Made by a program: the position numbers and the translations under genes
From: Candidatus Aldehydirespirator sp.
GTDB lineage: Bacteria; Actinomycetota; Acidimicrobiia; Acidimicrobiales; Aldehydirespiratoraceae
DNA length: 64,000 nucleotides
Reading direction: 5' to 3'
Assembly (NCBI GenBank): GCA_965220645.1
Contig: OZ244836.1
Location: forward strand, 3,072,335-3,136,334
Part shown: positions 1 through 64,000 of the stretch, piece by piece
How the letters are laid out: each line of letters opens with the position of its first letter
Numbering within the stretch: the first letter of the stretch is position 1
The notes under the pieces: model-generated
The model's database searches: none
Seen by the model: only the letters and a program-made list of their open reading frames with translations
Told to the model about the DNA's origin: nothing

Positions 1-20
1 GGCACGGCGATCGCGAACAT
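1..20 (-). CDS. 5' end of the next ABC permease gene (presumed LivM-type); only 6 codons lie in the window
   Basis: The ATG at 20..18 overlaps a TGA (22..20), opens MFAIAV and runs off the window edge. The position after livH fits livM, but the fragment is too short to verify. Confidence 0.3.
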
Positions 21-68
21 CACACTCGCTCCGTCCGGACGGCGAGGGCGAACATCACACTCGTTCCG
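13..68. repeat. 35-bp tandem duplication of the livH stop / downstream start junction
   Basis: GCGAACATCACACTCG(C/T)TCCG occurs at 13-33 and again at 48-68. Each copy carries the TGATG/ATGA-type stop-start overlap on the minus strand. Confidence 0.85.
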
Positions 69-942
69 CGTGGGCCACGTTGACGAGGCCGCCGGGTCGG
101 AAGATGAACAGCAGCGCGATCAAACTGAACACCACCCCCTGGGTCAGGGCGGCGGCCGTTCCGGGGAGCCAGGTGCGCAGCATGACCTCGGCGAGCCCCA
201 GGGCGAGACCCCCGATCACCGCTCCCTTGAGGCTTCCGAGTCCGCCGATGAGAGCGGCCAGCACACCGCTGAGCATCGGGTTGATCCCCGAGGTGGGCGA
301 GGTGTGGCCGGCCCGCATCAGCCAGAAGATCCCGGCGATGCCGGCCAGCGCTCCCGACAGGGCGAAGGCGCCCCGGATCACGCGGTCGGAGTTGACGCCC
401 ATCAGGCGGGCGGCGTCGAAGTCGGCCGCGGCGGCCCTGATCGACAGCCCGAACATGGTGCGCTGGAGGATCGCGGCGGTGAGGGCCAGCGTCACGATCG
501 CCACGATGATCACGAGGGTATCGAACAGCTCCACCCGTATGGGCCCGATCAAGAAGGTGTCGGCGATCCAGCCCGGCTCCGCGAACGTCTGGACCCGGGC
601 GCCGACGTACATCAAGAAGATGGCCGCCACCAGGAAGTGGATGCCGAAGGAGGTGAGCAGCTGGGTGAACTCCGACGAGCCCCGTACCCGGCTGAACGCG
701 ATCCGCTCGATGAGCACGTTGGTGACCACGGACACCACCACGATCATGGGAGCCACCAGGTACCACGACCAGCCGTTGTTGAACGCGGCGTAGGCCGCGT
801 AGCCGCTCACTGTGATCAGCTCGCCGTGGGCGAAGTTCAGAAGGTGCATCACGCCGAAGACCACGGCCACGCCCAGCGCCAGCAGCGCGTAGATGCCGCC
901 CCGCCCGAGTCCGTCGATCAGGTTCTGGACCAGCTCGGTCAT
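55..942 (-). CDS. livH: branched-chain amino acid ABC transporter permease (LivH-type)
   Basis: This is the C-terminal 295 aa of ORF 55..1272(-). From MTELVQNLIDGLGRGGIYALLALGV onward it is a multi-TM LivH/BraD-like sequence (NFAHGEL). The ATG at 942 overlaps the upstream ATPase stop (ATGA, 939-942). The longer N-terminal extension is Arg/Gly-rich and looks spurious. Confidence 0.9.
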   Translation of the reverse strand: MTELVQNLIDGLGRGGIYALLALGVAVVFGVMHLLNFAHGELITVSGYAAYAAFNNGWSWYLVAPMIVVVSVVTNVLIERIAFSRVRGSSEFTQLLTSFGIHFLVAAIFLMYVGARVQTFAEPGWIADTFLIGPIRVELFDTLVIIVAIVTLALTAAILQRTMFGLSIRAAAADFDAARLMGVNSDRVIRGAFALSGALAGIAGIFWLMRAGHTSPTSGINPMLSGVLAALIGGLGSLKGAVIGGLALGLAEVMLRTWLPGTAAALTQGVVFSLIALLFIFRPGGLVNVAHAERV

Positions 943-1652
943 CCGGCGCTCCCCCGTACGAAGGTGTCGAAGAGGTCGGTCTCGGTGAGAAGCCCCGAGC
1001 CGGCGCCGTGACCCACCACCGCGCCGCTTCTTAGCACGTAGGCACGGTCGGCGACATCCAGCATCCGGGCTGCGTTCTGCTCCACCACCAGCAGGGTCCG
1101 GCCGCGGTCGCGCAGCTCCGTGAGCAACTCGAACACGGTGTCGACGAGCACGGGGGCCAACCCCAGCGAGGGCTCGTCCATCAGCAGCAGCCTCGGCCGG
1201 CACATCAGCGCCCTGGCGATGGCGAGCTGCTGGGCCTCGCCGCCCGACAGGTAGCCGGCCATCGTGTCCCACCGGCTCCGGAGGAACGGGAACACCTCGG
1301 CGACTTCCTCGAGCATCTCGGCGCGCTCCGCCACCGACAGGGTCACGCCTCCGATCCGCAGGTTCTCGGCCACGGTGAAGTCGACGAAGATGCGGCGATG
1401 CTCGGGGACCAGAGCCAGCCCGGACCGCAGCATCTGCTCGGGTGCGGCTCCGGTGACGTCGACGCCGTCGAACACCACCGTCCCTGCCGCTGGAGACAGC
1501 AGCCCGGCGACCGTGTTGAGCAGCGTCGTCTTGCCTGCCCCGTTGGGGCCGATGAGGCCGATCACCTCACCGGCCCCGACGGACAGGCTTGCGTCGCGCA
1601 ACGCCGAGATCGCCCCGTACCGGGTGGTCAACCCGGTCACTTCGAGCAGCAT
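939..1652 (-). CDS. livF: branched-chain amino acid ABC transporter ATP-binding protein (LivF-type)
   Basis: Walker A GPNGAGKTT, signature LSGGEAQQL and Walker B LLLMDEPSLGLAP are present. The LALVPEHRRIF segment is typical of LivF. Confidence 0.92.
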   Translation of the reverse strand: MLLEVTGLTTRYGAISALRDASLSVGAGEVIGLIGPNGAGKTTLLNTVAGLLSPAAGTVVFDGVDVTGAAPEQMLRSGLALVPEHRRIFVDFTVAENLRIGGVTLSVAERAEMLEEVAEVFPFLRSRWDTMAGYLSGGEAQQLAIARALMCRPRLLLMDEPSLGLAPVLVDTVFELLTELRDRGRTLLVVEQNAARMLDVADRAYVLRSGAVVGHGAGSGLLTETDLFDTFVRGSAG

Positions 1653-1706
1653 GGGTCTCGCCCCTGTCAGCGGCCGCTTCCGGTCAGAATCGTCGAACGG
1701 TGCGGC

Positions 1707-3275
1707 TCACCTCATCTCGACCAGGACATCCTGGCCGTTGACGATCCGCTTGATCGGGACCGCCTTGGGGGGCGTGCCGGTGGTGCCGACGTAGGTGATG
1801 GTGCCGCTGAAGCCCTCGAAGCCCTCGATCTGGGCCACGGCGTCGCCGATCTGCGCTGAATCGGTACAGCCGCAGTTGGCGATGCCCTGGATGCCCAGCA
1901 GCAGGGAGTCGACGTAGAGGCCCATAAAGCCCTGGCTCTCCAGCACCTCGCCGTCGTGGGCCGCGGAGTACCCCTGCAGCAGGCGGTCGTTGAGCCCGCC
2001 CGGCTCCACGTTGATGTGGGGGGTGTGGACGATTCCCTCGTTGTTGGCCTCGAAGGCGATCCCGGTGGCGTCGAGGGCGTCGGTGCCGATGTAGATGATG
2101 TTGTCGAACCCGGCCCCCTCGAGCTGGCCCCTCAGTGCGGTGACCTGGTAGCCGAGCGCGGCCGAGAAGAAGGCCTCATTGTTCTGGAGGACCTCCGAAA
2201 GCTCGGCCACCTGGGCGGAGAAGTCGGTGTCCACGAACCACTCGTAGGTGTGCTCGCCGACGATCTCGCCGCCCCCAGCCTCGAAGACTTCCTTGAAGAC
2301 GTCGGGGTTGTAGCCGGTGTACGGACCCGGCTGGGTGAACACGAAGGCCCGGGTGAGGCCCTGGTCGAGGGCCCATCCGGCCGCCGCGCTGGACTGGCCC
2401 CGGTCGTCGAAGCTCACCAGGAACGAGTTGTTCTCTATGTCGGACAGCGTGGGCTCGGTCGATGCGGCCACGAACACCGGAACCTGGCCGCCGGTGGCCT
2501 GCAGGATGGGCAGGGTGAAGTCGGCGAAGGGCGGGCCGATGAGGAAGTGCGCTCCCCAGTCGAGCAGCTGCTCGGCGGCCACACCGGCGGTGGTTGCGTC
2601 GCCGCCGACGTCCTCGACCCGTACCTCGACGGGCGATCCGTTGACGCCGCCGGTGCAGTTGATCAGGTTGGCGAAGTGGGGCACCAGCTTGGAGCCGGGG
2701 ATGTCGACGAAGCCGACCACATCGCTGAAGTCCATGGCCATGCCGACCCTGATCGGCTCGCCGGCCGGCGCGGCCGCGCAGTTGTTGAGGTCGGCGTTGA
2801 GCGCGGCCCTGATGTCGACGGCCTGGACCATCGGCTCGGGACCGGCCATCGCCGCCTCGGCAGCCGCGGCAGCCGCCTCAGCCTCAGCGGCAGCCGTCTC
2901 GGCCGCGGCCTGGGCGGCCTCCAGCTGTGCCTCGAGCTCCGCGACGACCTCCGGGTCCACCGATCCCTCGGCCTCGGCCATGGCGGCCTCCAGCGCCGCC
3001 TCAGCCTCCGCAGCCGCAGCCGCAGCCGCTTCGGCCTCCGCAGCCGCAGCCGCAGCCGCAGCCTCCGCAGCCTCGGCCTCCACAGCCAACGCAGCTGCCT
3101 CAGCCTCCGCTTCCGCAGCCGCAGCCGCAGCGGCAGCCGCCTCTGCCTCGGCCTCCGCAGCCGCAGCCTCGGCGTCGGCCGTGCCGGTGGCCGGGGCTGG
3201 TTCCTCGTCCTCTCCGCAGCTGGCGGCGAACAGGGCCACGACCGCTACAAGCGCGATCACTGACTTGAATTTCAT
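1707..3275 (-). CDS. ABC transporter substrate-binding lipoprotein (Leu/Ile/Val-binding family) with a long Ala/Glu-rich linker
   Basis: MKFKSVIALVAVVALFAASC is a signal peptide with a lipobox. GGAGGAGG lies 6 nt upstream of the ATG at 3275. The C-terminal 370 aa or so resemble type-I periplasmic binding proteins. The upstream part of ORF 1707..3386 is not coding. Confidence 0.85.
   Translation of the reverse strand: MKFKSVIALVAVVALFAASCGEDEEPAPATGTADAEAAAAEAEAEAAAAAAAAAEAEAEAAALAVEAEAAEAAAAAAAAEAEAAAAAAAEAEAALEAAMAEAEGSVDPEVVAELEAQLEAAQAAAETAAAEAEAAAAAAEAAMAGPEPMVQAVDIRAALNADLNNCAAAPAGEPIRVGMAMDFSDVVGFVDIPGSKLVPHFANLINCTGGVNGSPVEVRVEDVGGDATTAGVAAEQLLDWGAHFLIGPPFADFTLPILQATGGQVPVFVAASTEPTLSDIENNSFLVSFDDRGQSSAAAGWALDQGLTRAFVFTQPGPYTGYNPDVFKEVFEAGGGEIVGEHTYEWFVDTDFSAQVAELSEVLQNNEAFFSAALGYQVTALRGQLEGAGFDNIIYIGTDALDATGIAFEANNEGIVHTPHINVEPGGLNDRLLQGYSAAHDGEVLESQGFMGLYVDSLLLGIQGIANCGCTDSAQIGDAVAQIEGFEGFSGTITYVGTTGTPPKAVPIKRIVNGQDVLVEMR
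2841..3179 (-). repeat. coding low-complexity tract (Ala/Glu codon repeats), about 113 aa
   Basis: Residues 33-145 of the lipoprotein are almost only A and E (AEAEAEAAAAAA...). The antisense ORFs over this tract are artefacts of the repeat. Confidence 0.9.
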
Positions 3276-3411
3276 GGGATTGCCTCCTCCTGAGAGCGTT
3301 GGCGGCGGACCGTAGCACACCGACCGTTCGGTAGCGAACGAATTCAGGTACGGGCCTGAGAGCGTTCGGCGCGGACCGTAGCCCACCGCTCAGAGCAACG
3401 CAAATTTTTTA

Positions 3412-4032
3412 TCAAAAATGCAGAATGCAGCTATCGATGGCGCTCAGCAGGTCGTCGTAGGCGGTGCAGCAGGGGTACTGCGGGTGCTCGGCTCTCACAT
3501 TGTCCGGGGCCCGGAACAGCACTCCGGCATCGGCCGCGGCCAGCATGGTCATGTCGTTGTAGGAGTCCCCCACCGCCGCCACCCGGTAGTTGAGCGAGCG
3601 GAAGGCTTCGACGGCCCTGGCCTTCTGATCGGGCATGCGCAGCCGGTAGTCGGCGAGGCGGTCGCCCTCCACAACCAGTGTGTGGCACAGCAGCACGGGC
3701 CAGCCCAGCTGGGCCATCAGCGGGCGGCCGAACTGTTCGAATGTGTCCGACAGCAGTACCACCGGCATGCGCGACTGGAGTTCCCGCAGGAAGTCGAGGG
3801 CACCATCGAGAGGGGCCAGGCCCTCAACTACCTCCATGATCGTGGTCATGGTGATGCCAGCGGCGTCGAGGGCTGCGATCCTGCCCTTCATCAACACGTC
3901 GTAGTCGGGCTCGTCGCGGGTGGTGCGACGCAGGAAGTCGATGCCGGTGCGCTCGGCCACCGCGATCCAAACCTCGGGGGTGAGCACGCCCTCCACGTCG
4001 AGCACGGCGAGGGACTGCGACGGTGAGGGCAC
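3412..4032 (-). CDS. thrH: phosphoserine phosphatase / homoserine phosphotransferase, ThrH family
   Basis: LAVLDVEGVLTPEVWIAVAERTGI...TTRDEPDYDVLMKGRI...LLSDTFEQF...GDSYNDMTML matches ThrH along its length. The likely GTG start at 4032 overlaps the TAG of the upstream gene by one nucleotide (TAGTG). Confidence 0.85.
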   Translation of the reverse strand: MPSPSQSLAVLDVEGVLTPEVWIAVAERTGIDFLRRTTRDEPDYDVLMKGRIAALDAAGITMTTIMEVVEGLAPLDGALDFLRELQSRMPVVLLSDTFEQFGRPLMAQLGWPVLLCHTLVVEGDRLADYRLRMPDQKARAVEAFRSLNYRVAAVGDSYNDMTMLAAADAGVLFRAPDNVRAEHPQYPCCTAYDDLLSAIDSCILHF

Positions 4033-4496
4033 TAGTGCTCGGATCCGCTCATCATCTCCGCGGCGCGACGCCCTACTTCCTCGTCGTCGACATCCTCGAT
4101 GTGGGTGGCAACTCCCCAAGCGTGACCCCAGGGGTCCTCGAACTGCCCGGACCGATCACCATGGAACTGGTCCTCCACGGGCCTCAGCTCGGTGGCCCCG
4201 GCTGCCAGTGCCGCCGCGAAGGTGGCGTCGGCGTCCTCGACGTAGACGTACATCGAGATCGGGGAGCCGCCCACCGTCTTGGGGCCGATCACGCCCATCT
4301 CGGGGTACTCGTCGGACACCATGATCACCGAGTCACCCAGCAACAGCTCGCAGTGGCCGACACGGCCGTCGAAGACCATGCGGTGCCGCTCGGTGACCCC
4401 GAGGACCGCCGAGTAGAAGTCGATGGCCTCGGCCGCACCGTCCACGCACAGGTACGGCGTGATTCGCGGATAGTCATCGGGAATGGGGTTGACCAT
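4032..4496 (-). CDS. VOC/glyoxalase-family protein (PhnB-like)
   Basis: ITPYLCVDGAAEAIDFYSAVLG...DQFHGDRSGQFEDPWGHAWGVATH is the typical PhnB-like VOC pattern. Confidence 0.85.
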   Translation of the reverse strand: MVNPIPDDYPRITPYLCVDGAAEAIDFYSAVLGVTERHRMVFDGRVGHCELLLGDSVIMVSDEYPEMGVIGPKTVGGSPISMYVYVEDADATFAAALAAGATELRPVEDQFHGDRSGQFEDPWGHAWGVATHIEDVDDEEVGRRAAEMMSGSEH

Positions 4497-4569
4497 GGGG
4501 TGGAGTCCTTTCTAGGGGGATCACCAGACGACAGAGCCCGTCGGGCGTCGACGTCCAAGCGGTACCGCA

Positions 4570-5448
4570 TTATCGCCGCGCTGGGGTCCGCTTGCTCAGG
4601 CCGGCTCTGGCGCCGCCGAACCATCGGTGCCTCACAGCCTGGTTGGGTACGTCCGGGCCGGGGCGCGTCCAGTCGGCCGTGCCGCCACGGCCGTCGGTGG
4701 CGGCCACCGCGACCGTCCCGACCAGCGCCACCACGCATACGGCTGCGGTTCCCAGAACCAAGTACATCACCAGGATCTGGATCACGACGGCATCCACCGG
4801 GTCGACGCCCGCCAGCAGCAGGCCGGTCGTGGCACCGGGGAGCGCGATCAGGCCCACCACCTTGGTCCGTTCCACTTGGGGGATGAGGGCCGAGCGGGCT
4901 GCTCGCGGCGCCACGAAGCGCACCACCTGGCGGCGGCTCAGTCCCAGGGCGAGCGCGGCCTCGATCTCGCCGATCCGGTCGCGGCACAGCCCAACCGCCT
5001 GGTCCACGGCCAGCACCGCCGAGGGCACCGCGTTGCCGATGGTGATGCCGGCGATCACCACCAAGGCCGCCGGCTCGTAGGGCAGCACGCCGAAGCCGAA
5101 CGTCACTCCCAGGCTTGTGGCCGCCGACGCCAGCACTACCGCTCCGGTGACCGGCAGGAGCCAGGCGATGCGATGCCGGGCCCGGCGACGGACGACGCCG
5201 GTGCCGACGCCGACCATGACCGCCACCCAGGCCACCGCCAGCCAGCTCGCCACAGCCGATTCGAAGATCAGAGCCAACACCGCGCCCACTGCGAGCAGCT
5301 GGACCGCAGCCCGTACCGCGGCCACGGCCACGTCTCGACCGATGCGCAGGCCCAGAGCCCACCCCAACGCCAACGCAAGCGCTACTAACGACAGCGACGC
5401 CGCCACCACGGGCCAGCCGACTACGTCCAAGCCGCCTGCACCGTCCAC
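4570..5448 (-). CDS. ABC-type iron export permease, FetB/YbbM (UPF0014) family
   Basis: A multi-TM protein with the ITIGNAV...EIEAALALGLSRRQ...IPQVERTKVVGLIALPGATTG pattern of the YbbM/FetB family. The start codon is GTG. Confidence 0.75.
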   Translation of the reverse strand: MDGAGGLDVVGWPVVAASLSLVALALALGWALGLRIGRDVAVAAVRAAVQLLAVGAVLALIFESAVASWLAVAWVAVMVGVGTGVVRRRARHRIAWLLPVTGAVVLASAATSLGVTFGFGVLPYEPAALVVIAGITIGNAVPSAVLAVDQAVGLCRDRIGEIEAALALGLSRRQVVRFVAPRAARSALIPQVERTKVVGLIALPGATTGLLLAGVDPVDAVVIQILVMYLVLGTAAVCVVALVGTVAVAATDGRGGTADWTRPGPDVPNQAVRHRWFGGARAGLSKRTPARR

Positions 5449-5544
5449 CGCGCCATTGTGCCGCAGCCCGCGACACTCCTGCTTCTAGAGCCGTGCGGAG
5501 ACACAGCTACGCTCTTGAGTGAAATTACTCAGAAGTGGTGGCGT

Positions 5545-5877
5545 CTAGCCCTCGACCAGGGCGATGAGTTCTTCGTCGCTGGGGATCTCCACGCCGGGCA
5601 CGTAATACGTGTAGAGGCTGGCGATCACCTCGCCCAGGCCGGAGCCGTCGCCGGAGGCCAGCTCGGCGGTGATCACCGAACCGTGTATGTGCACCGACGA
5701 CAGCCGGCCGGTGGCCAGCATCCGGCGGGCCAACTCGTCGGGGGGGCGGTCGCCGAGGATCTCCTCGCCGGCCCGGTAGCGCTCGTGGCCCATGCCGGTG
5801 AGGGTACGGTTCAGCTCGAAGCGCACGAGGCCCGGTCGGGGCGACGAGGTGCGCAGGAAGGTGACGGGCTGGCCCAT
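5545..5877 (-). CDS. small NifU-N-terminal-like (Nfu_N-type) domain protein
   Basis: 110 aa with an ATG start and high third-position G+C. The resemblance to Nfu/NifU N-terminal scaffold-like proteins is weak, so the function is uncertain. Confidence 0.6.
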   Translation of the reverse strand: MGQPVTFLRTSSPRPGLVRFELNRTLTGMGHERYRAGEEILGDRPPDELARRMLATGRLSSVHIHGSVITAELASGDGSGLGEVIASLYTYYVPGVEIPSDEELIALVEG

Positions 5878-5889
5878 GGCGACTGCAGG

Positions 5890-6687
5890 TTACAGCCGCC
5901 CGCCCGGCGCGGGTGCGCCCCAGTAGGGGGCATCGAACAGCCGGGGATGATCATCCTCCGGCGGTGGCAGGACACGCGGCACGCCGCTCCAGCGCAGATC
6001 GTCCATGAACACCCAGCGGCGGCGGTGAATGGCGCACGGACCCCACGCGGCCAGCGCGGCGATGTGGCGGGGGCAGGGGTAGCCCTTGTTGGACGCGAAC
6101 CAGTAGGCCGGACAGCGCTCCGCGGCTGCAATCATGAGGCGGTCGCGAGTGACCTTGGCCACCACCGACGCAGCCGCTATCGACAGGCTCGACGCGTCAC
6201 CGCGCACGATGGTGGTGACCCCGGGCCGGCTGTCGCTCGCCCCGTCACCGTCGGCCGAGTCCGCCGGTGCGGCCATGAAGTCCCAGGACCCGTCCACGAG
6301 CACGTGGTCGACCTCGATGCCCAGCCCGTCCACAGCCCGCCGGGCCGCCAGACGCTGGGCGTCGGCCATGCCCAACTCGGTGCACTCCTCCACGGTGGCA
6401 TGACCGACCGAGACAGCCCGAGCCCAGGCCCGTATGCGATCGTGCAGCACCTCGCGCTCGGCCGCGGTCAGCATCTTCGAGTCGCGCACCTTGTAGATGC
6501 GCTTGTCGGGATCGGCGACCACGGCCGCCACGGTCAGTGGACCGGCCCAAGACCCCCGGCCCACCTCGTCCACGCCCGCCACCACTTCGGTGCCGCCGGA
6601 CCATAGGCCCCGCTCCACCCGCAGCCCAGGTGCCCGGCCCCGCAGGGCGCGCCGCAGAGGGGCGGCGGCGGGAGCAGTTGCAGCCAT
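5890..6687 (-). CDS. rnhB: ribonuclease HII
   Basis: VAGVDEVGRGSWAGPL...DSKMLT...IVRGDASSLSIAAASVVAKVTRD...NKGYP are RNase HII motifs. Confidence 0.92.
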   Translation of the reverse strand: MAATAPAAAPLRRALRGRAPGLRVERGLWSGGTEVVAGVDEVGRGSWAGPLTVAAVVADPDKRIYKVRDSKMLTAAEREVLHDRIRAWARAVSVGHATVEECTELGMADAQRLAARRAVDGLGIEVDHVLVDGSWDFMAAPADSADGDGASDSRPGVTTIVRGDASSLSIAAASVVAKVTRDRLMIAAAERCPAYWFASNKGYPCPRHIAALAAWGPCAIHRRRWVFMDDLRWSGVPRVLPPPEDDHPRLFDAPYWGAPAPGGRL

Positions 6688-6694
6688 CGACGCG

Positions 6695-6823
6695 ACCGTA
6701 GCCGCGCCGACTCAGTGTCTCCCGCTCTTGTGCGCTGCGCTTACGGGCCGCTCGGGCCACGGCCTCGCGGGCTGCACTCGGCGGATCTTCGTGAACCGCG
6801 ACGTGCCCGCTCGGCCTCTGGTC
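6695..6823. mobile_element. MITE-like dispersed repeat, copy A (5'-truncated)
   Basis: The core CCCGCTCTTGTGCGCTGCGCTTACGGGCCGCTCGGGCCACGGCCTCGC lies at 6721-6768 and the terminal CCGCTCGGCCTCTGG at 6806-6821. The stop of the DsrE-like gene (6822-6824) abuts this terminus. Confidence 0.7.
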
Positions 6824-7310
6824 ACAGGGTCCAGGTGGAGAGGACCAGCGCCTTGTCGCGCCAGGCCTGGATGGTGGCGTCGAGCACGTCGAGCGGGTTG
6901 AACGGGGTCACGCCCTCCATGACGTCGTCCTCGCGCATGCCGTACAGAGCGCCCATGGCGAAGCGGCAGCAGTAGACGGTGGCGCCCTCGTTGATGAGGG
7001 TCTGGAGTTGGCGGTTGTACCCGAGGTTGCCGGGGAAGCCTTCCTGGCCCACGGCCGGGTAGCCCCGGGCGGCGTTGGCCATGAGCACGGCCGGGCCGTA
7101 CAGCACGAACGTCAGCTTGAAGCCCTTGCGCTGTATGCGGGTGGCGGTGAGCATGTTCACCAGGCCGACCGAGCCCTCGAACGGCACCGTGTGCATGAAC
7201 ACGTATGCCTGGTCGCCCTCGTCGGCCTTGTAGTCGGGGAAGATCTTCTCCTCGATGTTGTGCATGACGTCGCCCTCTTGGGGCGGCGGGATGGTTACTG
7301 TCTTGGGCAT
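6822..7310 (-). CDS. DsrE/DsrF-like (DrsE_2-type) sulfur-relay family protein
   Basis: The ATG at 7310 is preceded by AAGGAGG. The sequence MPKTVTIPPP...VYCCRFAMGALYGMREDDVMEGV resembles the DsrE-like family that commonly sits next to CoA-disulfide reductases. Confidence 0.75.
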   Translation of the reverse strand: MPKTVTIPPPQEGDVMHNIEEKIFPDYKADEGDQAYVFMHTVPFEGSVGLVNMLTATRIQRKGFKLTFVLYGPAVLMANAARGYPAVGQEGFPGNLGYNRQLQTLINEGATVYCCRFAMGALYGMREDDVMEGVTPFNPLDVLDATIQAWRDKALVLSTWTL

Positions 7311-7353
7311 ATTCGCCTCCTTGTTGTTGTTGTGGGTCGCTGGTCGATGGGTC

Positions 7354-7614
7354 TCAGACTGCCGGTCCCCGAGGCCGGCTCGACGTGACGGGCCAGTCCT
7401 TTCGGTGTGACCCCGGCAGCGCGGCGATGACGCGCCGCCGCACACCCCAGGGCAGCCGACGGTACGCCGGCGCGAACACTTGCATCCAGAAGCGCTCGCG
7501 CCAGCCGCGGGCCCTCTCCGGCGCCCTGGCGCCGTAGCGAGCACCGATACGCCGCTGGGCGTCGATCGCCAGGTAGTGCTCCGAGTTGGAGCGAAGCCAC
7601 TGCGGGAATCCCAT
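7354..7614 (-). CDS. hypothetical small basic protein (86 aa)
   Basis: It starts with ATG 19 nt after the upstream stop. Codon third positions are almost all G/C, like real genes here. It sits between two co-directional genes. I recognise no domain. Confidence 0.5.
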   Translation of the reverse strand: MGFPQWLRSNSEHYLAIDAQRRIGARYGARAPERARGWRERFWMQVFAPAYRRLPWGVRRRVIAALPGSHRKDWPVTSSRPRGPAV

Positions 7615-7632
7615 GACGGCGCCGCCCGACCC

Positions 7633-8955
7633 CTACAGCCCGGCCAACAGGTTCTGGGCGGCCACTGAGATCGGCTCGTTGAGTGCGCCTATGGCGGGTG
7701 AGTACACGTTCTCCATCGTGGCCAGTTCCTCGATGGTGAGGCCAACCCGGACCGCCATGGCCAGGAAGTCCGCTCGCTCCTTGATCCCCTCGCCGCCGAT
7801 CATCTGGGACCCGATCAGCCGGAGCGATCCGGGCTCGGCCAGGAGCTTCACCGTGATGGGCTTGACGCCCGGGTAGTAGCGGGCCCGGGTGATGCCCTGG
7901 GCCTTGCCCACAACGTGCTCAATGCCCAGCGCAGTAGCCAGCGTCTCCCCGAACGACACCCCGCCGATCATCCACTCGCCGGCCAGCAGTCCCCACGGAA
8001 CGAAGACTGCCCGGTAGTGGCGAGTCCCGCCGACGGCGTTGGTGCCGGCCGTTTTGCCCTGCGAGTAGGCGTGGGAGCCGGTCAGTCCCTGGATCGGAAT
8101 GTTGGAGACCCCGTGCGGGATCTCGGTGCAGTCGCCCGCGGCGTAGATGTTGGGATCCGAGGTCTGCATCTTCGAGTCGACGACCAGGCCGCCGGTTGTG
8201 CCCAGCTTGAGGCCGGCCGCGGCGGAGAGCGGATTGTTGGGCACCTTGTGTGTGCCGATGATGACGATGTCGGCTTCGATGTCGCCCTGCTGCGTCTCGA
8301 CGCCGCTCACGGTCCCGTCGCCCTTGAACGCCGTTACCCGGTTGCCCCACTGCATGTCGACGCCGGCGTCCTCCCAGGCCTGGCGAACCGGCTCGACGAT
8401 GTCGGGATCGAGCACGTCGGCCATGGGCCACGGGGCCGGATCGACGACGGTGCACTTGATCCCTCGGTGGACCATTGCCGCGACCATCTCCATCGCCACG
8501 AGACCCGCATCGATGATCACCGCGGAGGTGCAGGAGTCGAGGCGCTTGTCCCACTCCATGGCCTCCCGGATGTACTTGACCTCGTAGATGCCGTCGAGAC
8601 CGGCTCCGGGAACGTCCACTTGCGCATAGTTCCACCCGGTTGCGATCACCAGCCGGTCGTAGGACGCCTCACCCTCGCCGGCGACGGCGAGGGTGCGCGA
8701 CTTCGGGTCGATGGCTGTCACGGTTGTCTCGTAGTGGACGTCGATGCCGGTGGCGACGTACTGCTCCTTGGTGGCCAGGAAGAGACGCTCGAATGAGTCG
8801 ATCTCCTTTCCGTGGACGTAGGGAATGCCGCAGGGGCTGTAGGCCACATCGGTGTCCGCGGTGTAGACCACGACATCGGCGTTGGGATCGACACCCTTGG
8901 CTGCGCCCGCAGCCCCGATGCCTGCGGCGCCGCCGCCTATCACCGCTATCCGCAT
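7633..8955 (-). CDS. FAD-dependent pyridine nucleotide-disulfide oxidoreductase (CoA-disulfide reductase / NADH oxidase family)
   Basis: The N-terminus has VIGGGAAG. A single redox Cys lies in YSPCGIPY, a second dinucleotide fold in AVIIDAGLVAMEM, and the C-terminus has AAGDC. Confidence 0.88.
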   Translation of the reverse strand: MRIAVIGGGAAGIGAAGAAKGVDPNADVVVYTADTDVAYSPCGIPYVHGKEIDSFERLFLATKEQYVATGIDVHYETTVTAIDPKSRTLAVAGEGEASYDRLVIATGWNYAQVDVPGAGLDGIYEVKYIREAMEWDKRLDSCTSAVIIDAGLVAMEMVAAMVHRGIKCTVVDPAPWPMADVLDPDIVEPVRQAWEDAGVDMQWGNRVTAFKGDGTVSGVETQQGDIEADIVIIGTHKVPNNPLSAAAGLKLGTTGGLVVDSKMQTSDPNIYAAGDCTEIPHGVSNIPIQGLTGSHAYSQGKTAGTNAVGGTRHYRAVFVPWGLLAGEWMIGGVSFGETLATALGIEHVVGKAQGITRARYYPGVKPITVKLLAEPGSLRLIGSQMIGGEGIKERADFLAMAVRVGLTIEELATMENVYSPAIGALNEPISVAAQNLLAGL

Positions 8956-9001
8956 CGTGACCCTTTCGTCACAGAACTGTCTCCCGGCGTGCGACTAAGC
9001 C

Positions 9002-9103
9002 ATCCGAAATGTCGGATGAGATAACTACGTATCGGAACCTAAACCCGCCCTCAACCAGTGTCAAACCGCTCGCGCCCAGCGCGCGCCCCCTCAAACCGCC
9101 CGA
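9002..9103 (-). promoter_or_regulatory. regulatory module A: 16-bp palindrome plus CCTAAACCC / TCAAACCGC direct repeats, upstream of the CoADR-like operon
   Basis: The palindrome ATCCGAAATGTCGGAT lies at 9002-9017. CCTAAACCCGCCC is at 9038-9050, GTCAAACCGCT at 9060-9070 and CTCAAACCGCCCG at 9090-9103. The same layout recurs at 18085-18155. Confidence 0.55.
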
Positions 9104-9504
9104 ACCGACAGCTCGGGAGTGTTGCGGATCGTGTTGGTCACATAGCACACCCGGGCGGCTGCTTCGAGCAGGCGGTCCTTGACGGCATCCTCGCAGCCGA
9201 CGTCGACCCGGATCTCAAGGGCCGAGAAACTCGGACCGTCGTAAGTGCCGGTCACCTCCACACCCAGGTGGGCCAACTCGATGCCGCGCTTGCCGGCCGC
9301 GTAGGCCACCGCGAGGGTGAAGCACGATGAGACGGCGGCCAGCAGCAACTCGGTGGGCTGGGGGCCCTCGTTGGTCCCGCCCACACTCTCGGGCTCGTCC
9401 ACCGGGATCGTGAAGTCGCCGCTGGACACGTCGCAGCGGTAAGCGCCCAGCCACCGAGCCGAGACTGTAAGGGTCGGGGAACTCACGGCGGGTCGGCCTC
9501 TCAT
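9091..9504 (-). CDS. OsmC/Ohr family peroxiredoxin-like protein
   Basis: GGTNEGPQPTELLLAAVSSCF...RVCYVTNT is the OsmC-family pattern with both conserved Cys. The ATG at 9504 is preferred over the TTG at 9525 used in the ORF track. Confidence 0.8.
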   Translation of the reverse strand: MRGRPAVSSPTLTVSARWLGAYRCDVSSGDFTIPVDEPESVGGTNEGPQPTELLLAAVSSCFTLAVAYAAGKRGIELAHLGVEVTGTYDGPSFSALEIRVDVGCEDAVKDRLLEAAARVCYVTNTIRNTPELSVRAV

Positions 9505-9592
9505 AGCGCTGGCGCAGCCCGTCAACTATACGACACCGGTAGATCACAAGCGAAAAGGCCGTCGTCTAGGATGCACGCCCGGAGGTGGAGCA

Positions 9593-10231
9593 ATGAGTCA
9601 CCAGGCTGCGACTGAGAGCGCAGATCGGACCGCTTCGGAGCGTTCGGCCCAGGTGTCCGGCGAGAACCTGAGCGCGGTCGTGAACTCGATCGGACCCAAG
9701 ATCCGCCACCTGCGAAAGCAGTGGAGCCTGTCGCTGCAGCAGCTCGCCGACCGGTCCGACGTGTCGACCGCGGCCATTCACAAGGTGGAGTAGGGCACCA
9801 TGGTGCCGACCATCACGACCCTGCTGAAGCTGGCCGCAGCCCTCGAGCAGCCCGTGGCGTACTTCGTGGACGAGGAGCTTGAGTCACCGTCCTACGTGGT
9901 GTTCACTCCGGCAGCCGAGCGCAGGTCGATCTACACCCCCCATGAAGGCCTCACCTTGGAGGGCATCTCGGGCCCCTACGGGCAGTACTTCGTGGCCACC
10001 GCGATCGCCGAGGTGGAGCCCGGAGGCGACAGCGGCGAATCCCCGCTGCGCCACGCCGGCGAGGAACTGATCCACCTACTGTCGGGACGGCTCGACGTCG
10101 ACGTCTCCGGTCAGACGTTCCAGCTGCGCAGGGGCGACTCGATCCATTTCCGAACCGACCACGAGCATCGCTGGCGCAACCCCGCCAGGAGCCCCGCTCG
10201 TGCCGTGTGGACCGCCCTCAGACCCACCTGA
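9593..10231 (+). pseudogene. XRE-family HTH + cupin transcriptional regulator interrupted by an in-frame TAG (9791-9793)
   Basis: ORFs 9593..9793 and 9800..10231 are in the same frame. The joined sequence LSLQQLADRSDVSTAAIHKVE*GTMVPTITTLLKLAAAL is one continuous XRE helix-turn-helix. The C-terminal half is a cupin (GEELIHLLSGRLDV...GDSIHF). Confidence 0.65.
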
Positions 10232-10286
10232 GCGACGGCCCGCGGCCGAACTGGGGCCAGCGACACGCCAAGCAACAGCCCCTACA

Positions 10287-10343
10287 AATTCAATACCCCG
10301 GGCGCATGCCACGAGGGCATTGGCGACACCGGGGAATTGAATT
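10287..10343. other. nested hairpin in an AT-rich intergenic region
   Basis: AATTCAATACCCCGG (10287-10301) pairs with CCGGGGAATTGAATT (10329-10343) with one mismatch. An inner ATGCC/GGCAT stem lies at 10306-10320. Confidence 0.5.
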
Positions 10344-10432
10344 ACAACCAAGTATACGCTCGATCATCATGGACTTCAACAAACCCAAAGCTCGCAAAAA
10401 ATCCAAAGCTAGCAAAGGGAGGTAGACTGGAC

Positions 10433-10448
10433 ACCCTGCAAGCAGGGT
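10433..10448. promoter_or_regulatory. perfect 16-bp palindrome ACCCTGCAAGCAGGGT upstream of the ATPase gene
   Basis: Read directly from the sequence, 89 nt upstream of the ATG at 10537. The 2-nt centre is too small for an RNA hairpin loop, so a protein-binding site is more likely. Confidence 0.35.
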
Positions 10449-10536
10449 CAGGGATGCAATGGCACTACGAGCAGCGATCCTCTCAGGCGGCGAGCGCCGC
10501 ATCTTGGAGGCCCCGCGGGCGCGGCGGGTGTAGAGC

Positions 10537-11661
10537 ATGGCCAGCGGCAACCCTTTCAGGCCGTCGTTCGGGGCCTCGCCACCCGTGCTCGCAGGGCGCG
10601 CGGGGGTGCTGGATGCGCTCGGGGAGGCCCTGGACAGCGGTGCGGGTCACCCCGACTTCACGTCGCTGCTCACTGGAGTGCGCGGCGCGGGCAAGACGGT
10701 GACGCTCAACGCTGTGCAGGAGGACGCGCGCGACCGCGGCTGGCTGGTGATCGCGGAGACCGCCAGCGGGGATCTGTGCAGCAGACTGGTCGCCGCGGTG
10801 CTGGAGCTGTCGGGTGGCGACCACGGGCAGACTGGACGGCCGCGCCTGGCGGGAATCAGTGCACTAGGCGTGGGCATCGAGTTCACCCGAGCCGACCCGG
10901 TTGACGCTGGGGCGACCGACGCCCGGTTGCGGTCCGTTCTGACCGACCTTGGCTCCCGCCTCGCATCCGAGCGGAGAGGGCTGCTCATCACGCTCGACGA
11001 ACTACAGGGCGGCAAGCCGTCGGAGTTGCGCGAGTTTGCCACAACGCTTCAGCACGTCACGCGGCGCGAGGAACTGCCCATCGCGTTCGTGGGCGCGGGC
11101 CTTCCCAGCATCGACGACACCGTGCTACAGGATTCAGCCATCACGTTCCTGCAGCGCTGCTCCCGCCATGAGATCGCCGAGCTGTCCGACGCGGCCACTG
11201 TGACGGCCTTCGCTGAGCCGATAGCCGCGCATGGAGGACGCATCAGCGACGACGCGCTGCGTCGCGCCGTTGAAGCCAGCAATGGATACCCCTTCATGGT
11301 GCAGCTCATCGGCTTCCACTCCTGGCGGGCCGCATCCTCGGACCCGCCGCACCTGAAGATCGCCGACGTGTCGTCGGGTATAGCCGAGGCCGAGCGCCGG
11401 CTCCCCCACCTGGTGCTGGCGCCTATGTGGCGGTCGATGTCGGGAGTGGACCGCCAGTTCGCCCTCGCCATGGCCCAAGACGACGCCGAGACCTCGACCG
11501 CGGACATCTCAAAGCGCCTCGGTCGCAGTTCCAGCTACATAAGCACCTACCGGTCGCGGCTCATCCGAGCCGGCTTCATCCGCAGCACCGGCCACGGCCG
11601 CGTCGACTTCGCCCATCAAGCCACCCGCGCGTGGCTGCGATCCCCCGACCGAACCCCCTGA
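10537..11661 (+). CDS. AAA/STAND-like ATP-binding protein with a C-terminal winged-helix domain
   Basis: The N-terminus is NPFRPSFGASPPVLAGR. Walker A is GVRGAGKT and Walker B is LLITLDELQ. The C-terminus STADISKRLGRSSSYISTYRSRLIRAGFI looks like a wHTH. Confidence 0.85.
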   Translation: MASGNPFRPSFGASPPVLAGRAGVLDALGEALDSGAGHPDFTSLLTGVRGAGKTVTLNAVQEDARDRGWLVIAETASGDLCSRLVAAVLELSGGDHGQTGRPRLAGISALGVGIEFTRADPVDAGATDARLRSVLTDLGSRLASERRGLLITLDELQGGKPSELREFATTLQHVTRREELPIAFVGAGLPSIDDTVLQDSAITFLQRCSRHEIAELSDAATVTAFAEPIAAHGGRISDDALRRAVEASNGYPFMVQLIGFHSWRAASSDPPHLKIADVSSGIAEAERRLPHLVLAPMWRSMSGVDRQFALAMAQDDAETSTADISKRLGRSSSYISTYRSRLIRAGFIRSTGHGRVDFAHQATRAWLRSPDRTP

Positions 11662-11685
11662 CAGTTCGGCCAATATGATCAACTC

Positions 11686-14277
11686 GTGGAGACCGAGCCA
11701 GGCGGCGCGCCGACGAGCGCACCGGGCGGTTGGTCCCTGGATCCTACGCTTGTTCACCCTCCCTCCGCCGTCGGTGGGAGGAGCGCACCTGCCGGTTGGT
11801 ACCCGGACCCTGCGGACGTGTCAAGGCAGCGACTATGGGACGGCCATCAGTGGACCGACGAAGTAAGCACGGTGGTCAGCGCCTCTGCGGATGCGACGGA
11901 ACCACCCCCTTCTGAGCCGCCGCGTGGCGCTGACTCGGGGCCGCACAGTCCGCCGCTAGCGTCGCTCGGCAGACGACTAACGGCAAGAGTCATCGACTCC
12001 TTATGTCTGCTAGCAGCACTGTACCTGATCGCATCGCTAGCATCGAGATACGCAAGTTACGAACTATCTGACGTATTGAATGGCGAATTAAGCTCGCGGT
12101 TGATCCTGCTCGTGCCACTGTTCTTATGGGAATTCGTTCCACAGGCGTTCACCGGACGCACCTTAGGCAAGGCTCTGCTTGGTATTCGTATCACCAGAGG
12201 TGACGACTCTCCTAGCAACCGATTCCTGGCTGCCTTCGTTCGTTCTGTCGGAATGCTGCTCTTTCTTCTGCCACTCATATTTCTCATAAGCTGCATCACG
12301 GTATTCAGAAAGAAGCGCCGCACGATTCCGGATATGCTCGCCGGAACGTCAGTTGTGAGGGTCGCTACGGCACCGATCTGGCGACTAGTGATAGCCGTGC
12401 TCGTGATCATGATTCTGACCTCATCTGTGGGCTACAGCTATCTTGAGGTGTGGCGACCAGCGGCCAGAATAGGCAATGAGTGGGAGCCCTTGAAATCCTT
12501 TTACGATGCCGATCAAGTTCGAGCCGAAGTTGTCGCCAACATCGACATACTGGACTACGACTTTGTGGTACTCCGCAAGTCTGGAGACACATCCGTATGG
12601 GACATTGCCTACTTCACGGGTGATCCAGAAGACGAGGAAGCTCTCACGGATGAGCTTTGGGAAGACTTCCTCATGGTCGAGTGCTACCGGTATAGGGATG
12701 ACACCTCCGGTTCGCCGGGCGTCGCCTTCGATTGGCCCCAACTAACTCCTTCCGGCGGAACCGATGTGGAACTGTCTTGGCGTGCGAGCACGGGAGCGTC
12801 CGGACAAGCTGTGGGGCTGATGAACTATGAGTCAGAAGATGTGAGTGGTGCCTGGATCGCGACAGCCGGTCTGACGGAGGACGACATTCGGAACAATCTG
12901 CGCGAGAGTGGCCGCTCACCTGATGAACTCGACGGAATACCGGTTGTCTTGCATGACTTCTACGAGGCGTTGCTGGAGGCCGACAGGGTCACGCTCACGG
13001 CCGGGGCCACGAGCAACACCTGGGACCTGCCCGAGGACTCAAGCTCGCTCAGGAGTCTGGTCGAACGATGCGAGGAGGCAAGCGCCCAAGACTCGTCTCC
13101 CGTTGAAGCAACGCCCTCTACGGAAGCAAGCAGCAGCGAGGCGAGCACCGGAGGCTCCTTGCCTGGCGATGTGGATCGCAGTACGACTTCGGCATGCGAA
13201 TTCTCGGACCGGTCAGCCGCTGTAAGAGGCGCTGTCTTCCAAATGTTCGCCGGGGGCGGCATCGGCACGGCTTTCTATGTCGGCAACGACGAGTGGATAA
13301 CCGCGGCCCATGTCGTGGAGAACCAGCGCAGCGTCGTCCTGCGAAACGGCGCCACAGAGCTTTCAGCCACCGTCAAGGGCGGCGATCTGATGGCGGATCT
13401 TGCCCTGTTGGAAGCAAACGGCGACGGGATCGCAGCGCTTCGCTTCGGATCTCTGCGAGAAGTTGGTGCAGGCTTCACTGTTTTCGCGATCGGCTTTCCG
13501 CTGTACGAGGCAGCCGAGTCGTCAGTCACGAGCGGTGTGCTCTCCAGGGTTGAGCAGTACGAGGACTTGGGCGAGGTCATCGTGACGGACGCGTCGGTGA
13601 ATCCCGGCAACAGCGGAGGACCGCTCGTGGACGAGTGCGGCGATGTAGTAGGAATGATCATCGCCAAACATGTGGGAGCTGATGTTGAAGGCATCGGCTA
13701 CGCAGTCCCCGAGACGACGCTACAAGATCAGATCCCGTCTCTTCGCACAGCTGGACCCGATAGCATCGCAAGTGGTCGATCCGACGCCAGCGTCAATCGT
13801 GGAGGTTACACTGACGGCTCAACCGAAGAGGGTTGGATCTTCGGCGAAGATGCAAATGTCGATGGCGGATTTGAGTACTATTCTCTAGAGGCTGAATGGC
13901 ACTCTAGTTACATATCTGGGTACGGCCTTACACTGTTTCTGGTCTGTAGCACGACAGGATCATTGTCAAACGACTATATCTCTGTCTCGACGCCATTCCT
14001 GATCTTCAACGACTACAACTACGACAGTTCAACGGTCCGCTACAGGTTCGAGGACATGACAGCACCCTTCACTGAGCAGTCGTGGTGGAGTTCCGAAGAT
14101 GTCGAATCTTGGCTGTTCGCTCCAGAGGACACTTCATTCGCCGAGCACCTTGGTCGTGCCGGCTCGGGACGCCTGTACATGGAGTTCATTCCCGGCAGCA
14201 CCGTGGGAGATGTGGAGAGCGCCGAATTCATCGTCGATGGCGCGTCGGAGGTCTTGCGAGCGCTCGACTGCTGGTAG
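11686..14277 (+). CDS. multidomain membrane protein: DUF2510-like + RDD + unknown domain + trypsin-like serine protease + unknown C-terminal domain
   Basis: GWYPDPADVSRQRLWDGHQWTDE is the DUF2510 motif (aa 36-58). An RDD-type region with 3-4 TM helices spans aa 93-250. The S1 triad is ITAAHVV (H542), MADLALL (D571) and GNSGGPL (S643). G+C is clearly lower than in the flanks. Confidence 0.88.
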   Translation: METEPGGAPTSAPGGWSLDPTLVHPPSAVGGRSAPAGWYPDPADVSRQRLWDGHQWTDEVSTVVSASADATEPPPSEPPRGADSGPHSPPLASLGRRLTARVIDSLCLLAALYLIASLASRYASYELSDVLNGELSSRLILLVPLFLWEFVPQAFTGRTLGKALLGIRITRGDDSPSNRFLAAFVRSVGMLLFLLPLIFLISCITVFRKKRRTIPDMLAGTSVVRVATAPIWRLVIAVLVIMILTSSVGYSYLEVWRPAARIGNEWEPLKSFYDADQVRAEVVANIDILDYDFVVLRKSGDTSVWDIAYFTGDPEDEEALTDELWEDFLMVECYRYRDDTSGSPGVAFDWPQLTPSGGTDVELSWRASTGASGQAVGLMNYESEDVSGAWIATAGLTEDDIRNNLRESGRSPDELDGIPVVLHDFYEALLEADRVTLTAGATSNTWDLPEDSSSLRSLVERCEEASAQDSSPVEATPSTEASSSEASTGGSLPGDVDRSTTSACEFSDRSAAVRGAVFQMFAGGGIGTAFYVGNDEWITAAHVVENQRSVVLRNGATELSATVKGGDLMADLALLEANGDGIAALRFGSLREVGAGFTVFAIGFPLYEAAESSVTSGVLSRVEQYEDLGEVIVTDASVNPGNSGGPLVDECGDVVGMIIAKHVGADVEGIGYAVPETTLQDQIPSLRTAGPDSIASGRSDASVNRGGYTDGSTEEGWIFGEDANVDGGFEYYSLEAEWHSSYISGYGLTLFLVCSTTGSLSNDYISVSTPFLIFNDYNYDSSTVRYRFEDMTAPFTEQSWWSSEDVESWLFAPEDTSFAEHLGRAGSGRLYMEFIPGSTVGDVESAEFIVDGASEVLRALDCW

Positions 14278-14335
14278 CTCAGCCCTTCGGAGTAAGCGGC
14301 GCGCTTCGACCGAGTTCTTGACGGGCCTGTGACGC

Positions 14336-15736
14336 TCAGGGCAGCCGGCGGTCGAGGTCGAGCAGGGCTTGCTTGAAGCACTCGATGGGTGCCCGGGCGA
14401 CTCCTGCGCCCACCTGGCCCGATCCGTCGGAGACGTGGACGATCCCGGTGTTCACCGCGGGCGTTGTCGAGCTCTCGACGACCCGCCGGACGTCGACCCC
14501 CAGCGGCGTGCCGGCGTCGTCGAGCACGGGCAGGCGCAGCCGGGTGCTGGTGCCGGCACAGATCCGGCTCATAGCCGCGGTGACCGCGGCGGCGTCGGCC
14601 ATCCTGCCGCCGAGGAACCCCGCCACCGCGGGCGAGTTGGCCGCCGCGGCGCCGCCGAGCCCGACCAGCTCCAGCACGGCGCTGTCCCCGATGTCGGGCG
14701 CACTGGTGTCCGGTCCCTGGTCTGGGTGGTACAGGGCATCCTGAACCGGAGGCGACGGGGCGATGTGCCACGTCTCGGAGCAGCCGGCCAGACGGATGCC
14801 GTAGGTGGTGCCGTTGCGGGCCATCGTCGTGACGATGCTGGAGCCGGTCACCTGCCCGGCCCAACCGGTCAGGGCGCGGGCGCCGGCCATGGCAATGTTG
14901 AGGAACATCAAGTGGTTGGTGCTCAGGAAGTCGGCCACCTCCCCGATTCTGTCCGTACCGGCACGGACCAGGTGCGGTAGCAGGTCTCGCAGCAGGAGGT
15001 TGGTCGTGGCCTGGACCCGCATGTGGACGTCATCTCCCATCGTGATGCCCTGAGCGGCCAGAGAGAAGACGTCTATGGGCCCGGACCTGTCCAGGGCCCG
15101 GGCCAGTGCGGGGCCGAGCGCGTCGCGCAGGAACCTGAGGCGATCGATGGCCGCCTCGGAGTCCACCCCGAACCAGGCAACGGCCCCCGCGCCCTGGTTG
15201 AGGCTGGAGTAGGCCGTCGTGCCGCCTTGCTCGACCGACACCACATACACCGGAGCGGACGGCCCGATGGCACTCGCCATGGGCACCACCGTGGAGTGCT
15301 CGTTGGCGGCCTCGAGGCGAACCTCTCCGGCGTCCAGCATTCGGTCGGCAGCTTCGCGGTGCGGGGCCCAGCCCTCGGCCACAACCGCAGCCCTGACCGA
15401 GCGCCGCAGCGGATCGCACATCTCAGCCCAGCCGATGGGCGGGCCGCAGTGCAGGATCGTCGGGGACTCGAAACCATCGATAACTGCTCCGGCAGTCTCG
15501 ACCCCCAGCAGCATCGGCACCCCGCGGTCGAGGCGATCGATCACTTCGGCGTTGGCCGCGTCAATGCGGTCCGAGGCGGGGCCCAGCAGCCTGGCCAGCG
15601 CGGCCACAGCCTCCGCGTCGCCGCCCGCCGGGATACGCCAGTCCACCCCGACCGCGGGCGCGCCCTGGTCCCGTACGGCCGTCTCGAACCGCTCGAGCCC
15701 GATGTTGACAACCGAAACCCGTTCGGGCAGCTCCAC
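14336..15736 (-). CDS. DUF1116 (YlbE-like) family protein
   Basis: 466 aa. The overall pattern (VVNIGLE.F...VDWRPPAGGD, LNQGAG, TTMARNG, GDSAVLE..GLGG) matches the YlbE/DUF1116 family that accompanies FdrA. The start codon is GTG. Confidence 0.8.
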   Translation of the reverse strand: MELPERVSVVNIGLERFETAVRDQGAPAVGVDWRIPAGGDAEAVAALARLLGPASDRIDAANAEVIDRLDRGVPMLLGVETAGAVIDGFESPTILHCGPPIGWAEMCDPLRRSVRAAVVAEGWAPHREAADRMLDAGEVRLEAANEHSTVVPMASAIGPSAPVYVVSVEQGGTTAYSSLNQGAGAVAWFGVDSEAAIDRLRFLRDALGPALARALDRSGPIDVFSLAAQGITMGDDVHMRVQATTNLLLRDLLPHLVRAGTDRIGEVADFLSTNHLMFLNIAMAGARALTGWAGQVTGSSIVTTMARNGTTYGIRLAGCSETWHIAPSPPVQDALYHPDQGPDTSAPDIGDSAVLELVGLGGAAAANSPAVAGFLGGRMADAAAVTAAMSRICAGTSTRLRLPVLDDAGTPLGVDVRRVVESSTTPAVNTGIVHVSDGSGQVGAGVARAPIECFKQALLDLDRRLP

Positions 15737-15745
15737 AACGACCCT

Positions 15746-16300
15746 CTAGGACATTGTGACGAGCAGAGCGCTAGGCGTGTCGCGGGCGGCGGGCAAGCGC
15801 AGGCAGGCGTCGTCAGGAATCTCGCTCTCGGCCAGGCTGCCGGCTTCAGAGAGTTCGAATGTCATGGGCTGGTGAGGCAGGCCGAAGTAAGGAAGGGGCG
15901 GACCGTTGTGCTTCCAGCCGAGCCGCTCGAAGAAGTTGACGTTCTGGAGTTGGACAAAGGCGTCCATCACGTCACCGCCCGCTGCGGCCGCCGTCGAGAC
16001 CGCGAACCGAACCAGCCGCATGCCCACGATTCCGGCTCGGTGACCGGGCAGTACTGCTAGCCGATCGCCCTTCCATCGGCCGGCCGTGTCGGTGCGGTAC
16101 AGCCGAACTGTGCCGACGGCCACCGATCCCCGCCCCGCAAGAACGTGGACTGTCTCAGGGTCGCGATCCCAGTCGTCGACATCGGTGAACGGAATGACCC
16201 GCTGTTCCTCCACGAAGATGCGGTGACGGATGCGCATATGCCAGCTCAGGGCAGGCGAAGTCAAGGCCCGCCAGCACACGATCCGATCCGATGGGCTCAA
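15746..16300 (-). CDS. GNAT family N-acetyltransferase (MSMEG_0567/sll0786-like)
   Basis: MRIRHRIFVEEQRVIP...VLAGRGSVAVGTVRL...GDRLAVLPGHRAGIVGMRLVRFAV...NVNFFERLGW is a GNAT fold. The start is uncertain: TTG 16300 is chosen because it lies just after the radical SAM stop, and GTG 16279 and ATG 16237 are alternatives. Confidence 0.75.
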   Translation of the reverse strand: MSPSDRIVCWRALTSPALSWHMRIRHRIFVEEQRVIPFTDVDDWDRDPETVHVLAGRGSVAVGTVRLYRTDTAGRWKGDRLAVLPGHRAGIVGMRLVRFAVSTAAAAGGDVMDAFVQLQNVNFFERLGWKHNGPPLPYFGLPHQPMTFELSEAGSLAESEIPDDACLRLPAARDTPSALLVTMS

Positions 16301-16343
16301 CTGCGATCCGCCTGAGGCGTCGGGGTGTTCACGACCACTGCGA

Positions 16344-17462
16344 TCAGCCCGTCGCTCGCACCGGTATGAGGCTGCGGTTCCCGTTGGATTGCAGCTCCCT
16401 CTCCATCGCACCGACCGGCGAGCAGGCCTGGCAACGGGCACAGCCGGCGGCGACCTTGTCCGCGGTCAGCCCCCGCTCCACCAGGTAGGGCGCGACCTTC
16501 CGGGCGACCCGCTCGACGTAGTCGGAGGTGGGGGGCATCCAATCGCCCATGAGCGAGCCCGGAACCGGTCGCAGTGGCACGATGAACGGGTACACGCCAA
16601 TATCGGCCGCCCGACGGCAGCCGTCGACCATCAGATCAGGATCCTCTCCCATGCCCAGGATCACATAGGTGGAGACCTGGCCCTCACCGAAGCGCTCCAC
16701 CGCATACTCCCAAGTCTCGAAGTAGCGCTCGATGCCGGTGCGGTACTTGGGGGGCGCAACCCACTCGAGCACGGCCGGGTCGAAGGTCTCCACGTGGATC
16801 CCCACTGAGTCGATACCCCGGTCAGCCACTTGGTCGATCACGCTCAGGTCGTCGGGCGGCTCGAACTGCACCTCGACCGGCAAGCCGGAGGACTCCTTCA
16901 TGGCCTCCCCGCACTTGGCCACGTACAAAGCGCCCTTATCGCGGCCGTAGGTGGAACCGGTCGTCAAGGTGATGTCCACCGCGCCATCCAGTTCCTTGGC
17001 CGCCACCGCCACCTCGGCCAGCTGCGCGGGCCGCTTGACCAGCACTGTGCTGCCCGAGGCAAGGGACACCCCGATCCCGCAGAAGCGGCACTGGTCCTGG
17101 TTGCCCCAGTAGGCGCAGGTCTGCAGCACGGTGCTGGCCAGCGAGTCGAGGTGCATGAGGGCTAGCTGCCAGTACGGGACGCCGTCGGCGGTGGTGAGGC
17201 CATAGAAGCGGGGCCGGTCGGCCGGAGCGGCCCCAGCCAGGCGGATCCCGTCGGCGTAGATCCCGAAGCCCTCGTCCTCGGGCTCCAGAGAGTAGGGGGA
17301 GTCGGCCACGAAGGAGGCGTCCACGGGCACGGTGACCGCGGTGCCCTCGATCCAGACCATCCCCGCGTCCGAGGGGCCAGCGCCACCCGGTCGGCGCTCG
17401 AAGGGGGCGTTTATCCGTAGGCCCTTGAACTGGAGATCGATGATGAGCTCTGCCAGCGACAC
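16344..17462 (-). CDS. radical SAM protein (MSMEG_0568-like)
   Basis: A Cys cluster lies in LQTCAYWGNQDQCRFCG, there is a TIM-barrel-like core, and the C-terminus has CARCQAC. The position next to the GNAT gene matches the Nit1C-type cluster. Confidence 0.75.
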   Translation of the reverse strand: MSLAELIIDLQFKGLRINAPFERRPGGAGPSDAGMVWIEGTAVTVPVDASFVADSPYSLEPEDEGFGIYADGIRLAGAAPADRPRFYGLTTADGVPYWQLALMHLDSLASTVLQTCAYWGNQDQCRFCGIGVSLASGSTVLVKRPAQLAEVAVAAKELDGAVDITLTTGSTYGRDKGALYVAKCGEAMKESSGLPVEVQFEPPDDLSVIDQVADRGIDSVGIHVETFDPAVLEWVAPPKYRTGIERYFETWEYAVERFGEGQVSTYVILGMGEDPDLMVDGCRRAADIGVYPFIVPLRPVPGSLMGDWMPPTSDYVERVARKVAPYLVERGLTADKVAAGCARCQACSPVGAMERELQSNGNRSLIPVRATG

Positions 17463-17534
17463 TACCCAATTCCTACCACCGGACAGCCGGCTCCGCCGTG
17501 TCCGCCGCGGTAGGGATTCGTGATGGCTCCCCTG

Positions 17535-18062
17535 TTAGGGAATGCTGTTCCCCGTGGCGAGGACTATGGCCGGGACCCAGAAGGTGTAGATCGCGGTTAC
17601 GGCCAGGATCCCGCCCAAGGGCTTCGCTTGCATCTTGCCGTAGGTGGTGGCCGTCACTGACAGGAAGGCGACCAGCCAGACGATCAGGATCGACCTGAGC
17701 ATCCACTCCCCGGGCAGGGCATCCCACCAGAAGAGAGGAAGGATGGCCGTCGGGACGCCCAGGTTGCCAACCACGCGCAAGTCCCATCCGTTCATCTCGG
17801 CCTTGCCGAGCACCACGAAGAACAGGCCGTAGAACACGATCAGTCCAGCCAGGACGACGGAAGCGTCATCCAGAGGCCGAGCCCACATGATGTAGACGGC
17901 TTGCACCAGGTTGAGCACACCGACGAGGAAGGACGCGTGGCCGATGCCGACAAGCGGATTCGTTCCACCCTCCTTCTGGTCGGCGCCCACTCCGAGGAAG
18001 TAGAGCGCATTGAGCCACACGACTAAGCCAGTGGCTATGAAGACGACGGTGATAGGAGGCAT
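17535..18062 (-). CDS. AmiS/UreI family amide/urea channel
   Basis: About 175 aa with six predicted TM helices, a typical AmiS/UreI size and pattern. The ATG at 18062 is preferred over the ORF-track start at 18107, which would read through the upstream palindrome. Confidence 0.75.
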   Translation of the reverse strand: MPPITVVFIATGLVVWLNALYFLGVGADQKEGGTNPLVGIGHASFLVGVLNLVQAVYIMWARPLDDASVVLAGLIVFYGLFFVVLGKAEMNGWDLRVVGNLGVPTAILPLFWWDALPGEWMLRSILIVWLVAFLSVTATTYGKMQAKPLGGILAVTAIYTFWVPAIVLATGNSIP

Positions 18063-18084
18063 AACAAGCCTTTCATCGGTCTCG

Positions 18085-18155
18085 ATCCGACATTTCGGAT
18101 GAGACATACTTATCTCGCAACCTAAACCCTGAGCATGGGCAGGTCAAACCCGCCC
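18085..18155 (-). promoter_or_regulatory. regulatory module B: palindrome plus CCTAAACCC / GTCAAACCCGCCC repeats, upstream of amiS
   Basis: The palindrome ATCCGACATTTCGGAT lies at 18085-18100, CCTAAACCC at 18121-18129 and GGTCAAACCCGCCC at 18142-18155. It aligns with 9002-9070 at about 33 of 46 positions over the first block, by hand count. Confidence 0.55.
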
Positions 18156-18168
18156 GGGGCGCGCTCGG

Positions 18169-18690
18169 CTATTTATCCCCGAGACTGCCGAGATGGTGGA
18201 CGCTGTGGTCGTGCGCGCGGTGGTCGTGGTCGCTGTGGTCGTGCGCGCGGTGGTCGTGGTCGCCGTGGTCGTGATGGGTGTGATCGTGGTCGTGCGCGCC
18301 GTGGTCGTGGTCGCCGTGGTCGTGATGGGTGTGATCGTGGTCGTGGTCGCCGTGGTCGTGGTCGCCGTGGTCGTGACCGGGCGGGCGGGCGGCGAACGTG
18401 GCGGCCAGCTCGTCTACCTCGGGCTCAGCGACTATCGCAAGCTCCGAGACGATCGACTCGAGCGCCTCCTGCCAGCGCTCGTAGTAGCGGTACTCGCCGG
18501 AGGGCTCCGCCTCCCAGCGCTGCACGGCGGCGATGAGGTGGTCGCGGAACTCGTCCCAGGTGAACAGGCCCTTCTCCACTAGGGCCATGGCCATCGCGAA
18601 GCTCCGGCCCTCCCAGGGCGCGCCGAACACCAGCTCGCCGTTGAGCCGGGGCGGGGCGGCCGGGCCTTCGATGTCGAGCGTCAGGGCCAC
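18169..18690 (-). CDS. nitrile hydratase accessory (activator) protein with a His/Asp-rich C-terminal tail
   Basis: LVFGAPWEGRSFAMAMALVEKGLFTWDEFRDHLIAAV is the NHase accessory-protein signature. The tail (aa 106-166) contains 28 His among 61 residues by hand count. Confidence 0.85.
   Translation of the reverse strand: MALTLDIEGPAAPPRLNGELVFGAPWEGRSFAMAMALVEKGLFTWDEFRDHLIAAVQRWEAEPSGEYRYYERWQEALESIVSELAIVAEPEVDELAATFAARPPGHDHGDHDHGDHDHDHTHHDHGDHDHGAHDHDHTHHDHGDHDHRAHDHSDHDHRAHDHSVHHLGSLGDK
18193..18375 (-). repeat. coding His/Asp codon repeat (GTGGTCGTG-type units)
   Basis: Tandem degenerate units encode HDHGDHDH... Confidence 0.9.
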
Positions 18691-18700
18691 CGGTGCCTGC

Positions 18701-19300
18701 TCAGCCTCCGCTGACTGTGGCCACTCCCACCATGGCGTCGCGGGTCACCAGCGCGGCCAAATCCTCCTCGGAGAGATCCCCGGTGCCGGTGGGACGCTGG
18801 GGCAGGACCAGGTAGCGGTTCTCGGCGCTGGAGTCCCAGACCCGCACGTCCACGCCGTCATCAAGGTCGAGTCCCATCTCCCGCAGCAGGGTGCGGGGCT
18901 CGCGCACCATGCGGCTGCGGTAGGCCGGGTCCTTGTACCACTCGGGCGGCAGGCCCAGAACCGGCCACGGGTAACACGAGCACAGGGTGCAGACCACGAC
19001 GTTGTGCACATCGTTGGAGTTCTCGACTACGACGATGTGCTCGCCCTGGGGGCCGGCGAATCCCAGTTCCTTGACGGCGCCGGTGCCGTCGGCGAGCAGG
19101 CGCTGGCGGTACTCGCCATCGACCCAGGCCTTGGCCACGACCTTGGCACCGTTCATGGGGCCGACATCGTTGACGAAGCGGTTGATGAAGCCGTCGAGCA
19201 CCTCGGACTTGACCAGGCCGCGCTCGGTCAGCAGTGACTCCAGCGCCTCGGCCCGAACCGGCGGCGGTGGCCGGTCCTTGGTGTGGGAGTGGTCAGCCAT
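18701..19300 (-). CDS. nthA: nitrile hydratase alpha subunit, cobalt type
   Basis: The metal-binding motif is [11 protein letters not shown]. Thr and Tyr at these positions are characteristic of Co-type enzymes (Fe-type has CSLCSCT). Confidence 0.93.
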
Positions 19301-19960
19301 CTAGGTCGCCTCCAGGTAGCTCTCGAACAGATCGATCCGAAGCTTGGCCGCCTCCGCGCCGGGGCCCCACAGCTCGGTCGAGTCGTACTCCACCGTGTAC
19401 ACGTGCTGAGGGTTCTCGCCCGTAAAATGGGCGTTGGTGTCGGGCAGCAGCGCCGACGGCCGCAGGGCGTGCACCGTGCCGGTTCGGCCGCGCACATACC
19501 CCGGCAGGCGGGTGTGACCGTCGGTGTGAATGTCCTTGGCCCGCACCCGGTCGCCAACTGAGAAGGCGGGGGGGTCATCGATCTCGCGCAGCGACCCGGC
19601 GCCGCCCCGCTCGTAGACGGGCTTGTTCTCTTCCACACCGGCCGGCTCGTCGACCGACTCCCCCGTCAGGTTTCGGGCCCGGGCCTCTACCGCGCCGGGA
19701 GGGATCACCCCGCTGTCAACGAGCAGCGTCTCGGCGCACGCCAGCCAGCGCCCGTAGTAGCCGTCGGCCAGGTAGTCGTAGGGGTGCAGGCGCTCGAGGC
19801 CGTGGCGGAAGGCGTCGAGGTTGGTCCCCGACAGGCCCATCGACATGGCCCCCATGGCGAAGGCCCTGCCGTGCCAGGGCTCGCGGAACACCGGCTCGTC
19901 GGGGTCGATGGCCACGGTGCCCCAGCCCTGCATTCCCCCCATGTCGTGTATGCCGTCCAT
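19301..19960 (-). CDS. nthB: nitrile hydratase beta subunit
   Basis: The N-terminus is MDGIHDMGGMQG, followed by EPWHGRAFAM. The stop directly abuts the alpha-subunit start. The beta-alpha-accessory order is as in Co-type operons. Confidence 0.92.
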   Translation of the reverse strand: MDGIHDMGGMQGWGTVAIDPDEPVFREPWHGRAFAMGAMSMGLSGTNLDAFRHGLERLHPYDYLADGYYGRWLACAETLLVDSGVIPPGAVEARARNLTGESVDEPAGVEENKPVYERGGAGSLREIDDPPAFSVGDRVRAKDIHTDGHTRLPGYVRGRTGTVHALRPSALLPDTNAHFTGENPQHVYTVEYDSTELWGPGAEAAKLRIDLFESYLEAT

Positions 19961-19980
19961 CGGAGCCTCCCCGTCGGTCG

Positions 19981-20014
19981 ATTCTTCAGCCGGTGGCCCG
20001 GTGTGTCAACTATA
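19981..20014 (-). promoter_or_regulatory. putative promoter of the nitrile hydratase genes
   Basis: On the minus strand TTGACA (20009..20004) is followed after 17 nt by AAGAAT (19986..19981). TATAGT (20014..20009) is an alternative -10. GGGGAGG precedes the ATG at 19960. Confidence 0.4.
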
Positions 20015-20083
20015 AGACAGTGACAGGTCGCAAGAGAAACGCAGAACTGCCTGGCCCTGACGCACGGAACTGGATCGGAAGAC

Positions 20084-21673
20084 TCAAGAGGCGCCGGCCA
20101 GCTCGCGGGCTCGGGTCAGCAGCCTCTCCTCGGCGCGGGAGTAGCGCTCCTGCGCCTCGATCGCCCCCGCCCGCAGATGGGCAGCCCGGGCGGTGAATTC
20201 CTCGGCCATCGATCTCACCTCGCCCGGGGACGCTCCGCCCGTCGCCCTCCGGGTGGCCACGATCCGGCGCAGGTCCAGGGCGTCGGCCAGCGCGGCCGCG
20301 TCGAGTCCGAGCCGCCGCCCGCACACCTCGGAGGCCGCTTCGTCGAGCATCTCGGAGGTGATGTCCAGGCCGGTGAGTCCCCGGCGGCTGGCTGCCCGCA
20401 CGGCCCGTCCCACCACGTGGTACGCGGTGCGATAGTCGACGCCGGCGGCCACCATCACGTACTCGGCCAGATCGGTGGCCTGGGTGAAGCCGCGTGCGAG
20501 TTCGGACCACATCCGCTCGGCGTTCACCGTCAGGGTTCTAACCACCCCAGCCGTCAGGGCGCTGACCCGGATCGTGAAGTCCAGCGCCCGGGGAATCTCG
20601 CCGTAGGCGAAGATCAGGTTGTCGCTACGAGCCGACGGACTCTTGACCACGGCCAGGAACCCGCTCATGCGGCCGATCAGCACGCCGCTCGCTCCCCGGA
20701 TGATGGAGAGCGCGTAGGGGTTGCGCTTCTGGGGCATCAGCACCGAGGCCCGAGTGAACGGCCCGGCCAGGTCGACGTAGTCGAACTCCTGGCTCGACCA
20801 GATCTCAAGGTCCTCGGCCAGCTTGGCCTGGTTGGCGATCATGCTCGCCGAGGTGGCCAGCAGGTCGATGAACACGTCGGTCTGCCACATGGCGTCACGG
20901 GTGTGGGCGATGACGCCGTCGAATCCCAGCTCGCCCGCGATGGCGGCCCGGTCGTCGAGCAGCCGGCTGCCGTTAACGCAGCCCGCGCCCGCGGGGCTGG
21001 TGTTCACCTGCTCAAGGGCAGCCAAGAACCGCTCGCCGTCGCGCAGGGCGGGCGGGACGAAGGCGAGCAGGTAGTGACCGAAGGTGGAGGGCTGGGCCTG
21101 CTGAAGGTAGGTCTGGTCTCCCATGAACGTCTCAGCGTGTTCGGCAGCCACCGCGGCCGCGGCCGACGCGAAATCGGCTCCGACCTCTATGAGGCGGGCC
21201 GTCTGCGAGCGCAACAGCAGCCGCAGCGCCACCCGGGCGGCCTCCCGGCGGGGACGGCCGGCGTGGAGCCATCCGGCCGAATCGCCGATCCGTTCAACGA
21301 AGTGGCGCTCCCGCGAGTTGTAGACCTCGCCGAAGGCGGAGTCGTAGGGGAAATCGGCCGGGTCGGTGCCGTAGGCGTCCAGCAGCACCTTCAGCAGGTC
21401 GGCCGCCGCCGCCTGGGGTACCAGACCCCGGCTGCGCAGGTCCAGTACATGGCCGAGGTCAGCGAGATTCAGGCCGTGGTGCAATAGCGGGGCGTCGGCG
21501 ATCTCCCACGCGAAGCCGGCGTCGACCAGTTCCTGGGCCGGTGCCTCCGACGACGGCCCAGCCACTCGTGGACCCCGTCCGGCCTCTCGCCGGTTCTGCG
21601 TCATCGGTCCGAACGCATGGGAGAAGGCGGTCTCATTGCCATCGCACCGAGCGAGCGTAGTGCTGGCTCTCAC
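20084..21673 (-). CDS. argininosuccinate lyase family protein (fumarate-lyase superfamily)
   Basis: The signature SVLMPQKRNPYA is present, and the QAQPSTFGHYL region is ArgH-like. A GTG at 21673 overlaps the upstream stop (GTGA). An ATG at 21604 is an alternative start. Confidence 0.85.
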   Translation of the reverse strand: MRASTTLARCDGNETAFSHAFGPMTQNRREAGRGPRVAGPSSEAPAQELVDAGFAWEIADAPLLHHGLNLADLGHVLDLRSRGLVPQAAAADLLKVLLDAYGTDPADFPYDSAFGEVYNSRERHFVERIGDSAGWLHAGRPRREAARVALRLLLRSQTARLIEVGADFASAAAAVAAEHAETFMGDQTYLQQAQPSTFGHYLLAFVPPALRDGERFLAALEQVNTSPAGAGCVNGSRLLDDRAAIAGELGFDGVIAHTRDAMWQTDVFIDLLATSASMIANQAKLAEDLEIWSSQEFDYVDLAGPFTRASVLMPQKRNPYALSIIRGASGVLIGRMSGFLAVVKSPSARSDNLIFAYGEIPRALDFTIRVSALTAGVVRTLTVNAERMWSELARGFTQATDLAEYVMVAAGVDYRTAYHVVGRAVRAASRRGLTGLDITSEMLDEAASEVCGRRLGLDAAALADALDLRRIVATRRATGGASPGEVRSMAEEFTARAAHLRAGAIEAQERYSRAEERLLTRARELAGAS

Positions 21674-22575
21674 ACCCCACGATGATCGCCAGCCTGGGAG
21701 GAATGCCAGCGCAGGACCCGCTTCTCGACCGCGATCAGCAGCAGGACGAAGGCGACGCCGATGAAGGCCAGGACGAAGACGCTGCCCCAGAGTTGATCGA
21801 CAAGCAGTCGGGACTGGGCCACCCGGGCCGCGTTGCCCAGCCCCTCCCTGGAGTTGAAGAACTCGCCGATGACCGCTCCGACCAACGCCAAGCCGACGCA
21901 GATCCGGCCCGCGGCGAACAGGTACGGCAGCGAGTGCGGGATTCGCAGCCGCCAGTAGATCTCCCAGCGGCTGGCATTCACCGAGCGCAGCAGCTCATGG
22001 GTCTCCTCGTCGATTGAACGGAGCCCGATCAGCGCGTTGGCAACGAATGGAACCCAGGCGAACAGCATGGCAGTCAGGATCTTTGGCCAGGCCGTGAACC
22101 CGAACCACAGCAAGAAGATCGGCACCAGCACCGCCACTGGCGTCGACTGCATGAGCACGATCACCGGCATGGTCGCTCGCTCGACGAACTGAGAGTGCGC
22201 CATCCCCGTGGCGACGAGAAGGGCGGCTACAAAGGCGATGACGAACCCCCAGAAAGCCTCCTGCACGGTAACAAGGCCGTTTCGCCAGTAGAAGTCCGGA
22301 TTCTCGACCACATGTCGGATCACGTCGGAGGGAAGCGGCAGCGTGAGGGGCCGCAGGTTGCGGACCTGGACGTATATCTCCCATCCCACGAAGAAGGCGG
22401 TCAGGCCGGCGAAGGGCGCAATCAGCAGGGCCGCCCGGCGCACAGGCCGGCGGGGCACCTCGGGCGGATCCTCAGCGAACAGCCCATCAGCGACGTCCGG
22501 GGCGTCGGGAGGGCCGGAGCCTCCATCCGGCGCCGGCCGAGGCGGCTCGCCCGAAGAAGTGTCGCGACCACCCAT
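21670..22575 (-). CDS. ABC transporter permease (NitT/TauT family)
   Basis: This is an SsuC/TauC-like permease (STPVAVLVPIFLLWFG..., EAA-loop-like LRSVNASRWEIYWRLRIP). The ATG at 22575 overlaps the ATPase stop (TGATG). The ORF-track TTG at 22587 is an alternative. Confidence 0.85.
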   Translation of the reverse strand: MGGRDTSSGEPPRPAPDGGSGPPDAPDVADGLFAEDPPEVPRRPVRRAALLIAPFAGLTAFFVGWEIYVQVRNLRPLTLPLPSDVIRHVVENPDFYWRNGLVTVQEAFWGFVIAFVAALLVATGMAHSQFVERATMPVIVLMQSTPVAVLVPIFLLWFGFTAWPKILTAMLFAWVPFVANALIGLRSIDEETHELLRSVNASRWEIYWRLRIPHSLPYLFAAGRICVGLALVGAVIGEFFNSREGLGNAARVAQSRLLVDQLWGSVFVLAFIGVAFVLLLIAVEKRVLRWHSSQAGDHRGV

Positions 22576-23366
22576 CAGTTCGACCAACCGTGTAGCAACG
22601 CGGCCCGGACCTCGGCCAGGATGTGGTGGTAGTCGTCACTGTCCTCCACGTCGGCGCGGCGCGGTCTGGGCAGCGGGACATCGATGATCTTGGTGACGCG
22701 TCCCGGCCTGGCCCCTAGAACAGCCACCCGGTCCGACAGCACCACCGCCTCGGGAATCGAATGCGTCACGAACAGCACGGTGCTGCCGATGCGCTCCCAC
22801 AGATCGAGCAGCAGATACCGCATGTCGGCCCGGGTTATCTCATCGAGGGCCGAGAACGGCTCGTCCATCAACAGCACGGGCGCGCCGAGAGCGAAGGCCC
22901 GTGCGATGCTGACCCGTTGCTGCAGGCCTCCGCTCAACTCCCGAGGCAGCGAGTCCAGGAAGGGCGTCAGGCCGATGTCGTCAAGCATCTGGAGCTGGTC
23001 GTCGGCGGACATGCCGGGATTGTCCGGCCGGCGGTTCACGTCTCCGAGCAGCGACACGTTCCTGCGCACCGTCCGCCACGGCAGCAGGGCCGGGTGCTGG
23101 GGCACGAAGCCGTAGCGCTTCTGCCGGCGGGCATCCTCCGGCAACTGGCCGTTGACAACCACCGTGCCGCGGTCAGGCGCCAGGAGTCCCCCGGCCAGGC
23201 GCAGCATGGTGGACTTGCCGCAGCCGGACGGTCCGATCAGGCTGACGAACTCCGACTGACGCACATCCAGGCTTACCCTCGACAGAGCATGCACGAGCCG
23301 GTCCTTGAGTCTGAACCACTTCGAGACCGACTCGAAGCTGACGGCCGGTGCGGTCACCACATGCAC
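22575..23366 (-). CDS. ABC transporter ATP-binding protein (NitT/TauT family)
   Basis: Walker A GPSGCGKST, signature LSGGLQQRV and Walker B VLLMDEPFSALD are present. Confidence 0.92.
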   Translation of the reverse strand: MHVVTAPAVSFESVSKWFRLKDRLVHALSRVSLDVRQSEFVSLIGPSGCGKSTMLRLAGGLLAPDRGTVVVNGQLPEDARRQKRYGFVPQHPALLPWRTVRRNVSLLGDVNRRPDNPGMSADDQLQMLDDIGLTPFLDSLPRELSGGLQQRVSIARAFALGAPVLLMDEPFSALDEITRADMRYLLLDLWERIGSTVLFVTHSIPEAVVLSDRVAVLGARPGRVTKIIDVPLPRPRRADVEDSDDYHHILAEVRAALLHGWSN

Positions 23367-24088
23367 ATCCCGCCGGTGACGTTGATTGCCTGACCCGTCA
23401 TGTAGCTCCCACTTTCAGAGGCCAAGAAGGCAACGGCGGAGGCTACATCGGCGGGATCGCCGAGCCGACCGAGCGGGCTCTTGGCCGTCCACGCCGCGAT
23501 CTGGTCGGCGGTGCGGGTGTCAGCACCCATCTCGGTGAGGACATAGCCGGGACAGACCGCGTTGACCGTCACGCCGTGGGGACCGAGTTCCATGGCCGCG
23601 ATCCGGCTGAGGGCCACCACCGCTGCCTTCGACGCCGCGTAGGCCGCTTCCCCCGGCGTACCCAACTTGGCCGCCATCGATGCCACGTTCACGATCCGAC
23701 CTCCGGCGCCGGCCGCGATCATGGCCGGCGCCAGCGCCTGGATCACAACCACCATGGAGCGAACGTTCACCCGGTGGACGCGATCCCACTCCTCGAGCGC
23801 CATCTCCAGCAGCGGTGTCTTCGAGAACACGCCCGCGTTGTTCACCACCAGCCAGTAGGGCCCGTCCCCAACATCTGCTGCCAGCGCTTGCCGGGTCGCC
23901 GCGGCGTCGGCCAGGTCGACGACGACACTGGTAGCTCCGAGGCCGCGGGCGACATCCTCGACGGCGGGGTCGACGTCGAGCAGGACGGCGTGCATGCCTT
24001 CTTCGGTCAGCCGCTCCGCGATCCGGCGGCCGATCCCTCTCGCCGCGCCGGTCACGAGACAGCGGCGGCCCCGGAGTCCGTCAGCCAT
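23354..24088 (-). CDS. SDR family oxidoreductase (FabG-like)
   Basis: TGAARGIG, NNAG and YAASKAAV motifs are present. Confidence 0.9.
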   Translation of the reverse strand: MADGLRGRRCLVTGAARGIGRRIAERLTEEGMHAVLLDVDPAVEDVARGLGATSVVVDLADAAATRQALAADVGDGPYWLVVNNAGVFSKTPLLEMALEEWDRVHRVNVRSMVVVIQALAPAMIAAGAGGRIVNVASMAAKLGTPGEAAYAASKAAVVALSRIAAMELGPHGVTVNAVCPGYVLTEMGADTRTADQIAAWTAKSPLGRLGDPADVASAVAFLASESGSYMTGQAINVTGGMCMW

Positions 24089-24111
24089 GTGGGGGTCGGG
24101 GCTCTCGACGG

Positions 24112-24759
24112 CTACGCGACTGGATCGGCACCCAGGATCTGGGCCCGAAAGCCGGGGTCGCTGAGCAGATCTTTGACAGTGTGGACGATCGCCTGGGTGT
24201 GGGCGTCGATCTCGATGTTGACCGAGTCGCCCACGCTCACCAAGCCGAGCGTCGTCCGCTCGAGCGTCTCGGGGATCAGGCTCACCGCGATCCGGTGGCT
24301 CTCGCGATCGACTCCCGAGATGGTCAGGCTGGCACCGTCAATGGCGACCCACCCCTTCCATAGCAGGTAGGGCATGAGCGACTCATCGACGTCGAACCAC
24401 ATCGTGCGGTTGTCGCCTTCCGCGGCTATCTCGCACACGGTGGCCGTCCCCGACACATGGCCGGACAGCACATGCCCTCCGAGTTCATCGCCGAAGCGCA
24501 GCGAACGCTCGATGTTGACGGGGTCGCCGACCGACAGAGCACCAAGGTTCGTGCACTGCATCGTCTCCGCGATCACATCGAACCGCGCCTTCGAGCCGTC
24601 GATGTCAGACACGGTCAGGCACGTCCCGTTGTTGGCCACGCTTGCGCCGGTCTGAAGTACGTCAGCGTGGGGGCCGAGGTCGACGGTGAGACGGCAGATG
24701 CCTTCTGCCGCCTCGATGCCGACGACCCGGCCCATCCCCTGGACGATTCCCGTGAACAT
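24112..24759 (-). CDS. ribE: riboflavin synthase (alpha chain) homologue
   Basis: The N-terminus is MFTGIVQGMG. The two-lumazine-binding-repeat layout is present (GASVANNGTCLTV / GWVAIDGASLTI). Confidence 0.88.
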   Translation of the reverse strand: MFTGIVQGMGRVVGIEAAEGICRLTVDLGPHADVLQTGASVANNGTCLTVSDIDGSKARFDVIAETMQCTNLGALSVGDPVNIERSLRFGDELGGHVLSGHVSGTATVCEIAAEGDNRTMWFDVDESLMPYLLWKGWVAIDGASLTISGVDRESHRIAVSLIPETLERTTLGLVSVGDSVNIEIDAHTQAIVHTVKDLLSDPGFRAQILGADPVA

Positions 24760-24818
24760 GCCGTGCGTTCCCGCCTGCTTGTGCGGCTATGTCGATCGAT
24801 GCTCCGGCCGGCTGAGGG

Positions 24819-26114
24819 TCAGGGCCCCGGCCAGATCAGTTCCGCTCCGTCGTAGACGCTCTCGGCGAAGCCCGGATCCACCATGGACTGCCAGTCGGGA
24901 GTCGACTCCCACACGCCGGCCTGCACCAAGGCGTCGATCTCAGATCCGAAGAGGTCGAGATCGGGGATTCCCACACCGGCGCCAGCCGGGGCGAGATCGG
25001 CGATCAGGGCGGACTCCACGCCCCAGCGGTAGCGCTCCGCCTCCATGGCGAAGTACAGCGGGTTGCCGGCCGCGTCGATCAGATCGAAGGCGTTCTCCAC
25101 GGCGATGTCCGGGTTCGCGGCCGCGAAGGCTTGGCCCCGGATCAGGGCCCGCACCACGTCGGCCACCAGGCCGGGGTTGTCGTCGATCATCGACTGCGTC
25201 GTGAACGTGACGCCGAAGCTGGAGGGCACGCCGAAGTCGAGCGGATCGAGCATCGTGAAGGCCACGCCGTTGTTGGTCAGAGTGTTGGGCTCGTTGGACT
25301 TGTACACCGGCAGGGCGTCGATGCCCAGATCTAGGTGCGCCACCGGGTCGAATCCGTCCAGCAGGATCTCCTCGAAGCAGCTCCGCTCGATTCCCGACAA
25401 TGCGACGGAAGCCTGCAGCGAGTACGGCAGGTCGCCCTTGATTCCTATGAGGCTGCCGCACAGCCCGGAGAAGTCCTCGATGTCGCTTCCCTCTGGCAGC
25501 ACGATGGCCTCTATCGCGGTGCGACCCCAGTGGATCAGGGCCACGAGATCGCCCTCGCCGGCGACGTTGTTGGCCACCATCTCGGCGAACGATCCGGATG
25601 CTCCGAACTGGGCCTGCCCCTCGATGACCAGCGCCCCGTTGGACGGAGCGAAGCCGGGCTGGATCTCGAAGTCGATGCAGAGTTCCTCGAAGTAACCCTG
25701 GGCATCAGCCACGATCGCATCGATGATCCCGGCCGCGGCCGCGAAATCGAACCCGGTAACGAAGGTCATCTTGCCGGCGTCGCGGTTGGCCTGGCAGCGC
25801 TCCGCAGCCGCGTCCGGCTCAGGCTCAGCGGCCGGCTCAGGCTCAGCAGCCGGCTCGGGCTCGGGCTCAGCAGCCGGCTCAGGCTCAGCAGCCGGCTCAG
25901 GGTCAACAGCCGGCTCGGGCTCAGGCTCTGCAGCCGGTTCGGGCTCGGCTGCCGCCTCAGGGTCAACAGCCGGCTCAGGGTCAACAGCCGGCGCCGGTTC
26001 AGGCGCGGCCGCATCTTCGGCGTCGTCGCCGCTGCACGCAGCCGCCACCAGCGCCAGCACGAGCACGGCCAGCAATATCAGCCGTAGCCGTCTGAATGAA
26101 TCGTGGTGCCTCAT
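24819..26114 (-). CDS. ABC transporter substrate-binding lipoprotein (NMT1/SsuA-like) with a (PEPA)n linker
   Basis: The ATG at 26114 is preceded by GGGAGGG. The lipobox is LVAAACSG. An acidic Pro/Glu/Ala repeat precedes an SsuA/NMT1-like domain. The 171 aa upstream in the ORF track are spurious. Confidence 0.85.
   Translation of the reverse strand: MRHHDSFRRLRLILLAVLVLALVAAACSGDDAEDAAAPEPAPAVDPEPAVDPEAAAEPEPAAEPEPEPAVDPEPAAEPEPAAEPEPEPAAEPEPAAEPEPDAAAERCQANRDAGKMTFVTGFDFAAAAGIIDAIVADAQGYFEELCIDFEIQPGFAPSNGALVIEGQAQFGASGSFAEMVANNVAGEGDLVALIHWGRTAIEAIVLPEGSDIEDFSGLCGSLIGIKGDLPYSLQASVALSGIERSCFEEILLDGFDPVAHLDLGIDALPVYKSNEPNTLTNNGVAFTMLDPLDFGVPSSFGVTFTTQSMIDDNPGLVADVVRALIRGQAFAAANPDIAVENAFDLIDAAGNPLYFAMEAERYRWGVESALIADLAPAGAGVGIPDLDLFGSEIDALVQAGVWESTPDWQSMVDPGFAESVYDGAELIWPGP
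25815..26006 (-). repeat. coding tandem repeat encoding (A)EPEP(A) units
   Basis: GGCTCAGGCTCAGC(A/G)GCCGGCTC-type units. Residues 37-100 of the lipoprotein are PEPAAEPEPEPA... Confidence 0.9.
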
Positions 26115-26242
26115 CTCGCCCTCCCTCGAAGCGAAGACCATCGCCGGACCATCTCGTTGCATCCGGCTCCAAGCGCAGTCTGCCAGCGCCCAGCGACCGA
26201 TGCCAAGGCTGCGCCCAGTCGGGGCCACCGAGGGCCACCGGC

Positions 26243-27598
26243 CTATGTTTGCCCCCACTCGTCGGGCTCGGCCGCCCTCCGCTGCGTGGCCGCGGCCACC
26301 ACGGCGTCGACCATTTCCGCGGCGCTGCCGATCGCGGGGCGGTCCAGGCCCTCGAACTCTGCCGGTGTGGCGATCCCCTCCAGTACCTCCGCCAGCGGGC
26401 GGCCGCTGAGGCGGGCCGTCCGGTACGCCTTCTGAAGCTCGTCGTTGGCCTGGTGCTTGCCCAGCCTCACCGAGAGGCGTCTGAGCAATTCCTGGGACCC
26501 GAAGTCGCCCATCATCTCCAGGTTGGCAGACATCATGCCGGTGTCCACTTCGATGCTCGTCACGAGGCCGCGGGCCAGGCTGAGCTGGGCCAGCAGGTAG
26601 TGGCCCAGCTCGGGCAGCAGCACCCACTCGGTCTTCCAGGTTCTGCCGTCGCGCTCGTGGTCGCCGACCATGGTCTCGACCAGGACGCCCGCGGCCGAGC
26701 GCACCAGCCGCGCCAGCGTGACCATCTGCTCGCTGCGCTCCGGGTTGCGCTTGTGGGGCATGGTGAAGCTCCCCACCGTGTCCTCCGAAGCCGCCTCGGC
26801 GAGTTCTGCGATCTCGCGCCGCTGGAGGTTGTACACCTCGTTGGCGATCCGAGCCATGGTGGCCGACACCAGAGCCGCATTGCTGGCGAACTCAGCGAGC
26901 CGGTCCCGCGCCGTGGTCCACGAGATGGCCGGATCGCCCAGCCCGAGGCGCTCGCAGAAGCGGCGGCGCAACTCCGGGCCGAGGTCCCCGTAGAAGCCCA
27001 GCGCCCCCACCGCGCCGGCGAGCTGGCCAACAAGCAGGCGAGGACGGCTCTGGAGCCAGCGCTCCATGTGCCGGGCCGTCTCGTCAGCCCAGGAGGCGGC
27101 CTTCAGCCCGAACGTCACCGGGGCACCCGGCTGGCCGTGCGTGCGGCCCAGCATGGGCGTGTCGCGATGACGCTCAGCCAGCTCGAGCAGCGAGCCCTCC
27201 ACTGCCCGCAGATCCCGCCACACGATCGCCCCGACGTCGCGCATCTCCAGCGCGGCTGCGGTGTCGGAGACGTCCTGCACGGTGGCGCCGTAGTAGACGT
27301 GCTCGCGAGCCTGCTCGGGCAACTGGGCCTGCAGCTCGACCACGAGCCCCACGGCGGAGTGCGAGGTCCGCCGGGTGTGGGCTCCCAAATCGGCCGGATC
27401 CAGGATCTCTGCATCGAGGCCGTCAATGGCCCGCGCCGATGTCTCGGGGATGATCTGAAGATCGGCCTGTGCGGCTGCGAGAGCCTTGAGCACTTGCACC
27501 CAGCGAGACAGCCGGGCCCGTTCAGAGAAGAGGGCCAGGGACTCCGGTGTGGACCACCCGTGCCCGTAGACGGCCGAGTCGATCAGGTGCGCGTCCAC
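26243..27598 (-). CDS. adenylosuccinate lyase family protein (fumarate-lyase superfamily)
   Basis: GRTHGQPGAPVTFG and the signature GSFTMPHKRNP are present. The length and N-terminus are PurB/PcaB-like. Confidence 0.88.
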   Translation of the reverse strand: MDAHLIDSAVYGHGWSTPESLALFSERARLSRWVQVLKALAAAQADLQIIPETSARAIDGLDAEILDPADLGAHTRRTSHSAVGLVVELQAQLPEQAREHVYYGATVQDVSDTAAALEMRDVGAIVWRDLRAVEGSLLELAERHRDTPMLGRTHGQPGAPVTFGLKAASWADETARHMERWLQSRPRLLVGQLAGAVGALGFYGDLGPELRRRFCERLGLGDPAISWTTARDRLAEFASNAALVSATMARIANEVYNLQRREIAELAEAASEDTVGSFTMPHKRNPERSEQMVTLARLVRSAAGVLVETMVGDHERDGRTWKTEWVLLPELGHYLLAQLSLARGLVTSIEVDTGMMSANLEMMGDFGSQELLRRLSVRLGKHQANDELQKAYRTARLSGRPLAEVLEGIATPAEFEGLDRPAIGSAAEMVDAVVAAATQRRAAEPDEWGQT

Positions 27599-28500
27599 GT
27601 GCCGTCCCCGGAGCCGGTCAGCGCCCGCAGGGCCTGGTGCACCTCAGTGAGGGTGGCGCCCCAGGGCACCGTCACCGTGTCCCCGTGCTGTTCCAGACCC
27701 TCTTCGAGCATGCAGCAGCGGCTCAGAATGAGCCCATCGCTGGCCTCATCGGCGCCGATGAGCCGGCGAGGGCACCAGTCGATGGTGCGGGGCGCCTCGA
27801 CTCCGTAGAACCAGCGGTGGATCTGCTGGGAGCGTTCACAGCCGAGCAGGGTCGAACCAGTGAAGGGCGGTCGTTCGTCAAGGTGGGACACGGCCACGCC
27901 CTCGATATCGATCCCCCCTCCCCGGCAGGGAACGATCAGCCCATCGGGCGGAGGCTCGGTCACCAGCCTGCGGCTGTCGACGATCCGACCGTCCACCGCT
28001 ATCGGGGGCAGGTCCTCGGCGGTGTCCAGCACCCTGGCCACCTGGTCGACGAGCTTGGACGGCTCGGGCGGCACCACATCCACCACGGTGATCCGGACCG
28101 GGTCGGCGTTGAGCAGGAAGCTGACATGGCGGTACCGGCCCTCCACCACGACGCAGCGCCGGTCTGGACGCCTGAGGGCCATCCGGGCCAGGTGCGAGGC
28201 GATGCCGGGATCGGCGTCGTCGTCGCGCACGTAACCGCATTCGTCGGTCGAGGCCAGCACCCGCACAGCCACCGGATCCGAGAAGAGGTCGTCGCTGGTG
28301 TCGCGGGCCAACTCCACCAGCGCGCAGCGTTCGGGGTCGCGCGTTAGTCGCGCCACCACGAACCTGGTCCTGCGGTAGGCCTCGCGTCCCGTGAAGTGGG
28401 CCACAAGATCGTCGGGCGACAGACTGGAGACCGCCGCCACCGACACCTGCCGGTACCGCGACGGCATGATGTTGGGCGCGGCGGCGTCTAGGTCGAACAT
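27583..28500 (-). CDS. hypothetical protein (no recognised domain)
   Basis: A 305-aa ORF from the ATG at 28500. It overlaps the neighbouring genes at both ends (13 and 16 nt) inside a tight operon. Its composition is coding-like. Confidence 0.65.
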   Translation of the reverse strand: MFDLDAAAPNIMPSRYRQVSVAAVSSLSPDDLVAHFTGREAYRRTRFVVARLTRDPERCALVELARDTSDDLFSDPVAVRVLASTDECGYVRDDDADPGIASHLARMALRRPDRRCVVVEGRYRHVSFLLNADPVRITVVDVVPPEPSKLVDQVARVLDTAEDLPPIAVDGRIVDSRRLVTEPPPDGLIVPCRGGGIDIEGVAVSHLDERPPFTGSTLLGCERSQQIHRWFYGVEAPRTIDWCPRRLIGADEASDGLILSRCCMLEEGLEQHGDTVTVPWGATLTEVHQALRALTGSGDGTWTRT

Positions 28501-29276
28501 GCGGACCGAAGGCGGGTTCGGAGGGTGTCGGACCGGAGCCCGCGCCTGAGGGCCTCCACTCCGAGCACTTCGACGACGGAGATGTTCGCGAGGTTGACGT
28601 TCGCTCCCAGACGATTGACGAGCCATGCTTGCTGATCGATGCGTGGAGCCTCGTACACCACCGGGGCATCGGATCCAAGGCTCTCGAGGGCGTCGACGAG
28701 TTCTGCCCTGACCGCTCCGTCCGCGTCGTAGAGGCCCACGGTCCCGCTCTCGCGGCCCTCAGCCACCAGCCAGCAAGCGCCGCTGTCGATGTCGCGCTTC
28801 GCCTCTTCGAGCCACTGGTGGGGCCGAACCGACTCGCGGGGATCCTTGCTCCCTACCTCGGCGAACACTTCGAAGCCGTGCTGGCAGGCCCGGGCGATCA
28901 GGTCGTGCTTGGAGGCGGCCGGCAGGTCGGTTGCGCCACGGGACACCTCCACGCAGCCGAATTCCAGTTGGTGGGCCCAGTCGAAGAACTCTTCGGCGCG
29001 GCCCTGCCACCACGCCGCCTCGAGCAGTGTCCCGCCGGGGCAAGCCTTGACCTGGTGCGACTGCAGCAACTCGATCTTGGATGCGATGGCGCTGTCCACG
29101 TAGGCGGTGCCGAATCCGAACTTCCAGACATCTACGAACGCTCCATGAGCCCTCAGCCGCGCGTCCATGCCCTCCACGGAGGTGCCCTTGTCGATGACGT
29201 GGGTTATTCCGGCGCGTCGGGGCTTGGCCGTTCGGGCTGCGGTCTCGAGGAACCGGGGAGACTCGGAGGTGGGCAT
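28488..29276 (-). CDS. (2R)-phospho-3-sulfolactate synthase (ComA) family protein
   Basis: KPRRAGITHVIDKG...FVDVWKFGFGTAYV...GGTLLEAA...FGCVEVSRG follows the ComA-family pattern. Confidence 0.8.
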   Translation of the reverse strand: MPTSESPRFLETAARTAKPRRAGITHVIDKGTSVEGMDARLRAHGAFVDVWKFGFGTAYVDSAIASKIELLQSHQVKACPGGTLLEAAWWQGRAEEFFDWAHQLEFGCVEVSRGATDLPAASKHDLIARACQHGFEVFAEVGSKDPRESVRPHQWLEEAKRDIDSGACWLVAEGRESGTVGLYDADGAVRAELVDALESLGSDAPVVYEAPRIDQQAWLVNRLGANVNLANISVVEVLGVEALRRGLRSDTLRTRLRSACST

Positions 29277-29297
29277 CTGTGTGATCTGGGTGCGGCG

Positions 29298-30164
29298 TCA
29301 CACCGCGGTGCGCCGCAACTCCAGTCTACGAGGCAGTTCCGTGGCGGCCAGAGCGACGCCGGCCACCAGTGCCCGACCCGAGGTGGCACCCACTGCGGCC
29401 AGTGCCGCCGCAGCACTGCGCATCCCGTGGTGATCCCCGGACGCGGCGGCGTCCAGCAGAGCATGTGCGGGCTGGATGCTCTGGCCGGCTGCGGCCCATC
29501 TCAGGAAGGCGCGGCTCAACCGGGTGGTGCGTGCGACCGAGGCCAAGTCGCTCAGGGCACGACGGTGGCTCGGGTTGACGGCGCAGACCAGCAGGATCCC
29601 CGCCAGCACGTCGTCGCCGCTGGGGGTGAGCCCGCTGCCCCGGCCCTGAAGCTGGCGGAACACGGCGGCCAGGTCGCCGCGGCGCGCTTCGCGGGTCGCC
29701 ACTTCCCAGACAGGTGCCAGTTCGGTGTCGGCAATCGAGGCCAAACTACGCCATGCCCTTGAGGCGGCGGTGAGCCGTTCGGGCAGGCGCGGCGTCCAGC
29801 GCGGGCATCGGTCAAGGCGAACATGTAGCTGGCCCGCTCTCAATACGGCTCCCGAGACGCTCACCGGATCGTGCCGAGCAGGCAGCTTGGCCAACTCTTC
29901 GACGATGAGGTGCAGAGGACCCGGCCAGGATCGGGGACCCAACACCGCGAACAACGCCCCGGAGGGGCCCGAGACATAGAACCCCTCACGGAAGACCGCC
30001 TCCACCCGGCCGGCGAACCCCTCCGGCGTCGCCTCCAGCACGGCCTGACCAACCGAGACTGCGGAGACTGGACCCGCCGCTGCGGTACCGTTCGGCCGTG
30101 CCGTCCCCGGAGCCATCGTCGCCGGAGCCGCCATCCCCGGAGCCGCCATCGCCGGAGTCATCAT
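29298..30164 (-). CDS. DUF2877 (YlbF-like) family protein
   Basis: The GRGSGLTPSGDDVLAGILL motif is typical of DUF2877. The start is uncertain. The ATGs at 30164-30116 lie in a 15-bp repeat that overlaps the divergent gene, and a GTG at 30041 (VLEATPEGF...) is an alternative. Confidence 0.75.
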   Translation of the reverse strand: MMTPAMAAPGMAAPATMAPGTARPNGTAAAGPVSAVSVGQAVLEATPEGFAGRVEAVFREGFYVSGPSGALFAVLGPRSWPGPLHLIVEELAKLPARHDPVSVSGAVLRAGQLHVRLDRCPRWTPRLPERLTAASRAWRSLASIADTELAPVWEVATREARRGDLAAVFRQLQGRGSGLTPSGDDVLAGILLVCAVNPSHRRALSDLASVARTTRLSRAFLRWAAAGQSIQPAHALLDAAASGDHHGMRSAAAALAAVGATSGRALVAGVALAATELPRRLELRRTAV

Positions 30165-31102
30165 CGCTGGACCGGCTGGTCGCCGCCGTTCGGGATCATG
30201 CAGGCCTGCGCGCCAAGAGAGCGATCGGCGCTGTCCGCCGGGTGGTCGAGACCTCGGATCCGCTCACCGGTCCCGGCGACGACGGCGCGGTCGTGGAAAT
30301 GCCCCGCGGAGGCTCGGTAATCGTGTGCGGCGAGGCGATCAACCCTGCGTTCGTGGCATCCGATCCCCGGGCTGCGGGGATGGCGGCAGTGCTCGCGAAC
30401 GTCAACGACCTGGCGGCCATGGGGGCCATACCCCGGGGCATCGTCAACACGGTCGTGGCGTCGGCTCCGGTAGCGGCCGAGGCGCTGCGGGGCATGGCCG
30501 ACGCGGCCGCCCTCTACGAGGTCCCCATCGTGGGCGGACACATCAGCGAGCATCGAGGCGAACCGGCACTGTCGGCCTTCGCCGTGGGGGACGCCGACCG
30601 GGTCCTCTCGGTGAGCCGGGCCCAGCCTGGTCAGGACCTCGTGTTCGCTTGCTGCCTGGACGGCCGCATGCGGACCGACTTCCCGTTCTTCACCACGCTC
30701 GGACCTCAGGGACCCCGCCTGGCCCAGGACGTGCGCCTGCTGTCCGAGGTCGCTCGCGAGGACCTGGCGTGCGCGGCCAAGGACGTGAGCATGGCGGGTG
30801 CGGTCGGCTCGCTGGCGATGCTTCTCGAGCCCGGCCGACTCGGCGCCACCGTCGACCTGGACCGGCTCCCAGCACCGGCTGGAGTGAGCCTGGACCGCTG
30901 GCTCGTCTGCTTCCCTAGCTACGCCTTCTGGCTCACCACGGACCGACCGGGCCCCTGCGTCGATCTGTTCCGCTCGGCGGGGCTCACCGCAGCCGTCACC
31001 GGTTCCATAACCGCCAGCGGTGTCCTCGAGTTGCGCCGGGGATCGTCCAGCCGCGCCGTGATCGACATGAGACAGGAACCGGTCACCGGGCTGTGGCCCT
31101 GA
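30098..31102 (+). CDS. AIR-synthase-related (PurM/ThiL/HypE superfamily) protein, sll0787-like
   Basis: GPGDDGAVVEM is the DDAAV-type motif. NVNDLAAMGA and a PurM-like C-terminal domain are present. The only in-frame start upstream of the conserved N-terminal helix is the GTG at 30098. Confidence 0.8.
   Translation: MPSPEPSSPEPPSPEPPSPESSSLDRLVAAVRDHAGLRAKRAIGAVRRVVETSDPLTGPGDDGAVVEMPRGGSVIVCGEAINPAFVASDPRAAGMAAVLANVNDLAAMGAIPRGIVNTVVASAPVAAEALRGMADAAALYEVPIVGGHISEHRGEPALSAFAVGDADRVLSVSRAQPGQDLVFACCLDGRMRTDFPFFTTLGPQGPRLAQDVRLLSEVAREDLACAAKDVSMAGAVGSLAMLLEPGRLGATVDLDRLPAPAGVSLDRWLVCFPSYAFWLTTDRPGPCVDLFRSAGLTAAVTGSITASGVLELRRGSSSRAVIDMRQEPVTGLWP
30105..30164. repeat. 15-bp tandem repeat x4 (C(C/G)CCGGAG(C/T)C(G/A)(C/T)CAT)
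   Basis: Units lie at 30105, 30120, 30135 and 30150. The tract is open on both strands: PEPSS/PEPPS on plus and MAAPG on minus. Confidence 0.85.
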
Positions 31103-31154
31103 GCGCGCCGGCCGGCGCGATTGCGCCGTGGGTGCCGCACCCGTTGGCATCACC

Positions 31155-31811
31155 TCAGGCTCCGGCATCCTCGACCCGGCTCCTCATGGCTTGCCGGTCC
31201 TCGGCGAAGCGTTGCGGGTCACCCGACTCGCAGTCATCGAACGAAGCCTCATCGACGCGGGACCTGCCGCCGTCGGGGTCCCCCATTTCCGTGACCGTCA
31301 CCACATACAGGGGCGTCATGGTGGAGGGGTCGGCCTCGACCATGCTCACCACGGCCAGCCCGGTGGCCAGGTGCAACTCCACGCACTGGTAGGGGTCGAC
31401 GAGCCCCGCGGCTAGATCGCCCTGCTTGTGGATCACCGCCCACGCCCTGCCCGCCTCGCGTGCCGCCGCGATGCGCTCACGGCGCTGATGCTCGGCTCTC
31501 TCGGCCAGCAGCTCGCGGCGGCGGACGGCGAACCCGCAGCCTGCGGTCGCCTCTGTGAGGCCGTAGGCGACCGGTTCGCCGGTGGCCCTCGCCGCCTCGT
31601 CCAGGATGGCGGCGCGATGCTCCCAGCGCTGGGACAGTTCCTCGAGATCGGAAACCTCGGCCAGAGCGTCAGCCACCGCACGGACCAGCCGCACGGCCGA
31701 TTGGTAGGCGTCAGGATTCGTGGTGGCCGTCGGATAGAGGCGGCGCTCGCTCTCGTTCCAATGGGCGGCCAGCACTGCAGTGGGGTCTGCGTCGCGCACA
31801 CCGTTGGGCAT
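31155..31811 (-). CDS. hypothetical protein (no recognised domain)
   Basis: The ATG at 31811 has AAGGAG 8 nt upstream. The product is 218 aa and acidic/helical. Confidence 0.65.
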   Translation of the reverse strand: MPNGVRDADPTAVLAAHWNESERRLYPTATTNPDAYQSAVRLVRAVADALAEVSDLEELSQRWEHRAAILDEAARATGEPVAYGLTEATAGCGFAVRRRELLAERAEHQRRERIAAAREAGRAWAVIHKQGDLAAGLVDPYQCVELHLATGLAVVSMVEADPSTMTPLYVVTVTEMGDPDGGRSRVDEASFDDCESGDPQRFAEDRQAMRSRVEDAGA

Positions 31812-31973
31812 CGTCGTCGCTCCTTGTCGCCTGCGGCGCCCCGGCGGACCCGAGGCTTGGCATGGCCCGTCGCCTTTCATCTACTATAAGAAAGTCGGTT
31901 CTGCTATCGGCAGACTTGAGGGCTCCGTGCCGGTTCCGACGCACCCGGCGGGGTCGGGCGAGAGGAGTGAGCC

Positions 31974-32951
31974 TTGGCCGAGACCGCGATTCTCGCTCTC
32001 GGAGGCAACGCACTCACCCGCGAGGACCAGCGCGGCACCCTGGAGGAGCAGTACGCCAACGCCCTCGCCATGGCCCACTCGGTCCGCTCGCTGATCCGCA
32101 AGGGATGGAACGTGGTGATCGTGCACGGCAACGGTCCCCAGGTCGGCAATCTGGCCATCCAGCACGAGGGCTCGACCGACCTGGTGCCCGCACTGCCCCT
32201 GTTCACCCTGGGAGCCATGACGCAAGGGCAACTGGGGAGCCTCATCTGCCTGGCGCTCAACGAGGTGTGCAAGCGCGAGATCGCGGGAGCGGTGTCGATC
32301 ATCACGCACGTCGAGGTCGACCCAGACGACCCGGCCCTGTCACACCCCACCAAGCCCATCGGCCCATTCTTCGACCGAGCCGAGGCAGCCGCGCTGGAAT
32401 CGGCGAAGGGGTGGGCCATGGCCGAGGATTCTGGGCGGGGCTACCGGCGAGTGGTTCCGTCCCCGCGGCCGATGGCGCCCATCGAGGCCGCGGCCATCTC
32501 GGCGCTGGTCGACCTCGGCTACATCGTTGTGGCCGGCGGCGGAGGCGGCATCCCGGTGGCGCGCTCGGCCGACGGCGCCTACCGGGGCGTCGACGCCGTC
32601 ATCGACAAGGACTTCGCCGCGGAGCGGATTGCGGACTCCGTGGGCGCCCAGGCCCTGGTTATGGTGACCGGGGTGGACGCGGTGCGCCTCAACTTCGGTA
32701 CGCCTCAGGAGCGGATCATGACCGAGATGACCGCATCCGATGCCCGGCTCCATCTGGCCGACGGGCAGTTCCCTCCCGGGAGCATGGGACCGAAGGTAGA
32801 GGCCGCGATCGAGTTCGTGGAGTCGCCGGGACGGATTTCAGCCATAACCACGCCCGAACTGGTCTACGCGACCCTCGATGAGCCCGGCGGCGTGATCGCG
32901 GGTCCTCGGGGCACGAGGATCGTGCCCGACCCGGTGCCCGCATTGACATGA
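31974..32951 (+). CDS. arcC: carbamate kinase
   Basis: ILALGGNAL...VIVHGNGPQVGNL...GGGGIPV are carbamate kinase motifs. The TTG start follows GAGAGGAGTGAG. Confidence 0.9.
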   Translation: MAETAILALGGNALTREDQRGTLEEQYANALAMAHSVRSLIRKGWNVVIVHGNGPQVGNLAIQHEGSTDLVPALPLFTLGAMTQGQLGSLICLALNEVCKREIAGAVSIITHVEVDPDDPALSHPTKPIGPFFDRAEAAALESAKGWAMAEDSGRGYRRVVPSPRPMAPIEAAAISALVDLGYIVVAGGGGGIPVARSADGAYRGVDAVIDKDFAAERIADSVGAQALVMVTGVDAVRLNFGTPQERIMTEMTASDARLHLADGQFPPGSMGPKVEAAIEFVESPGRISAITTPELVYATLDEPGGVIAGPRGTRIVPDPVPALT

Positions 32952-33066
32952 TGAGGACCGAAGTTCGCGGGCACCGTGAAAGCCCGCCCGTGTCGACATG
33001 ATGAGGACCGAAGTTCGCGGGCACCGTGAAAGCCCGCCCGTGTCGACATGATGAGGACCGAAGTCG
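32945..33066 (+). repeat. 50-bp tandem repeat (2 full copies plus a partial one) spanning the arcC stop / fdrA start junction
   Basis: ACATGATGAGGACCGAAGT... recurs with ATGs at 32948, 32998 and 33048. The first two open the 17-codon ORF MMRTEVRGHRESPPVST, and each ends in a TGA that overlaps the next ATG. Confidence 0.9.
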
Positions 33067-34601
33067 TAGCGGACTGCTACGTCGACAGTGTGCGGCTGCT
33101 GGAGGCCACCCGGGCGATGCGCGAGGCGACCGGCGTGGACCGGGCCTGGGCGCTGATGGCCACTCCGGCCAATCTCGATGCCCTGGCCGCCGAGGGCCTG
33201 ACCGATCAGCTCAGCGGCGCGGCGGCGAACGACCTGGTCCTGGCAGTCAGAGGATCCGGCGATGAGCTGACCGCAGCCCTGGAGGCGGGACGGCGCATGC
33301 TGTTCGAAGCGACCGAGCCCGGCGGCGCAGCTCACTCAATGCCGGCGGGGACGCGCCCTGCCAGCCTCGACGACGCTCTGGCCGAGGCTCCCGATGCCAA
33401 CGTCGCCATCGTCTCGGTCCCCGGTCCGTATGCGGCCCTGGAGGCCCACAAGGCCCTGACCCGCGGCCTCGACGTTCTGCTGTTCAGCGACAACGTGCCC
33501 CTGGCCGACGAGATCGGTCTGAAGCAACGGGCGTGCTCTCTGGGCCGGCTGGTGATGGGCCCGGGCGCTGGCACTGCAGCACTAGGTGGCATTGGGCTCG
33601 GCTTCTCGAACCGGGTGGCACCAGGGCCGGTGGGGGTGGTCGCGGCCGCGGGCACGGGCGCCCAGGAGGCCATGACCCTGCTCGACCGCTGGGGATCGGG
33701 GGTCTCCCATGTGGTCGGAGTGGGAGGCCGCGACCTGTCCGAAGCGGTCGGAGGGCTGATGGCCGAGGCCGCCATGGATGCCCTAGACGGTGACGCCGGC
33801 ACCGAGTTGACGTTGCTGGTGTCCAAGCCGCCCGCTGCTGGCGTGGCCGAGCGCCTGCTGAGCAAGCCCAGGAACAAGCCGATCGTGGCCGCGCTGATCG
33901 GGCTGGGGACACCGGTGGCCGCACCGGATGGCGTGACGGTGTGCAACACGCTCGAGCAGGGCGTGGTGGAGGCGCAGGCCCGACTCGCTCAACCCGGCGG
34001 AGACCCGCTCGGTTCCATCGACGCGGAGATCGCCGCACTGACTACACACCTCGACCCGTCCAGAAAGCGGATGGTGGGGCTGTTCAGCGGGGGCACCCTG
34101 GCCTACGAGGCAATGACCATCACCAGCCGCCACATTGGCTCCGTGTTCTCGAACACGCCGCTGGAGGCGGCATGGGCGCTGCCTGCGCCCCCCGACGGCC
34201 ACCTGTGCCTCGACCTGGGTGAGGAGGAGTACACCCGGGGGCGCCCCCACCCCATGATCGATCCCGAGGCAAGGCTCGAACTGCTGCGTGACCAGGCTTC
34301 GGACCCGAGCGTGGCTGTCGTGTTGCTCGATGTGGTGATCGGCGACGGCTCCCATCCGGACCCCGCCGCCATGCTCGCTCCGACCGCGGCGGAGATTGTC
34401 AAGTCGGGCGCGGCCGTCGTGGCCTACGTGCTGGGCACCGACCGGGATCCCCAAGGCTTCGAGCGGCAGCGATCAATCATGCGCGAGTCGGGATGCGTCG
34501 TGGCCGAGACGAACGCCCGGGCCGCCCTGGCCGCGGCCGCGCTCGTGAACCGCGACCCCGCGCTCGTCCATCACGACTTGGCGACCTCGTTCACGGTGTG
34601 A
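33048..34601 (+). CDS. fdrA: FdrA family protein (succinyl-CoA-synthetase-alpha-like)
   Basis: The N-terminus CYVDSVRLLEATRAM, a CoA-ligase-like glycine-rich region (VVAAAGTGAQE) and the 517-aa length are typical of FdrA. Confidence 0.85.
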   Translation: MMRTEVVADCYVDSVRLLEATRAMREATGVDRAWALMATPANLDALAAEGLTDQLSGAAANDLVLAVRGSGDELTAALEAGRRMLFEATEPGGAAHSMPAGTRPASLDDALAEAPDANVAIVSVPGPYAALEAHKALTRGLDVLLFSDNVPLADEIGLKQRACSLGRLVMGPGAGTAALGGIGLGFSNRVAPGPVGVVAAAGTGAQEAMTLLDRWGSGVSHVVGVGGRDLSEAVGGLMAEAAMDALDGDAGTELTLLVSKPPAAGVAERLLSKPRNKPIVAALIGLGTPVAAPDGVTVCNTLEQGVVEAQARLAQPGGDPLGSIDAEIAALTTHLDPSRKRMVGLFSGGTLAYEAMTITSRHIGSVFSNTPLEAAWALPAPPDGHLCLDLGEEEYTRGRPHPMIDPEARLELLRDQASDPSVAVVLLDVVIGDGSHPDPAAMLAPTAAEIVKSGAAVVAYVLGTDRDPQGFERQRSIMRESGCVVAETNARAALAAAALVNRDPALVHHDLATSFTV

Positions 34602-35770
34602 CCCTGCCGGCGCGTATCGCCATCGCCACCTACTCGGTCAGGCCTCGTGGCGGGGCCGTGCACAGCGTGGAACTGGCCGAAGCCCTGGCGGAGGAGGGAG
34701 TCGACGTGACCCTCATCGCCCTGGGCGACCCGGCTGAGGGCTTCTTCCGTCCCACCACGGTGCCGGTGCACATCGTCGAAGCCCCACCCCGGACCGGAAC
34801 CCTGACCGACCGGGTCTTCTCTCACATCGAAGCCCTGACATCGGGGCTGACCGGGCTCGGGGGCCGCTTCGACATCGTGCACACGCAGGACTGCATCTCG
34901 GCCAGAGCCGCGGCCCGGGTTCGCGATCGTGGGGCGGGGTTCCGGGTGTTCCGCACGGTGCACCACATTGATGACTTCACAACCCCGGCGCTGATCGAGT
35001 GCCAGGACGCGGCCATCACCGAGCCGGACCGTGTGCTGGTGGTGAGCGAGCCGTGGAGGAGGCGCCTTCTCGACGACTACGGCGTGACAGCGGCAGTGGT
35101 AACCAACGGGGTGAGGGTGGAGCGGTTCGCCGGCGCGACGCGGTCTCCGGACGAGCGCGACTCCCTGCGGTCCCGGATCTCCGCCGGGGGGCGCCACCTG
35201 TACCTGACGGTGGGGGGCATCGAGCCCCGGAAGGGATCGCGCTATCTGGTCGAGGCGCTGGGTCTGCTCAAGGCCATGCCGGGCCCACCCCCGATGCTGG
35301 CGGTGGTGGGCGGGCACTCCTTCCAGGACTACCAGGCCTACCGCGACGAGGTGCTCGGGTCGCTGGACTCCCATGGCTTGCGTCTAGGAGACGACATGGT
35401 GCTGGTCGGAACGGTCCCCGACGTCGAGTTGCCCGGATGGTTCGGCGCCGCCGACAGCTTCGTGTTCCCGTCGATCAGTGAAGGCTGGGGTTTGGTGATT
35501 CTGGAGGCTCTGGCCGCCGGGCTGCCGGTGGTGGCCTCTGATATCGAGGTCTTCGGTCAGTTCCTGACCCACGACACCGACGCGTTGCTGACCGAGGCGG
35601 CCAACCCGGCCTCGCTGGCGGCCGGCATGGCCCGGGTGCGGGACGACCCCGATCTGGTGCGCCGGCTGCGGGCCAACGGGGCGGCAACCGCCGGCCGCTA
35701 CTCGTGGGCCAGCACCGCCCGACGCCACATGGAGTTGTACGCCGAGGCGCACGCCCCCTCCCGAAATTGA
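34598..35770 (+). CDS. GT4-family glycosyltransferase (MSMEG_0565-like)
   Basis: The N-terminus is RIAIATYSVRPRGGAVHSVELAEAL. The C-terminal motif is PSISEGWGLVILEALAAGLPVVASD. The GTG at 34598 overlaps the fdrA stop (GTGA). Confidence 0.85.
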   Translation: MTLPARIAIATYSVRPRGGAVHSVELAEALAEEGVDVTLIALGDPAEGFFRPTTVPVHIVEAPPRTGTLTDRVFSHIEALTSGLTGLGGRFDIVHTQDCISARAAARVRDRGAGFRVFRTVHHIDDFTTPALIECQDAAITEPDRVLVVSEPWRRRLLDDYGVTAAVVTNGVRVERFAGATRSPDERDSLRSRISAGGRHLYLTVGGIEPRKGSRYLVEALGLLKAMPGPPPMLAVVGGHSFQDYQAYRDEVLGSLDSHGLRLGDDMVLVGTVPDVELPGWFGAADSFVFPSISEGWGLVILEALAAGLPVVASDIEVFGQFLTHDTDALLTEAANPASLAAGMARVRDDPDLVRRLRANGAATAGRYSWASTARRHMELYAEAHAPSRN

Positions 35771-35810
35771 TGCGGATGTTGGACCTCACGGGTCGTCATC
35801 TGCATCAATT
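35765..35810. terminator. hairpin between convergent genes (AAATT-hairpin family)
   Basis: AATTGATGCGGATG (35765-35778) pairs with CATCTGCATCAATT (35797-35810) with one mismatch. The stop codons of both flanking genes (35768-35770 plus strand, 35805-35807 minus strand) lie inside the arms. Confidence 0.55.
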
Positions 35811-36497
35811 CCGAGCCGGTCGGGACAGCAGGGTGCCGGTGACCAGGGCCAGCGTCGCCCAGGCCGCGGCCAGTCCGCCCAGCGAGGCCAGACGGAAACG
35901 CCACACCAGGTCGGTGGGCGCGTCGACGGGGTCGGGACTGCCGGGCAGGGCCACGAAGATCACCGCCAGCCCGGCGGCATAGAACGCGGCTGTCGCCCAC
36001 GCCTTCGCCACCGGGGCCAGATCGACTCCCCGATGGAACCGCCACACGGCCCAGGTCAACAGGATCGAGAGAGCCAGCACCGCGAAGTAGAGCAGGGTGC
36101 GCTCGTTGACGGTGTCGGGGTCGCCGACTGCCGGCGGGTTGGCCGGATACTTCAGGAAGGGCACCAGTACCACGGCCACAAACCCGAAGAACCCCAGCCC
36201 AACCGAGGCCGCCAGAGGCGTGGACGCGGCCAGCCGGGGCCCCACCGCGGCGAGCACGACCGCGAACATGACACCCAGGGCCAGCCCGAACACGACCAGC
36301 CCGATCGCCCCTCCGATCTCCTGCACGCCCCGCCCGAAGAGATCCTCGTGATGGGCGCCGCTGGTGGCGTGGCTGATGCTGTCCTCCAATGCGATGGCGT
36401 CCCGTATCGGTCCCCGACCGGCGGTTGCCGCGAACAGGGCCGACGCCACCCCGGCGGCCAGACCGGCCAGGCAGCCGACCCCGAGGATCCGCTTCAT
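35805..36497 (-). CDS. cbtA: cobalt transporter subunit CbtA
   Basis: A multi-TM protein with the CbtA-like pattern (SGAHHEDLFGRGVQE, FLKYPANPPAVGDPDT). It follows cbtB after 16 nt. Confidence 0.8.
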   Translation of the reverse strand: MKRILGVGCLAGLAAGVASALFAATAGRGPIRDAIALEDSISHATSGAHHEDLFGRGVQEIGGAIGLVVFGLALGVMFAVVLAAVGPRLAASTPLAASVGLGFFGFVAVVLVPFLKYPANPPAVGDPDTVNERTLLYFAVLALSILLTWAVWRFHRGVDLAPVAKAWATAAFYAAGLAVIFVALPGSPDPVDAPTDLVWRFRLASLGGLAAAWATLALVTGTLLSRPARN

Positions 36498-36513
36498 GGA
36501 GCGGGCCGTGCGC

Positions 36514-36717
36514 TCAGTGGCAGGGGACGCCCGCGAAGTGACGGCCGTCGTGGAAGAACTCGTGGAGCGTCCCGGCGACATGGCTGAGCACGACGCCGTT
36601 CTCGAGCATCACGAAGTAGGAGGCCACCGCAGCGAGCGCGACGAGCGCCCAGGCCCATACCGGGACGTCAACCTCTGGAATGGCTGGCGCGACGGAGGGA
36701 AGGGCGTGCGTTTCCAT
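36514..36717 (-). CDS. cbtB: cobalt transporter subunit CbtB
   Basis: 67 aa with one TM helix and the C-terminal motif HEFFHDGRHFAGVPCH that is characteristic of CbtB. Confidence 0.8.
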   Translation of the reverse strand: METHALPSVAPAIPEVDVPVWAWALVALAAVASYFVMLENGVVLSHVAGTLHEFFHDGRHFAGVPCH

Positions 36718-36799
36718 GAGTTCAGTGTCGCACAAGACAGGAGCCGCTACCAATACCGCCGCCGGCGACGGCGACGGCGACCCGTGGCTGTCGGGCTCA

Positions 36800-38248
36800 T
36801 CAAGACTCCCGTGTACCCGTGGATAGCAGGGCCTCGCCGGCAAGGTCCGTAGATGCCCAAGACTCGTCGAACCCGCAGCGCAGCCGCGTGGCGGGGTCAT
36901 CGACTTGGGCCGGTTGAAGATCCCACAGCAGTGCGGGTCGGGTGCCGTGCCAGCGCACCGAATACGACAGCACGCCGTGGCGGGTCACCAGCGAACGGGC
37001 GTCGATGGAGGCTCCCCTCCACGCTTCGGGCGGTGCGGGCAGCATCACGAGATGATCGGCGGCCTCAGCGACCAGGCAATCCAGCAAGGCCTCGGCTCCG
37101 GCGAGGCCGTCACCGCCGAACGCGACGCCGTCCCGGACGGCGGCCGTGAGGCTGTCGCCGGTCACAACTGTTCGCGGCATCGAGGCCGGCGCAGGCGTCC
37201 TGGCCAGCAGGCGGCGAGCGTCGCGGGCCGCCGCGGGCGCCTCCGTTTCCAGGACGGCAGCCACCTGTTCCAGCGTGAGCGGATCGAGGCATTCGCCCGC
37301 GGCCGCAGCCAGAGGACCGGCCAGGTCTGCCAGTCCCGAGGCCCGACCGGTTCGCAGCCGGCGCGATGCCAGGGCCCGCAGCGCCGCGGTGGCCGAAGTC
37401 GACGGCAGCAGTGAGCGTTCGGCCGCGCCTACCAGCGCCACCCTGGCCCTGTCGGCCTCATCGGGCAGGCCCACCCGGTCGAGCACAACCGCGGCCCGTG
37501 CCACCGCCGCGGGCTCCGAACAGCCCGCAACCAGGATCGACGCTGCGATCCCCCGCCGCCAGGCCCGCACGGCAGTGTCGTCGGGCAGTTCCACCGAAGC
37601 AGCCCGCTCCACCACAGCCCGCCAGCCGGCCGCGATCTCCTCCGGTGAGCTGCCGGCCACCGGATCGCCCGCAACATCGACGGTTACCCGCAACGGCACC
37701 TGAGGAGCCAGCGGGACGACCGCCGCGGCCGCGGCCAGCCCATCACGGCTTCGGGCCTCGCAATCCCCCGCGGGTGGCTCGGCCCGCACGGCCCGCCATA
37801 CCTCACCGTCGTCGACAGCTGCCGCCCCTCCCGGTGCACGTGGAAGGCTCACCGCGACCTGACCATCGACCAGCAGCCGCGATCCCTTCACCGCGGCGGT
37901 GTTGATCGACCCGGTCACACCGACGGCCAGACTCACCGGCATGGGCGTGTCGTTCATGAACTCCAGCACCACCGCCCGGCCTCCCGTGTCGCGCCCCGCC
38001 CCGGCCCTCAGCACCACATCGCCGCCGGGCACTCTCATGTGCGTCGCGGTGACCGGCATGTCGTCGATCAGATGGGCGCGCACCGCCGTCTCCTCTGCCG
38101 CGACATGCCAGCGATCCTCGGCTCCCACGGCCCAGCCCACTCGCCACCCAGCGCCGACCGGAGCCACCGTTCCCGACCGGTCCACCGCGGCCACCGGCCC
38201 GTCGAGGTCTCCGAGCAGCTCCTCTAGCCGAGAGTCCTGCGACGTCAC
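36800..38248 (-). CDS. hypothetical Ala-rich protein (482 aa)
   Basis: A long ORF whose GTG start overlaps the gpsA stop (GTGA). I recognise no domain. It is kept because of translational coupling and the lack of a better ORF on either strand. Confidence 0.6.
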   Translation of the reverse strand: MTSQDSRLEELLGDLDGPVAAVDRSGTVAPVGAGWRVGWAVGAEDRWHVAAEETAVRAHLIDDMPVTATHMRVPGGDVVLRAGAGRDTGGRAVVLEFMNDTPMPVSLAVGVTGSINTAAVKGSRLLVDGQVAVSLPRAPGGAAAVDDGEVWRAVRAEPPAGDCEARSRDGLAAAAAVVPLAPQVPLRVTVDVAGDPVAGSSPEEIAAGWRAVVERAASVELPDDTAVRAWRRGIAASILVAGCSEPAAVARAAVVLDRVGLPDEADRARVALVGAAERSLLPSTSATAALRALASRRLRTGRASGLADLAGPLAAAAGECLDPLTLEQVAAVLETEAPAAARDARRLLARTPAPASMPRTVVTGDSLTAAVRDGVAFGGDGLAGAEALLDCLVAEAADHLVMLPAPPEAWRGASIDARSLVTRHGVLSYSVRWHGTRPALLWDLQPAQVDDPATRLRCGFDESWASTDLAGEALLSTGTRES

Positions 38249-39249
38249 CGGCGGGCTTCGCTGGTGGGTGGCCGGTCGAGCAATGCTCGGTAGGCCGCGG
38301 TGGCGGGGCGGCCGTCCTCGATAACGGCCCGAACCTCCTCGGTGATCGGCATGACCACACCCAGCGAGCGGGCCAGCGACGCCACCACCGGGGTGGACTT
38401 CACGCCTTCGGCCACCTGGTCCATGGACGCCACGATCTCAGCGATGGACTCGCCCCGCCCCAGGCGCTCGCCCACATGGCGGTTGCGGCTCTGAGCGCTG
38501 ACGCAGGTGGCCACAATGTCGCCGATCCCGGCCAGGCCCGCGAACGTCAACGGGTCTCCACCGAGAGCCACACCCAGACGGGTCACCTCGGCCAGGCCCC
38601 GCGTGATGAGCGCGGCCCGGGTGTTGTCTCCGGACCCCAGCCCATCCGAGATGCCGGCGGCCAGAGCGATCACGTTCTTCGTGGCGCCTGCGATCTCAGC
38701 CCCGACGACGTCGGTGTTGGTGTACACCCGGAAGTCGCCGGCGCAGAACGTGTCCCGCAGTTGGTCGGCCAGCGGCCCGTCGGCCGGTGCCATGGCCAGA
38801 ACGGCCGCGGCGGCGTGCCCCGCCAAGATCTCCTTGGCCAGGTTCGGGCCCGTCAGCACCCCGACCGGGCAACCGGGGAGCTCGTCCGCCACCACCTCGG
38901 TCATTCGCTTGCGGGTGTGCGCTTCCAGGCCCTTGGTGAGCGACACGACCGGTGTCCGGTCGCCTACGTGGGGACGCAGCAGCCGCAGCATTTCGCGGAA
39001 CCCGTGGGAGGGCACGCCCATCACCACCGCTTCGGCACCGTCGACCGCCTCGCCGATGTCGGCGGTAGCCCGTAGATCAGGATGCAGCGTCCGGCCCGGC
39101 AGGTATCGGGGGTTCTCGCCGATCGAGTTGACAGCGTCGGCCACGGCCGGGTCGCGGGCGTACAGGACCGTGGGGGCATTGTGAGCGCAGAGATGAGCGA
39201 CAGTGGTGCCCCACGACCCGCCCCCGATCACCGAGACCCGGACGTTCAC
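38245..39249 (-). CDS. gpsA: NAD(P)H-dependent glycerol-3-phosphate dehydrogenase
   Basis: VIGGGSWGTTVA, NPRYLPG, KGLE and the C-terminal GpsA pattern are present. Confidence 0.93.
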   Translation of the reverse strand: MNVRVSVIGGGSWGTTVAHLCAHNAPTVLYARDPAVADAVNSIGENPRYLPGRTLHPDLRATADIGEAVDGAEAVVMGVPSHGFREMLRLLRPHVGDRTPVVSLTKGLEAHTRKRMTEVVADELPGCPVGVLTGPNLAKEILAGHAAAAVLAMAPADGPLADQLRDTFCAGDFRVYTNTDVVGAEIAGATKNVIALAAGISDGLGSGDNTRAALITRGLAEVTRLGVALGGDPLTFAGLAGIGDIVATCVSAQSRNRHVGERLGRGESIAEIVASMDQVAEGVKSTPVVASLARSLGVVMPITEEVRAVIEDGRPATAAYRALLDRPPTSEARR

Positions 39250-39365
39250 AACCGCAACCGTAGAGGCCGAGCGGATGGAGAGCGACTCAGAAGAAGGGCT
39301 CTGACGCGTTCGCGCTCGCTCATAGACTCGCCCCGATCATCGAACGGAACGCCCGGAGGCACCCG

Positions 39366-39992
39366 GTGGTATTGATGGAAGTCCCTAGCGAGCCCGCGAC
39401 CGCGGTGATCGTGCCGATCCGCTCATTCGACGGAGCCCTGTCACGGCTCGCCAGCATCCTCGGCCAGCCCGGCTGCCGGGATCTGATGCGCGTGATGGCG
39501 AGCCGAGTGGTGGCCGCGGCCGACGGGCTGCCGGTACACGTGGTCACCGACGACGGCAATGTGGCCGCCTGGGCCGCCGGCTTGGGCGCGGCCGTCGTGC
39601 CCGCCGGTCGTCCCGGCCTGACCAGCGCAGTATCGGTGGCCGTCGATCACCTGGCCTCGGCGGGATTCGAGCGCGCCGTGGTAGCCCACGCCGACCTGCC
39701 CTTGGCCCGCACCCTGCGGCCCGCGGTCGGCCCCGGGCTGACAATCGTGCCCGACCGGCAGCGAGACGGCTCCAATGTCGTGTGTGTGCCCACCGCGGTC
39801 GGCTTCCGCTTCTCCTACGGTCCGGACTCCTTCAGCCGGCACGTGGCCGAGGCCGAGCGGCTGGGGCTGGCCGTGACGGTTGTGGAGGACGGCGCCCTGG
39901 CCGCGGACATCGACCACCCCGAGGACCTGCTGGCACTGCCCGCCGCAGACCGCCTCGCCCTGGGCCTCGATGGGCTCGCCGTCAGCCCGTGA
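39366..39992 (+). CDS. fbiD: 2-phospho-L-lactate / phosphoenolpyruvate guanylyltransferase (CofC/FbiD)
   Basis: AVIVPIRSFDGALSRL and a MobA-like fold are present. It is divergent from gpsA, as in mycobacteria. GGAGG lies 7 nt before the GTG at 39366. Confidence 0.8.
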   Translation: MVLMEVPSEPATAVIVPIRSFDGALSRLASILGQPGCRDLMRVMASRVVAAADGLPVHVVTDDGNVAAWAAGLGAAVVPAGRPGLTSAVSVAVDHLASAGFERAVVAHADLPLARTLRPAVGPGLTIVPDRQRDGSNVVCVPTAVGFRFSYGPDSFSRHVAEAERLGLAVTVVEDGALAADIDHPEDLLALPAADRLALGLDGLAVSP

Positions 39993-40720
39993 CCACCGTC
40001 GATGTGGCCGTGCCCGCCCGGGCTCTCGCGATCGGCGCCCACCCCGACGACATCGAGTTCGGCTGCGGGGCGACGCTGGTCAAATGGGCCGACGCCGGCT
40101 GCGAGGTGAGCCTGCTGGTCTGCACCGACGGCTCCAAGGGAACCTGGGACGCCGACGCCGACATCGCGGCCCTGGTGGCCCGCCGCCAGCAGGAGCAGGC
40201 CGAGTCGGCCCGCCGACTCGGTGCCCGCGGCGAGGTGCGCTTCCTGGGCGAGGTGGACGGCGAGCTGGAGGTGACCATGGCTCTGCGCAGCCGGATGGCC
40301 AAGGTCATCCGGGAGCTGCGCCCCGATGTGGTGCTGGGGCACGACCCGTTCACGCGCTGGCGCCTCCATCCCGACCATCGGGCCGCCGGGTTCTTGTGCA
40401 TGGACGCGCTGGTTGCGGCCCGCGACGCCCACTTCTTCCCCGAGCACGGCGTCCCCAACCATCGCCCGGCCGAGCTGCTGCTGTTCGAGTGCGAGGACCC
40501 CGATCACGTCGAGCAGGTGGCCGAGGCCCAGATCGAGGCCAAGGTGAGCGCCCTGCTGGCCCACGAAAGCCAGTACGTGAGCACCCACCGCATCGACCCG
40601 GAGGACGACGGCACCGGCAAGGCCGAGTTCCGGGCCAGCATCTTCGAGAAGTGCCGCGCCGCGGGGCGCAGGGCAGGCCTGACCTACGGCGAGGCATTCA
40701 AGCGCGTCGAGCGCGTTTAG
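39989..40720 (+). CDS. PIG-L (LmbE-like) family deacetylase
   Basis: ALAIGAHPDDIEFGCGATL...HPDHRAAG are PIG-L motifs. The GTG start overlaps the fbiD stop (GTGA). Confidence 0.85.
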   Translation: MTTVDVAVPARALAIGAHPDDIEFGCGATLVKWADAGCEVSLLVCTDGSKGTWDADADIAALVARRQQEQAESARRLGARGEVRFLGEVDGELEVTMALRSRMAKVIRELRPDVVLGHDPFTRWRLHPDHRAAGFLCMDALVAARDAHFFPEHGVPNHRPAELLLFECEDPDHVEQVAEAQIEAKVSALLAHESQYVSTHRIDPEDDGTGKAEFRASIFEKCRAAGRRAGLTYGEAFKRVERV

Positions 40721-40800
40721 GGGCTGCGCGGATAGGTGAGACTCCGTCGGGTCGCAGCGGTGTCATTCCCGCTCTTGTTCGCTGCGCTCACGGGCCGCTC
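40716..40800. mobile_element. MITE-like dispersed repeat, copy B (3' part diverged)
   Basis: The terminal repeat TTTAGGGGCTGCGCGGATAGG (40716-40736) contains the TAG stop of the PIG-L gene. The core CCCGCTCTTGTTCGCTGCGCTCACGGGCCGCTCGGGC follows it. Confidence 0.7.
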
Positions 40801-40877
40801 GGGCACGCGTCGGCCACGCGGGGCAGCAACTCCCGCAGCGTAGGGCGGCTGCGTCCAGGCGCTACCGTCGGCACGGC

Positions 40878-43325
40878 ATGAGCGACGCCATCGACCCCGC
40901 ACGCGGTGCGCCGCCGGCACCCAAGGGACTCACGGCCGCCGAGGTCGAGCAGCGCAGGCGCGAGGGCCGCACCAACGACGTGCCCGACGCCCCGGTCCGC
41001 ACCGTGGGCCAGATCGTGCGCAACAACGTGCTCACCCCGGTCAACGCCATCATCGGCTCGATGTTCGTGCTCATCATGGTGGCCGACTTCCCGGCCGACG
41101 CGCTGTTCGCCGGGGTGGTGGTGTCCAACAGCGTCATCGGCATCGCCCAGGAGCTGAAGGCCCGCCGCACGCTGCGCAAGCTGGCCGTGCTGTCGGCCCC
41201 CCGGGCCAGGGTGGTTCGCGACGCCCAGGCACTGGAGGTCGGCACCAGCGAGGTGGTGGCCGACGACATTCTGGAGCTGCGGCCCGGCGACCAGGTAGTG
41301 GTGGACGGTGAGGTGGTGGCGGCCCGCGGCCTCGAGATCGACGAATCGCTGCTCACCGGCGAGAGCGACCCGGTCGACAAGGCCCCCGGCGACGGCGTGA
41401 TGTCGGGGTCGTTCGTGAACGCCGGGGCCGGGTGGTACCGCGCCACTGCCATCGGCGCCGACTCCTACGCGGCCCGGCTGTCGGGGGAAGCCCGCCGGTT
41501 CAAGCTGGCCGGCAGCGAGCTCAGGGGCGGCGTCAACGTCGTCCTGCGCCGCTTGACGTGGATCATCCCGCTGGCCGCGGTGCTGCTGCTCGGGAGGCTG
41601 CTGGCCACCGAGGACCGCTGGCAGGAGGCGCTGCGGGGCACCGTCGCCGCCGCAGTGGCCATGGTGCCCGACGGGCTGGTGCTGCTGACCAGCCTGTCGT
41701 TCATCACCGGAGTGATCGCCCTGGCCCGGAGGCAGGCCCTGGCCCGCGAGCTCGCGTCGGTCGAGCTGCTGGCCAGAGTGGACACGCTGTGCCTCGACAA
41801 GACCGGGACGATCACAACCGGGGAGATCTCCTTCGAGCGGGTCGAGCCGCTGGGGTCGGTTACCGGCGCCGAGGCGACCGAGGCGCTGGCCTCGCTGGCG
41901 GCGGCCGACCCGGCTCCCAACGCCACCCTGGCCACCATCGTGGATGCGGTCGGTCGGCCGGCCGCCGGGTGGGAGCTCACCGGCATCGTGCCGTTCTCGT
42001 CGGCCCGCAAGTGGGCGGCGGCCAGTTTCGAGGGCCGGGGCACCTACCACCTGGGCGCGCCCGATGTGCTGCTGGGGACCGGCGACGCCAGCGACGCGGC
42101 CCGGTCCAAGGCTGCGGCCGCCTCCGCCGACGGCGAGCGGGTGCTGGTGGTGACCCGCTCCGGCACGGCGCAGCCGCCCGGCGACGCCCTTCCCGATGAC
42201 CGGGAGCCGCTGTGCCTGGTGCATCTCGGCGACACGCTGCGATCCGACGCACCCGAGATCTTCGCCTACTTCCGCGACCAGGGCGTCGACCTCAAGGTCA
42301 TATCCGGCGACCATCCCGCCACCGTGGCCGCGGTGGCCCACCGGGCCGGCATCACCCGCAACCCAGACGACCCCGGCGACCCCGGAGAACCCGGTGACGC
42401 CATGGCGTCGGGACGGCTGCACCCGCCCGCCCTCGACGCCCGCCGGCTTCCCACCGAGCCCGGCGCGCTGGCCGACATCCTGGAGTCCTCCACCGTGTTC
42501 GGGCGGGTCGACCCGCACCAGAAGCGGGCCATGGTCCACGCCCTCCAGTCCCGGGGTCGCACCGTGGCTATGACCGGCGACGGCGTCAACGACGTGCTCG
42601 CCCTCAAGGACGCAGACATGGGCATCGCCATGGGCACGGGATCGTCCGCGGCCCGCGCCGTGGCCCAGCTGGTGCTGCTGGACAACCGCTTCGCCACGTT
42701 GCCCCGGGTGCTGGCCGAGGGCCGCCGGGTGATCAACAACATCGAGCGGGTCGCCAACCTGTTCATCACCAAGGCGGCCTACGCGGTGCTGCTCACCGTG
42801 CTGATCGGCGTGGCCGGCTCGCCGTTCCCGTTCCTGCCCCGCCATCTGACCCTGATCGGCACATTCTCGGTGGGCGTGCCCGGCTTCTTCCTGGCCCTGG
42901 CCCCCAACCACCGCCTCGTCAAGCCCGGCTTCCTCAGCCGCGTTCTGCGCTTCTCGCTGCCTGCGGGCACGGTGGCCGCGGCGGTGACTTTCGCGCTCTA
43001 CGAGATCGTTCGCCGCCTCGACAATGTGAACCTCGATGAGGCCCGCACGGCGGCCACCATGACGCTGCTGGGCCTCGGCCTAGTGATCCTGCTGCTCATC
43101 AGCCGACCGCTGAGACCCTGGAAGGTGGGCCTCGCCGCCTCCATGGCCGCCTCCTACGGGGCGGCGATGGCCTTGCCGGCCCTGCGAGAGTTCTTCCAAC
43201 TCGACGCGCCGTCGCTGGGCGGGTGGCTGTGGGTGTTCGGCGCGGTCGTGGTCGGCGGCGTCGGGGCATGGCAGGCGGTCGATCTGAGGGAGAGGATCGC
43301 CGAGCGCCGCGGGGCCCTGACATGA
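40878..43325 (+). CDS. cation-translocating P-type ATPase
   Basis: TGESDPV, the phosphorylation site CLDKTGTITTGE, and MTGDGVNDVLALKDADMGIAMG are present. The protein has 815 aa and about 10 TM helices. Confidence 0.92.
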   Translation: MSDAIDPARGAPPAPKGLTAAEVEQRRREGRTNDVPDAPVRTVGQIVRNNVLTPVNAIIGSMFVLIMVADFPADALFAGVVVSNSVIGIAQELKARRTLRKLAVLSAPRARVVRDAQALEVGTSEVVADDILELRPGDQVVVDGEVVAARGLEIDESLLTGESDPVDKAPGDGVMSGSFVNAGAGWYRATAIGADSYAARLSGEARRFKLAGSELRGGVNVVLRRLTWIIPLAAVLLLGRLLATEDRWQEALRGTVAAAVAMVPDGLVLLTSLSFITGVIALARRQALARELASVELLARVDTLCLDKTGTITTGEISFERVEPLGSVTGAEATEALASLAAADPAPNATLATIVDAVGRPAAGWELTGIVPFSSARKWAAASFEGRGTYHLGAPDVLLGTGDASDAARSKAAAASADGERVLVVTRSGTAQPPGDALPDDREPLCLVHLGDTLRSDAPEIFAYFRDQGVDLKVISGDHPATVAAVAHRAGITRNPDDPGDPGEPGDAMASGRLHPPALDARRLPTEPGALADILESSTVFGRVDPHQKRAMVHALQSRGRTVAMTGDGVNDVLALKDADMGIAMGTGSSAARAVAQLVLLDNRFATLPRVLAEGRRVINNIERVANLFITKAAYAVLLTVLIGVAGSPFPFLPRHLTLIGTFSVGVPGFFLALAPNHRLVKPGFLSRVLRFSLPAGTVAAAVTFALYEIVRRLDNVNLDEARTAATMTLLGLGLVILLLISRPLRPWKVGLAASMAASYGAAMALPALREFFQLDAPSLGGWLWVFGAVVVGGVGAWQAVDLRERIAERRGALT

Positions 43326-43403
43326 GCCGCGATGTCGCCGAGCGCCGCGGGGCCCTGACATGAGCCGCGATGTCGCCGAGCGCCGCGTCGGGGCAGCGAC
43401 ATG
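43300..43403 (+). repeat. 38/41-bp tandem repeat spanning the P-type ATPase stop / SDR-like start junction
   Basis: ATGAGCCGCGATGT recurs with ATGs at 43322, 43360 and 43401. The first two open MSRDVAERRGALT and MSRDVAERRVGAAT, and each ends in a TGA that overlaps the next ATG. Confidence 0.9.
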
Positions 43404-44066
43404 AGCCGCGATGTTCTGGTCGTCGGCGGGGGCGACCCCGGGGCCGCGCTGGCTGCTGAGCTGTCGGGCGACGTGCTGGTGGTCGATCCGGAGCCCGGCG
43501 ACATCGACGACGGCTTCGTGGACCGCCTGGCCCGCACCGACGGCTCTGCGGTCGACGGCCTCGACCTAGTGGTGCACGCCCTGTACCCGGCCGCGAGCCG
43601 AACCCCGGCCCGCATCGAGGAGATGAGCACCGACGACTGGGCCGCGGCCTGCGACGATCCGCTGGAGGCGGCCATCCGCCTGGCCCGGGGCGCGCACCGT
43701 CATCTGGCCGCCCGGCACGGAACGATCGTGTTCTGCGTGCCGCTGATCGGCGCGGCCGGCGCGGCGAGCCTCGTGGCTCTGGCCGGGCTGGCCGAGGGGC
43801 TGCGGATCCTGGCCCGGTCACTGGCCCGGGGCTGGGGCGCCGACGGGATCCGGGCCCACGCGGTGACCCTGCACCCTTCGATGTTCCTTGCGCCCGAGCA
43901 CGCAGCCGCGGCCGCCGAGTCCACCGCCCTGCACGACCCCGCGCTGGGCCGCCTGCCGTCGACGGCCGAGATCGCCGCCGTGATCGACGCCCTGGCCGAC
44001 ACCAAGGCCGCTGGCCTCACCGGCGCGTCGCTGGTGATGGACGGCGGCACCTGGATGGCCGGATGA
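43401..44066 (+). CDS. SDR-like (atypical short-chain dehydrogenase) protein
   Basis: A Rossmann-like N-terminus (VLVVGGGDPG) and a C-terminal GASLVMDGG are present. The catalytic motifs are degenerate. Confidence 0.7.
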   Translation: MSRDVLVVGGGDPGAALAAELSGDVLVVDPEPGDIDDGFVDRLARTDGSAVDGLDLVVHALYPAASRTPARIEEMSTDDWAAACDDPLEAAIRLARGAHRHLAARHGTIVFCVPLIGAAGAASLVALAGLAEGLRILARSLARGWGADGIRAHAVTLHPSMFLAPEHAAAAAESTALHDPALGRLPSTAEIAAVIDALADTKAAGLTGASLVMDGGTWMAG

Positions 44067-44857
44067 CCACCGATCCGATGACCGGGGCGCCGGGCGGGCA
44101 GGTGCTGGAGAGTCAGGTCGCGGTGGTGACCGGGGCCGGGCAGGGCGTCGGGGCCGGGATCGCGACGGCGCTGGCCGCCGCGGGAGCCGCGGTCGTGATC
44201 GCCACCCGCCGAGCCGCCAACGGCGAGCCCGCCGCCGAGTCGATCCGGGCCGCCGGCAATGAGGCCGTCTTCGTTCGCTGCGATGTCACCGAGGCCGGCG
44301 ACGTGGCGGCCACGGTGGCCGAAGCGGTGGAGCGCTTCGGCGGGCTGGACATCGTGGTTCACAACGCGGTTGCTCACGCGGGGCGGCCCGGAGGGGTGCA
44401 TCTCACCGGCAGCCACCGGATCCGGCCTCAGATCGCCACCGCCACCACCGCGAGCTTCCTCTGCGCCCGGGCGTCGCTGCCTCACCTCCGCCGGAGGCCG
44501 GGCACCTTGATCCTGCTCACGTCGCCCGCAGGAGTGGAGGGATCGGCCAACCTACCCGTCTACGCCACGGTGAAGGCCACCCAGCGCGGGATCGTCAAGA
44601 GCCTGGCCCGGGAGTGGGGTCCGCACGGCGTGCGGGTCAACGCCATCGCCCCGGTGGCCCGCACCCCGGCCATGGAGGCGGCCGTGGCCGCCAATCCCGA
44701 CCTGGAGACCCGCCTGGTCGCCCGCACACCGCTGGGCCGCCTGGGCGACCCCACCGCCGACATCGGCCCGGTTGCGGTGTTCCTGGCCTCCGAAGGCGCC
44801 CGCTACATCACCGGCCAGACCATCGTCGCCGACGGTGGAGGCTTCCTGGGTCTGTAG
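44063..44857 (+). CDS. SDR family oxidoreductase
   Basis: VTGAGQGVG, HNAV and YATVKAT are present. The ATG overlaps the upstream stop (ATGA). Confidence 0.88.
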   Translation: MTTDPMTGAPGGQVLESQVAVVTGAGQGVGAGIATALAAAGAAVVIATRRAANGEPAAESIRAAGNEAVFVRCDVTEAGDVAATVAEAVERFGGLDIVVHNAVAHAGRPGGVHLTGSHRIRPQIATATTASFLCARASLPHLRRRPGTLILLTSPAGVEGSANLPVYATVKATQRGIVKSLAREWGPHGVRVNAIAPVARTPAMEAAVAANPDLETRLVARTPLGRLGDPTADIGPVAVFLASEGARYITGQTIVADGGGFLGL

Positions 44858-45042
44858 ACGGCCCCGGACGCGTCTGGCACGGCCGGGTTCCCGCTCTTGT
44901 TCGCTGCGCTCACGGGCCGCTCGGGCCGTGACTCCCGCTCCTGTTCTCTACGCTCACGGGCCGCTCGGGCCCGGGGCCTCGCTCGGAATCTCGCGTACTT
45001 GCTCACGGACTTCTGCCTGTCCGCTCGGCCTCTGGGTGCTAG
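44852..45042. mobile_element. MITE-like dispersed repeat, copy C (two tandem cores)
   Basis: The cores start at about 44889 and 44932. The TIR-like CTGTAGACGGCCCCGGA contains the SDR stop (44855-44857). The terminal CCGCTCGGCCTCTGGGTGCTAG lies at 45021-45042. Confidence 0.7.
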
Positions 45043-45052
45043 ACCGGGTGCC

Positions 45053-45925
45053 GTGGGTGAGGTCCATCTGCTAGTAAGCCCCCGAGGCGGCAGGGGACGG
45101 GCCGCGGCCGCCGCCCCGATCGTCCGCCGGGTGATCGAGCAGTCCGGCCACAAGCCGGTTGACATCAGCGGGGGCTCCGCCGAGGAGTCGGCCACCGCGG
45201 CCCGGGCCGCGGTGGCGGCGGGTGCAGAGCGGGTGATCGCGGTGGGTGGTGATGGCACCGTGCACCTCGCCGTTCAGGGCGTGGCCGGCACCGACACCGC
45301 CCTAGGAATAGTGCCCGCAGGCACCGGGAACGACTTCGCCCGAGCCTTCGGACTGCACGGCCGCAGCGTCGAGGGGGCCACAGCCACCGCATTGGGACCG
45401 ACCCGGCCGGTGGACGCCATCGGCACCGACCGGCCGAGGTGGGTGACGTTCAGCGTGACCGGCGGCTTCAGCGTGGATGTCAATGTGCGGGCCGATCGGC
45501 TTCAGTTCCCCAAAGGGCCGAGCCGCTACACGGTGGCAACCCTGCTCACCATGCCGGGGCTGCGCCACCGCGAGCTGGCCGTCACCGTCGACGGGCAGCG
45601 AACCGAGTGGCGTAGCGCCCTGTTCGCAGTGAACAACACACCGACCTTCGGAGGCGGCATGGCCATCTGCCCCGACGCCAAACCCGACGACGGGATGCTG
45701 GACGTGTGCGTAGTGGGCCCGGCCAGCCGGACCACCATGCTGCGCCTGCTCCCGAAGGTGTTCGAGGGCAACCACGTCGGCCATCGCCATGTTCACCTGC
45801 TGCGGGGGCGCACAGTGACTATCGAGGGTGAGCCCATGGACCTCGTCGGCGACGGCGAGGAACTCGGCACCGTACCGATCACGCTGGAGGCCGTGCCCGG
45901 TGCGCTGCGGCTCGCCGCCGGCTAA
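45053..45925 (+). CDS. diacylglycerol/lipid kinase family protein
   Basis: VIAVGGDGTVH and GIVPAGTGNDFAR motifs are present. The GTG at 45053 is chosen because the upstream part of ORF 44897.. is repeat sequence. Confidence 0.82.
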   Translation: MGEVHLLVSPRGGRGRAAAAAPIVRRVIEQSGHKPVDISGGSAEESATAARAAVAAGAERVIAVGGDGTVHLAVQGVAGTDTALGIVPAGTGNDFARAFGLHGRSVEGATATALGPTRPVDAIGTDRPRWVTFSVTGGFSVDVNVRADRLQFPKGPSRYTVATLLTMPGLRHRELAVTVDGQRTEWRSALFAVNNTPTFGGGMAICPDAKPDDGMLDVCVVGPASRTTMLRLLPKVFEGNHVGHRHVHLLRGRTVTIEGEPMDLVGDGEELGTVPITLEAVPGALRLAAG

Positions 45926-46063
45926 GAGGCCGAGCGGATAGGGAGCGAACTCGGTCCATACGGGCGAGGCCGTGGCCCGAGCGGCCCGTGAGCGCAGCGA
46001 ACAAGAGCGGGAGTGACACCGCTGCGACGCGACGGGCTGTCGCCTATCCGCGCAGCCTCTAAG
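45922..46063. mobile_element. MITE-like dispersed repeat, copy D (most complete, 142 bp, with terminal inverted repeats)
   Basis: The left end is CTAAGAGGCCGAGCGGATAGG (45922-45942). The right end CCTATCCGCGCAGCCTCTAAG (46043-46063) is its inverted repeat at 18 of 21 positions. The TAA of the lipid kinase and the TAG of the minus-strand phosphatase both lie inside the TIRs. Confidence 0.8.
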
Positions 46064-46877
46064 CCACGGGAGCGAGGACTTCGAGCAGTTCGTCCGCGAA
46101 GTCGGGACGGCAGATGACCAGCCCGGGCGTGCGCGGGCGCGGGTTGTTGAACCGCAGCGGCGAGCCGTCGGCGCACGAGGCGTGCAGACCGGCGGCCAGG
46201 GCCACCGCGGCAGGGGCGCACGTGTCCCACTCGGAGAGCCCGCCGGCGTGCACATAGGCGTCCATCTCGCCGCGCACTACCGCCATTGCCTTGACTCCGG
46301 CAGAGCCCATGGCCACCACCTCGGCGTCCAGCCTCTCCGCCAGCATGCGGCCGTCGCTATAGCCCCGCGACCGAGCCACCACCACCCTGCGGCGCCCGAC
46401 GCGGCACATGGTGGGCTCCGACGGCGGATCGGTGGCGAAGGTAGTGCCCCAGGCGGGTACCGCCACCGCAGCGGCGGTCGCTACGCCTCGCTCGCATAGC
46501 GCCACATGCACCGACCATGCCCCGGTCACGCCGAAGTCGTAGGAGCCGTCGATCGGGTCGACGATCCAGACCCTCTCGGCGTCGAGCCTTCGCCGGTCGT
46601 CGCGGCCCTCCTCCGACAGCACCGGGTCGCCGGGGCGGTGGCGGCTCAGCTCCTGCGTCAGGAACTCGTGGGCCTGACGGTCGCCCGCCTCCTCCAATCC
46701 CCACCCCTGCGGTGCCGACGGGTCGCTCAGCAGGCCGAGCAGCCGCTGACCGCAGTCGTGGGCCAGCCGAGCCGCCAGGGCGTGATCGCAGTCGTGGGCC
46801 AGCCGAGCCGCCAGGGCGTGATCGCAGTCGTGGGCCAGCCGAGCCGCCAAGGCGTGATCGCCTCCGTCGTCCGTCAC
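46059..46877 (-). CDS. inositol monophosphatase / CysQ-like 3'(2'),5'-bisphosphate nucleotidase family protein
   Basis: LSEEG, WIVDPIDGSYDF and WDTCA motifs are present. The GTG at 46877 overlaps the upstream stop (GTGA). The N-terminus carries 3 copies of DHALAARLAHDC. Confidence 0.85.
   Translation of the reverse strand: MTDDGGDHALAARLAHDCDHALAARLAHDCDHALAARLAHDCGQRLLGLLSDPSAPQGWGLEEAGDRQAHEFLTQELSRHRPGDPVLSEEGRDDRRRLDAERVWIVDPIDGSYDFGVTGAWSVHVALCERGVATAAAVAVPAWGTTFATDPPSEPTMCRVGRRRVVVARSRGYSDGRMLAERLDAEVVAMGSAGVKAMAVVRGEMDAYVHAGGLSEWDTCAPAAVALAAGLHASCADGSPLRFNNPRPRTPGLVICRPDFADELLEVLAPVA
46751..46858 (-). repeat. in-frame 36-bp tandem repeat x3 inside the CysQ-like gene
   Basis: CGCAGTCGTGGGCCAGCCGAGCCGCCAGGGCGTGAT occurs at 46751, 46787 and 46823. 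It encodes DHALAARLAHDC three times. Confidence 0.9.
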
Positions 46878-47512
46878 TCGTCTGGAGGACGGCGGTGCAC
46901 GGTCACCGCGTAGCTGCCGCCATCGAAGGGCTCGCGGTCCCAGGTGGTCCAGCGATGCTCCATCTCCAGGCCGGCGTCGGCCGCGTACCGGTCGTAGTGG
47001 GCGAAGGTCAGCGGGCTCAATCCCAGGCGGAAGCCGGTCACGAGCCGGCCGCCGGGGCTCAGGTGCCGGGCCATGTTGGCCACGATCGCCGCCTCGGTGC
47101 CGACCTCCACGAACACGATCACGTTGCCCGCCATCACGATCAGGTCGAACTCTCGCCTCGCCGACGCCCCCGGCTCCGGGCCACCGATCTCCACGTCCAC
47201 CAAGTCGCCCAGGACCCACTGGAGGTGCGGGGCCTTGCTGCGGGCCTCGTCGAGCATGCATGTGTCGATGTCCACGCCGACGACGTCGAGGCCGCGACGG
47301 TCGAGCTCCATGGCGACCCGGCCGGTGCCGCAGCCGGCGTCCAGCACCAAGCCCGGCTCGAACCAGCACACCAGGTCGGTCTCCCCGTGGACCCACTCGC
47401 CCCGGGCCTCCATCCGCCGCCAGCGGTCATCGTAGACGTCGCTCTGCGACGCCCCGCCGATCTCCCACCAACGGCTCACCTCGCTGACCCTAACCGGGCC
47501 CGTACCCGGCAA
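46874..47512 (-). CDS. class I SAM-dependent methyltransferase
   Basis: VLDAGCGTGRVAMEL is motif I and DLIVMAGNV follows it. The start is uncertain: TTG at 47512 or GTG at 47479. Confidence 0.82.
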   Translation of the reverse strand: MPGTGPVRVSEVSRWWEIGGASQSDVYDDRWRRMEARGEWVHGETDLVCWFEPGLVLDAGCGTGRVAMELDRRGLDVVGVDIDTCMLDEARSKAPHLQWVLGDLVDVEIGGPEPGASARREFDLIVMAGNVIVFVEVGTEAAIVANMARHLSPGGRLVTGFRLGLSPLTFAHYDRYAADAGLEMEHRWTTWDREPFDGGSYAVTVHRRPPDE

Positions 47513-47577
47513 CGTCGCGGTCCGTTAGCCTCAGCACCGACAGCCGCTACTGCCTGCCATCCACCCAGGGAGGGTTC

Positions 47578-48792
47578 ATGGAGTTCGGGATATTCCAGAA
47601 CGGCTACATACCGGGCCCCTCTGCGCACGTCTGTGAGCACGAGCACCTCATGCTGATGCGGGAGGCGTCGTACCCCATCCTGGCCGACAAGCACAACTGG
47701 AAGTTCGCCTGGTTCGGGGAGCACCACTGCCTCACCGAGTACAGCCACATGTCGTCGCCCGAGGTGATGATCGGCTGGATCGCGGCCCAGACCGACTACA
47801 TCCACCTGGGCACGGCCATCACCAGCCTGCCCGCCACCAAGGAGCACCCGGTTCGCATTGCGGAGCGGGCCGCCATGCTCGACCACTTCTGCGAGGGCCG
47901 ATTCGAGTTCGGCACCGGCCGGGGCGCAGGCAGCCACGAGGTCGCCACATTCAACGGCACCCTCACCTCCGAGACCAAGGCCATGTGGAACGAGGTGATC
48001 GCCGAGATCCCCCGCATGTGGGCCCAGCGCGACTACTCCTACGAGGGCGAGCACTTCAGGGTGCCGCCCAACCACAACGTCCTCCCCAAGCCACTCAACG
48101 GCACCCATCCGCCGCTGTGGGTGGCCTGCGGCAACCCGGCCACGTTCGCCACCGCCGGCAGCATGGGCATCGGGGCGATCGCCTTCAACTTCGAGCCGGC
48201 GCCCGCGCTCAAGGGCCGCATCGACAGCTACAAGGAGGCCGTCGCGGAGTGCTCGGAGCCCCACGGCTCCTACATGAACGACAACGTGATGATGACCAAC
48301 GCCGTGATCTGCCTGGAGGACCGCGACCGGGCCCGCGAGATCGCCCTGATGCACGGCCGGGGCTACCTGTACTCGATGGTGTGCCTCTACCACGACACCA
48401 TCCCCAAGCGGGAGGGCGCCCCCACCTGGCCCGAGCCGCCCACCGGCCTGCCCGACGAGGCCACCCTCGACTTCGCCATCGACGCCGGCTACATGCTGTG
48501 CGGCACGCCCGAGGAGGTCTGCGAGCAGCTGGAGAAGTCGTACGTGGCCGTGGGCACCGACCAGCTGGTGTTCGGCCTGCCCAACGAGGGCTTCGAGTAC
48601 GACGAGATCCTCGAGATGATCGAGATCTTCGGCGACCAGGTGATCCCCGAGTTCGACAAGGACCGCGTCCACTCCACTGAGAAGTACCGGGCCAACGCGG
48701 TGCGCAAGTACCCGGAGTGGAACACGCCGCCGCCGGACATCAAGACGACGCCGCCTCCCAGCGCGTCGATGCCGATCCCCTACCGGCACTGA
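47578..48792 (+). CDS. LLM-class flavin-dependent oxidoreductase (luciferase-like monooxygenase)
   Basis: MEFGIFQNGY...FAWFGEHH...GTAITSL is the pattern of luciferase-like monooxygenases. Confidence 0.88.
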   Translation: MEFGIFQNGYIPGPSAHVCEHEHLMLMREASYPILADKHNWKFAWFGEHHCLTEYSHMSSPEVMIGWIAAQTDYIHLGTAITSLPATKEHPVRIAERAAMLDHFCEGRFEFGTGRGAGSHEVATFNGTLTSETKAMWNEVIAEIPRMWAQRDYSYEGEHFRVPPNHNVLPKPLNGTHPPLWVACGNPATFATAGSMGIGAIAFNFEPAPALKGRIDSYKEAVAECSEPHGSYMNDNVMMTNAVICLEDRDRAREIALMHGRGYLYSMVCLYHDTIPKREGAPTWPEPPTGLPDEATLDFAIDAGYMLCGTPEEVCEQLEKSYVAVGTDQLVFGLPNEGFEYDEILEMIEIFGDQVIPEFDKDRVHSTEKYRANAVRKYPEWNTPPPDIKTTPPPSASMPIPYRH

Positions 48793-48806
48793 CGTCCAGA
48801 GGCTTC

Positions 48807-48843
48807 ATCGCGTTTTCTTGGCGATATAGCAACAAAGCGCGAT
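48807..48843. terminator. imperfect hairpin between convergent genes
   Basis: ATCGCGTTTTCTTGGC, then the loop GATATA, then GCAACAAAGCGCGAT. It is AT-rich relative to its surroundings. Confidence 0.45.
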
Positions 48844-48866
48844 ATACACCCCGGCCGGGTGGCGGC

Positions 48867-49880
48867 TCAGCCTCTGACGAGTTCCACGGCTTGGCGGCAC
48901 TCCTGCTCGGAACGGGCGGCCACGTTGAGCATGGTGACCGGCGACTCCTCCCAGGCCGCCAGCCGCTCCCGGATGCGCTCGGCCGGACCGACCAGCGAGA
49001 TCTCGTCGGCGAACTCAGCGGGCACGGCCGCGATGGCCTCGTCCCGCCGTCCCTCGAGGAACAGCCGCTGAACCCGGTAGGCGGCCTCCTCGTATCCCAT
49101 CCGGGCCATGAGCTTGGTGTGGTAGTTCTGGCCCTCGGCCCCCATGCCGCCGATGTAGAAGCCCAGGCTGGCCCGCACCGGCCAGAGGGCATCGGTGATT
49201 CCGTCGAGGTCGCAGACCTTCAGCGTGGTGTGCACCGCGATCTCGAAGCCCTCCGGGGCGGCGGCGAGCTGGGAGGCGTACACGTCGGGGCGCATCGGCG
49301 AGTAGTACAGCGGCAGCCAACCGTCGGCGATCTCGGCGGTCTGGGCCACGTTGCGAGGCCCCTCCGCGCCGATCCAGATGGGGATGGGCCGCAGCGGGTG
49401 GGTCATGATCTTCAACGGCTTGCCGAGGCCTTCCGCGCCCTCGCCGGCGTAGGGGTGCTGGAAATGCTCGCCATCGAAGGAGAGTGGGCCGCGGCGCTCG
49501 AAGACCTGCCGCAGGATCTCGACGTACTCGCGGGTGCGGGCCAGCGGCCGCTGCGAGGGCCGGCCGTACCAGCCCTCGACCACTTGGGGCCCGGAGACGC
49601 CCAGGCCGAGGATCGCCCGCCCGCCGGAGATGTGGTCGAGGGTGACGGCGTGCATGGCTGTGGCCGTGGGGGTGCGGGCTGCGAGTTGGGCGACGCCGGT
49701 GCCGAGGCGGATCCGCTCGGTGGCCGCCGCAATGAGCACGAGAGGCGAGAAGGCGTCGGAGCCCCAGGATTCGCCGGTCCAGGCCGCGTCGAACCCGGCT
49801 CGCTCGGCCGCGGCGGCCAACTCCACCAGGCCGTCGGGCATTCCCCGGGCCCAGTAACCCAGCGTGAGCCCCAACTGCAC
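48867..49880 (-). CDS. LLM-class F420-dependent oxidoreductase
   Basis: MQLGLTLGYW...ESWGSDAF...LGLGVSGPQVVEGWYG is typical of the Rv3520c-like F420-dependent LLM family. The start codon is GTG. Confidence 0.85.
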   Translation of the reverse strand: MQLGLTLGYWARGMPDGLVELAAAAERAGFDAAWTGESWGSDAFSPLVLIAAATERIRLGTGVAQLAARTPTATAMHAVTLDHISGGRAILGLGVSGPQVVEGWYGRPSQRPLARTREYVEILRQVFERRGPLSFDGEHFQHPYAGEGAEGLGKPLKIMTHPLRPIPIWIGAEGPRNVAQTAEIADGWLPLYYSPMRPDVYASQLAAAPEGFEIAVHTTLKVCDLDGITDALWPVRASLGFYIGGMGAEGQNYHTKLMARMGYEEAAYRVQRLFLEGRRDEAIAAVPAEFADEISLVGPAERIRERLAAWEESPVTMLNVAARSEQECRQAVELVRG

Positions 49881-49896
49881 GCCGGCACGCTAACGC

Positions 49897-50000
49897 CCCA
49901 GAGGCCGAGCGGACCGACGACAGCTCAGCTGACGATGCCGAGGGCGTTGAGCGAGGCCGTGGCCCGAGCGGCCCGTGAGCGAAGCGAACAAGAACGGGCA
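49897..50000. mobile_element. MITE-like dispersed repeat, copy E (inverted orientation; right boundary uncertain)
   Basis: CAGAGGCCGAGCGGA lies at 49899-49913. The core reverse complement GAGCGAGGCCGTGGCCCGAGCGGCCCGTGAGCGAAGCGAACAAGAACGGG lies at 49949-49998. Confidence 0.65.
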
Positions 50001-50096
50001 TCCCAAAGGCGGGGCAGACAGAGCGCGGCTTCGCCGCTGTCGGGTCGCCGGTCCTGGTAGCTTGGGCGCGGTTCTTGGGCGGGCGGTGACAACCCC

Positions 50097-51434
50097 ATGA
50101 CCACACGATCCCCTTGCCGCTCGTTTCCTCCGGCCCGCCGACGCCGCGGGATGGTCGTACTCGTGCTGCTGTTGACGGTCGCGGCCGCGGCGGGTTCGGC
50201 CGGCGCTCAGAGCGACGAGGAGATCATCCAAGGGGAGAAGCAGTCCATCAGGGACACCAAGGCCCAGCGCGAGGAGCTGGACAGGGCTGCGGCCGCCGCG
50301 ACCGAGGGCCTAGACGCGGCCACCGCCGAGGCCGAGGACCTGATCGACGCGCTGAACCGGGCCCAGGCCGCGGTCGACGCCCAGCAGGCGGCCCTCGACG
50401 AGGCCGAGCGGGCCGTGGCCGACGCCCTGGCGGTGGTGCGCGAGGCCGAGGAGAGGATCGCCGAGCTCGAAGAGGAGCTTCTCGCCACCCAGGAGGGTCT
50501 GCGGGAGGCCGTGATCGAGTCGTACGTGTCGTTCCAGGCGCCCAGCGGGACTTTCAGCGTGCTGGGCAACGACCCGTGGCAGAACGCCCACGAGGAGGCT
50601 CTGGCCGGTTTCGCCACCGGGAGCCGGATCGACGACATCGACGAGCTGCGCCGGCTGGGCGAGGAGCTGGAGCGCTGGCGGCTGCTGGCCGCTGAGGCCG
50701 CCGACGAGGCCGAGTCCCATCGCCAGCAGGCGATCCTTATCCTGTCCGACCTTCAGGCGGCGACCGACCTCGAGGCCGAGCTGTCGGTGGCGGCCGAGGA
50801 GCGCGTGGAGCGCAGGCTCTACGAGGTCCAGACACTCAAGCAGATCGACGCGCAGTACGCCGCGGAGATCGAGACGGCCGAGCGCGGGATAGCCGCGGCG
50901 CTGGCCCGCCAGCGGGCCGCGGAGGAGGCCCGCCGCAGGGCCGAGGAGGAAGCCCGCCGGCAGGCCGAGGAGGAAGCCCGGCAGCGGGCCGCGGAGGAGG
51001 CCGGGCAGCCGCTGGCCGAGCCGGTGGACCCGACTGATCCGAACCTGCCGCTCGTTTGGGTGAGCGGCTTTGAGGTGCACACACAGATCGCAGACGCGGT
51101 CGGGAGCCTGGTCACAGCCATGGATGCTGAGGGCTTCAACCTGGGCGGCTGGGGATACCGGACCGCCCAGGAGCAGATCACCCTGCGCCGGTCCAACTGT
51201 GGCACGTCGGAATGGGCCGTCTGGAGCCAGCCGTCCAGCAGCTGCCGGCCGCCGACGGCCCGGCCGGGCCGCAGCAACCACGAGAGGGGCCTGGCCATCG
51301 ACTTGACCAACAACGGTCGGCTCATCACCAGCCGCAACAGCGCGGTGTTCCAGGCACTACAGCGCATAGCGCCCCCCTTGGGGCTCCAGAACCTCCCCAG
51401 CGAGCCCTGGCACTGGTCAGTAGACGGCCGCTGA
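50097..51434 (+). CDS. secreted coiled-coil protein with a C-terminal M15 (VanY-like) D-Ala-D-Ala carboxypeptidase domain
   Basis: It has a signal peptide (RRRRGMVVLVLLLTVAAAAGSAGAQ), about 270 aa of Ala/Glu/Arg-rich coiled coil, then RSNHERGLAIDL and EPWHW, the zinc-peptidase motifs of M15B. Confidence 0.82.
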   Translation: MTTRSPCRSFPPARRRRGMVVLVLLLTVAAAAGSAGAQSDEEIIQGEKQSIRDTKAQREELDRAAAAATEGLDAATAEAEDLIDALNRAQAAVDAQQAALDEAERAVADALAVVREAEERIAELEEELLATQEGLREAVIESYVSFQAPSGTFSVLGNDPWQNAHEEALAGFATGSRIDDIDELRRLGEELERWRLLAAEAADEAESHRQQAILILSDLQAATDLEAELSVAAEERVERRLYEVQTLKQIDAQYAAEIETAERGIAAALARQRAAEEARRRAEEEARRQAEEEARQRAAEEAGQPLAEPVDPTDPNLPLVWVSGFEVHTQIADAVGSLVTAMDAEGFNLGGWGYRTAQEQITLRRSNCGTSEWAVWSQPSSSCRPPTARPGRSNHERGLAIDLTNNGRLITSRNSAVFQALQRIAPPLGLQNLPSEPWHWSVDGR

Positions 51435-51455
51435 CCCTGCCAACCCGTCCCCACC

Positions 51456-51506
51456 CGAAATTCTTGTCCTAAAGGTCGCCCCAGGCCCTCAACTACAAGA
51501 ATTTCG
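51456..51506. terminator. hairpin between convergent genes (AAATT-hairpin family)
   Basis: CGAAATTCTTGT (51456-51467) pairs with ACAAGAATTTCG (51495-51506). This is a perfect 12-bp inverted repeat with a 27-nt loop. Confidence 0.55.
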
Positions 51507-51524
51507 CCGTTCGCAGCCCGCGGG

Positions 51525-52304
51525 CTACCCCGTGTGGGTCCAGACGGGGCGGCGCTTCTCGATGAACGCCTTGGGCCACTCGGCGCCGTCGCCGCGGGCC
51601 GCGTTGGCCGCCATCACGTCGGTGGCCAGCCCGTAGGCGTCGCCGACGGCCAGGTCCATCTGGGCGTAGAGGGTCTGCTTGCCGATGCCCTTGGCGTAGC
51701 GGCTGCCGCGGGTGGCCCGGCCCAGCAGGTCCAGGGTGGCCTCGTCGAGCTCCACCGGCGGCACCACCCGGTTGACGAGCCCCCATTCGAGCGCGGTGGA
51801 CGCGTCGATGGTGTCGCCGGTGAGAGCCATCTCCACGGCCCGCTTGCGGCCCAGGGGCCGGGCCACCGCCACCATCGGGGTGTGGCAGAACAGCCCTCCC
51901 TTGCCGCCGGGGGTGGCGAAGGCGGCCTCGGTGCTGGCCACGATCAGATCCGCGCTCGCCGCCAGCTGGGCACCGGCCGCGGTGGCCAGGGCGTGCACCT
52001 TGGCCACCACCACCTGGGGGATCTCGGCCATGGCGGTCATGGCTGAGGTGCACAGCGCGAACAGCTCGCGCAGCTCGGCCTCGGTCATGTCGGCCATCTC
52101 GGCCAGGTCGTGTCCGGAGGAGAACACCGGCCCGTTGGCGGCCAGCACCACCCCGGCCACGTCGCTCTCGGCGCCCGTGGCCCGCAGCGTGTCGTCGAGC
52201 TCGGCGAGCATCTCCGACGACAGGCAGTTGCGTCGCTCGGGCCGGTTGAGGGTGATCGTCACGTAACGCTCGTCACGCTTGTACAGCAGGTTCTGGTAGT
52301 CCAT
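51525..52304 (-). CDS. enoyl-CoA hydratase/isomerase (crotonase) family protein
   Basis: VTITLNRPERRNCLS and FSSGHDL motifs are present. The ATG at 52304 has GGGGAG upstream. The ORF-track extension to 52352 runs into the repeat element. Confidence 0.88.
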   Translation of the reverse strand: MDYQNLLYKRDERYVTITLNRPERRNCLSSEMLAELDDTLRATGAESDVAGVVLAANGPVFSSGHDLAEMADMTEAELRELFALCTSAMTAMAEIPQVVVAKVHALATAAGAQLAASADLIVASTEAAFATPGGKGGLFCHTPMVAVARPLGRKRAVEMALTGDTIDASTALEWGLVNRVVPPVELDEATLDLLGRATRGSRYAKGIGKQTLYAQMDLAVGDAYGLATDVMAANAARGDGAEWPKAFIEKRRPVWTHTG

Positions 52305-52320
52305 CGAGATCTCCCCTGTC

Positions 52321-52427
52321 GTGTCTTTCGCGCTCTTGTTCGCTTCGCTCACGGGCCGCTCGGGCCACGGCCTCGCTCAACGCCTTTCGAAGTCCCCCCA
52401 GACTATTGCCATCCGCTCGGCCTCTAG
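52321..52427. mobile_element. MITE-like dispersed repeat, copy F (5'-truncated)
   Basis: The core GCGCTCTTGTTCGCTTCGCTCACGGGCCGCTCGGGCCACGGCCTCGCTC is present. The terminal CCGCTCGGCCTCTAGG contains the TAG stop (52424-52426) of the minus-strand LLM gene. Confidence 0.7.
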
Positions 52428-53404
52428 GAGTCTGCCAAAGCGGGCAGCACTTGTTCGGCCGTTAGCTGGACGCTCGACCAGGCCTGGTCGATGGGCATGC
52501 CGCCCACCAGGGGGTGCAGGGCGAGGGTGCCGGTGCTGCGGGCCAGGTCGACCGCCTCGGCGGGGGTGAGCACCTGGTAGATGCCCTCGGCTCGCAGCTC
52601 GTCGACGGTGGTGGCCACCGAGCACACCGCCGAGGTCTGGCCGGGGGGCTGCCAGCCCTTGTAGGTCATGGCCTCCAGCATGAAGCAGTCTCCGTGCTCG
52701 GCCCACACGCGGTCGGGGTCGTCGGCCACGGTCAGCATCACCACGTTGTCGGGCGCTATGCAGAAGCCCTGCGTGCCGTGGCGCTCGCACTCGGCGTAGT
52801 ACAGGGCCTCGATCTCACCGAACTTGCCCGGCAGCTGCATGGGCAGGCCCAACCGGGCGGCGCGCCGGGCCGCCGCGGGCGACGATCCCCCTACCAGCAC
52901 CATGGGGTGGGGCCGGGTGTGGGGCATGGGCAGCACCTGCACGGTCTCGCCGTTGTGGGTGAAGGGCTCGCCCTTCCAGGCGGTGAGCATCACCTCCAGC
53001 GCCTCGTCGAGCACCTTGCCGCGGCGCTTCCAGTCCTTGCCCATAGCGGCGTACTCCACCGGCCGGTAGCCGAGGCCGGTGACGATCACCAGCCGGCCCG
53101 GGCTGACCAGGTCGATCACCGCGATGTCCTCCGCGGCCCGGATCGGGTCGTGCAGGGGCAGCAGCAACGCCGAGATGGTGACCATGAGGTTGTCGGTGCT
53201 CGACAGGATCATGGCCGCGTTGAGCAGCGGCGTGGGGCACCACGCCATGGGTGAGCTGTGGTGCTCCTCCAGCGACACCGCGTTGAAGCCGTGGCTGTCG
53301 GCGTAGCGGGCGATCTCCAGTCCGGCCCGGTAGCGGTCGCTCATGGCCTGGCCGTCGGCCGGATCGGGCGACACGAAGTTGTAGCGGATCAGCGAGAAGG
53401 CCAT
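52424..53404 (-). CDS. LLM-class flavin-dependent oxidoreductase
   Basis: From the ATG at 53404 the sequence MAFSLIRYNF...FNAVSLEEHH...VTGLGYRP is luciferase-like. The ORF-track extension upstream covers a tandem repeat. Confidence 0.85.
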   Translation of the reverse strand: MAFSLIRYNFVSPDPADGQAMSDRYRAGLEIARYADSHGFNAVSLEEHHSSPMAWCPTPLLNAAMILSSTDNLMVTISALLLPLHDPIRAAEDIAVIDLVSPGRLVIVTGLGYRPVEYAAMGKDWKRRGKVLDEALEVMLTAWKGEPFTHNGETVQVLPMPHTRPHPMVLVGGSSPAAARRAARLGLPMQLPGKFGEIEALYYAECERHGTQGFCIAPDNVVMLTVADDPDRVWAEHGDCFMLEAMTYKGWQPPGQTSAVCSVATTVDELRAEGIYQVLTPAEAVDLARSTGTLALHPLVGGMPIDQAWSSVQLTAEQVLPALADS

Positions 53405-53434
53405 GACCCCAGTGTGCCCGCACCAGCCTCCCGC

Positions 53435-53569
53435 CGCGCCGGCCCGACCGATCTCGGGAGCACAACCTGCGCTACAGGCCCACAACCAACCCGAGATCTC
53501 GGCCCCGCGCCGGCCCGATCTCGGGAGCACAACCTGCGCTACAGGCCCACAACCAACCCGAGATCTCGG
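53435..53569. repeat. about 71-bp tandem repeat x2, each unit containing a 9-bp-stem hairpin
   Basis: Unit 1 is 53435-53502 and unit 2 is 53506-53569. GATCTCGGG pairs with CCCGAGATC within each unit. The repeat lies between the leuA stop and the LLM start. Confidence 0.85.
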
Positions 53570-53588
53570 AGCGGGCCGGCGGGCGATG

Positions 53589-55322
53589 TCAGCCGAGCAT
53601 GCCGGCAGCGTGCATTCGGTTGATTGCGCTGACCACGGCTCGCAGCGAGGCCGACACGATCGACTCGTGCAGGCCCACACCCCAGGTGGTGTAGCGGTCG
53701 CCGGTGTCGACCTCTACATAGGCCGCGGCAGTGGCGTCGCTGCCGGTCCCGATGGCGTGCTCGTAGTAGTCGTGGATCTTGCCCGCGAAGAGCCCATTGG
53801 CCTGCAGAGCGGTGACGAACGCGTCGATCGGCCCGTTGCCGATCCCTGCGATGGTGCGCTCCTCCCCGCCCACGCGCAGCCGGGCCTCGAGATCGGTTCG
53901 GGACGCTCCGATGGTGTCGGTGGTGGCCCGATGGCCGATCAGCTCGACCCAGGCCCTCTCCGGCTCCACGTAGGAGGAGACGAACCGGCGGTGGATCTCG
54001 TAGGAGGTGATCTCCGTGCCGGTGTCCTCGGTGACGGTCTGGATCTGTTTGGAGAAGTCCACCTGCAGGCCCCGGGGCAGGTCCAGGCCGTACTCGTGCA
54101 GCAGCACGTAGGCCACGCCGCCCTTGCCGGACTGGCTGTTGACCCGCACAACCGCCTCGTAGCTGCGACCGAGGTGACGGGGATCGACGGGCAGGTAGGG
54201 GACGTCCCATACGTCGTACTCCCCCACCAGGGATTCGCCCGGCGCCACGTCGTAGATGGCGGCGATGCCCTTCTTGATGGCGTCCTGGTGGCTGCCCGAG
54301 AAGGCTGTGTACACCAGGTCGCCGACGTACGGGTGGCGCTCGGGCACCGTCATGCGGTTGGCGTACTCGAACACCCGGCGAGCCTCCTCGATGTCGCTGA
54401 TGTCGAGTTCGGGGTCCACGCCCTGGGTGAACAGGTTGAGCGCGATCGTGACCACGTCCACGTTGCCGGTGCGCTCGCCGTTGCCGAACAGGGTGCCCTC
54501 CACCCGGTCGGCGCCGGCCATGAGGCCGAACTCGGCCGCGGCCACTGCGGTGCCCCGGTCGTTGTGGGGATGAAGCGACAGCACGATCGAGTCACGGTCG
54601 CGGATGTCGCGGTGGAAGCGCTCGATCATGTCGCCGTAGATGTTGGCCGAGGACATCTCCACGGTGGCGGGCAGGTTGAGGATCAGCGGCCAGTCCGGAG
54701 AGGGGCCGATCACGTCCATCACGGCCTCGCACACCTCCACGGTGAAGTCGGGCTCGGTGCCGGTGTAGCTCTCCGGCGAGTACTCGAACCGGATGCCGTC
54801 CGCGTCTCCGGCCTGCCGGGCTCTGTCGAGGCCGCGCATGCACTGCTCGGCGCCGTTCACCGCGATCGACACGATGCCGGCCCGGTCGGTGCGGAACACC
54901 ACTCGCCGCTGGGTGACGGAGGTGGAGTTGTAGAGATGCACGATGGCCCGGGGCGCCCCGGCCACAGCCTCGAACGTCCGGTCGATGAGTTCGTCGCGCG
55001 CCTGGGTGAGCACCTGGATGGTGACGCCGTCGGGGATCAAGTCCTCTTCGATGAGCTTGCGGCAGAAGTCGAAGTCGGGCTGGGAGGCGGCGGGGAAGCC
55101 CACCTCGATCTCCTTGAAGCCCATGTCGACGAGATGGTCGTACATGCGCTGCTTGCGGGGTATGTCCATCGGGTCGACGAGGGCTTGGTTGCCGTCCCGC
55201 AGGTCGACGGAGCACCAGACCGGCGCCGTGGTGAGCCGCCGGTCCGGCCAGGTGCGGTCGGCGAGGTCGACCGCGGGGTAGGGCCGGTACTTGGTGAACG
55301 GCATGTTCTTGGGCGTGGGCAT
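53589..55322 (-). CDS. leuA: 2-isopropylmalate synthase (long, actinobacterial type)
   Basis: From the ATG at 55322 the sequence is MPTPKNMPFTKYRPYP...WCSVDLRDGNQAL...LHPHNDRGTAVA. The product is 577 aa with a C-terminal regulatory domain. Confidence 0.93.
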   Translation of the reverse strand: MPTPKNMPFTKYRPYPAVDLADRTWPDRRLTTAPVWCSVDLRDGNQALVDPMDIPRKQRMYDHLVDMGFKEIEVGFPAASQPDFDFCRKLIEEDLIPDGVTIQVLTQARDELIDRTFEAVAGAPRAIVHLYNSTSVTQRRVVFRTDRAGIVSIAVNGAEQCMRGLDRARQAGDADGIRFEYSPESYTGTEPDFTVEVCEAVMDVIGPSPDWPLILNLPATVEMSSANIYGDMIERFHRDIRDRDSIVLSLHPHNDRGTAVAAAEFGLMAGADRVEGTLFGNGERTGNVDVVTIALNLFTQGVDPELDISDIEEARRVFEYANRMTVPERHPYVGDLVYTAFSGSHQDAIKKGIAAIYDVAPGESLVGEYDVWDVPYLPVDPRHLGRSYEAVVRVNSQSGKGGVAYVLLHEYGLDLPRGLQVDFSKQIQTVTEDTGTEITSYEIHRRFVSSYVEPERAWVELIGHRATTDTIGASRTDLEARLRVGGEERTIAGIGNGPIDAFVTALQANGLFAGKIHDYYEHAIGTGSDATAAAYVEVDTGDRYTTWGVGLHESIVSASLRAVVSAINRMHAAGMLG

Positions 55323-55556
55323 CGTCTCTGTCCTTGATCGGCGGATGTTCGGGGTCGTCTGAGGTGCGGTCGGGTTGGGGTGTGCTGGGGCGGAACCGAC
55401 CCCGGAAAGCACAAATCCCCCCGGCCGGCGGCACGAGGGGATTCGGCGAGCACCGATATGTGGCGCTCGCCTACACGAGAAGCAGGAGGTCGGCGAAGGT
55501 GGTCACGGCAATCAACGCTAGCTCCCTCAGCGCTGGTGTCCAACACTTCGGCCGGG

Positions 55557-56477
55557 ATGGCGGCCAACAACTCGGACTTGGGCGTGCGTTCGGCGTGCAA
55601 TCCGCGCCATGCTTGGGGGGTGAGCTACTTGGTTTGGGAGGCGACGCTGCCCGATCTCCGGTCGCCGATCCTGGTGACCGCCTACCAGGGCTGGTTCGAC
55701 GTGGGCGGAGCGGCGACGGGTGCTCTTGAGTGGCTGAGCGAACGCAGCGATTCGATCCGGGTAGCGCACATCGACCCCGAGGAGTTCTTCAACTTCGCTG
55801 AGCAGCGGCCCAACGTGCGCCTGCGCCACGGCCGGCGCGACATCGTGTGGCCCTCCAGTGACGTGCACGTGCTGCGCCCGCCCGATGCTCGTCACGACCT
55901 GGTGCTGGTGGTGGGCGCCGAGCCGCAGCTCCGCTGGCGAACCTACGCCGAGGTGATCGTCGATCTGGCCGACCGCAGCGAGGCGGCCGCGCTGGTCACC
56001 GTCGGCGCGCACATCGCCGACATACCCCACACCCGCCCCTTCGGCGTGACCGGCTCCACCACGGACACCGGCCTGGCCGAGGCGTGGGGCCTGGACCAGC
56101 CCTCCTACGAGGGTCCCACAGGGGTCGTGGGGGTCCTCCACGAACGCTTCGGGAGGGTGGGGCTCCCGGCGGCATCGCTGCGGGTGGCTGTGCCCCACTA
56201 CGTCTCGGGCGCCCCCAACCCCAAGGGGGCGAGGGCGCTGCTGGAGCGCTTCGAGCGGGTGACCGGGCTCCCCACCGGCTGGGCCGAACTCGACGAGGCC
56301 GCCGCAGAGTGGGAGCAGCGGGTCAACGACGCCATGAACTCCGACGATGACGTGATCGCCTATGTGAAGCGTCTCGAGGCCCGAGCCGACGCCCGGGCCA
56401 AGCGCAGCGTCCCCAGTCCCGACGATCTAGGCGCCGAGTTCGAGCGCTTCCTGCGCCAGCAGGACAACCCCGGCTGA
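55557..56477 (+). CDS. PAC2 (proteasome assembly chaperone 2) family protein
   Basis: PILVTAYQGWFDVGGAA...YEGPTGVVGVL...VAVPHYV are PAC2 family motifs. The start is uncertain: ATG 55557, GTG 55620 or TTG 55629. Confidence 0.8.
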   Translation: MAANNSDLGVRSACNPRHAWGVSYLVWEATLPDLRSPILVTAYQGWFDVGGAATGALEWLSERSDSIRVAHIDPEEFFNFAEQRPNVRLRHGRRDIVWPSSDVHVLRPPDARHDLVLVVGAEPQLRWRTYAEVIVDLADRSEAAALVTVGAHIADIPHTRPFGVTGSTTDTGLAEAWGLDQPSYEGPTGVVGVLHERFGRVGLPAASLRVAVPHYVSGAPNPKGARALLERFERVTGLPTGWAELDEAAAEWEQRVNDAMNSDDDVIAYVKRLEARADARAKRSVPSPDDLGAEFERFLRQQDNPG

Positions 56478-56507
56478 TAGAGCCGGACCGAGCCAGGAGG
56501 CAAGGAG

Positions 56508-56975
56508 ATGTCTGTCACCGCCATCGCCGCACCCACCACCATCCACCGGGGCGACGAGGAGTTGCCTTGGGCGGACGCCGGCGGCGGGATCGAGCTCAAA
56601 GTGCTGATGGTGCGCGAGGACGAGGGCCTGTGGATCGTGCGCAACCGGTTCGCTCCCGGCGTGGTCATACAGACCCACCGCCACACCGGCCCGGTGTACG
56701 CCCACACCCTCAGCGGCGCCTGGAAGTACATCGAGTACCCGGAGGTCAACCGGGCCGGGTCGTTCCTGTTCGAGCCGGCCGGCAGCGTCCACACCCTCAC
56801 CACGCCCGGCGACAACACCGAGCCGACCGATGTGTGGTTCCAGATCCACGGCGTGAACCTCAACCTCGACGCCGACGGCAACGTGGAGTCGATAACCGAC
56901 GGGCCCGGCGTGCTGGCCGCCTACTACGCCCTGTGCGAGGCCCAGGGCCTGCCCCGGCCCAACGTCGTCACCTGA
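56508..56975 (+). CDS. cupin-fold protein (2,4'-dihydroxyacetophenone dioxygenase-like family)
   Basis: HRHTGPVYAHTLSGAW...FEPAGSVHTL are cupin His motifs. AGGAGG and AAGGAG lie upstream of the ATG. Confidence 0.78.
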   Translation: MSVTAIAAPTTIHRGDEELPWADAGGGIELKVLMVREDEGLWIVRNRFAPGVVIQTHRHTGPVYAHTLSGAWKYIEYPEVNRAGSFLFEPAGSVHTLTTPGDNTEPTDVWFQIHGVNLNLDADGNVESITDGPGVLAAYYALCEAQGLPRPNVVT

Positions 56976-56988
56976 ACCCGGCCTCACC

Positions 56989-57035
56989 AAATTGATGTAG
57001 ATGTTGCCCCTGGAGGGCCATAACTACATCAATTT
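56989..57035. terminator. hairpin between convergent genes (AAATT-hairpin family)
   Basis: AAATTGATGTAG (56989-57000) pairs with CTACATCAATTT (57024-57035), a perfect 12-bp inverted repeat. Confidence 0.55.
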
Positions 57036-57039
57036 CGGG

Positions 57040-57843
57040 CTACAAGCCGAAGGAGCCGTCGAGGCGGGTCTTCCAGTTGCCCGAGGCCACCGTGCCCCCG
57101 TCCACCAGGATCGACGCCCCGTTGACGAAGCTGGCCATGTCCGAGGCCAGGAACACGATCACGGCCGCGCACTCGTCGGCCGCGCCCATCCGCCGCAACG
57201 GGGTGGGGTAGGTACCGTCGATGACGTGGGTCCCGCCCTCGGCCAGGGCAACGTCGCCGGGAGTGGGCATCATGTCGGGGGCCACGCAGTTGACCCGGAT
57301 GCCCCGGTACCCGTACTCCACCGCCAGGGTCTTGGTTAACTGCTCCACCGCCGCTTTCATGGCCGCGTACACCCCGAATGCCGGGGCGGCGTGGTAGGCC
57401 TCCACCGAGGTCACGTTGACGATGGCACCGCCGTCCGACATCAACGGGATGCCGTGGCGGACGCAGTTGGTGACCGTGGAGAAGTTCTCGCGGATCAGGG
57501 CGTGCTCCCCCTTGGGAGATACGTCGTCGAAGCGGGCCCGGAAGGTGCCGCCCGCGTTGTTGACGAGCACGTCGATGGGTCCGAGCTCGTCGAGGGTGCG
57601 CTGCATGAAGGCGGCCACCGCGTCGTCGTCGCGGGCGTCGAGCATGTCGGACAGGCAGCGGCGGCCCGCTGCCTCGATCCCGGCGGCCACGTCGGGCAGC
57701 AGCGTGGGGTCCTTGTCGAGGATGGCGACATCGGCGCCGAAGCGGGCCAGGGCCAGCGCGGTGGACGCCCCGATGCCGCGGGCCGCGCCGGTCACCACCG
57801 CCACCCGGTCGGTGAGCAGGATACTGTCGGGGGAAGGGTTCAC
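57040..57843 (-). CDS. SDR family oxidoreductase
   Basis: VTGAARGIG, NNAG and YAAMKAAV are present. The GTG start follows GAGAGGAGAG. Confidence 0.9.
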   Translation of the reverse strand: MNPSPDSILLTDRVAVVTGAARGIGASTALALARFGADVAILDKDPTLLPDVAAGIEAAGRRCLSDMLDARDDDAVAAFMQRTLDELGPIDVLVNNAGGTFRARFDDVSPKGEHALIRENFSTVTNCVRHGIPLMSDGGAIVNVTSVEAYHAAPAFGVYAAMKAAVEQLTKTLAVEYGYRGIRVNCVAPDMMPTPGDVALAEGGTHVIDGTYPTPLRRMGAADECAAVIVFLASDMASFVNGASILVDGGTVASGNWKTRLDGSFGL

Positions 57844-57924
57844 GGCTCTCCTCTCGATGCTTGCTGACGATACTGCGCAACCGCTACCGGTAGGGTTGCT
57901 GGCCCGCGACGGGAGGAGAGAGCC

Positions 57925-58701
57925 GTGGGCGACTTCGTTCGAGTCGAGACCAGCAGTGGCGTGGCCACCATCCGCATCGACCGGCCCAAGATGAACGCCT
58001 TCGACCCCCAGATGCTCGACGAGCTGACCGAGGCCGCCAACTCCATCGCCGCCGACGGTGACGTGAGGGCGGCGGTGGTGTGGGGCGGGCCGAGAATCTT
58101 CGCGGCCGGCGCCGACATCGGCGGCTTCACCGGCCTCGACCCGGCCCAGGCCCAGGGGCTGTCACGGCAGTTCAACGACGCCTTCCTGGCGGTGGAGAAC
58201 ATGCCCCAGATCACGGTGTCGGCCGTGAACGGCTACGCGCTCGGCGGCGGCATGGAGCTGGCCATGGCCACCGACTTCAGGGTGGCCGCCTCCGACGCGG
58301 CGTTCGGCCAGCCCGAGATCCTTCTCGGGATCATCCCCGGCGGCGGGGGCACCCAGCGCCTGCCCCGGCTCGTCGGCGTCACCAGGGCCAAGGAGATCAT
58401 CTACACGGGCCGGAACGTGTACCCCGACGAGGCCCTCGCCATCGGCCTCATCTCGTCGGTGCATCCCTCCGAAGCGACCTACGACGCCGCGGTCGAGATG
58501 GCCGCGGGCTATGCGGCCGGCCCGGCTGCGCTGCGCATGGCCAAGCAGGCGGTGATGGACGGCCTGCCGCTCTCCCTCGCCGACGCGGTGGCCCGGGAGA
58601 CCGAGCACTTCGGCGACTGCTTCACCACCGACGACACCGCCATCGGCGTGGCCAGCTTCCTGGAGAAAGGCCCCGGCAAAGCCACCTTCACCGGCCGCTA
58701 G
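57925..58701 (+). CDS. enoyl-CoA hydratase (crotonase family)
   Basis: ATIRIDRPKMNAF, FAAGADI and NGYALGGGMELAMATD are present. Confidence 0.9.
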   Translation: MGDFVRVETSSGVATIRIDRPKMNAFDPQMLDELTEAANSIAADGDVRAAVVWGGPRIFAAGADIGGFTGLDPAQAQGLSRQFNDAFLAVENMPQITVSAVNGYALGGGMELAMATDFRVAASDAAFGQPEILLGIIPGGGGTQRLPRLVGVTRAKEIIYTGRNVYPDEALAIGLISSVHPSEATYDAAVEMAAGYAAGPAALRMAKQAVMDGLPLSLADAVARETEHFGDCFTTDDTAIGVASFLEKGPGKATFTGR

Positions 58702-58724
58702 CCGCCGGGCGGCAGCGTTCAGCT

Positions 58725-59513
58725 CTAGGCCACGTCGAGCCAGCTGAGCCTGACCGCGGCCAGGATCAGGCCCGCAGCCGACACCGCGGCCAGCACCACC
58801 AGCGCAGTGGTGGTGGTGTAGGGGTCGAAGCCGTAGTCGATCCCGCCGAGGTGGCTCAGCACCGACCGGGTGTAGCCCCTCAGCGACAGGCGGGCCGCGA
58901 AGTCTCCCAGCCCAACGGCCAGGCCCTCCCACAGCAGGATGTAGCCGATGCCCCACATGATCGGCTTGCGGACCAGCAGGCCGACCAACACGAACAGCGA
59001 CGAGTAGGCGGCCGTGCCCAGCGCGGCCGCCGCGGCCGCGCCCCACACGAGATCCGCGGACCCGGCGACCCGGTCGGCCGCCAGCCACCCGCCCAGCGCG
59101 GTCGGGACCACCGTCAACGGCAGCGCCGCGGTGGCCGCGGCAGCCGCGGCCCCGGCCACCACCGGGCCCCGGTCCATGGGACGCAGCCACAGGTACACCA
59201 GGGTGCCGTCCTCGCGGGTCTCGCCCAGCACCGACGAGCCGAACACCAGAGCCACGATGGGCACGATGATGATCAGCCCGAAGCCGTCGGCGTAGCTGGC
59301 GCCGTCGCTCAGCAGCCCGGCCGCGGACCGTTCGCTGTCGCCGGCGGTGACGCCGACCAGCCAGCCCACCAGGATCATCAGCGCGCCCAGCGCGCCCAGC
59401 GCGGCCAGCCGGCCCGGCGTGATGACCTGGCGGACCAGCACCCGATAGGTCAGCGTGGCGGCCCGCAGTCGGGGCACATGCCGGCGCGCCGGCGAGGCAG
59501 CAGGGGCAGTCAT
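58725..59513 (-). CDS. ABC-2 type transporter permease
   Basis: From the ATG at 59513, which overlaps the ATPase stop (ATGA). The 262-aa multi-TM product is Ala/Leu/Val/Gly-rich. The ORF-track N-terminal extension is spurious. Confidence 0.75.
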   Translation of the reverse strand: MTAPAASPARRHVPRLRAATLTYRVLVRQVITPGRLAALGALGALMILVGWLVGVTAGDSERSAAGLLSDGASYADGFGLIIIVPIVALVFGSSVLGETREDGTLVYLWLRPMDRGPVVAGAAAAAATAALPLTVVPTALGGWLAADRVAGSADLVWGAAAAAALGTAAYSSLFVLVGLLVRKPIMWGIGYILLWEGLAVGLGDFAARLSLRGYTRSVLSHLGGIDYGFDPYTTTTALVVLAAVSAAGLILAAVRLSWLDVA

Positions 59514-60562
59514 CGCTTCTCCACCAGGTAGCGGAACACCGATTCGAGGTCCTCGTCGAGGGGGGCGACCCTCGACAGGCGAGCCTCGAGCCGCTGGGCC
59601 AGTGGTGCGACTTCGCGGCCGAGGCGGTCGACGTCGCGGGTGTCGACCACGACGGAGTCCGCACCGACGCTGACTCCCACCGCGGTGCCCGACTCGACCA
59701 GAGCGGCCGCGAACTTCCGGGGGTGGTCGACGGCGATGCGGATCCGGTGGGGGCGGTCGTCCATCAGCTCGCGCAGCTCGCGGTAGTCGCCGGTGGCGGC
59801 CAGCCGTCCCTGGGCGATCACCAGGATCCTCGACCCCAGGCGGGCGACCTCCTCGAGCACGTGGCTCGACACCAGCACGCAGCGGCCCTCGTCTCCCAAT
59901 CCGTGGAACAGTTCGATCATGCGGCGCCGCTGCACGGGGTCGAGCCCGGCGAGGGGCTCGTCGAGGATCAGCACCTCGGGGTCGTGCACCAGCGCGGCGG
60001 CCAGCTTCACCCGCTGGCGCATGCCCTTGGAGAACCCCGACACCGGTCGGGAGTCGTCGGCGTCGAGGTCCACCACTCCCAGAGCCCGCCGGGCGGCCCG
60101 CTCGGGCTGTGGTACGGCCTCCGAGGCGGCCGCCACCGTCACGAACTGCAGGGCGCTGAGCCGGTCGAACAGGCCGTCCTGCTGGGGGACGAGGCCGATG
60201 CGGCCCCGCACCTCCCGGTCGCGGCGGGCGTCTGAGCCCAGCACCCGCACGGTGCCGTTGGTGGGCGGGGTCAACCCGCACATCACCCTGAACAGGGTGG
60301 ACTTGCCCGCGCCGTTGGGGCCGAGCAGGGCGGTGACCCCGGCCCGCACCGAGAAGGTCACGTCCGATACCGCCACCACGTCGCCGAACACCTTCGACAC
60401 GCCGTTGACCTCGACCATGGCCGAGCCATTGGGCGGTGGAGGAGGCGGCGGGGTCGGCGGCGGCGGCCCGGGCGCGGGAGGCTGGGGCGCGGGAGGCTGG
60501 GGCGCGGGAGGCTGGGGCGCGGGAGGCTGGGGCGCGGGAGGCGCGGGAGGCTGTGTGCTCAT
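59510..60562 (-). CDS. ABC transporter ATP-binding protein with a Pro-rich N-terminal extension
   Basis: Walker A GPNGAGKST, signature FSKGMRQRV and Walker B VLILDEPLAGLD are present. The ATG at 60562 overlaps the upstream stop. Residues 4-45 are (PPAPQ)n followed by a poly-Pro run. Confidence 0.88.
   Translation of the reverse strand: MSTQPPAPPAPQPPAPQPPAPQPPAPQPPAPGPPPPTPPPPPPPNGSAMVEVNGVSKVFGDVVAVSDVTFSVRAGVTALLGPNGAGKSTLFRVMCGLTPPTNGTVRVLGSDARRDREVRGRIGLVPQQDGLFDRLSALQFVTVAAASEAVPQPERAARRALGVVDLDADDSRPVSGFSKGMRQRVKLAAALVHDPEVLILDEPLAGLDPVQRRRMIELFHGLGDEGRCVLVSSHVLEEVARLGSRILVIAQGRLAATGDYRELRELMDDRPHRIRIAVDHPRKFAAALVESGTAVGVSVGADSVVVDTRDVDRLGREVAPLAQRLEARLSRVAPLDEDLESVFRYLVEKR
60428..60553 (-). 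repeat. coding 15-bp tandem repeat (GGCGCGGGAGGCTGG x5) plus a poly-Pro tract
   Basis: It encodes PPAPQ x4-5 and then PGPPPPTPPPPPPP. Confidence 0.9.
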
Positions 60563-61542
60563 CGGCTCAGCGCCAGTCGTCGGTAGCGCCACCACACCAC
60601 GGCCGAGCCCAACGCCACCCACGCCAGGTTGGCGGCGGCCACGAACATCGTGGACAGCTGCTCGCGTCCGGCTCCCGGATTGAAGTCGTCGTCTGGTCCG
60701 CGACCCTCATCTCCGATGGGATCGATCCCCTCGACGGAGTAGATCCTGTTCTTGAGCTCGTCGGAGATCCCGCCGAGGTCGAAGGCGTAGATGTTGGCGC
60801 TCATGTCGGCCGCCTCGACCAGCGCCAGCGTCACGAACCCGCTGCCCCACAGCAGCAGGATCACGCCGACCGAGGCGAAGGCCCGGCGGTCGGTGAGGCT
60901 GGCCGCGGCCAGGCTGGCCGCGGTGAACGCGGCCGAGATGGCCGCGCCGGCCACCATGATCTGCACGAAGATCTTGAGCCACTCGATGATCCCGTCGGGC
61001 CCGGAGCCCTCGATGGTGTAGGCCACCAGCAGGAACAGCACCGGGCCGATGGTGAGCACGGCCAGGGTGAGGGCCACCGCCAGCGCCTTGGAGCCGAGGT
61101 AGCTCCACCGCTGAAGCGGGGTCGACAGGTACAGCTCGAGCATCCCGCTGCGGCGATCCGAGACCAGGATGTCGGGCACGACGATGCCGCAGTAGAAGAA
61201 CAGCGCGACGGTGATGAATCCGTAGTACTCGTGGTAGTCGGGCAGAACCTCCTCGGTGATGAGATCGACGTCGAGCACCACCGCGAGACCGACGAACACC
61301 ACCGCCGGCACCAGCGCGATCACCACCGCCAGCCAGGGCAGGATCTTGTGGCGGGCCGGGCGTCCGAGTCCCAGGGTGTGGCGCACCGAGTAGCGGATCA
61401 TCGAGCGGACCGCGCCCGGCAGGCCGGTGCGGGGACCGTCGTAGGACCGGTAGCCCTGGTCGATGATCTGGGCCGCCTCGCCGGCGGCCGAGGACGCAGT
61501 CGGGGCGGGGGTGTCGCTCATCGGCGCTGGTGGTTCGCTCAT
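60559..61542 (-). CDS. ABC-2 type transporter permease
   Basis: 327 aa and multi-TM. The ATG at 61542 overlaps the upstream ATPase stop (ATGA). Confidence 0.78.
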   Translation of the reverse strand: MSEPPAPMSDTPAPTASSAAGEAAQIIDQGYRSYDGPRTGLPGAVRSMIRYSVRHTLGLGRPARHKILPWLAVVIALVPAVVFVGLAVVLDVDLITEEVLPDYHEYYGFITVALFFYCGIVVPDILVSDRRSGMLELYLSTPLQRWSYLGSKALAVALTLAVLTIGPVLFLLVAYTIEGSGPDGIIEWLKIFVQIMVAGAAISAAFTAASLAAASLTDRRAFASVGVILLLWGSGFVTLALVEAADMSANIYAFDLGGISDELKNRIYSVEGIDPIGDEGRGPDDDFNPGAGREQLSTMFVAAANLAWVALGSAVVWWRYRRLALSR

Positions 61543-62462
61543 CGGGGGGCGTCCTCGAAGAGGTCCTCGAGCGTGCGGCGCCGGGTGTCGAGGCGGCGGA
61601 TCCGGGCACCGGCCGCGGCCACCGCGTCGCGTGACCGGTCGCAGAGCTCCTCGAACGCCGCGCCCCGCAGCATGAGCGTGGCCTCGTGGCGCCGCACCTC
61701 CAGGCCGGCGGCGCGCAGCGCGGCCTCCACCGTGTCGACCGACCCCGCCGGCTCGGCCACCTCCACCAGTTCGAGGGCGATCCCGTCGCCCGCGCCGACC
61801 AGTTCGCTGATCGGCCCGCAGGCCACGAGGCGGCCGGCGTCGAGGGCCACCACGTTGTCGCAGACCCGTTCGACCTCCTCGAGCTGGTGCGACGACAGCA
61901 CCACGTTGATCGAGAAGTCCCGGCTGATCTGGCCGATGAGGGTGAGCATCTCGCTGCGCTGCACCGGGTCGAGGCCGTCGGTGGGCTCATCGAGCAGCAC
62001 GAGCCTGGGGTCCGAGGCGATGGCCTGGGCCAGCTTCACCCGCTGGCGCTGGCCGGTGGACATGGTGCCCAGCGTCCGTTGGCGCTCCTCCCCCAGCCCG
62101 ACCAGCCACAGGGTGTCGGAGGCACGGTTGCGGGCCTCGCTGCGGGGCAGTCCCCGCAGCTCGGACAGGTGCCGGACGAAGTCGACGGCCCGCATCTCGT
62201 CGGGCAGCACGTTGCGCTCGGGCGCGAAGCCGACCTGACCCCTCAGGCGGTATCCGGCCGTCTGCGGGTCGAGGCCCAGCACGTTGACCGATCCCGACGT
62301 CGGGACCCGCAGCCCGAGCATGGCGTTGAGCAGGGTCGTCTTGCCCGCGCCGTTGGCGCCCACCAGCCCGGTCACGCCGGGCTGCATCTCGAGGTCGAGG
62401 CTGTCGAGGGCGACGGTGGGGCCGAAGCGCTGCGTCAGCCCCTGCGTCTCGACTATGGCCAC
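61539..62462 (-). CDS. ABC transporter ATP-binding protein
   Basis: Walker A GANGAGKTT, signature MSTGQRQRV and Walker B LVLLDEPTDGLD are present. The start is set at GTG 62462, just before VAIVETQGLTQRFG. The longer ORF-track N-terminus is Pro/Gly/Arg-rich junk. Confidence 0.82.
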   Translation of the reverse strand: MAIVETQGLTQRFGPTVALDSLDLEMQPGVTGLVGANGAGKTTLLNAMLGLRVPTSGSVNVLGLDPQTAGYRLRGQVGFAPERNVLPDEMRAVDFVRHLSELRGLPRSEARNRASDTLWLVGLGEERQRTLGTMSTGQRQRVKLAQAIASDPRLVLLDEPTDGLDPVQRSEMLTLIGQISRDFSINVVLSSHQLEEVERVCDNVVALDAGRLVACGPISELVGAGDGIALELVEVAEPAGSVDTVEAALRAAGLEVRRHEATLMLRGAAFEELCDRSRDAVAAAGARIRRLDTRRRTLEDLFEDAPR

Positions 62463-62650
62463 CCGCGGAGCATACGGCCGCCCGGTTCTGTTGTTGCCGG
62501 CAGTCTGTGGCTGCGCGGCTGTCGTGTGCACGGGTCCACTGTGTGGCCCGCGGCCTCGCCTCCCAATCGGGAATGACCCTGAACCGTCCCTGAGGGACGG
62601 GGCCGCCGCCGGGGGCGGACCGCCGGCCACGAAGAGCGGCCGGCGGGGTT

Positions 62651-64000
62651 TCAGACGAGCAGGGCGTCGGTGAGGATCTCGACTAGGGCGGGGCCCTGAT
62701 GGTCAAGGGCCGCGGCGAGGGCGCCGTCGAGCTGATCGGGGACGGCCACGCGGAAGCCGCGGGCGCCGCACAGCTCGGCGAAGGCGGCGAAGTCGGGGTT
62801 GTTCAGCGAGGTCTGCCACACGTCGAGCTCGGCGGCCCGCTGCTCCTTGGAGATCTTGCCCAGTTCGTTGTTGTTCAACAGCACGTGGGTGATGTCCATG
62901 CCGTGCTTGGCCGCGGTGGTGAGCTCCATGGCGTACTGGCCGAACCCGCCGTCGCCCGACACCGACACCACGGCCCGGCCGGCGTGCTCGGGCTGGCTGC
63001 GGGTGGCGGCCCAGCAGCCCATGGCCGCGGGCAGGGCAAAGCCGATGGATCCGAGGTAGCCCGACATCAGCACGGTCTGGCCCCTGGTCTCGAAATAGCG
63101 CCCGAAGGAGTAGGCGTGGTTGCCCACATCCACCGCCATGATGGCGTCGGCGGGCACCAGCCGGCTCAGCGCGTCGAACACCGACGCCGCGTTGAGGCCC
63201 TCGCCCCGGTCGTCGGCCCGGCGCCGGGCCTTCTCGGTCCGCCAGATGGCCCACCGCTCGGCCACCTCGGGCCGCAGGTCCTGGCACCGGCGCTCTTCGG
63301 GCATCGCCTCGGCGAGGGCCCGGGCCGCCACCCCGACCTCGGCCAGCACCGGCACGTCCACCGGATGGAACCGGCCCAGCGCCATCGGGTCGAAGTCGAC
63401 CTGCACGATGGGCTTGTAGTCGGCGATGCCGGTGTGGTTGGCGAACGACACCCCGAAGGTCAACAGCAGGTCGGACTCGTTCATGAACCAGCTGGCGATG
63501 GGGGTGCCCGAGCGGCCCAGCACGCCGCAGGCCAGCCGATGGCGGTCGCCGATCAGCCCCTTGCCCTTGAACGTGGTGGCCACCGGCGCGCCGATCTGCT
63601 CGGCCAGCGCGGTGATGCCGGCCATGGCCGAGCGGGCGCCGTGGCCCACGATGATCAGCGGCCGCCGGGCGGCGGCCACCGCCTCCACCGCGGCGGCCAG
63701 GGCCTCGGCGGGCGGCTCGACGGCCCGAGAGGCGGTGCGTCCCTGCGGCGAGCCCGCCGACCCGGCCCCGCCGGAGGGCGCGGGCAGCACCTGCACCTCG
63801 TCGGGTAGCACCAGGTGGCCGACGTCCCGCTCGACGATCGCGGTCTTGCAAGCCAGAGTCATCAGCTCGGCGTAGTTGGAGCCAGCCTGCACCGTTGCTG
63901 AGTAGCGAGCCACGTCCGCGAAGGCAGCCGACAGGTCGGTGTCCTGGAACGCGCCCCGGCCCCGCACCACCGAGGGCACCTGGCCCGACAGGCCCAGCAC
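62651..64000 (-). CDS. thiamine-pyrophosphate-dependent enzyme (pyruvate oxidase / acetolactate synthase family), N-terminus beyond the window
   Basis: The TPP-binding motif is GSIGFALPAAMG...SGDGGFGQYAMELTTAAKHGMDITHVLLNNNELG. The central FAD/ADP-binding-like domain is also present. The ORF is open to position 64000. Confidence 0.85.
   Translation of the reverse strand: MLGLSGQVPSVVRGRGAFQDTDLSAAFADVARYSATVQAGSNYAELMTLACKTAIVERDVGHLVLPDEVQVLPAPSGGAGSAGSPQGRTASRAVEPPAEALAAAVEAVAAARRPLIIVGHGARSAMAGITALAEQIGAPVATTFKGKGLIGDRHRLACGVLGRSGTPIASWFMNESDLLLTFGVSFANHTGIADYKPIVQVDFDPMALGRFHPVDVPVLAEVGVAARALAEAMPEERRCQDLRPEVAERWAIWRTEKARRRADDRGEGLNAASVFDALSRLVPADAIMAVDVGNHAYSFGRYFETRGQTVLMSGYLGSIGFALPAAMGCWAATRSQPEHAGRAVVSVSGDGGFGQYAMELTTAAKHGMDITHVLLNNNELGKISKEQRAAELDVWQTSLNNPDFAAFAELCGARGFRVAVPDQLDGALAAALDHQGPALVEILTDALLV

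Follow-up and report, generated by a model that had tools for sequence, protein, structure and literature searches.

The DNA analysed here, a window of 64,000 nucleotides, belongs to a sponge-associated uncultured Acidimicrobiia bacterium from the neighbourhood of Ca. Aldehydirespirator. At three junctions between co-directional genes it carries short tandem repeats laid over the overlap of one gene's stop codon with the next start codon. Both flanking genes are intact at each junction, and the repeats between them make an unbroken ladder of predicted mini-ORFs 12-17 codons long. The first junction lies between arcC and fdrA:

31974..32951, plus strand: arcC, carbamate kinase-like, 325 aa (from the ORF list; start codon uncertain), stop TGA at 32949-32951
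32948..33001, plus strand: relay mini-ORF 1, predicted (unit 1, 50 nt), ATG 32948 on the arcC stop, 17 codons MMRTEVRGHRESPPVST, TGA 32999-33001 on the next ATG
32998..33051, plus strand: relay mini-ORF 2, predicted (unit 2, exactly equal to unit 1), TGA 33049-33051 on the fdrA ATG
33048..34601, plus strand: fdrA/allF-like gene, 517 aa, beginning MMRTEVVADCYVDS, with PF27530 HMA_AllF_N and PF00549 Ligase_CoA (conspecific contigs)

The orthologous 325-aa arcC gene of conspecific contigs contains PF00696 (AA_kinase). TRF finds 2.4 copies of the 50-nt unit with 100% identity (score 240), and 20 nucleotides of the unit are identical to the fdrA start region. ATGA stands at 32948, 32998 and 33048; the first two open MMRTEVRGHRESPPVST and the third opens fdrA. 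The sequence and TRF thus bear out the initial annotation, which had described a 50-bp unit, these three ATGs, two 17-codon ORFs and the third ATG as the start of fdrA. Besides the -4 link, an in-frame -1 ATG (TGATG) is present. Does fdrA have a ribosome-binding signal of its own? Read from the sequence, there is no Shine-Dalgarno-like purine run 5' of the fdrA ATG (GCCCGCCCGTGTCGAC) or of the unit ATGs, and this is the sole indirect hint that fdrA translation may depend on upstream translation.

The second junction, between a P-type ATPase and a short-chain dehydrogenase (SDR), is built from a shorter unit:

40878..43325, plus strand: P-type ATPase, 815 aa, PF00122 and PF00702, ending in RERIAERRGALT, stop at 43323-43325
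43322..43363, plus strand: relay mini-ORF A, predicted (38-nt unit, MSRDVAERRGALT)
43360..43404, plus strand: relay mini-ORF B, predicted (41-nt unit variant, MSRDVAERRVGAAT)
43401..44066, plus strand: SDR, 221 aa, beginning MSRDVLVVGGG, PF13561

Unit A joins the 14 nt with which the SDR gene begins to a perfect duplicate of the final 24 nt of the ATPase gene, and unit B differs from it by a +3-nt change that keeps the frame. The ATGAs at 43322, 43360 and 43401 give the periods of 38 and 41 that had been annotated for 43300-43403, with two mini-ORFs and then the SDR.

The third junction is on the opposite strand, at the edge of the window:

55..942, minus strand: LivH-type branched-chain amino-acid ABC permease, 295 aa (conspecific gene calls), PF02653, ending in AHAERV, stop 57..55
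20..58, minus strand: relay mini-ORF, predicted (35-nt unit, (V)MFALAVRTERV), TGA 22..20 on the next start
1..23, minus strand: beginning of another 35-nt unit (MFAIAVP...), truncated at the window edge; it matches the final one of three units in contigs L085/L086

The livH stop is overlapped by a GTG (58..56) at -4 and an ATG (55..53) at -1 in the same frame; the link is GTGTGATG (GTGA 58..55). Positions 13-68 had been annotated as the same structure as at arcC|fdrA. The repeat is real and its period is 35, but its strand is the minus strand and its link GTGTGATG, the array is cut by the window edge, and the MFAIAV start is not that of the downstream gene. In L085/L086, two conspecific contigs, a LivM-LivG fusion gene begins (MAERTPLVG...) after three units, so this second start is another mini-ORF. 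Each ATG of the livH units has a GGAG 8 nt upstream and independent initiation is therefore possible there.

A fourth case is weak:

61518..61542, minus strand: ABC ATPase stop / ABC-2 permease start, ATGA 61542..61539 and a second in-frame ATGA 61521..61518, 21 nt apart

The 11-mer TCGCTCATCGG is repeated at distance 21, which gives M1/M8 of the permease (MSEPPAP/MSDTPAP). This repeat and the in-frame Met, annotated at 61514-61545, are present, but they are poor evidence for a junction duplication: the window has 17 loci where an exact 11-mer recurs within 12-60 nt (~4.5 in shuffles), and the locus shows no variation in the two other strains recovered.

Do the periods follow a rule? The five read from the window (35, 50, 50, 38, 41) are indeed all 2 mod 3, as the initial annotation had pointed out. 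The question was extended to 80 related loci together with the window, 1.44 Mb and 1340 stops in all; for each long coding-like ORF, the 16-mer surrounding its stop codon was checked for a second occurrence. First-step periods were 2 mod 3 at ten loci, 0 mod 3 at seven and 1 mod 3 at none; collapsing orthologues leaves ~8, ~7 and 0. With 15 independent loci, class 1 would be absent by chance with a probability of (2/3)^15 = 0.002, a figure to be read with the modest number of events (~15) and with orthology calls made by eye. The even spread over the three classes that would have spoken against a frame rule is thus not seen. A separate TRF-based count of arrays containing a long-ORF stop gave nine of class 2 and one of class 1, compared with 14 and 19 for non-junction arrays (Fisher p 0.011, or 0.002 minus the uncoupled L047 case), and this latter split shows that mutation itself is not biased against class 1. 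One class-1 'junction' array (L047, 28 nt), the only one flagged, was discarded as an uncoupled gene end, CTGA, with no adjacent or overlapping start. Junction duplications are also enriched in this clade (11 of 308 long-ORF stops versus 4 of 966 in other Actinomycetota, and ~0.2 in shuffles), and the chance of the strong arrays of the window arising randomly is negligible.

These observations are most probably explained by VNTR minisatellites seated on the stop/start overlaps (NTGA or TGATG) of co-directional genes, generated by local duplication and filtered by selection according to frame class. A tandem duplication across such a junction would spare both genes, as the upstream gene would still end at the first TGA and the downstream gene begin at the last ATG, and the array could then grow or shrink by slippage or unequal recombination. 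Only unit lengths of 2 mod 3 or 0 mod 3 would persist. In the former, each unit would form a mini-ORF starting on the previous stop and stopping on the next start, and a terminating ribosome would be handed from one unit to the next until it reached the downstream gene; in the latter, the copies would lengthen the downstream protein in frame at its N-terminus. In a 1 mod 3 array, a ribosome that restarts at the first ATG would pass the true start out of frame, and such arrays would be purged. From the sequences we infer translation of the mini-ORFs, dependence of fdrA and the SDR on termination-reinitiation, and selection on coupling as the source of the class bias.

How stable are these arrays? 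Seven conspecific metagenome contigs from three assemblies, independently assembled and 91-99.98% identical at the nucleotide level, were compared. They were found by exact-protein look-ups with the SDR, the ABC ATPase, a 67-aa protein and the permease; look-ups with FdrA, SDR2, a 241-aa minus-strand protein and the glycosyltransferase (with V and M as first residue) gave no match, the strains differing by a few residues, and the 25-mer of the arcC|fdrA junction had 0 exact matches in JGI metagenome contigs. The arcC|fdrA alleles have 0, 2, 2 (variant units) and 3 units. Those of ATPase|SDR have 2, 3, 4 or 7 (38+41; 2x41; 2x38+41; 3x38+41; 38+6x41), plus one fused allele in which a 5-nt deletion makes unit 1 an in-frame C-terminal extension of the ATPase, its end still being ATGA. 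livH|livM has three units in two conspecific contigs. The chain of -4 links is unbroken in the window and in all repeat-bearing conspecific alleles, and the units evolve in concert, with strain-specific SNPs common to the units and the true gene start (e.g. MNRDV in L087). In strain L091 the arcC|fdrA array is missing and the two genes, which do not overlap, are separated by a normal spacer of 13 nt; the ladder at this junction is therefore dispensable. Variation is not confined to the junctions: in-frame in-gene arrays of 15, 36 and 51 nt in the same genome also differ between strains and intergenic repeats are polymorphic too. A generally high rate of tandem duplication is therefore enough to explain the data. 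The initial annotation had proposed either a junction-prone duplication mechanism filtered by selection or a deliberate ladder that tunes the expression ratio; of these, the filter is supported by the period survey and by the allele comparison as a test for artefacts, while a special proneness of junctions is unneeded.

The same junctions are occupied in related species. The nearest genomes, in which FdrA is 75-82% identical, are MAGs of Acidimicrobiales / Ca. Aldehydirespirator. Species-level relatives have a single, diverged relay mini-ORF at these junctions, and their spacers of 47, 53 and 80 nt all fall in class 2 mod 3. One homologous, diverged spacer is found at arcC|fdrA in L001, L003, L007 and L010; L001 has a complete two-rung ATGA ladder and the chain is only near-complete in the other three. 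At ATPase|SDR, L001, L003, L004, L008, L009 and L018 have ATGA...ATGA mini-ORFs of 16, 18 or 27 codons, and their spacers differ by +6 and +33 nt, so that the indels are multiples of 3. Several species are without the arcC|fdrA unit, as is L091; their 13-nt spacer is another one and involves no overlap, and the N-terminus of their FdrA is divergent, for which reason they are not clean empty sites.

Is copy number itself under selection? Arrays acting as adaptive contingency loci would set or diversify the downstream/upstream protein ratio, and expression would fall geometrically with unit number. The very high allelic diversity of co-occurring strains (six ATPase|SDR alleles in seven genomes, three of them from one sample) would fit, as would the retention of the ladder at the same two junctions across species at ~80% amino-acid identity and the reported variation of coupling efficiency with spacing and context (PMC12548453). 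However, the polymorphism of the in-gene and intergenic repeats shows that variability needs no special selection, ATPase|SDR, arcC|fdrA and livH|livM share no obvious need for variable stoichiometry, and one strain does entirely without the arcC|fdrA array. Selection on copy number is consequently rather improbable. A bolder version, in which co-existing strains of the sponge symbiont re-set the stoichiometry of coupled pairs by gaining or losing relay mini-ORFs, each restart attenuating the ribosome flow, and in which mycobacterial MIRUs could themselves have originated de novo, by local duplication of an NTGA junction, before one unit dispersed, is likewise doubtful.

Where did the units come from? 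A MIRU-like mobile element could have inserted at NTGA start codons and then been amplified in tandem: the architecture is that of MIRUs (PMC12548453; PMC3184786), no source in the flanks could be detected for the interiors of the 50-nt unit, the 35-nt unit and the spacer of 47 nt in relatives, and the genome carries a genuinely interspersed element of ~55 nt. However, pairwise local alignments of the units of the three loci score no higher than shuffles and each core is restricted to its own locus, with none elsewhere in the window, and on these grounds a dispersed family was rejected; the 38-nt unit is wholly flank-derived; the interspersed element is unrelated in sequence to the junction units and sits in ordinary intergenic spacers, not on junctions; and many small junction duplications in relatives (among them 11, 14, 30, 33 and 45 nt) are plainly local copies. 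Insertion of a mobile element is thus very unlikely, and, judged by their sequences, the junction arrays are best taken as locally derived minisatellites rather than as one dispersed element. A purely local origin is only partly shown for the 50-nt and 35-nt loci, since the 30-nt interior of the former and the interior of the latter have no significant similarity to the flanking genes. A reading of the 30-nt core as a diverged arcC 3' end (RGHRESPPVST versus RGTRIVPDPVPALT) was made by eye and dropped, as 28% of shuffles score as well, and a reading of the livH unit interior as a copy of a flanking gene likewise lacked statistical support. ATGA at both unit ends is expected from local duplication and from insertion alike. 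A 44-nt repeat at 44881-44971 (2 mod 3), considered as a further ladder, was rejected; it is two copies of the interspersed intergenic element.

Perfect tandem copies are a classic site of assembly error and some contigs have low coverage (4x, 6x), but collapsed or expanded repeats or chimeric reads can be set aside as an explanation, since arrays of 100-290 nt fit well inside single reads, the seven contigs from three assemblies carry the arrays with copy numbers differing in discrete unit multiples, unit variants and unit-specific SNPs, the ladder is intact in every repeat-bearing allele, and independent MAGs of other species have diverged versions at the same junctions.

The closest known system is the MIRU, whose internal ORF is coupled at -4 nt (PMC12548453). 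The likeness extends to tandem short units between co-directional genes of an operon and in gene orientation (here 50, 38/41 and 35 nt, of which 35 and 38 fall slightly under the ~40-100 bp of MIRUs), to a small ORF per unit with start and stop overlapping the neighbours' stop and start at -4 nt, to strain-variable copy number (0/2/3 at arcC|fdrA, 2/3/4/7 at ATPase|SDR), to high-GC Actinomycetota as hosts and to unit lengths of 2 or 0 mod 3: classic MIRU-VNTR units measure 53 and 77 nt (2 mod 3) or 51 and 54 nt (0 mod 3), and none is 1 mod 3 (PMC3558156). As Supply et al. (1997) are cited in later work (PMC12548453, PMC3184786), MIRUs are one dispersed family at ~40-50 loci, thought to spread by insertion. 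By contrast, each locus here has its own unit without inter-locus similarity, at least one unit is an exact copy of local gene ends, the units are shorter (35-50 nt, down to 11-14 nt in relatives), and the host is a sponge-associated Acidimicrobiia bacterium, not Mycobacterium.

The links themselves are ordinary. Spacings of -4 (NTGA) and -1 (TGATG) are the two most enriched in prokaryotes and a short ORF can serve merely to deliver a ribosome to the next gene (PMC12548453). Every ladder link here is at -4, with the -1 ATG in addition at arcC|fdrA and livH|livM. Known cases of termination-reinitiation coupling are single junctions or a single leader ORF, whereas here two to seven relay ORFs are chained, with strain-variable number and with coupling predicted from sequence. 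In-gene VNTR minisatellites presumably share the mutational process (slippage or unequal exchange). Inside a gene, however, only periods of 0 mod 3 are admissible, whereas at a junction the +1 shift in frame from the stop to the start that overlaps it allows 2 mod 3 as well. The literature search found no paper on VNTR tandem repeats in translational coupling. If the minisatellite explanation holds, the MIRU architecture of tandem stop/start-coupled mini-ORFs would not be peculiar to mycobacteria and would need no mobile element, since simple tandem duplication of overlapping junctions would have produced it again and again in a distant class of actinobacteria that is uncultured. The frame rule (2 or 0 mod 3, never 1) is simple and testable, and would amount to population-genetic evidence for ribosome restart at NTGA overlaps in these bacteria. 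The loci are also ready strain markers for sponge-symbiont populations, and the natural allelic series of 0-7 relay ORFs could be used to measure reinitiation efficiency.

A structured RNA element (Rfam family, attenuator or terminator) was rejected: no Rfam family matched the window at the gathering threshold, the units share no common fold, and the folds of single units (z -0.69 and +0.50) are no more stable than those of shuffles. A fold z of -3.1 is reached only by the complete arcC array, through inter-unit pairing of the repeated GTCGAC palindrome.

Between arcC and fdrA the window carries a perfect tandem repeat (32945-33064; 50-nt unit, 2.4 copies, 100% identity, TRF score 240), in which both mini-ORFs terminate at the TGA of the following ATGA. 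The ladder claimed by the initial annotation, with ATGs at 32948, 32998 and 33048, is seen in the sequence and in the ORF tables. At 43322-43404 the stop of a P-type ATPase gene overlaps an ATG and is followed by two mini-ORFs and a short-chain dehydrogenase (SDR) gene (MSRDVLVV...), giving the 38- and 41-nt periods that had been described.

Junction features of the window
32949-32951, + strand: TGA stop of arcC, overlapping the ATG at 32948
ATG 32948 and ATG 32998, + strand: two mini-ORFs, each MMRTEVRGHRESPPVST
ATG 33048, + strand: FdrA/AllF homologue, 517 aa
38-nt unit, + strand: mini-ORF MSRDVAERRGALT, first after the ATPase stop
41-nt unit, + strand: mini-ORF MSRDVAERRVGAAT, second, before SDR
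1-68, - strand: livH/livM structure; a LivH-type permease ends ...AHAERV-stop in GTGTGATG
After the permease stop, - strand: 35-nt livH/livM unit, (V)MFALAVRTERV-stop
61542 and 61521, - strand: ATGA pair 21 nt apart, M1 and M8 of an ABC-2 permease

At livH/livM the period-35 repeat is present, its second unit truncated by the window edge. The second MFAIAV start, implied earlier to open the downstream gene, is instead another mini-ORF, because in two conspecific contigs with three units the true downstream gene, a LivM-LivG fusion of 642 aa, starts MAERTPLVG. The 21-nt ATGA repeat of the fourth locus also exists, and is invariant in the two strains recovered, but it is weak by itself since it is based on an 11-mer, and the window holds 17 loci with such repeats versus ~4.5 in shuffles.

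Are these arrays real? Seven distinct conspecific contigs from three ENA assemblies, found by exact-protein look-ups, match the window at 91-99.98% identity in the segments that align, and the arrays vary among them. At arcC/fdrA, alleles have two identical units, two variant units (MIRTEV...VST and MMRTEV...ALT), three units (an ATGACG variant common to units 2 and 3) or, in one strain, zero units and an ordinary 13-nt spacer. At ATPase/SDR, the 38+41 allele is shared by the window and ctg836639 (1 SNP apart), and further alleles are 2x41, 2x38+41, 3x38+41 and 38+6x41. In all alleles that carry repeats, the -4 links (NTGA overlaps) run without a break from upstream stop to downstream start. 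Strain-specific SNPs recur in several units, and also in both a unit and the true start of the gene (MNRDV in the contig L087), and for this reason the comparison points to concerted evolution that is still under way, through slippage or unequal exchange. The assembly artefact that the initial annotation had considered is ruled out by the copy-number alleles, the intact chains and these shared SNPs. The ATPase/SDR allele of ctg834848 (ENA ERZ25067264; L082 / L089) has lost 5 nt (CCCTG) at the first junction, orthologous to window 43300-43330; its unit 1 is 33 nt (0 mod 3) and adds 11 in-frame residues to the C-terminus of the ATPase, lengthening it from 815 to 826 aa. The extension terminates on ATGA as before and illustrates a junction repeat being absorbed into a protein. 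In one conspecific strain (L091 13685-13698, against window 32940-33060) the arcC/fdrA junction and FdrA N-terminus (MTAQARVIKDCYVD) are divergent and resemble those of other species (type L009), which suggests replacement by recombination between lineages.

The architecture extends to other species. A mechanical search for chains running from the stop of a long coding-like ORF through overlapping mini-ORF(s) to the start of another recovers the two window loci and, in relatives, relay mini-ORFs that stand singly at these junctions. Those at ATPase/SDR (MSRD..., 16, 18 or 27 codons) occur in the related loci L001, L003, L004, L008, L009 and L018, with spacers of 47, 53 and 80 nt, all 2 mod 3 and differing by multiples of 3 (+6 and +33). 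At arcC/fdrA, L001 has a two-rung ladder (ATGA-29-ATGA-20-ATGA); its 49 nt add up to 1 mod 3, yet each of its two steps is 2 mod 3; L003, L007 and L010 have near-chains, the stop lying 1-10 nt ahead of the start. The junction ladders are confirmed; what the data show directly is their structure, polymorphism and persistence across species, and the period bias described below. Within the ATPase/SDR relay spacer of L009 (21024-21072) a 17-nt motif (ATCCAGCACGCACTCAA) is repeated 2.9 times, and the net insertion of 33 nt preserves the mini-ORF frame.

Relay chains at other junctions of related loci
L006: SDR/SDR2, 47 nt
L011: CofC/PIG-L, 2x59 nt
L012: other junction, 14 nt
L056: other junction, 11 nt

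What, then, restricts the repeat period? Long coding-like ORFs of the window and 80 related loci provided 1340 stops, and a second copy (at most 2 mismatches) of the 16-mer around each stop was sought 12-150 nt downstream; 17 loci had one, versus ~0-1 with shuffled downstream sequence. The first-step period was 2 mod 3 in 10, 0 mod 3 in seven and, in agreement with the initial annotation, 1 mod 3 in none. Collapsing orthologous ATPase/SDR cases and adding the edge locus gives about 8, 7 and 0 for classes 2, 0 and 1; the chance of class 1 being absent among 15 loci is (2/3)^15 = 0.002. TRF arrays whose period is not divisible by 3 split 9:1 between classes 2 and 1 where they include a long-ORF stop, versus 14:19 for other arrays (Fisher p 0.011); the sole class-1 'junction' is a gene ending in CTGA without adjacent start, and dropping it gives p 0.002. 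The 14:19 ratio means that mutation as such does not disfavour class 1; only coupled junctions show the bias, and the interpretation that duplications are filtered by reading frame is supported, while tuning of expression by the ladder is a further candidate. As predicted, the downstream protein gains in-frame repeats at its N-terminus in the 0-mod-3 cases, for example (MEAPRREPAPD)n in L005 (33 nt x6). Perfect class-0 arrays lie in L005 (- strand 8016, 17580, 5096) and L009 (- strand 7117), with periods of 33 nt x6, 30 nt x2 and 45 nt x2-3; each copy holds the upstream stop and an in-frame ATG, giving a repeated N-terminus or several alternative starts. Junction duplications affect 11/308 stops in the clade versus 4/966 in the other Actinomycetota sampled, a ~9-fold higher density. 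The window has 69% G+C, and its FdrA is 75-82% identical to FdrA proteins of uncultured Acidimicrobiales / Ca. Aldehydirespirator MAGs, many from sponge metagenomes; a study of sponge-associated Actinobacteriota mentions the genus (PMC11706023).

The units appear to be of local origin. The last 24 nt of the ATPase gene and the first 14 nt of the SDR gene are copied exactly in the 38-nt unit, which is a local duplication. In the 50-nt unit, 20 nt (GACATGATGAGGACCGAAGT) correspond to the junction and fdrA start, and the other 30 nt have no significant similarity to arcC; this spacer is old, since L001, L003, L007 and L010 hold a single homologous, diverged copy at arcC/fdrA. The livH unit shares with livH only ~13 nt adjoining the junction. 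Between loci, the units resemble each other no more than shuffles do, and their cores were found in the window only at their own loci, so the repeats are locus-specific and not a dispersed family. Could the units encode something? Between species, the only conserved residues of the peptides are those taken over from the downstream gene, a pattern that speaks against functional micropeptides. Neither an RNA family in the window nor a fold common to the units was found that would offer an alternative function.

A terminating ribosome restarts most readily at NTGA (-4) and TGATG (-1) spacings, and coupling often drops fast with increasing spacing (PMC12548453). A 2-mod-3 unit recreates the native junction at each step, and a ribosome could then, from known translational coupling, be relayed from arcC to fdrA via n short ORFs; with a 1-mod-3 unit, restarted ribosomes would cross the true start out of frame. 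No Shine-Dalgarno-like run precedes the unit ATGs or the fdrA ATG (GCCCGCCCGTGTCGAC), which fits dependence on reinitiation; GGAG is present in livH units. This architecture is that of mycobacterial interspersed repetitive units (MIRUs), described as strain-variable tandem units of 40-100 bp in operons; every unit holds an ORF with -4 nt coupling to those on either side, and insertion at start codons was proposed for the units (Supply et al. 1997, as presented in section 11 of PMC12548453 and in PMC3184786). Unit sizes at the twelve classic MIRU-VNTR loci are 53, 77, 51 and 54 bp, classes 2 and 0 only (PMC3558156, Table 2). Unlike MIRUs, the arrays here are not one interspersed sequence family, the MIRU-defining feature, and the host belongs to a different class of Actinomycetota; on these grounds they are best classed as locally derived junction minisatellites, a variant of the MIRU-like kind. 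They extend the MIRU principle, show a de novo route to its architecture and offer a natural series of 0-7-unit alleles for testing reinitiation.

Strains also differ in other repeats of this genome, namely a 36-nt array inside a gene, the 15-nt PQPPA array and an intergenic repeat of 44 nt, so the genome is generally repeat-unstable. The 36-nt x3.2 (97%) in-frame repeat (DHALAARLAHDC)n at 46747-46861, minus strand, adjoins or sits in an inositol-monophosphatase-like gene and has two fewer units in one strain. In the - strand gene from ATGA 60562, 4.9 perfect copies of a 15-nt in-frame repeat, (PQPPA)n, at 60470-60553 are followed by a proline run; they lie in the N-terminus of an ABC ATPase, ~20 nt 3' of another ATGA junction, and two other strains have 72 nt less here. 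A truly interspersed, REP/MITE-like element of ~55 nt (core TCCCGCTCTTGTTCGCTGCGCTCACGGGCCGCTCGGGCCACGGCCTCGC) has 7 copies in 64 kb versus 0 expected, all in or close to intergenic spacers.

Copies of the interspersed element
6729-6758, 40776-40805, 44898-44927, 44942-44971, 52337-52366: five copies
45974-46003, 49961-49990: - strand

The 44-nt tandem repeat (44881-44971) consists of two neighbouring copies of this element, with 45 nt more there in four strains.

Follow-up and report, generated by a model that had tools for sequence, protein, structure and literature searches.

Correia, ERIC and RUP MITEs are short, intergenic elements with inverted-repeat ends, found where genes begin or end and able to affect the transcripts next to them; they insert at TA with a 2-bp TA duplication, and their partners are IS630-like or unknown. 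The eukaryotic PIF/Harbinger–Tourist MITEs, which depend on an IS5-related transposase superfamily, have a 3-bp TWA duplication and form very many short derivatives. Among bacterial IS5-family elements, the actinobacterial IS1237 has terminal repeats that begin GAGG and a TTA (TAA) duplication (PMC2516522), and the BrickBuilt/IS5-family-repeat MITEs of Porphyromonas gingivalis and the ATR/ISNme1 MITEs of Neisseria are type II MITEs (PMC4596501). Our literature search found no MITE described for sponge Acidimicrobiia.

The window analysed here is a 64,000-nt stretch of a Candidatus Aldehydirespirator sp. genome (contig OZ244836.1, positions 3,072,335 to 3,136,334). Its dispersed repeat is very probably a non-coding MITE of the IS5 family (IS1031/IS427-like) that inserts into a C-TWA-G target with a 3-bp TWA duplication. 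A first-pass annotation had described a MITE-like, non-autonomous family of six loci and seven cores, which the data support: the copies are short and dispersed, have inverted-repeat ends and flank duplications, and are present or absent at individual sites. A profile HMM trained on 14 full-length copies yields exactly seven core-bearing copies across six loci in the whole window, the same count at the same loci. The 48-nt core occurs four times at ≤2 mismatches (6721+, 45964−, 49951− and 52329+), where none is expected. To these we add an eighth, internally deleted copy at 39263–39321. Full copies are 134–148 bp long, and a homology search with the transposase described below found none encoded in the window, as annotated.

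The best full-length copy (45926..46059, minus strand, 134 bp) is the top profile HMM match (46066–45919). In the orientation of the element it consists of a left terminal repeat, a left arm, the core, a right arm and a right terminal repeat. The left-end terminal inverted repeat, GAGGCTGCGCGGATAGG (46043..46059, minus strand), matches the left end of an insertion sequence at locus L247, GAGGCCGCGCGGATAGG, at 16 of 17 positions, and the right-end repeat, which reads inward as GAGGCCGAGCGGATAGG (45926..45942, plus strand), is of the same 17-mer class that bounds IS5-family insertion sequences. Compared over 21 nt, the two ends agree at 18 positions, as first reported. Within the core (45964..46011, minus strand) lie two direct repeats that resemble the right terminal repeat (CCGCTCGG.. 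and ..CGGCCTC). The 17-nt repeats have a TAA on either side, at 45923..45925 and 46060..46062 (both plus strand), which are the two copies of the duplication.

The remaining window copies are incomplete. Those at 6711..6818 (plus strand; profile HMM 6711–6824), 49901..50003 (minus strand; 50003–49893) and 52320..52424 (plus strand; 52320–52432) extend from the core through the right arm to the right terminal repeat; in the first, the left end is decayed, and the second lies at the divergent luciferase/VanY junction. The copy at 40720..40804 (plus strand; 40714–40805) runs from the left terminal repeat through the left arm into the core and is truncated after CCGCTCGGGC. The copy at 44888..45032 (plus strand; 44888–44927 and 44928–45040), which separates the SDR stop from the DAGK start, carries two tandem cores, the right arm and the right terminal repeat, and its left end is unrecognisable. 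The internally deleted copy (39263..39321, minus strand) is without a core but has both terminal repeats and TAG..TAG flanks.

The search for further copies that had been proposed shows the family to be abundant in other Acidimicrobiales genomes. There are 182 profile matches in 0.98 Mb of Acidimicrobiia loci picked by an exact 21-mer of the core, and the hosts are Acidimicrobiales metagenome-assembled genomes that include Ca. Aldehydirespirator, Ca. Poriferisodalis and others. Loci chosen by synteny only (104 kb) hold seven matches, a density of ~1 copy per 15 kb that extrapolates to roughly a few hundred copies per genome. Tandem cores number 2–4 units per element (44888/44928 in the window; L117 and L010 elsewhere), and many copies that seem to have no right end are short-right-arm subfamilies. 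Copies with a right end only were considered as a mobile unit of their own and rejected, since they begin at varied points on the left and often retain pieces of the left terminal repeat. Similarly, the ‘tell-tale peptide’ of the six-frame translation is not coding: it comes from both strands, is arbitrarily truncated and lies between real genes. No tRNAs were found, and an all-against-all BLAST of the loci for multi-copy, IS-like repeats returned orthologous pairs only.

Could selection instead be keeping the core for its function as a cis-element or a structured RNA (regulatory, sRNA-like or a terminator), with the inverted repeats incidental? It is nearly invariant across 50 aligned full copies from two Acidimicrobiales families, at co-directional junctions it mostly runs antisense to the genes (33 of 43, p ~ 0.0006), and single copies fold with z-scores of −3.5 to −4. 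A good part of the invariance, however, is a sampling artefact because the loci were picked by an exact core 21-mer, and synteny-chosen loci contain orthologous copies whose cores are decayed, interrupted or deleted. The low folding energy stems mainly from the terminal-repeat stem. Covariation had been named as the signature that would distinguish an RNA from a transposon, but RNAalifold gives −12.5 kcal/mol, its covariation term is −0.36 and one of the 13 pairs is compensatory, and Rfam has no match either at the gathering score or at E ≤ 10. Moreover, core-less MITEs with the same terminal repeats exist. We consider a selected RNA or cis-element improbable.

For an IS5-family MITE, we infer that the core would be a passenger or a subterminal module with right-end look-alikes. 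There is a small but real chance that it is more than a passenger, with the look-alikes serving as extra transposase-binding sites and/or the host having co-opted the core at the transcript level. An incoming ORF is found at 47% of right ends vs 27% of left ends, and the right end and core are conserved far better than the left end. Host co-option would explain why the right end faces the 3′ ends of upstream genes, why the core is antisense and why the right end and core are conserved. If the binding-site reading is true, the MITE could out-compete its parent and spread over two sponge-associated Acidimicrobiales families.

The cognate autonomous element, with matching terminal repeats, is present in MITE-carrying hosts (Ca. 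Poriferisodalis). Elements of 956–1006 bp are bounded by the same terminal repeats (ends GAGG...CCTC) and contain a transposase ORF of ~284 aa (range 280–290 aa) with Pfam DUF4096 and DDE_Tnp_1 domains. The protein scores 161.8 bits against NCBIfam NF033580 transpos_IS5_3 (cut-off 110), and its nearest homologues carry the annotation ‘IS5 family transposase [Candidatus Poriferisodalis sp.]’. At L247 (OZ242344.1, Ca. Poriferisodalis sp.) the 958-bp insertion sequence reads GGC-TAA-GAGGCCGCGCGGATAGG...CCTATCCGCTGACGCTC-TAA-GCT, and the same genome has MITE loci L052 and L073. The insertion sequence and the MITE occur together at L113, a MITE-bearing locus with a transposase homologue. The left/right asymmetry of the MITE ends (GCGCGG vs AGCGG) parallels that of the insertion sequence. 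A point against the match is that the sponge-symbiont insertion sequence shares no more than 13 of 17 right-repeat positions with the MITE. No such insertion sequence was seen in any genome labelled Ca. Aldehydirespirator. A tblastn search with an actinobacterial IS5-like protein had no match in the Acidimicrobiia loci; the same probe flagged insertion sequences in the metagenome loci, and the true transposase then located L113. By size, ends, duplication and transposase, the parent would belong to the IS1031/IS427-like part of the IS5 family, which we define by a length of ~0.85–1.0 kb, GAG/GG ends and a 2–4-bp (typically 3-bp TNA) duplication, following PMC2516522 and ISfinder. To judge from these matching ends, the MITE is probably mobilised by the IS5-family transposase.

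The 17-nt terminal-repeat consensus, GAGGCYGNGCGGATAGG, is present at both ends of 56 copies. The best-preserved copies have identical 3-bp flanks (TTA/TTA, TAA/TAA and TCA/TCA), and the check for a target-site duplication advised earlier finds that identical flank triplets exceed permuted pairings: left and right flanks are the same in 9 of the 56 copies, where permutation gives a mean of 3.7 (p ~ 0.007), and among metagenome MITEs they agree in 13 of 30 (p < 0.0002). Identical flanks are limited to a minority of copies; thus most copies are decayed, as are the flanks of most older ones. The insertion sequence has TAA/TAA flanks at L136, L140, L222, L245, L247 and L248, while the commonest flank pair among full-length insertion sequences, TAA...TTA (6 of 18), is not a direct repeat, so that this element may have a 2-bp TA duplication with a terminal A/T. 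The compared genomes are species representatives of ~82–95% identity, and their intergenic DNA is therefore too diverged to fix the duplication length; we infer its exact value.

These flanks and ends also decide the attribution originally proposed, an IS630/Tc1-mariner-type MITE with a TA or CTAG target, a 2-bp TA duplication and an IS630 transposase. Every flank has TA or T.A, several insertion sites are CTAG, and the TAA...TTA flanks of many full-length insertion sequences fit TA + AGAGG...CCTCT + TA; read in this way, the sequence at L246 becomes perfectly palindromic, CTCGCGAG-TA-CTCGCGAG. A single end pair plus TA, however, makes TTA/TTA, TAA/TAA and TCA/TCA flanks around the same GAG...CTC ends inexplicable, the outer T of the flanks is invariant, and a search for a transposase with matching terminal repeats leads to an IS5-family rather than an IS630 protein. 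With 3-bp flanks in place of a 2-bp TA, we regard an IS630-type origin as very improbable. A REP/REPIN-like element moved by a RAYT (an IS200/IS605-type tyrosine transposase) seems very improbable from the architecture: the repeat is palindromic and GC-rich and has many intergenic copies, but its inverted repeats are terminal with flanking duplications, its ends match those of a DDE IS5-family element and it has no GTAG-headed REP unit.

Filled and empty versions of the same site are seen at several junctions. The window has a copy at the DAGK/IMPase junction, which is empty in L121, where both stops are in CTAG, and in L122. Without the element the GPD/CofC junction reads CCC-TAG-ACTCG, and with it CCC-TAG-[element]-TAG-ACTCG. 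At the site of the internally deleted copy, L120 and L123 have the element and L121, L122 and L124 lack it; the luciferase/VanY junction is empty in L120, L121 and L123; and the junction of the 52320..52424 copy is empty in L120–L123, with a core remnant in L124. Additional filled/empty pairs occur among the loci, including L047 vs the window. An empty site is not always the pre-insertion state, because two ‘empty’ sites in L065 are microhomology deletions that retain GAGGC(C). Two copies in L041 lie 410 bp apart and differ by one base within the element, which is indirect evidence that the MITE may be mobilised in trans.

A further claim of the first-pass annotation concerned stop codons, six of which were said to lie in or against a terminus. 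Each is a real ORF end, and five of the six ORFs are Pfam-supported: PIG-L (end 40720), SDR (44857), DAGK/YegS (45925), inositol monophosphatase (46059, minus strand) and luciferase-like (52424, minus strand). With offsets given relative to the base at which the terminal repeat begins, four of the six stops overlap the flanking triplet. The PIG-L TAG (−2) is formed by the flanking TTA (40717–40719) and the first G of the repeat; the DAGK/YegS-like gene stops at the first TAA of the best copy (45923..45925, −3); the TAG of the inositol-monophosphatase gene (46061..46059, minus strand, −2) combines flank T and A with C46059 of the terminal repeat; and that of the luciferase-like gene (52426..52424, minus strand, −2) combines TA with C52424, the last repeat base. 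The other two do not overlap it: the TGA (6822–6824) of ORF 6822..7544 (minus strand) sits 3 nt outside the end of the 6711..6818 copy, and the SDR TAG at 44855 adjoins no recognisable terminus because the left end of that copy is decayed. Across the family, the stop falls at offsets −3 to −1 in 29 of the 71 ORFs that run towards an element (binomial test against uniform placement, p ~ 1e-30).

That the element ‘targets stop codons’ holds insofar as flanking genes end at its termini; the target itself is C-TWA-G, which contains TAA or TAG. In the window, CTAAG and CTTAG occur 4 + 2 times vs ~55 expected, a ~9-fold depletion, and two of these six sites flank the best copy. The idea that the element supplies a new stop fails, as element-free orthologues already stop at the same place, within about 1–5 codons; insertion therefore duplicates or rebuilds a stop that was already there. 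The element is also found within coding sequence (L120 CofC and L122 VanY).

A mechanism can be proposed on the basis of these sequence patterns. The transposase would recognise terminal inverted repeats of ~17–24 nt, GAGGCYGNGCGGATAGG, and insert the element into the T-W-A triplet of a C-TWA-G context, duplicating the triplet. Because the element starts with G and ends with C, both new junctions would again read C-TWA-G. One strand of this pentamer contains TAA and the other TAG; in the present genome, with ~70% GC, it is strongly depleted and lies largely at gene ends. Insertion at a stop codon would leave reading frames intact, and insertions would for this reason accumulate there and survive selection.

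For annotation, these results name a highly abundant repeat of sponge-symbiont Acidimicrobiales and supply a probable mechanism for it; the repeat is one that misleads gene callers because ORFs enter the element and spurious ORFs arise inside it. The family would also be a clean case in which a C-TWA-G target preference combined with extreme GC content steers insertions to stop codons and leaves genes intact. Overlapping or translationally coupled pairs, such as PIG-L/ATPase and DAGK/IMPase, are separated by insertions, and the family may thus contribute to regulatory differences among symbiont lineages. It should be useful as a marker in strain-level and population studies.

The family is a further example of a well-known type of element, here in sponge-associated Acidimicrobiia, and involves no new mechanism. 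PIF/Harbinger elements, unlike the window family, are eukaryotic and require a second, Myb-like protein. The Correia, ERIC and RUP MITEs differ from it in the duplication, which is 3 bp here, and in the partner, here of the IS5 family. IS1237 and ISLxx6 of Leifsonia xyli (IS427/IS1031 groups) resemble the parent in their actinobacterial host, their length of ~0.9–1.0 kb, their GAGG start and their 3-bp duplication; ISLxx6 likewise has a single uninterrupted transposase ORF, whereas the IS1237 gene is not read-through. Past GAGG their terminal repeat differs (GAGGTGGTTTCAG vs GAGGCCGCGCGGATAGG here), and the object in the window is a non-autonomous derivative rather than an insertion sequence. 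BrickBuilt and ATR have other sequences and come from another host phylum, BrickBuilt duplications are irregular, and a stop-codon association is not reported for either (PMC4596501). Like the window family, however, they share their terminal repeats with a resident IS5-family element but have an interior that bears no relation to the transposase gene and may hold tandem units, and many copies are without one end (PMC4596501).

A profile HMM built from 14 full-length copies from outside the window gives exactly seven matches within it, all at the six loci where the first-pass annotation had placed seven cores of a short, non-autonomous repeat (MITE) family. The 48-nt core occurs four times in the window (G+C ∼70%) at ≤2 mismatches, with none expected. 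The best copy (45926–46059, minus strand, 134 bp) reads C-TAA-GAGGCCGAGCGGATAGG ... CCTATCCGCGCAGCCTC-TAA-G, and the 21-nt inverted-repeat ends previously described for it do agree at 18 of 21 positions. A search with the terminal repeat alone adds an eighth copy at 39263–39321, internally deleted and coreless but with both ends kept. Pfam supports the genes adjoining the copies: a PIG-L deacetylase, a P-type ATPase, two SDRs, a DAGK/YegS-like kinase, an inositol monophosphatase (IMPase), luciferase-like oxidoreductases, an enoyl-CoA hydratase (ECH) and a VanY-like peptidase.

The anatomy of the element, in its own orientation, was taken from an alignment of 50 full copies and from sequence listings. 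The left terminal repeat, GAG-NNN-GCGCGGATAGG, is followed by a variable left arm of ∼30 nt with the semi-conserved motif TCGCG..GCAGCGGTGTCA, the core, a right arm and the right terminal repeat, ..CCTATCCGCTCGGCCTC. The right arm defines subfamilies and is ∼25 nt (CCGTATGGGCCGGATTCGC..), ∼40 nt or very short (..GCAAGCTCGGCCTC or ..CTTCGCC....GGCTCAGCCTC). The right end is far more conserved than the left, and the core holds two direct look-alikes of it, CCGCTCGG(G)CC and CGGCCTC, which are candidate transposase-binding sites. Cores can be tandem, with two units at 44888 and 44928 in the window and up to four in L117 (L-numbers denote comparison loci from other genomes and metagenomes). The same terminal repeats enclose unrelated interiors in L041 (7598–7694) and L012 (4937–5033), each flanked TAA/TAA, and are shared by 112-bp and ∼134-bp MITE families in other metagenomes. 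Because such elements exist, the terminal repeats are the determinant of mobility and the core is a module of one lineage. In L021 (2500–2640), a MITE right end and its flank are locally tandem-duplicated, with GCTGTCAGC-TAG-AGGCCGAGCGGAGAGACGCACGAAGCCGG.. present three times.

Further copies are plentiful outside the window. A scan with a 21-mer of the core, one genome per species, finds at least 119 loci; the matches listed are nearly all titled as Acidimicrobiia or Acidimicrobiales MAGs (one is 'Actinomycetes bacterium' only), and among the taxa named are Ca. Aldehydirespirator, Ca. Poriferisodalis, Microthrixaceae and Rhabdothermincola. A profile search finds 182 copies in 0.98 Mb of these loci, a density biased by their choice for having the core; five loci (L120–L124) picked by synteny with the window alone, which share ∼86% identity with it, have 7 copies in 104 kb.

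Several junctions are filled in one genome and empty in another. In the window the best copy lies at the DAGK/IMPase junction, which is empty in L121 and L122; in L121 the convergent genes overlap by 4 nt, with CTAG common to both. At GPD/CofC, the empty site of L121, L122 and L124 is CCC-TAG-ACTCG, and the filled site of L120, L123 and the window is CCC-TAG-[element]-TAG-ACTCG. The window also has a copy at each of PIG-L/ATPase, luciferase/VanY and ECH/luciferase, three junctions at which most relatives have none; in the reverse case, a copy in L047 has no counterpart at the corresponding window site (34583–34605). Additional filled and empty pairs exist, although certain 'empty' sites (L065) retain GAGGC(C) and are microhomology deletions rather than pre-insertion states. 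Two copies lying 410 bp apart in L041 differ by one base within the element, which we read as recent activity, and two copies in L120 have a private core insertion in common, a subfamily pattern of the kind that transposons produce.

The sites themselves show target duplication. Among the best-scoring copies, flanks are TTA/TTA in the window, L041 (twice), L082 and L241, and TAA/TAA in L099 (twice), L041 (7598), L012 (4937) and L186; L058 has TCA/TCA. Identical left and right triplets are in excess of permuted pairings, at 9 of 56 copies against 3.7 (p∼0.007) and, in a second set, 13 of 30 against 5.1 (p<0.0002). The usual insertion context is C-TWA-G.

Other sequences occupy some of these junctions. 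A different intergenic repeat, ..GGCAACACAATGCACACATACCGTGAAAACGCTGCCAATTCCGG.., lies at DAGK/IMPase in L120 (10876–11015, two tandem units) and L123 (10876–10944), where the window holds the MITE; several repeat families apparently share this junction as a hot spot. The SDR/DAGK junction, which in the window contains the two-core copy, is filled in L124 (9544–9879) and L120 (9574–9879) by an unannotated minus-strand ORF of ∼100–110 aa without a Pfam match.

Metagenomes scanned for the terminal-repeat consensus yielded, besides more MITEs, about a dozen elements of 956–1006 bp with these repeats at their ends. The one ORF that they carry, of ∼284 aa, matches Pfam DUF4096 and DDE_Tnp_1, and scores 161.8 bits against NCBIfam NF033580 (IS5 family transposase; cut-off 110). 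With that protein as query, an intact homologue was found in L113, a MITE-bearing Acidimicrobiales locus; its closest database relatives are titled 'IS5 family transposase [Candidatus Poriferisodalis sp.]' and lie on complete chromosomes. One of these, OZ242344.1, carries one such transposase together with MITE loci L052 and L073. Its 958-bp insertion sequence (L247), GGC-TAA-GAGGCCGCGCGGATAGG ... CCTATCCGCTGACGCTC-TAA-GCT, agrees with the MITE at 16 of 17 positions on the left and 13 of 17 on the right; the left/right asymmetry GCGCGG versus AGCGG is common to both, and similarity reaches slightly into the left arm. On these sequence matches, the autonomous partner is predicted to be an IS5-family insertion sequence, found in L113 and OZ242344.1. 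Since same-repeat elements encode an IS5-family transposase, the IS630/Tc1-mariner origin first proposed is not supported. The actinobacterial IS5-family element IS1237 offers a parallel: its terminal repeats start GAGG and it has a TTA (TAA) duplication (PMC2516522), both of which resemble the family here. For the insertion sequence itself the duplication may be 2 or 3 bp long, because flanks are TAA...TTA in 6 of 18 full-length elements and the L246 site is a perfect palindrome, CTCGCGAG-TA-CTCGCGAG, under a 2-bp TA model.

Two further repeats accompany these elements. A separate ∼100-bp element in L052 (4957–5055), bounded by inverted repeats GAGGCTGGTCGGAAA..., probably represents a further IS5-type MITE family of Ca. 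Poriferisodalis. The sequence (C)TWA-GCCTGAATCCACCGG.G.GGTG...GGGGGTTG repeatedly adjoins both the insertion sequence and MITEs (L248 ∼1488–1600, before a DDE_Tnp_1_4 transposase gene; L041, right flanks of the copies at 815–960 and 7598–7694; L028 ∼5684). This is apparently the terminus of a different insertion sequence, one that offers a preferred CTWAG target for nested insertions.

Could the repeat instead be a conserved structured RNA? Single sequences fold favourably (z about −3.5 to −4), but the energy stems mostly from the terminal-repeat stem, and Rfam gives no match even at E≤10. Covariation, the signature that had been named as decisive for an RNA, gives no support: RNAalifold on 50 copies returns −12.5 kcal/mol with a covariation term of −0.36 and one compensatory pair. 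The invariance of the core owes much to locus selection by the core 21-mer, and orthologous cores in syntenic loci are decayed, interrupted or deleted. Movement as a REP/RAYT element is at odds with the terminal repeats, the duplications and the DDE partner.

The link to stop codons is explained by the C-TWA-G target of a MITE with IS5-type ends. The six stops named in the first-pass annotation are all real ORF ends, and four overlap the triplet flanking a recognisable terminus; the other two do not. The TGA at 6822–6824 lies 3 nt outside the element, and the SDR TAG at 44855 adjoins a copy whose left end is no longer recognisable. Among 71 recognisable termini with an incoming high-GC3 ORF, the stop starts at offset −3, −2 or −1 from the first base of the terminal repeat in 29 (p∼1e-30 against uniform placement over a 150-nt span). 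The stop is the flanking triplet itself (TAA/TGA), a TAG that takes TA from the flank and G from the repeat, or a TGA that takes T from the flank and GA from the repeat. C-TWA-G contains TAA on one strand and TAG on its complement. The window has four CTAAG and two CTTAG sites where base composition predicts ∼55, and two of these six flank the best copy; CTAG is found 42 times against a predicted ∼180. Stops of 50 high-GC3 ORFs are TGA (33), TAG (14) and TAA (3). Seven CTAG sites cluster at ∼11950–13900, where G+C falls to 0.57 (12001–14000), all within a single long ORF (11686–14277, plus strand) with DUF2510, RDD and trypsin-like peptidase domains.

The stop predates the insertion, which duplicates it, because element-free orthologues end at the same place: PIG-L ends GTC-TAG without the element against GTT-TAG with it, the luciferase ends C-TAG-GAG in element-free L120, L122 and L123, DAGK ends agree within one codon, and IMPase is 3 codons longer than in L121 and 5 shorter than in L122. 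The G...C ends of the element rebuild C-TWA-G at both junctions, so that both neighbouring genes stay intact. Selection must also contribute, since insertions inside genes do occur. In L120 (4593–4766), a MITE has inserted at an out-of-frame TGA 25 nt short of the CofC stop; it separates CofC from PIG-L, which overlap in relatives, and the CofC ORF now reads 33 codons into the MITE (208 to 241 residues). In L122 (14759–14902), a full copy interrupts the VanY-like coding sequence 45 nt in, and the gene caller puts the start within the MITE, which may supply a new N-terminus or start.

PIG-L and ATPase overlap as GTGA in L121 and are 157 nt apart in the window; the DAGK/IMPase overlap is there a 133-nt gap. 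Insertions thus appear to part gene pairs that overlap in relatives and to lengthen 5′ leaders. Of 43 junctions between co-directional genes, 33 have the core antisense to those genes (p∼0.0006), and right ends meet an incoming ORF more often than left ends do (53 of 112 against 18 of 66).

As far as a literature search shows, the family is previously undescribed; no earlier account was found. It will serve annotation and symbiont population genetics, and is mechanistically not new: this is a type II MITE with IS5-family terminal repeats, a well-known kind, whose closest described analogues are BrickBuilt, the IS5-repeat MITEs of Porphyromonas (PMC4596501), and the IS1237-type elements of actinobacteria.
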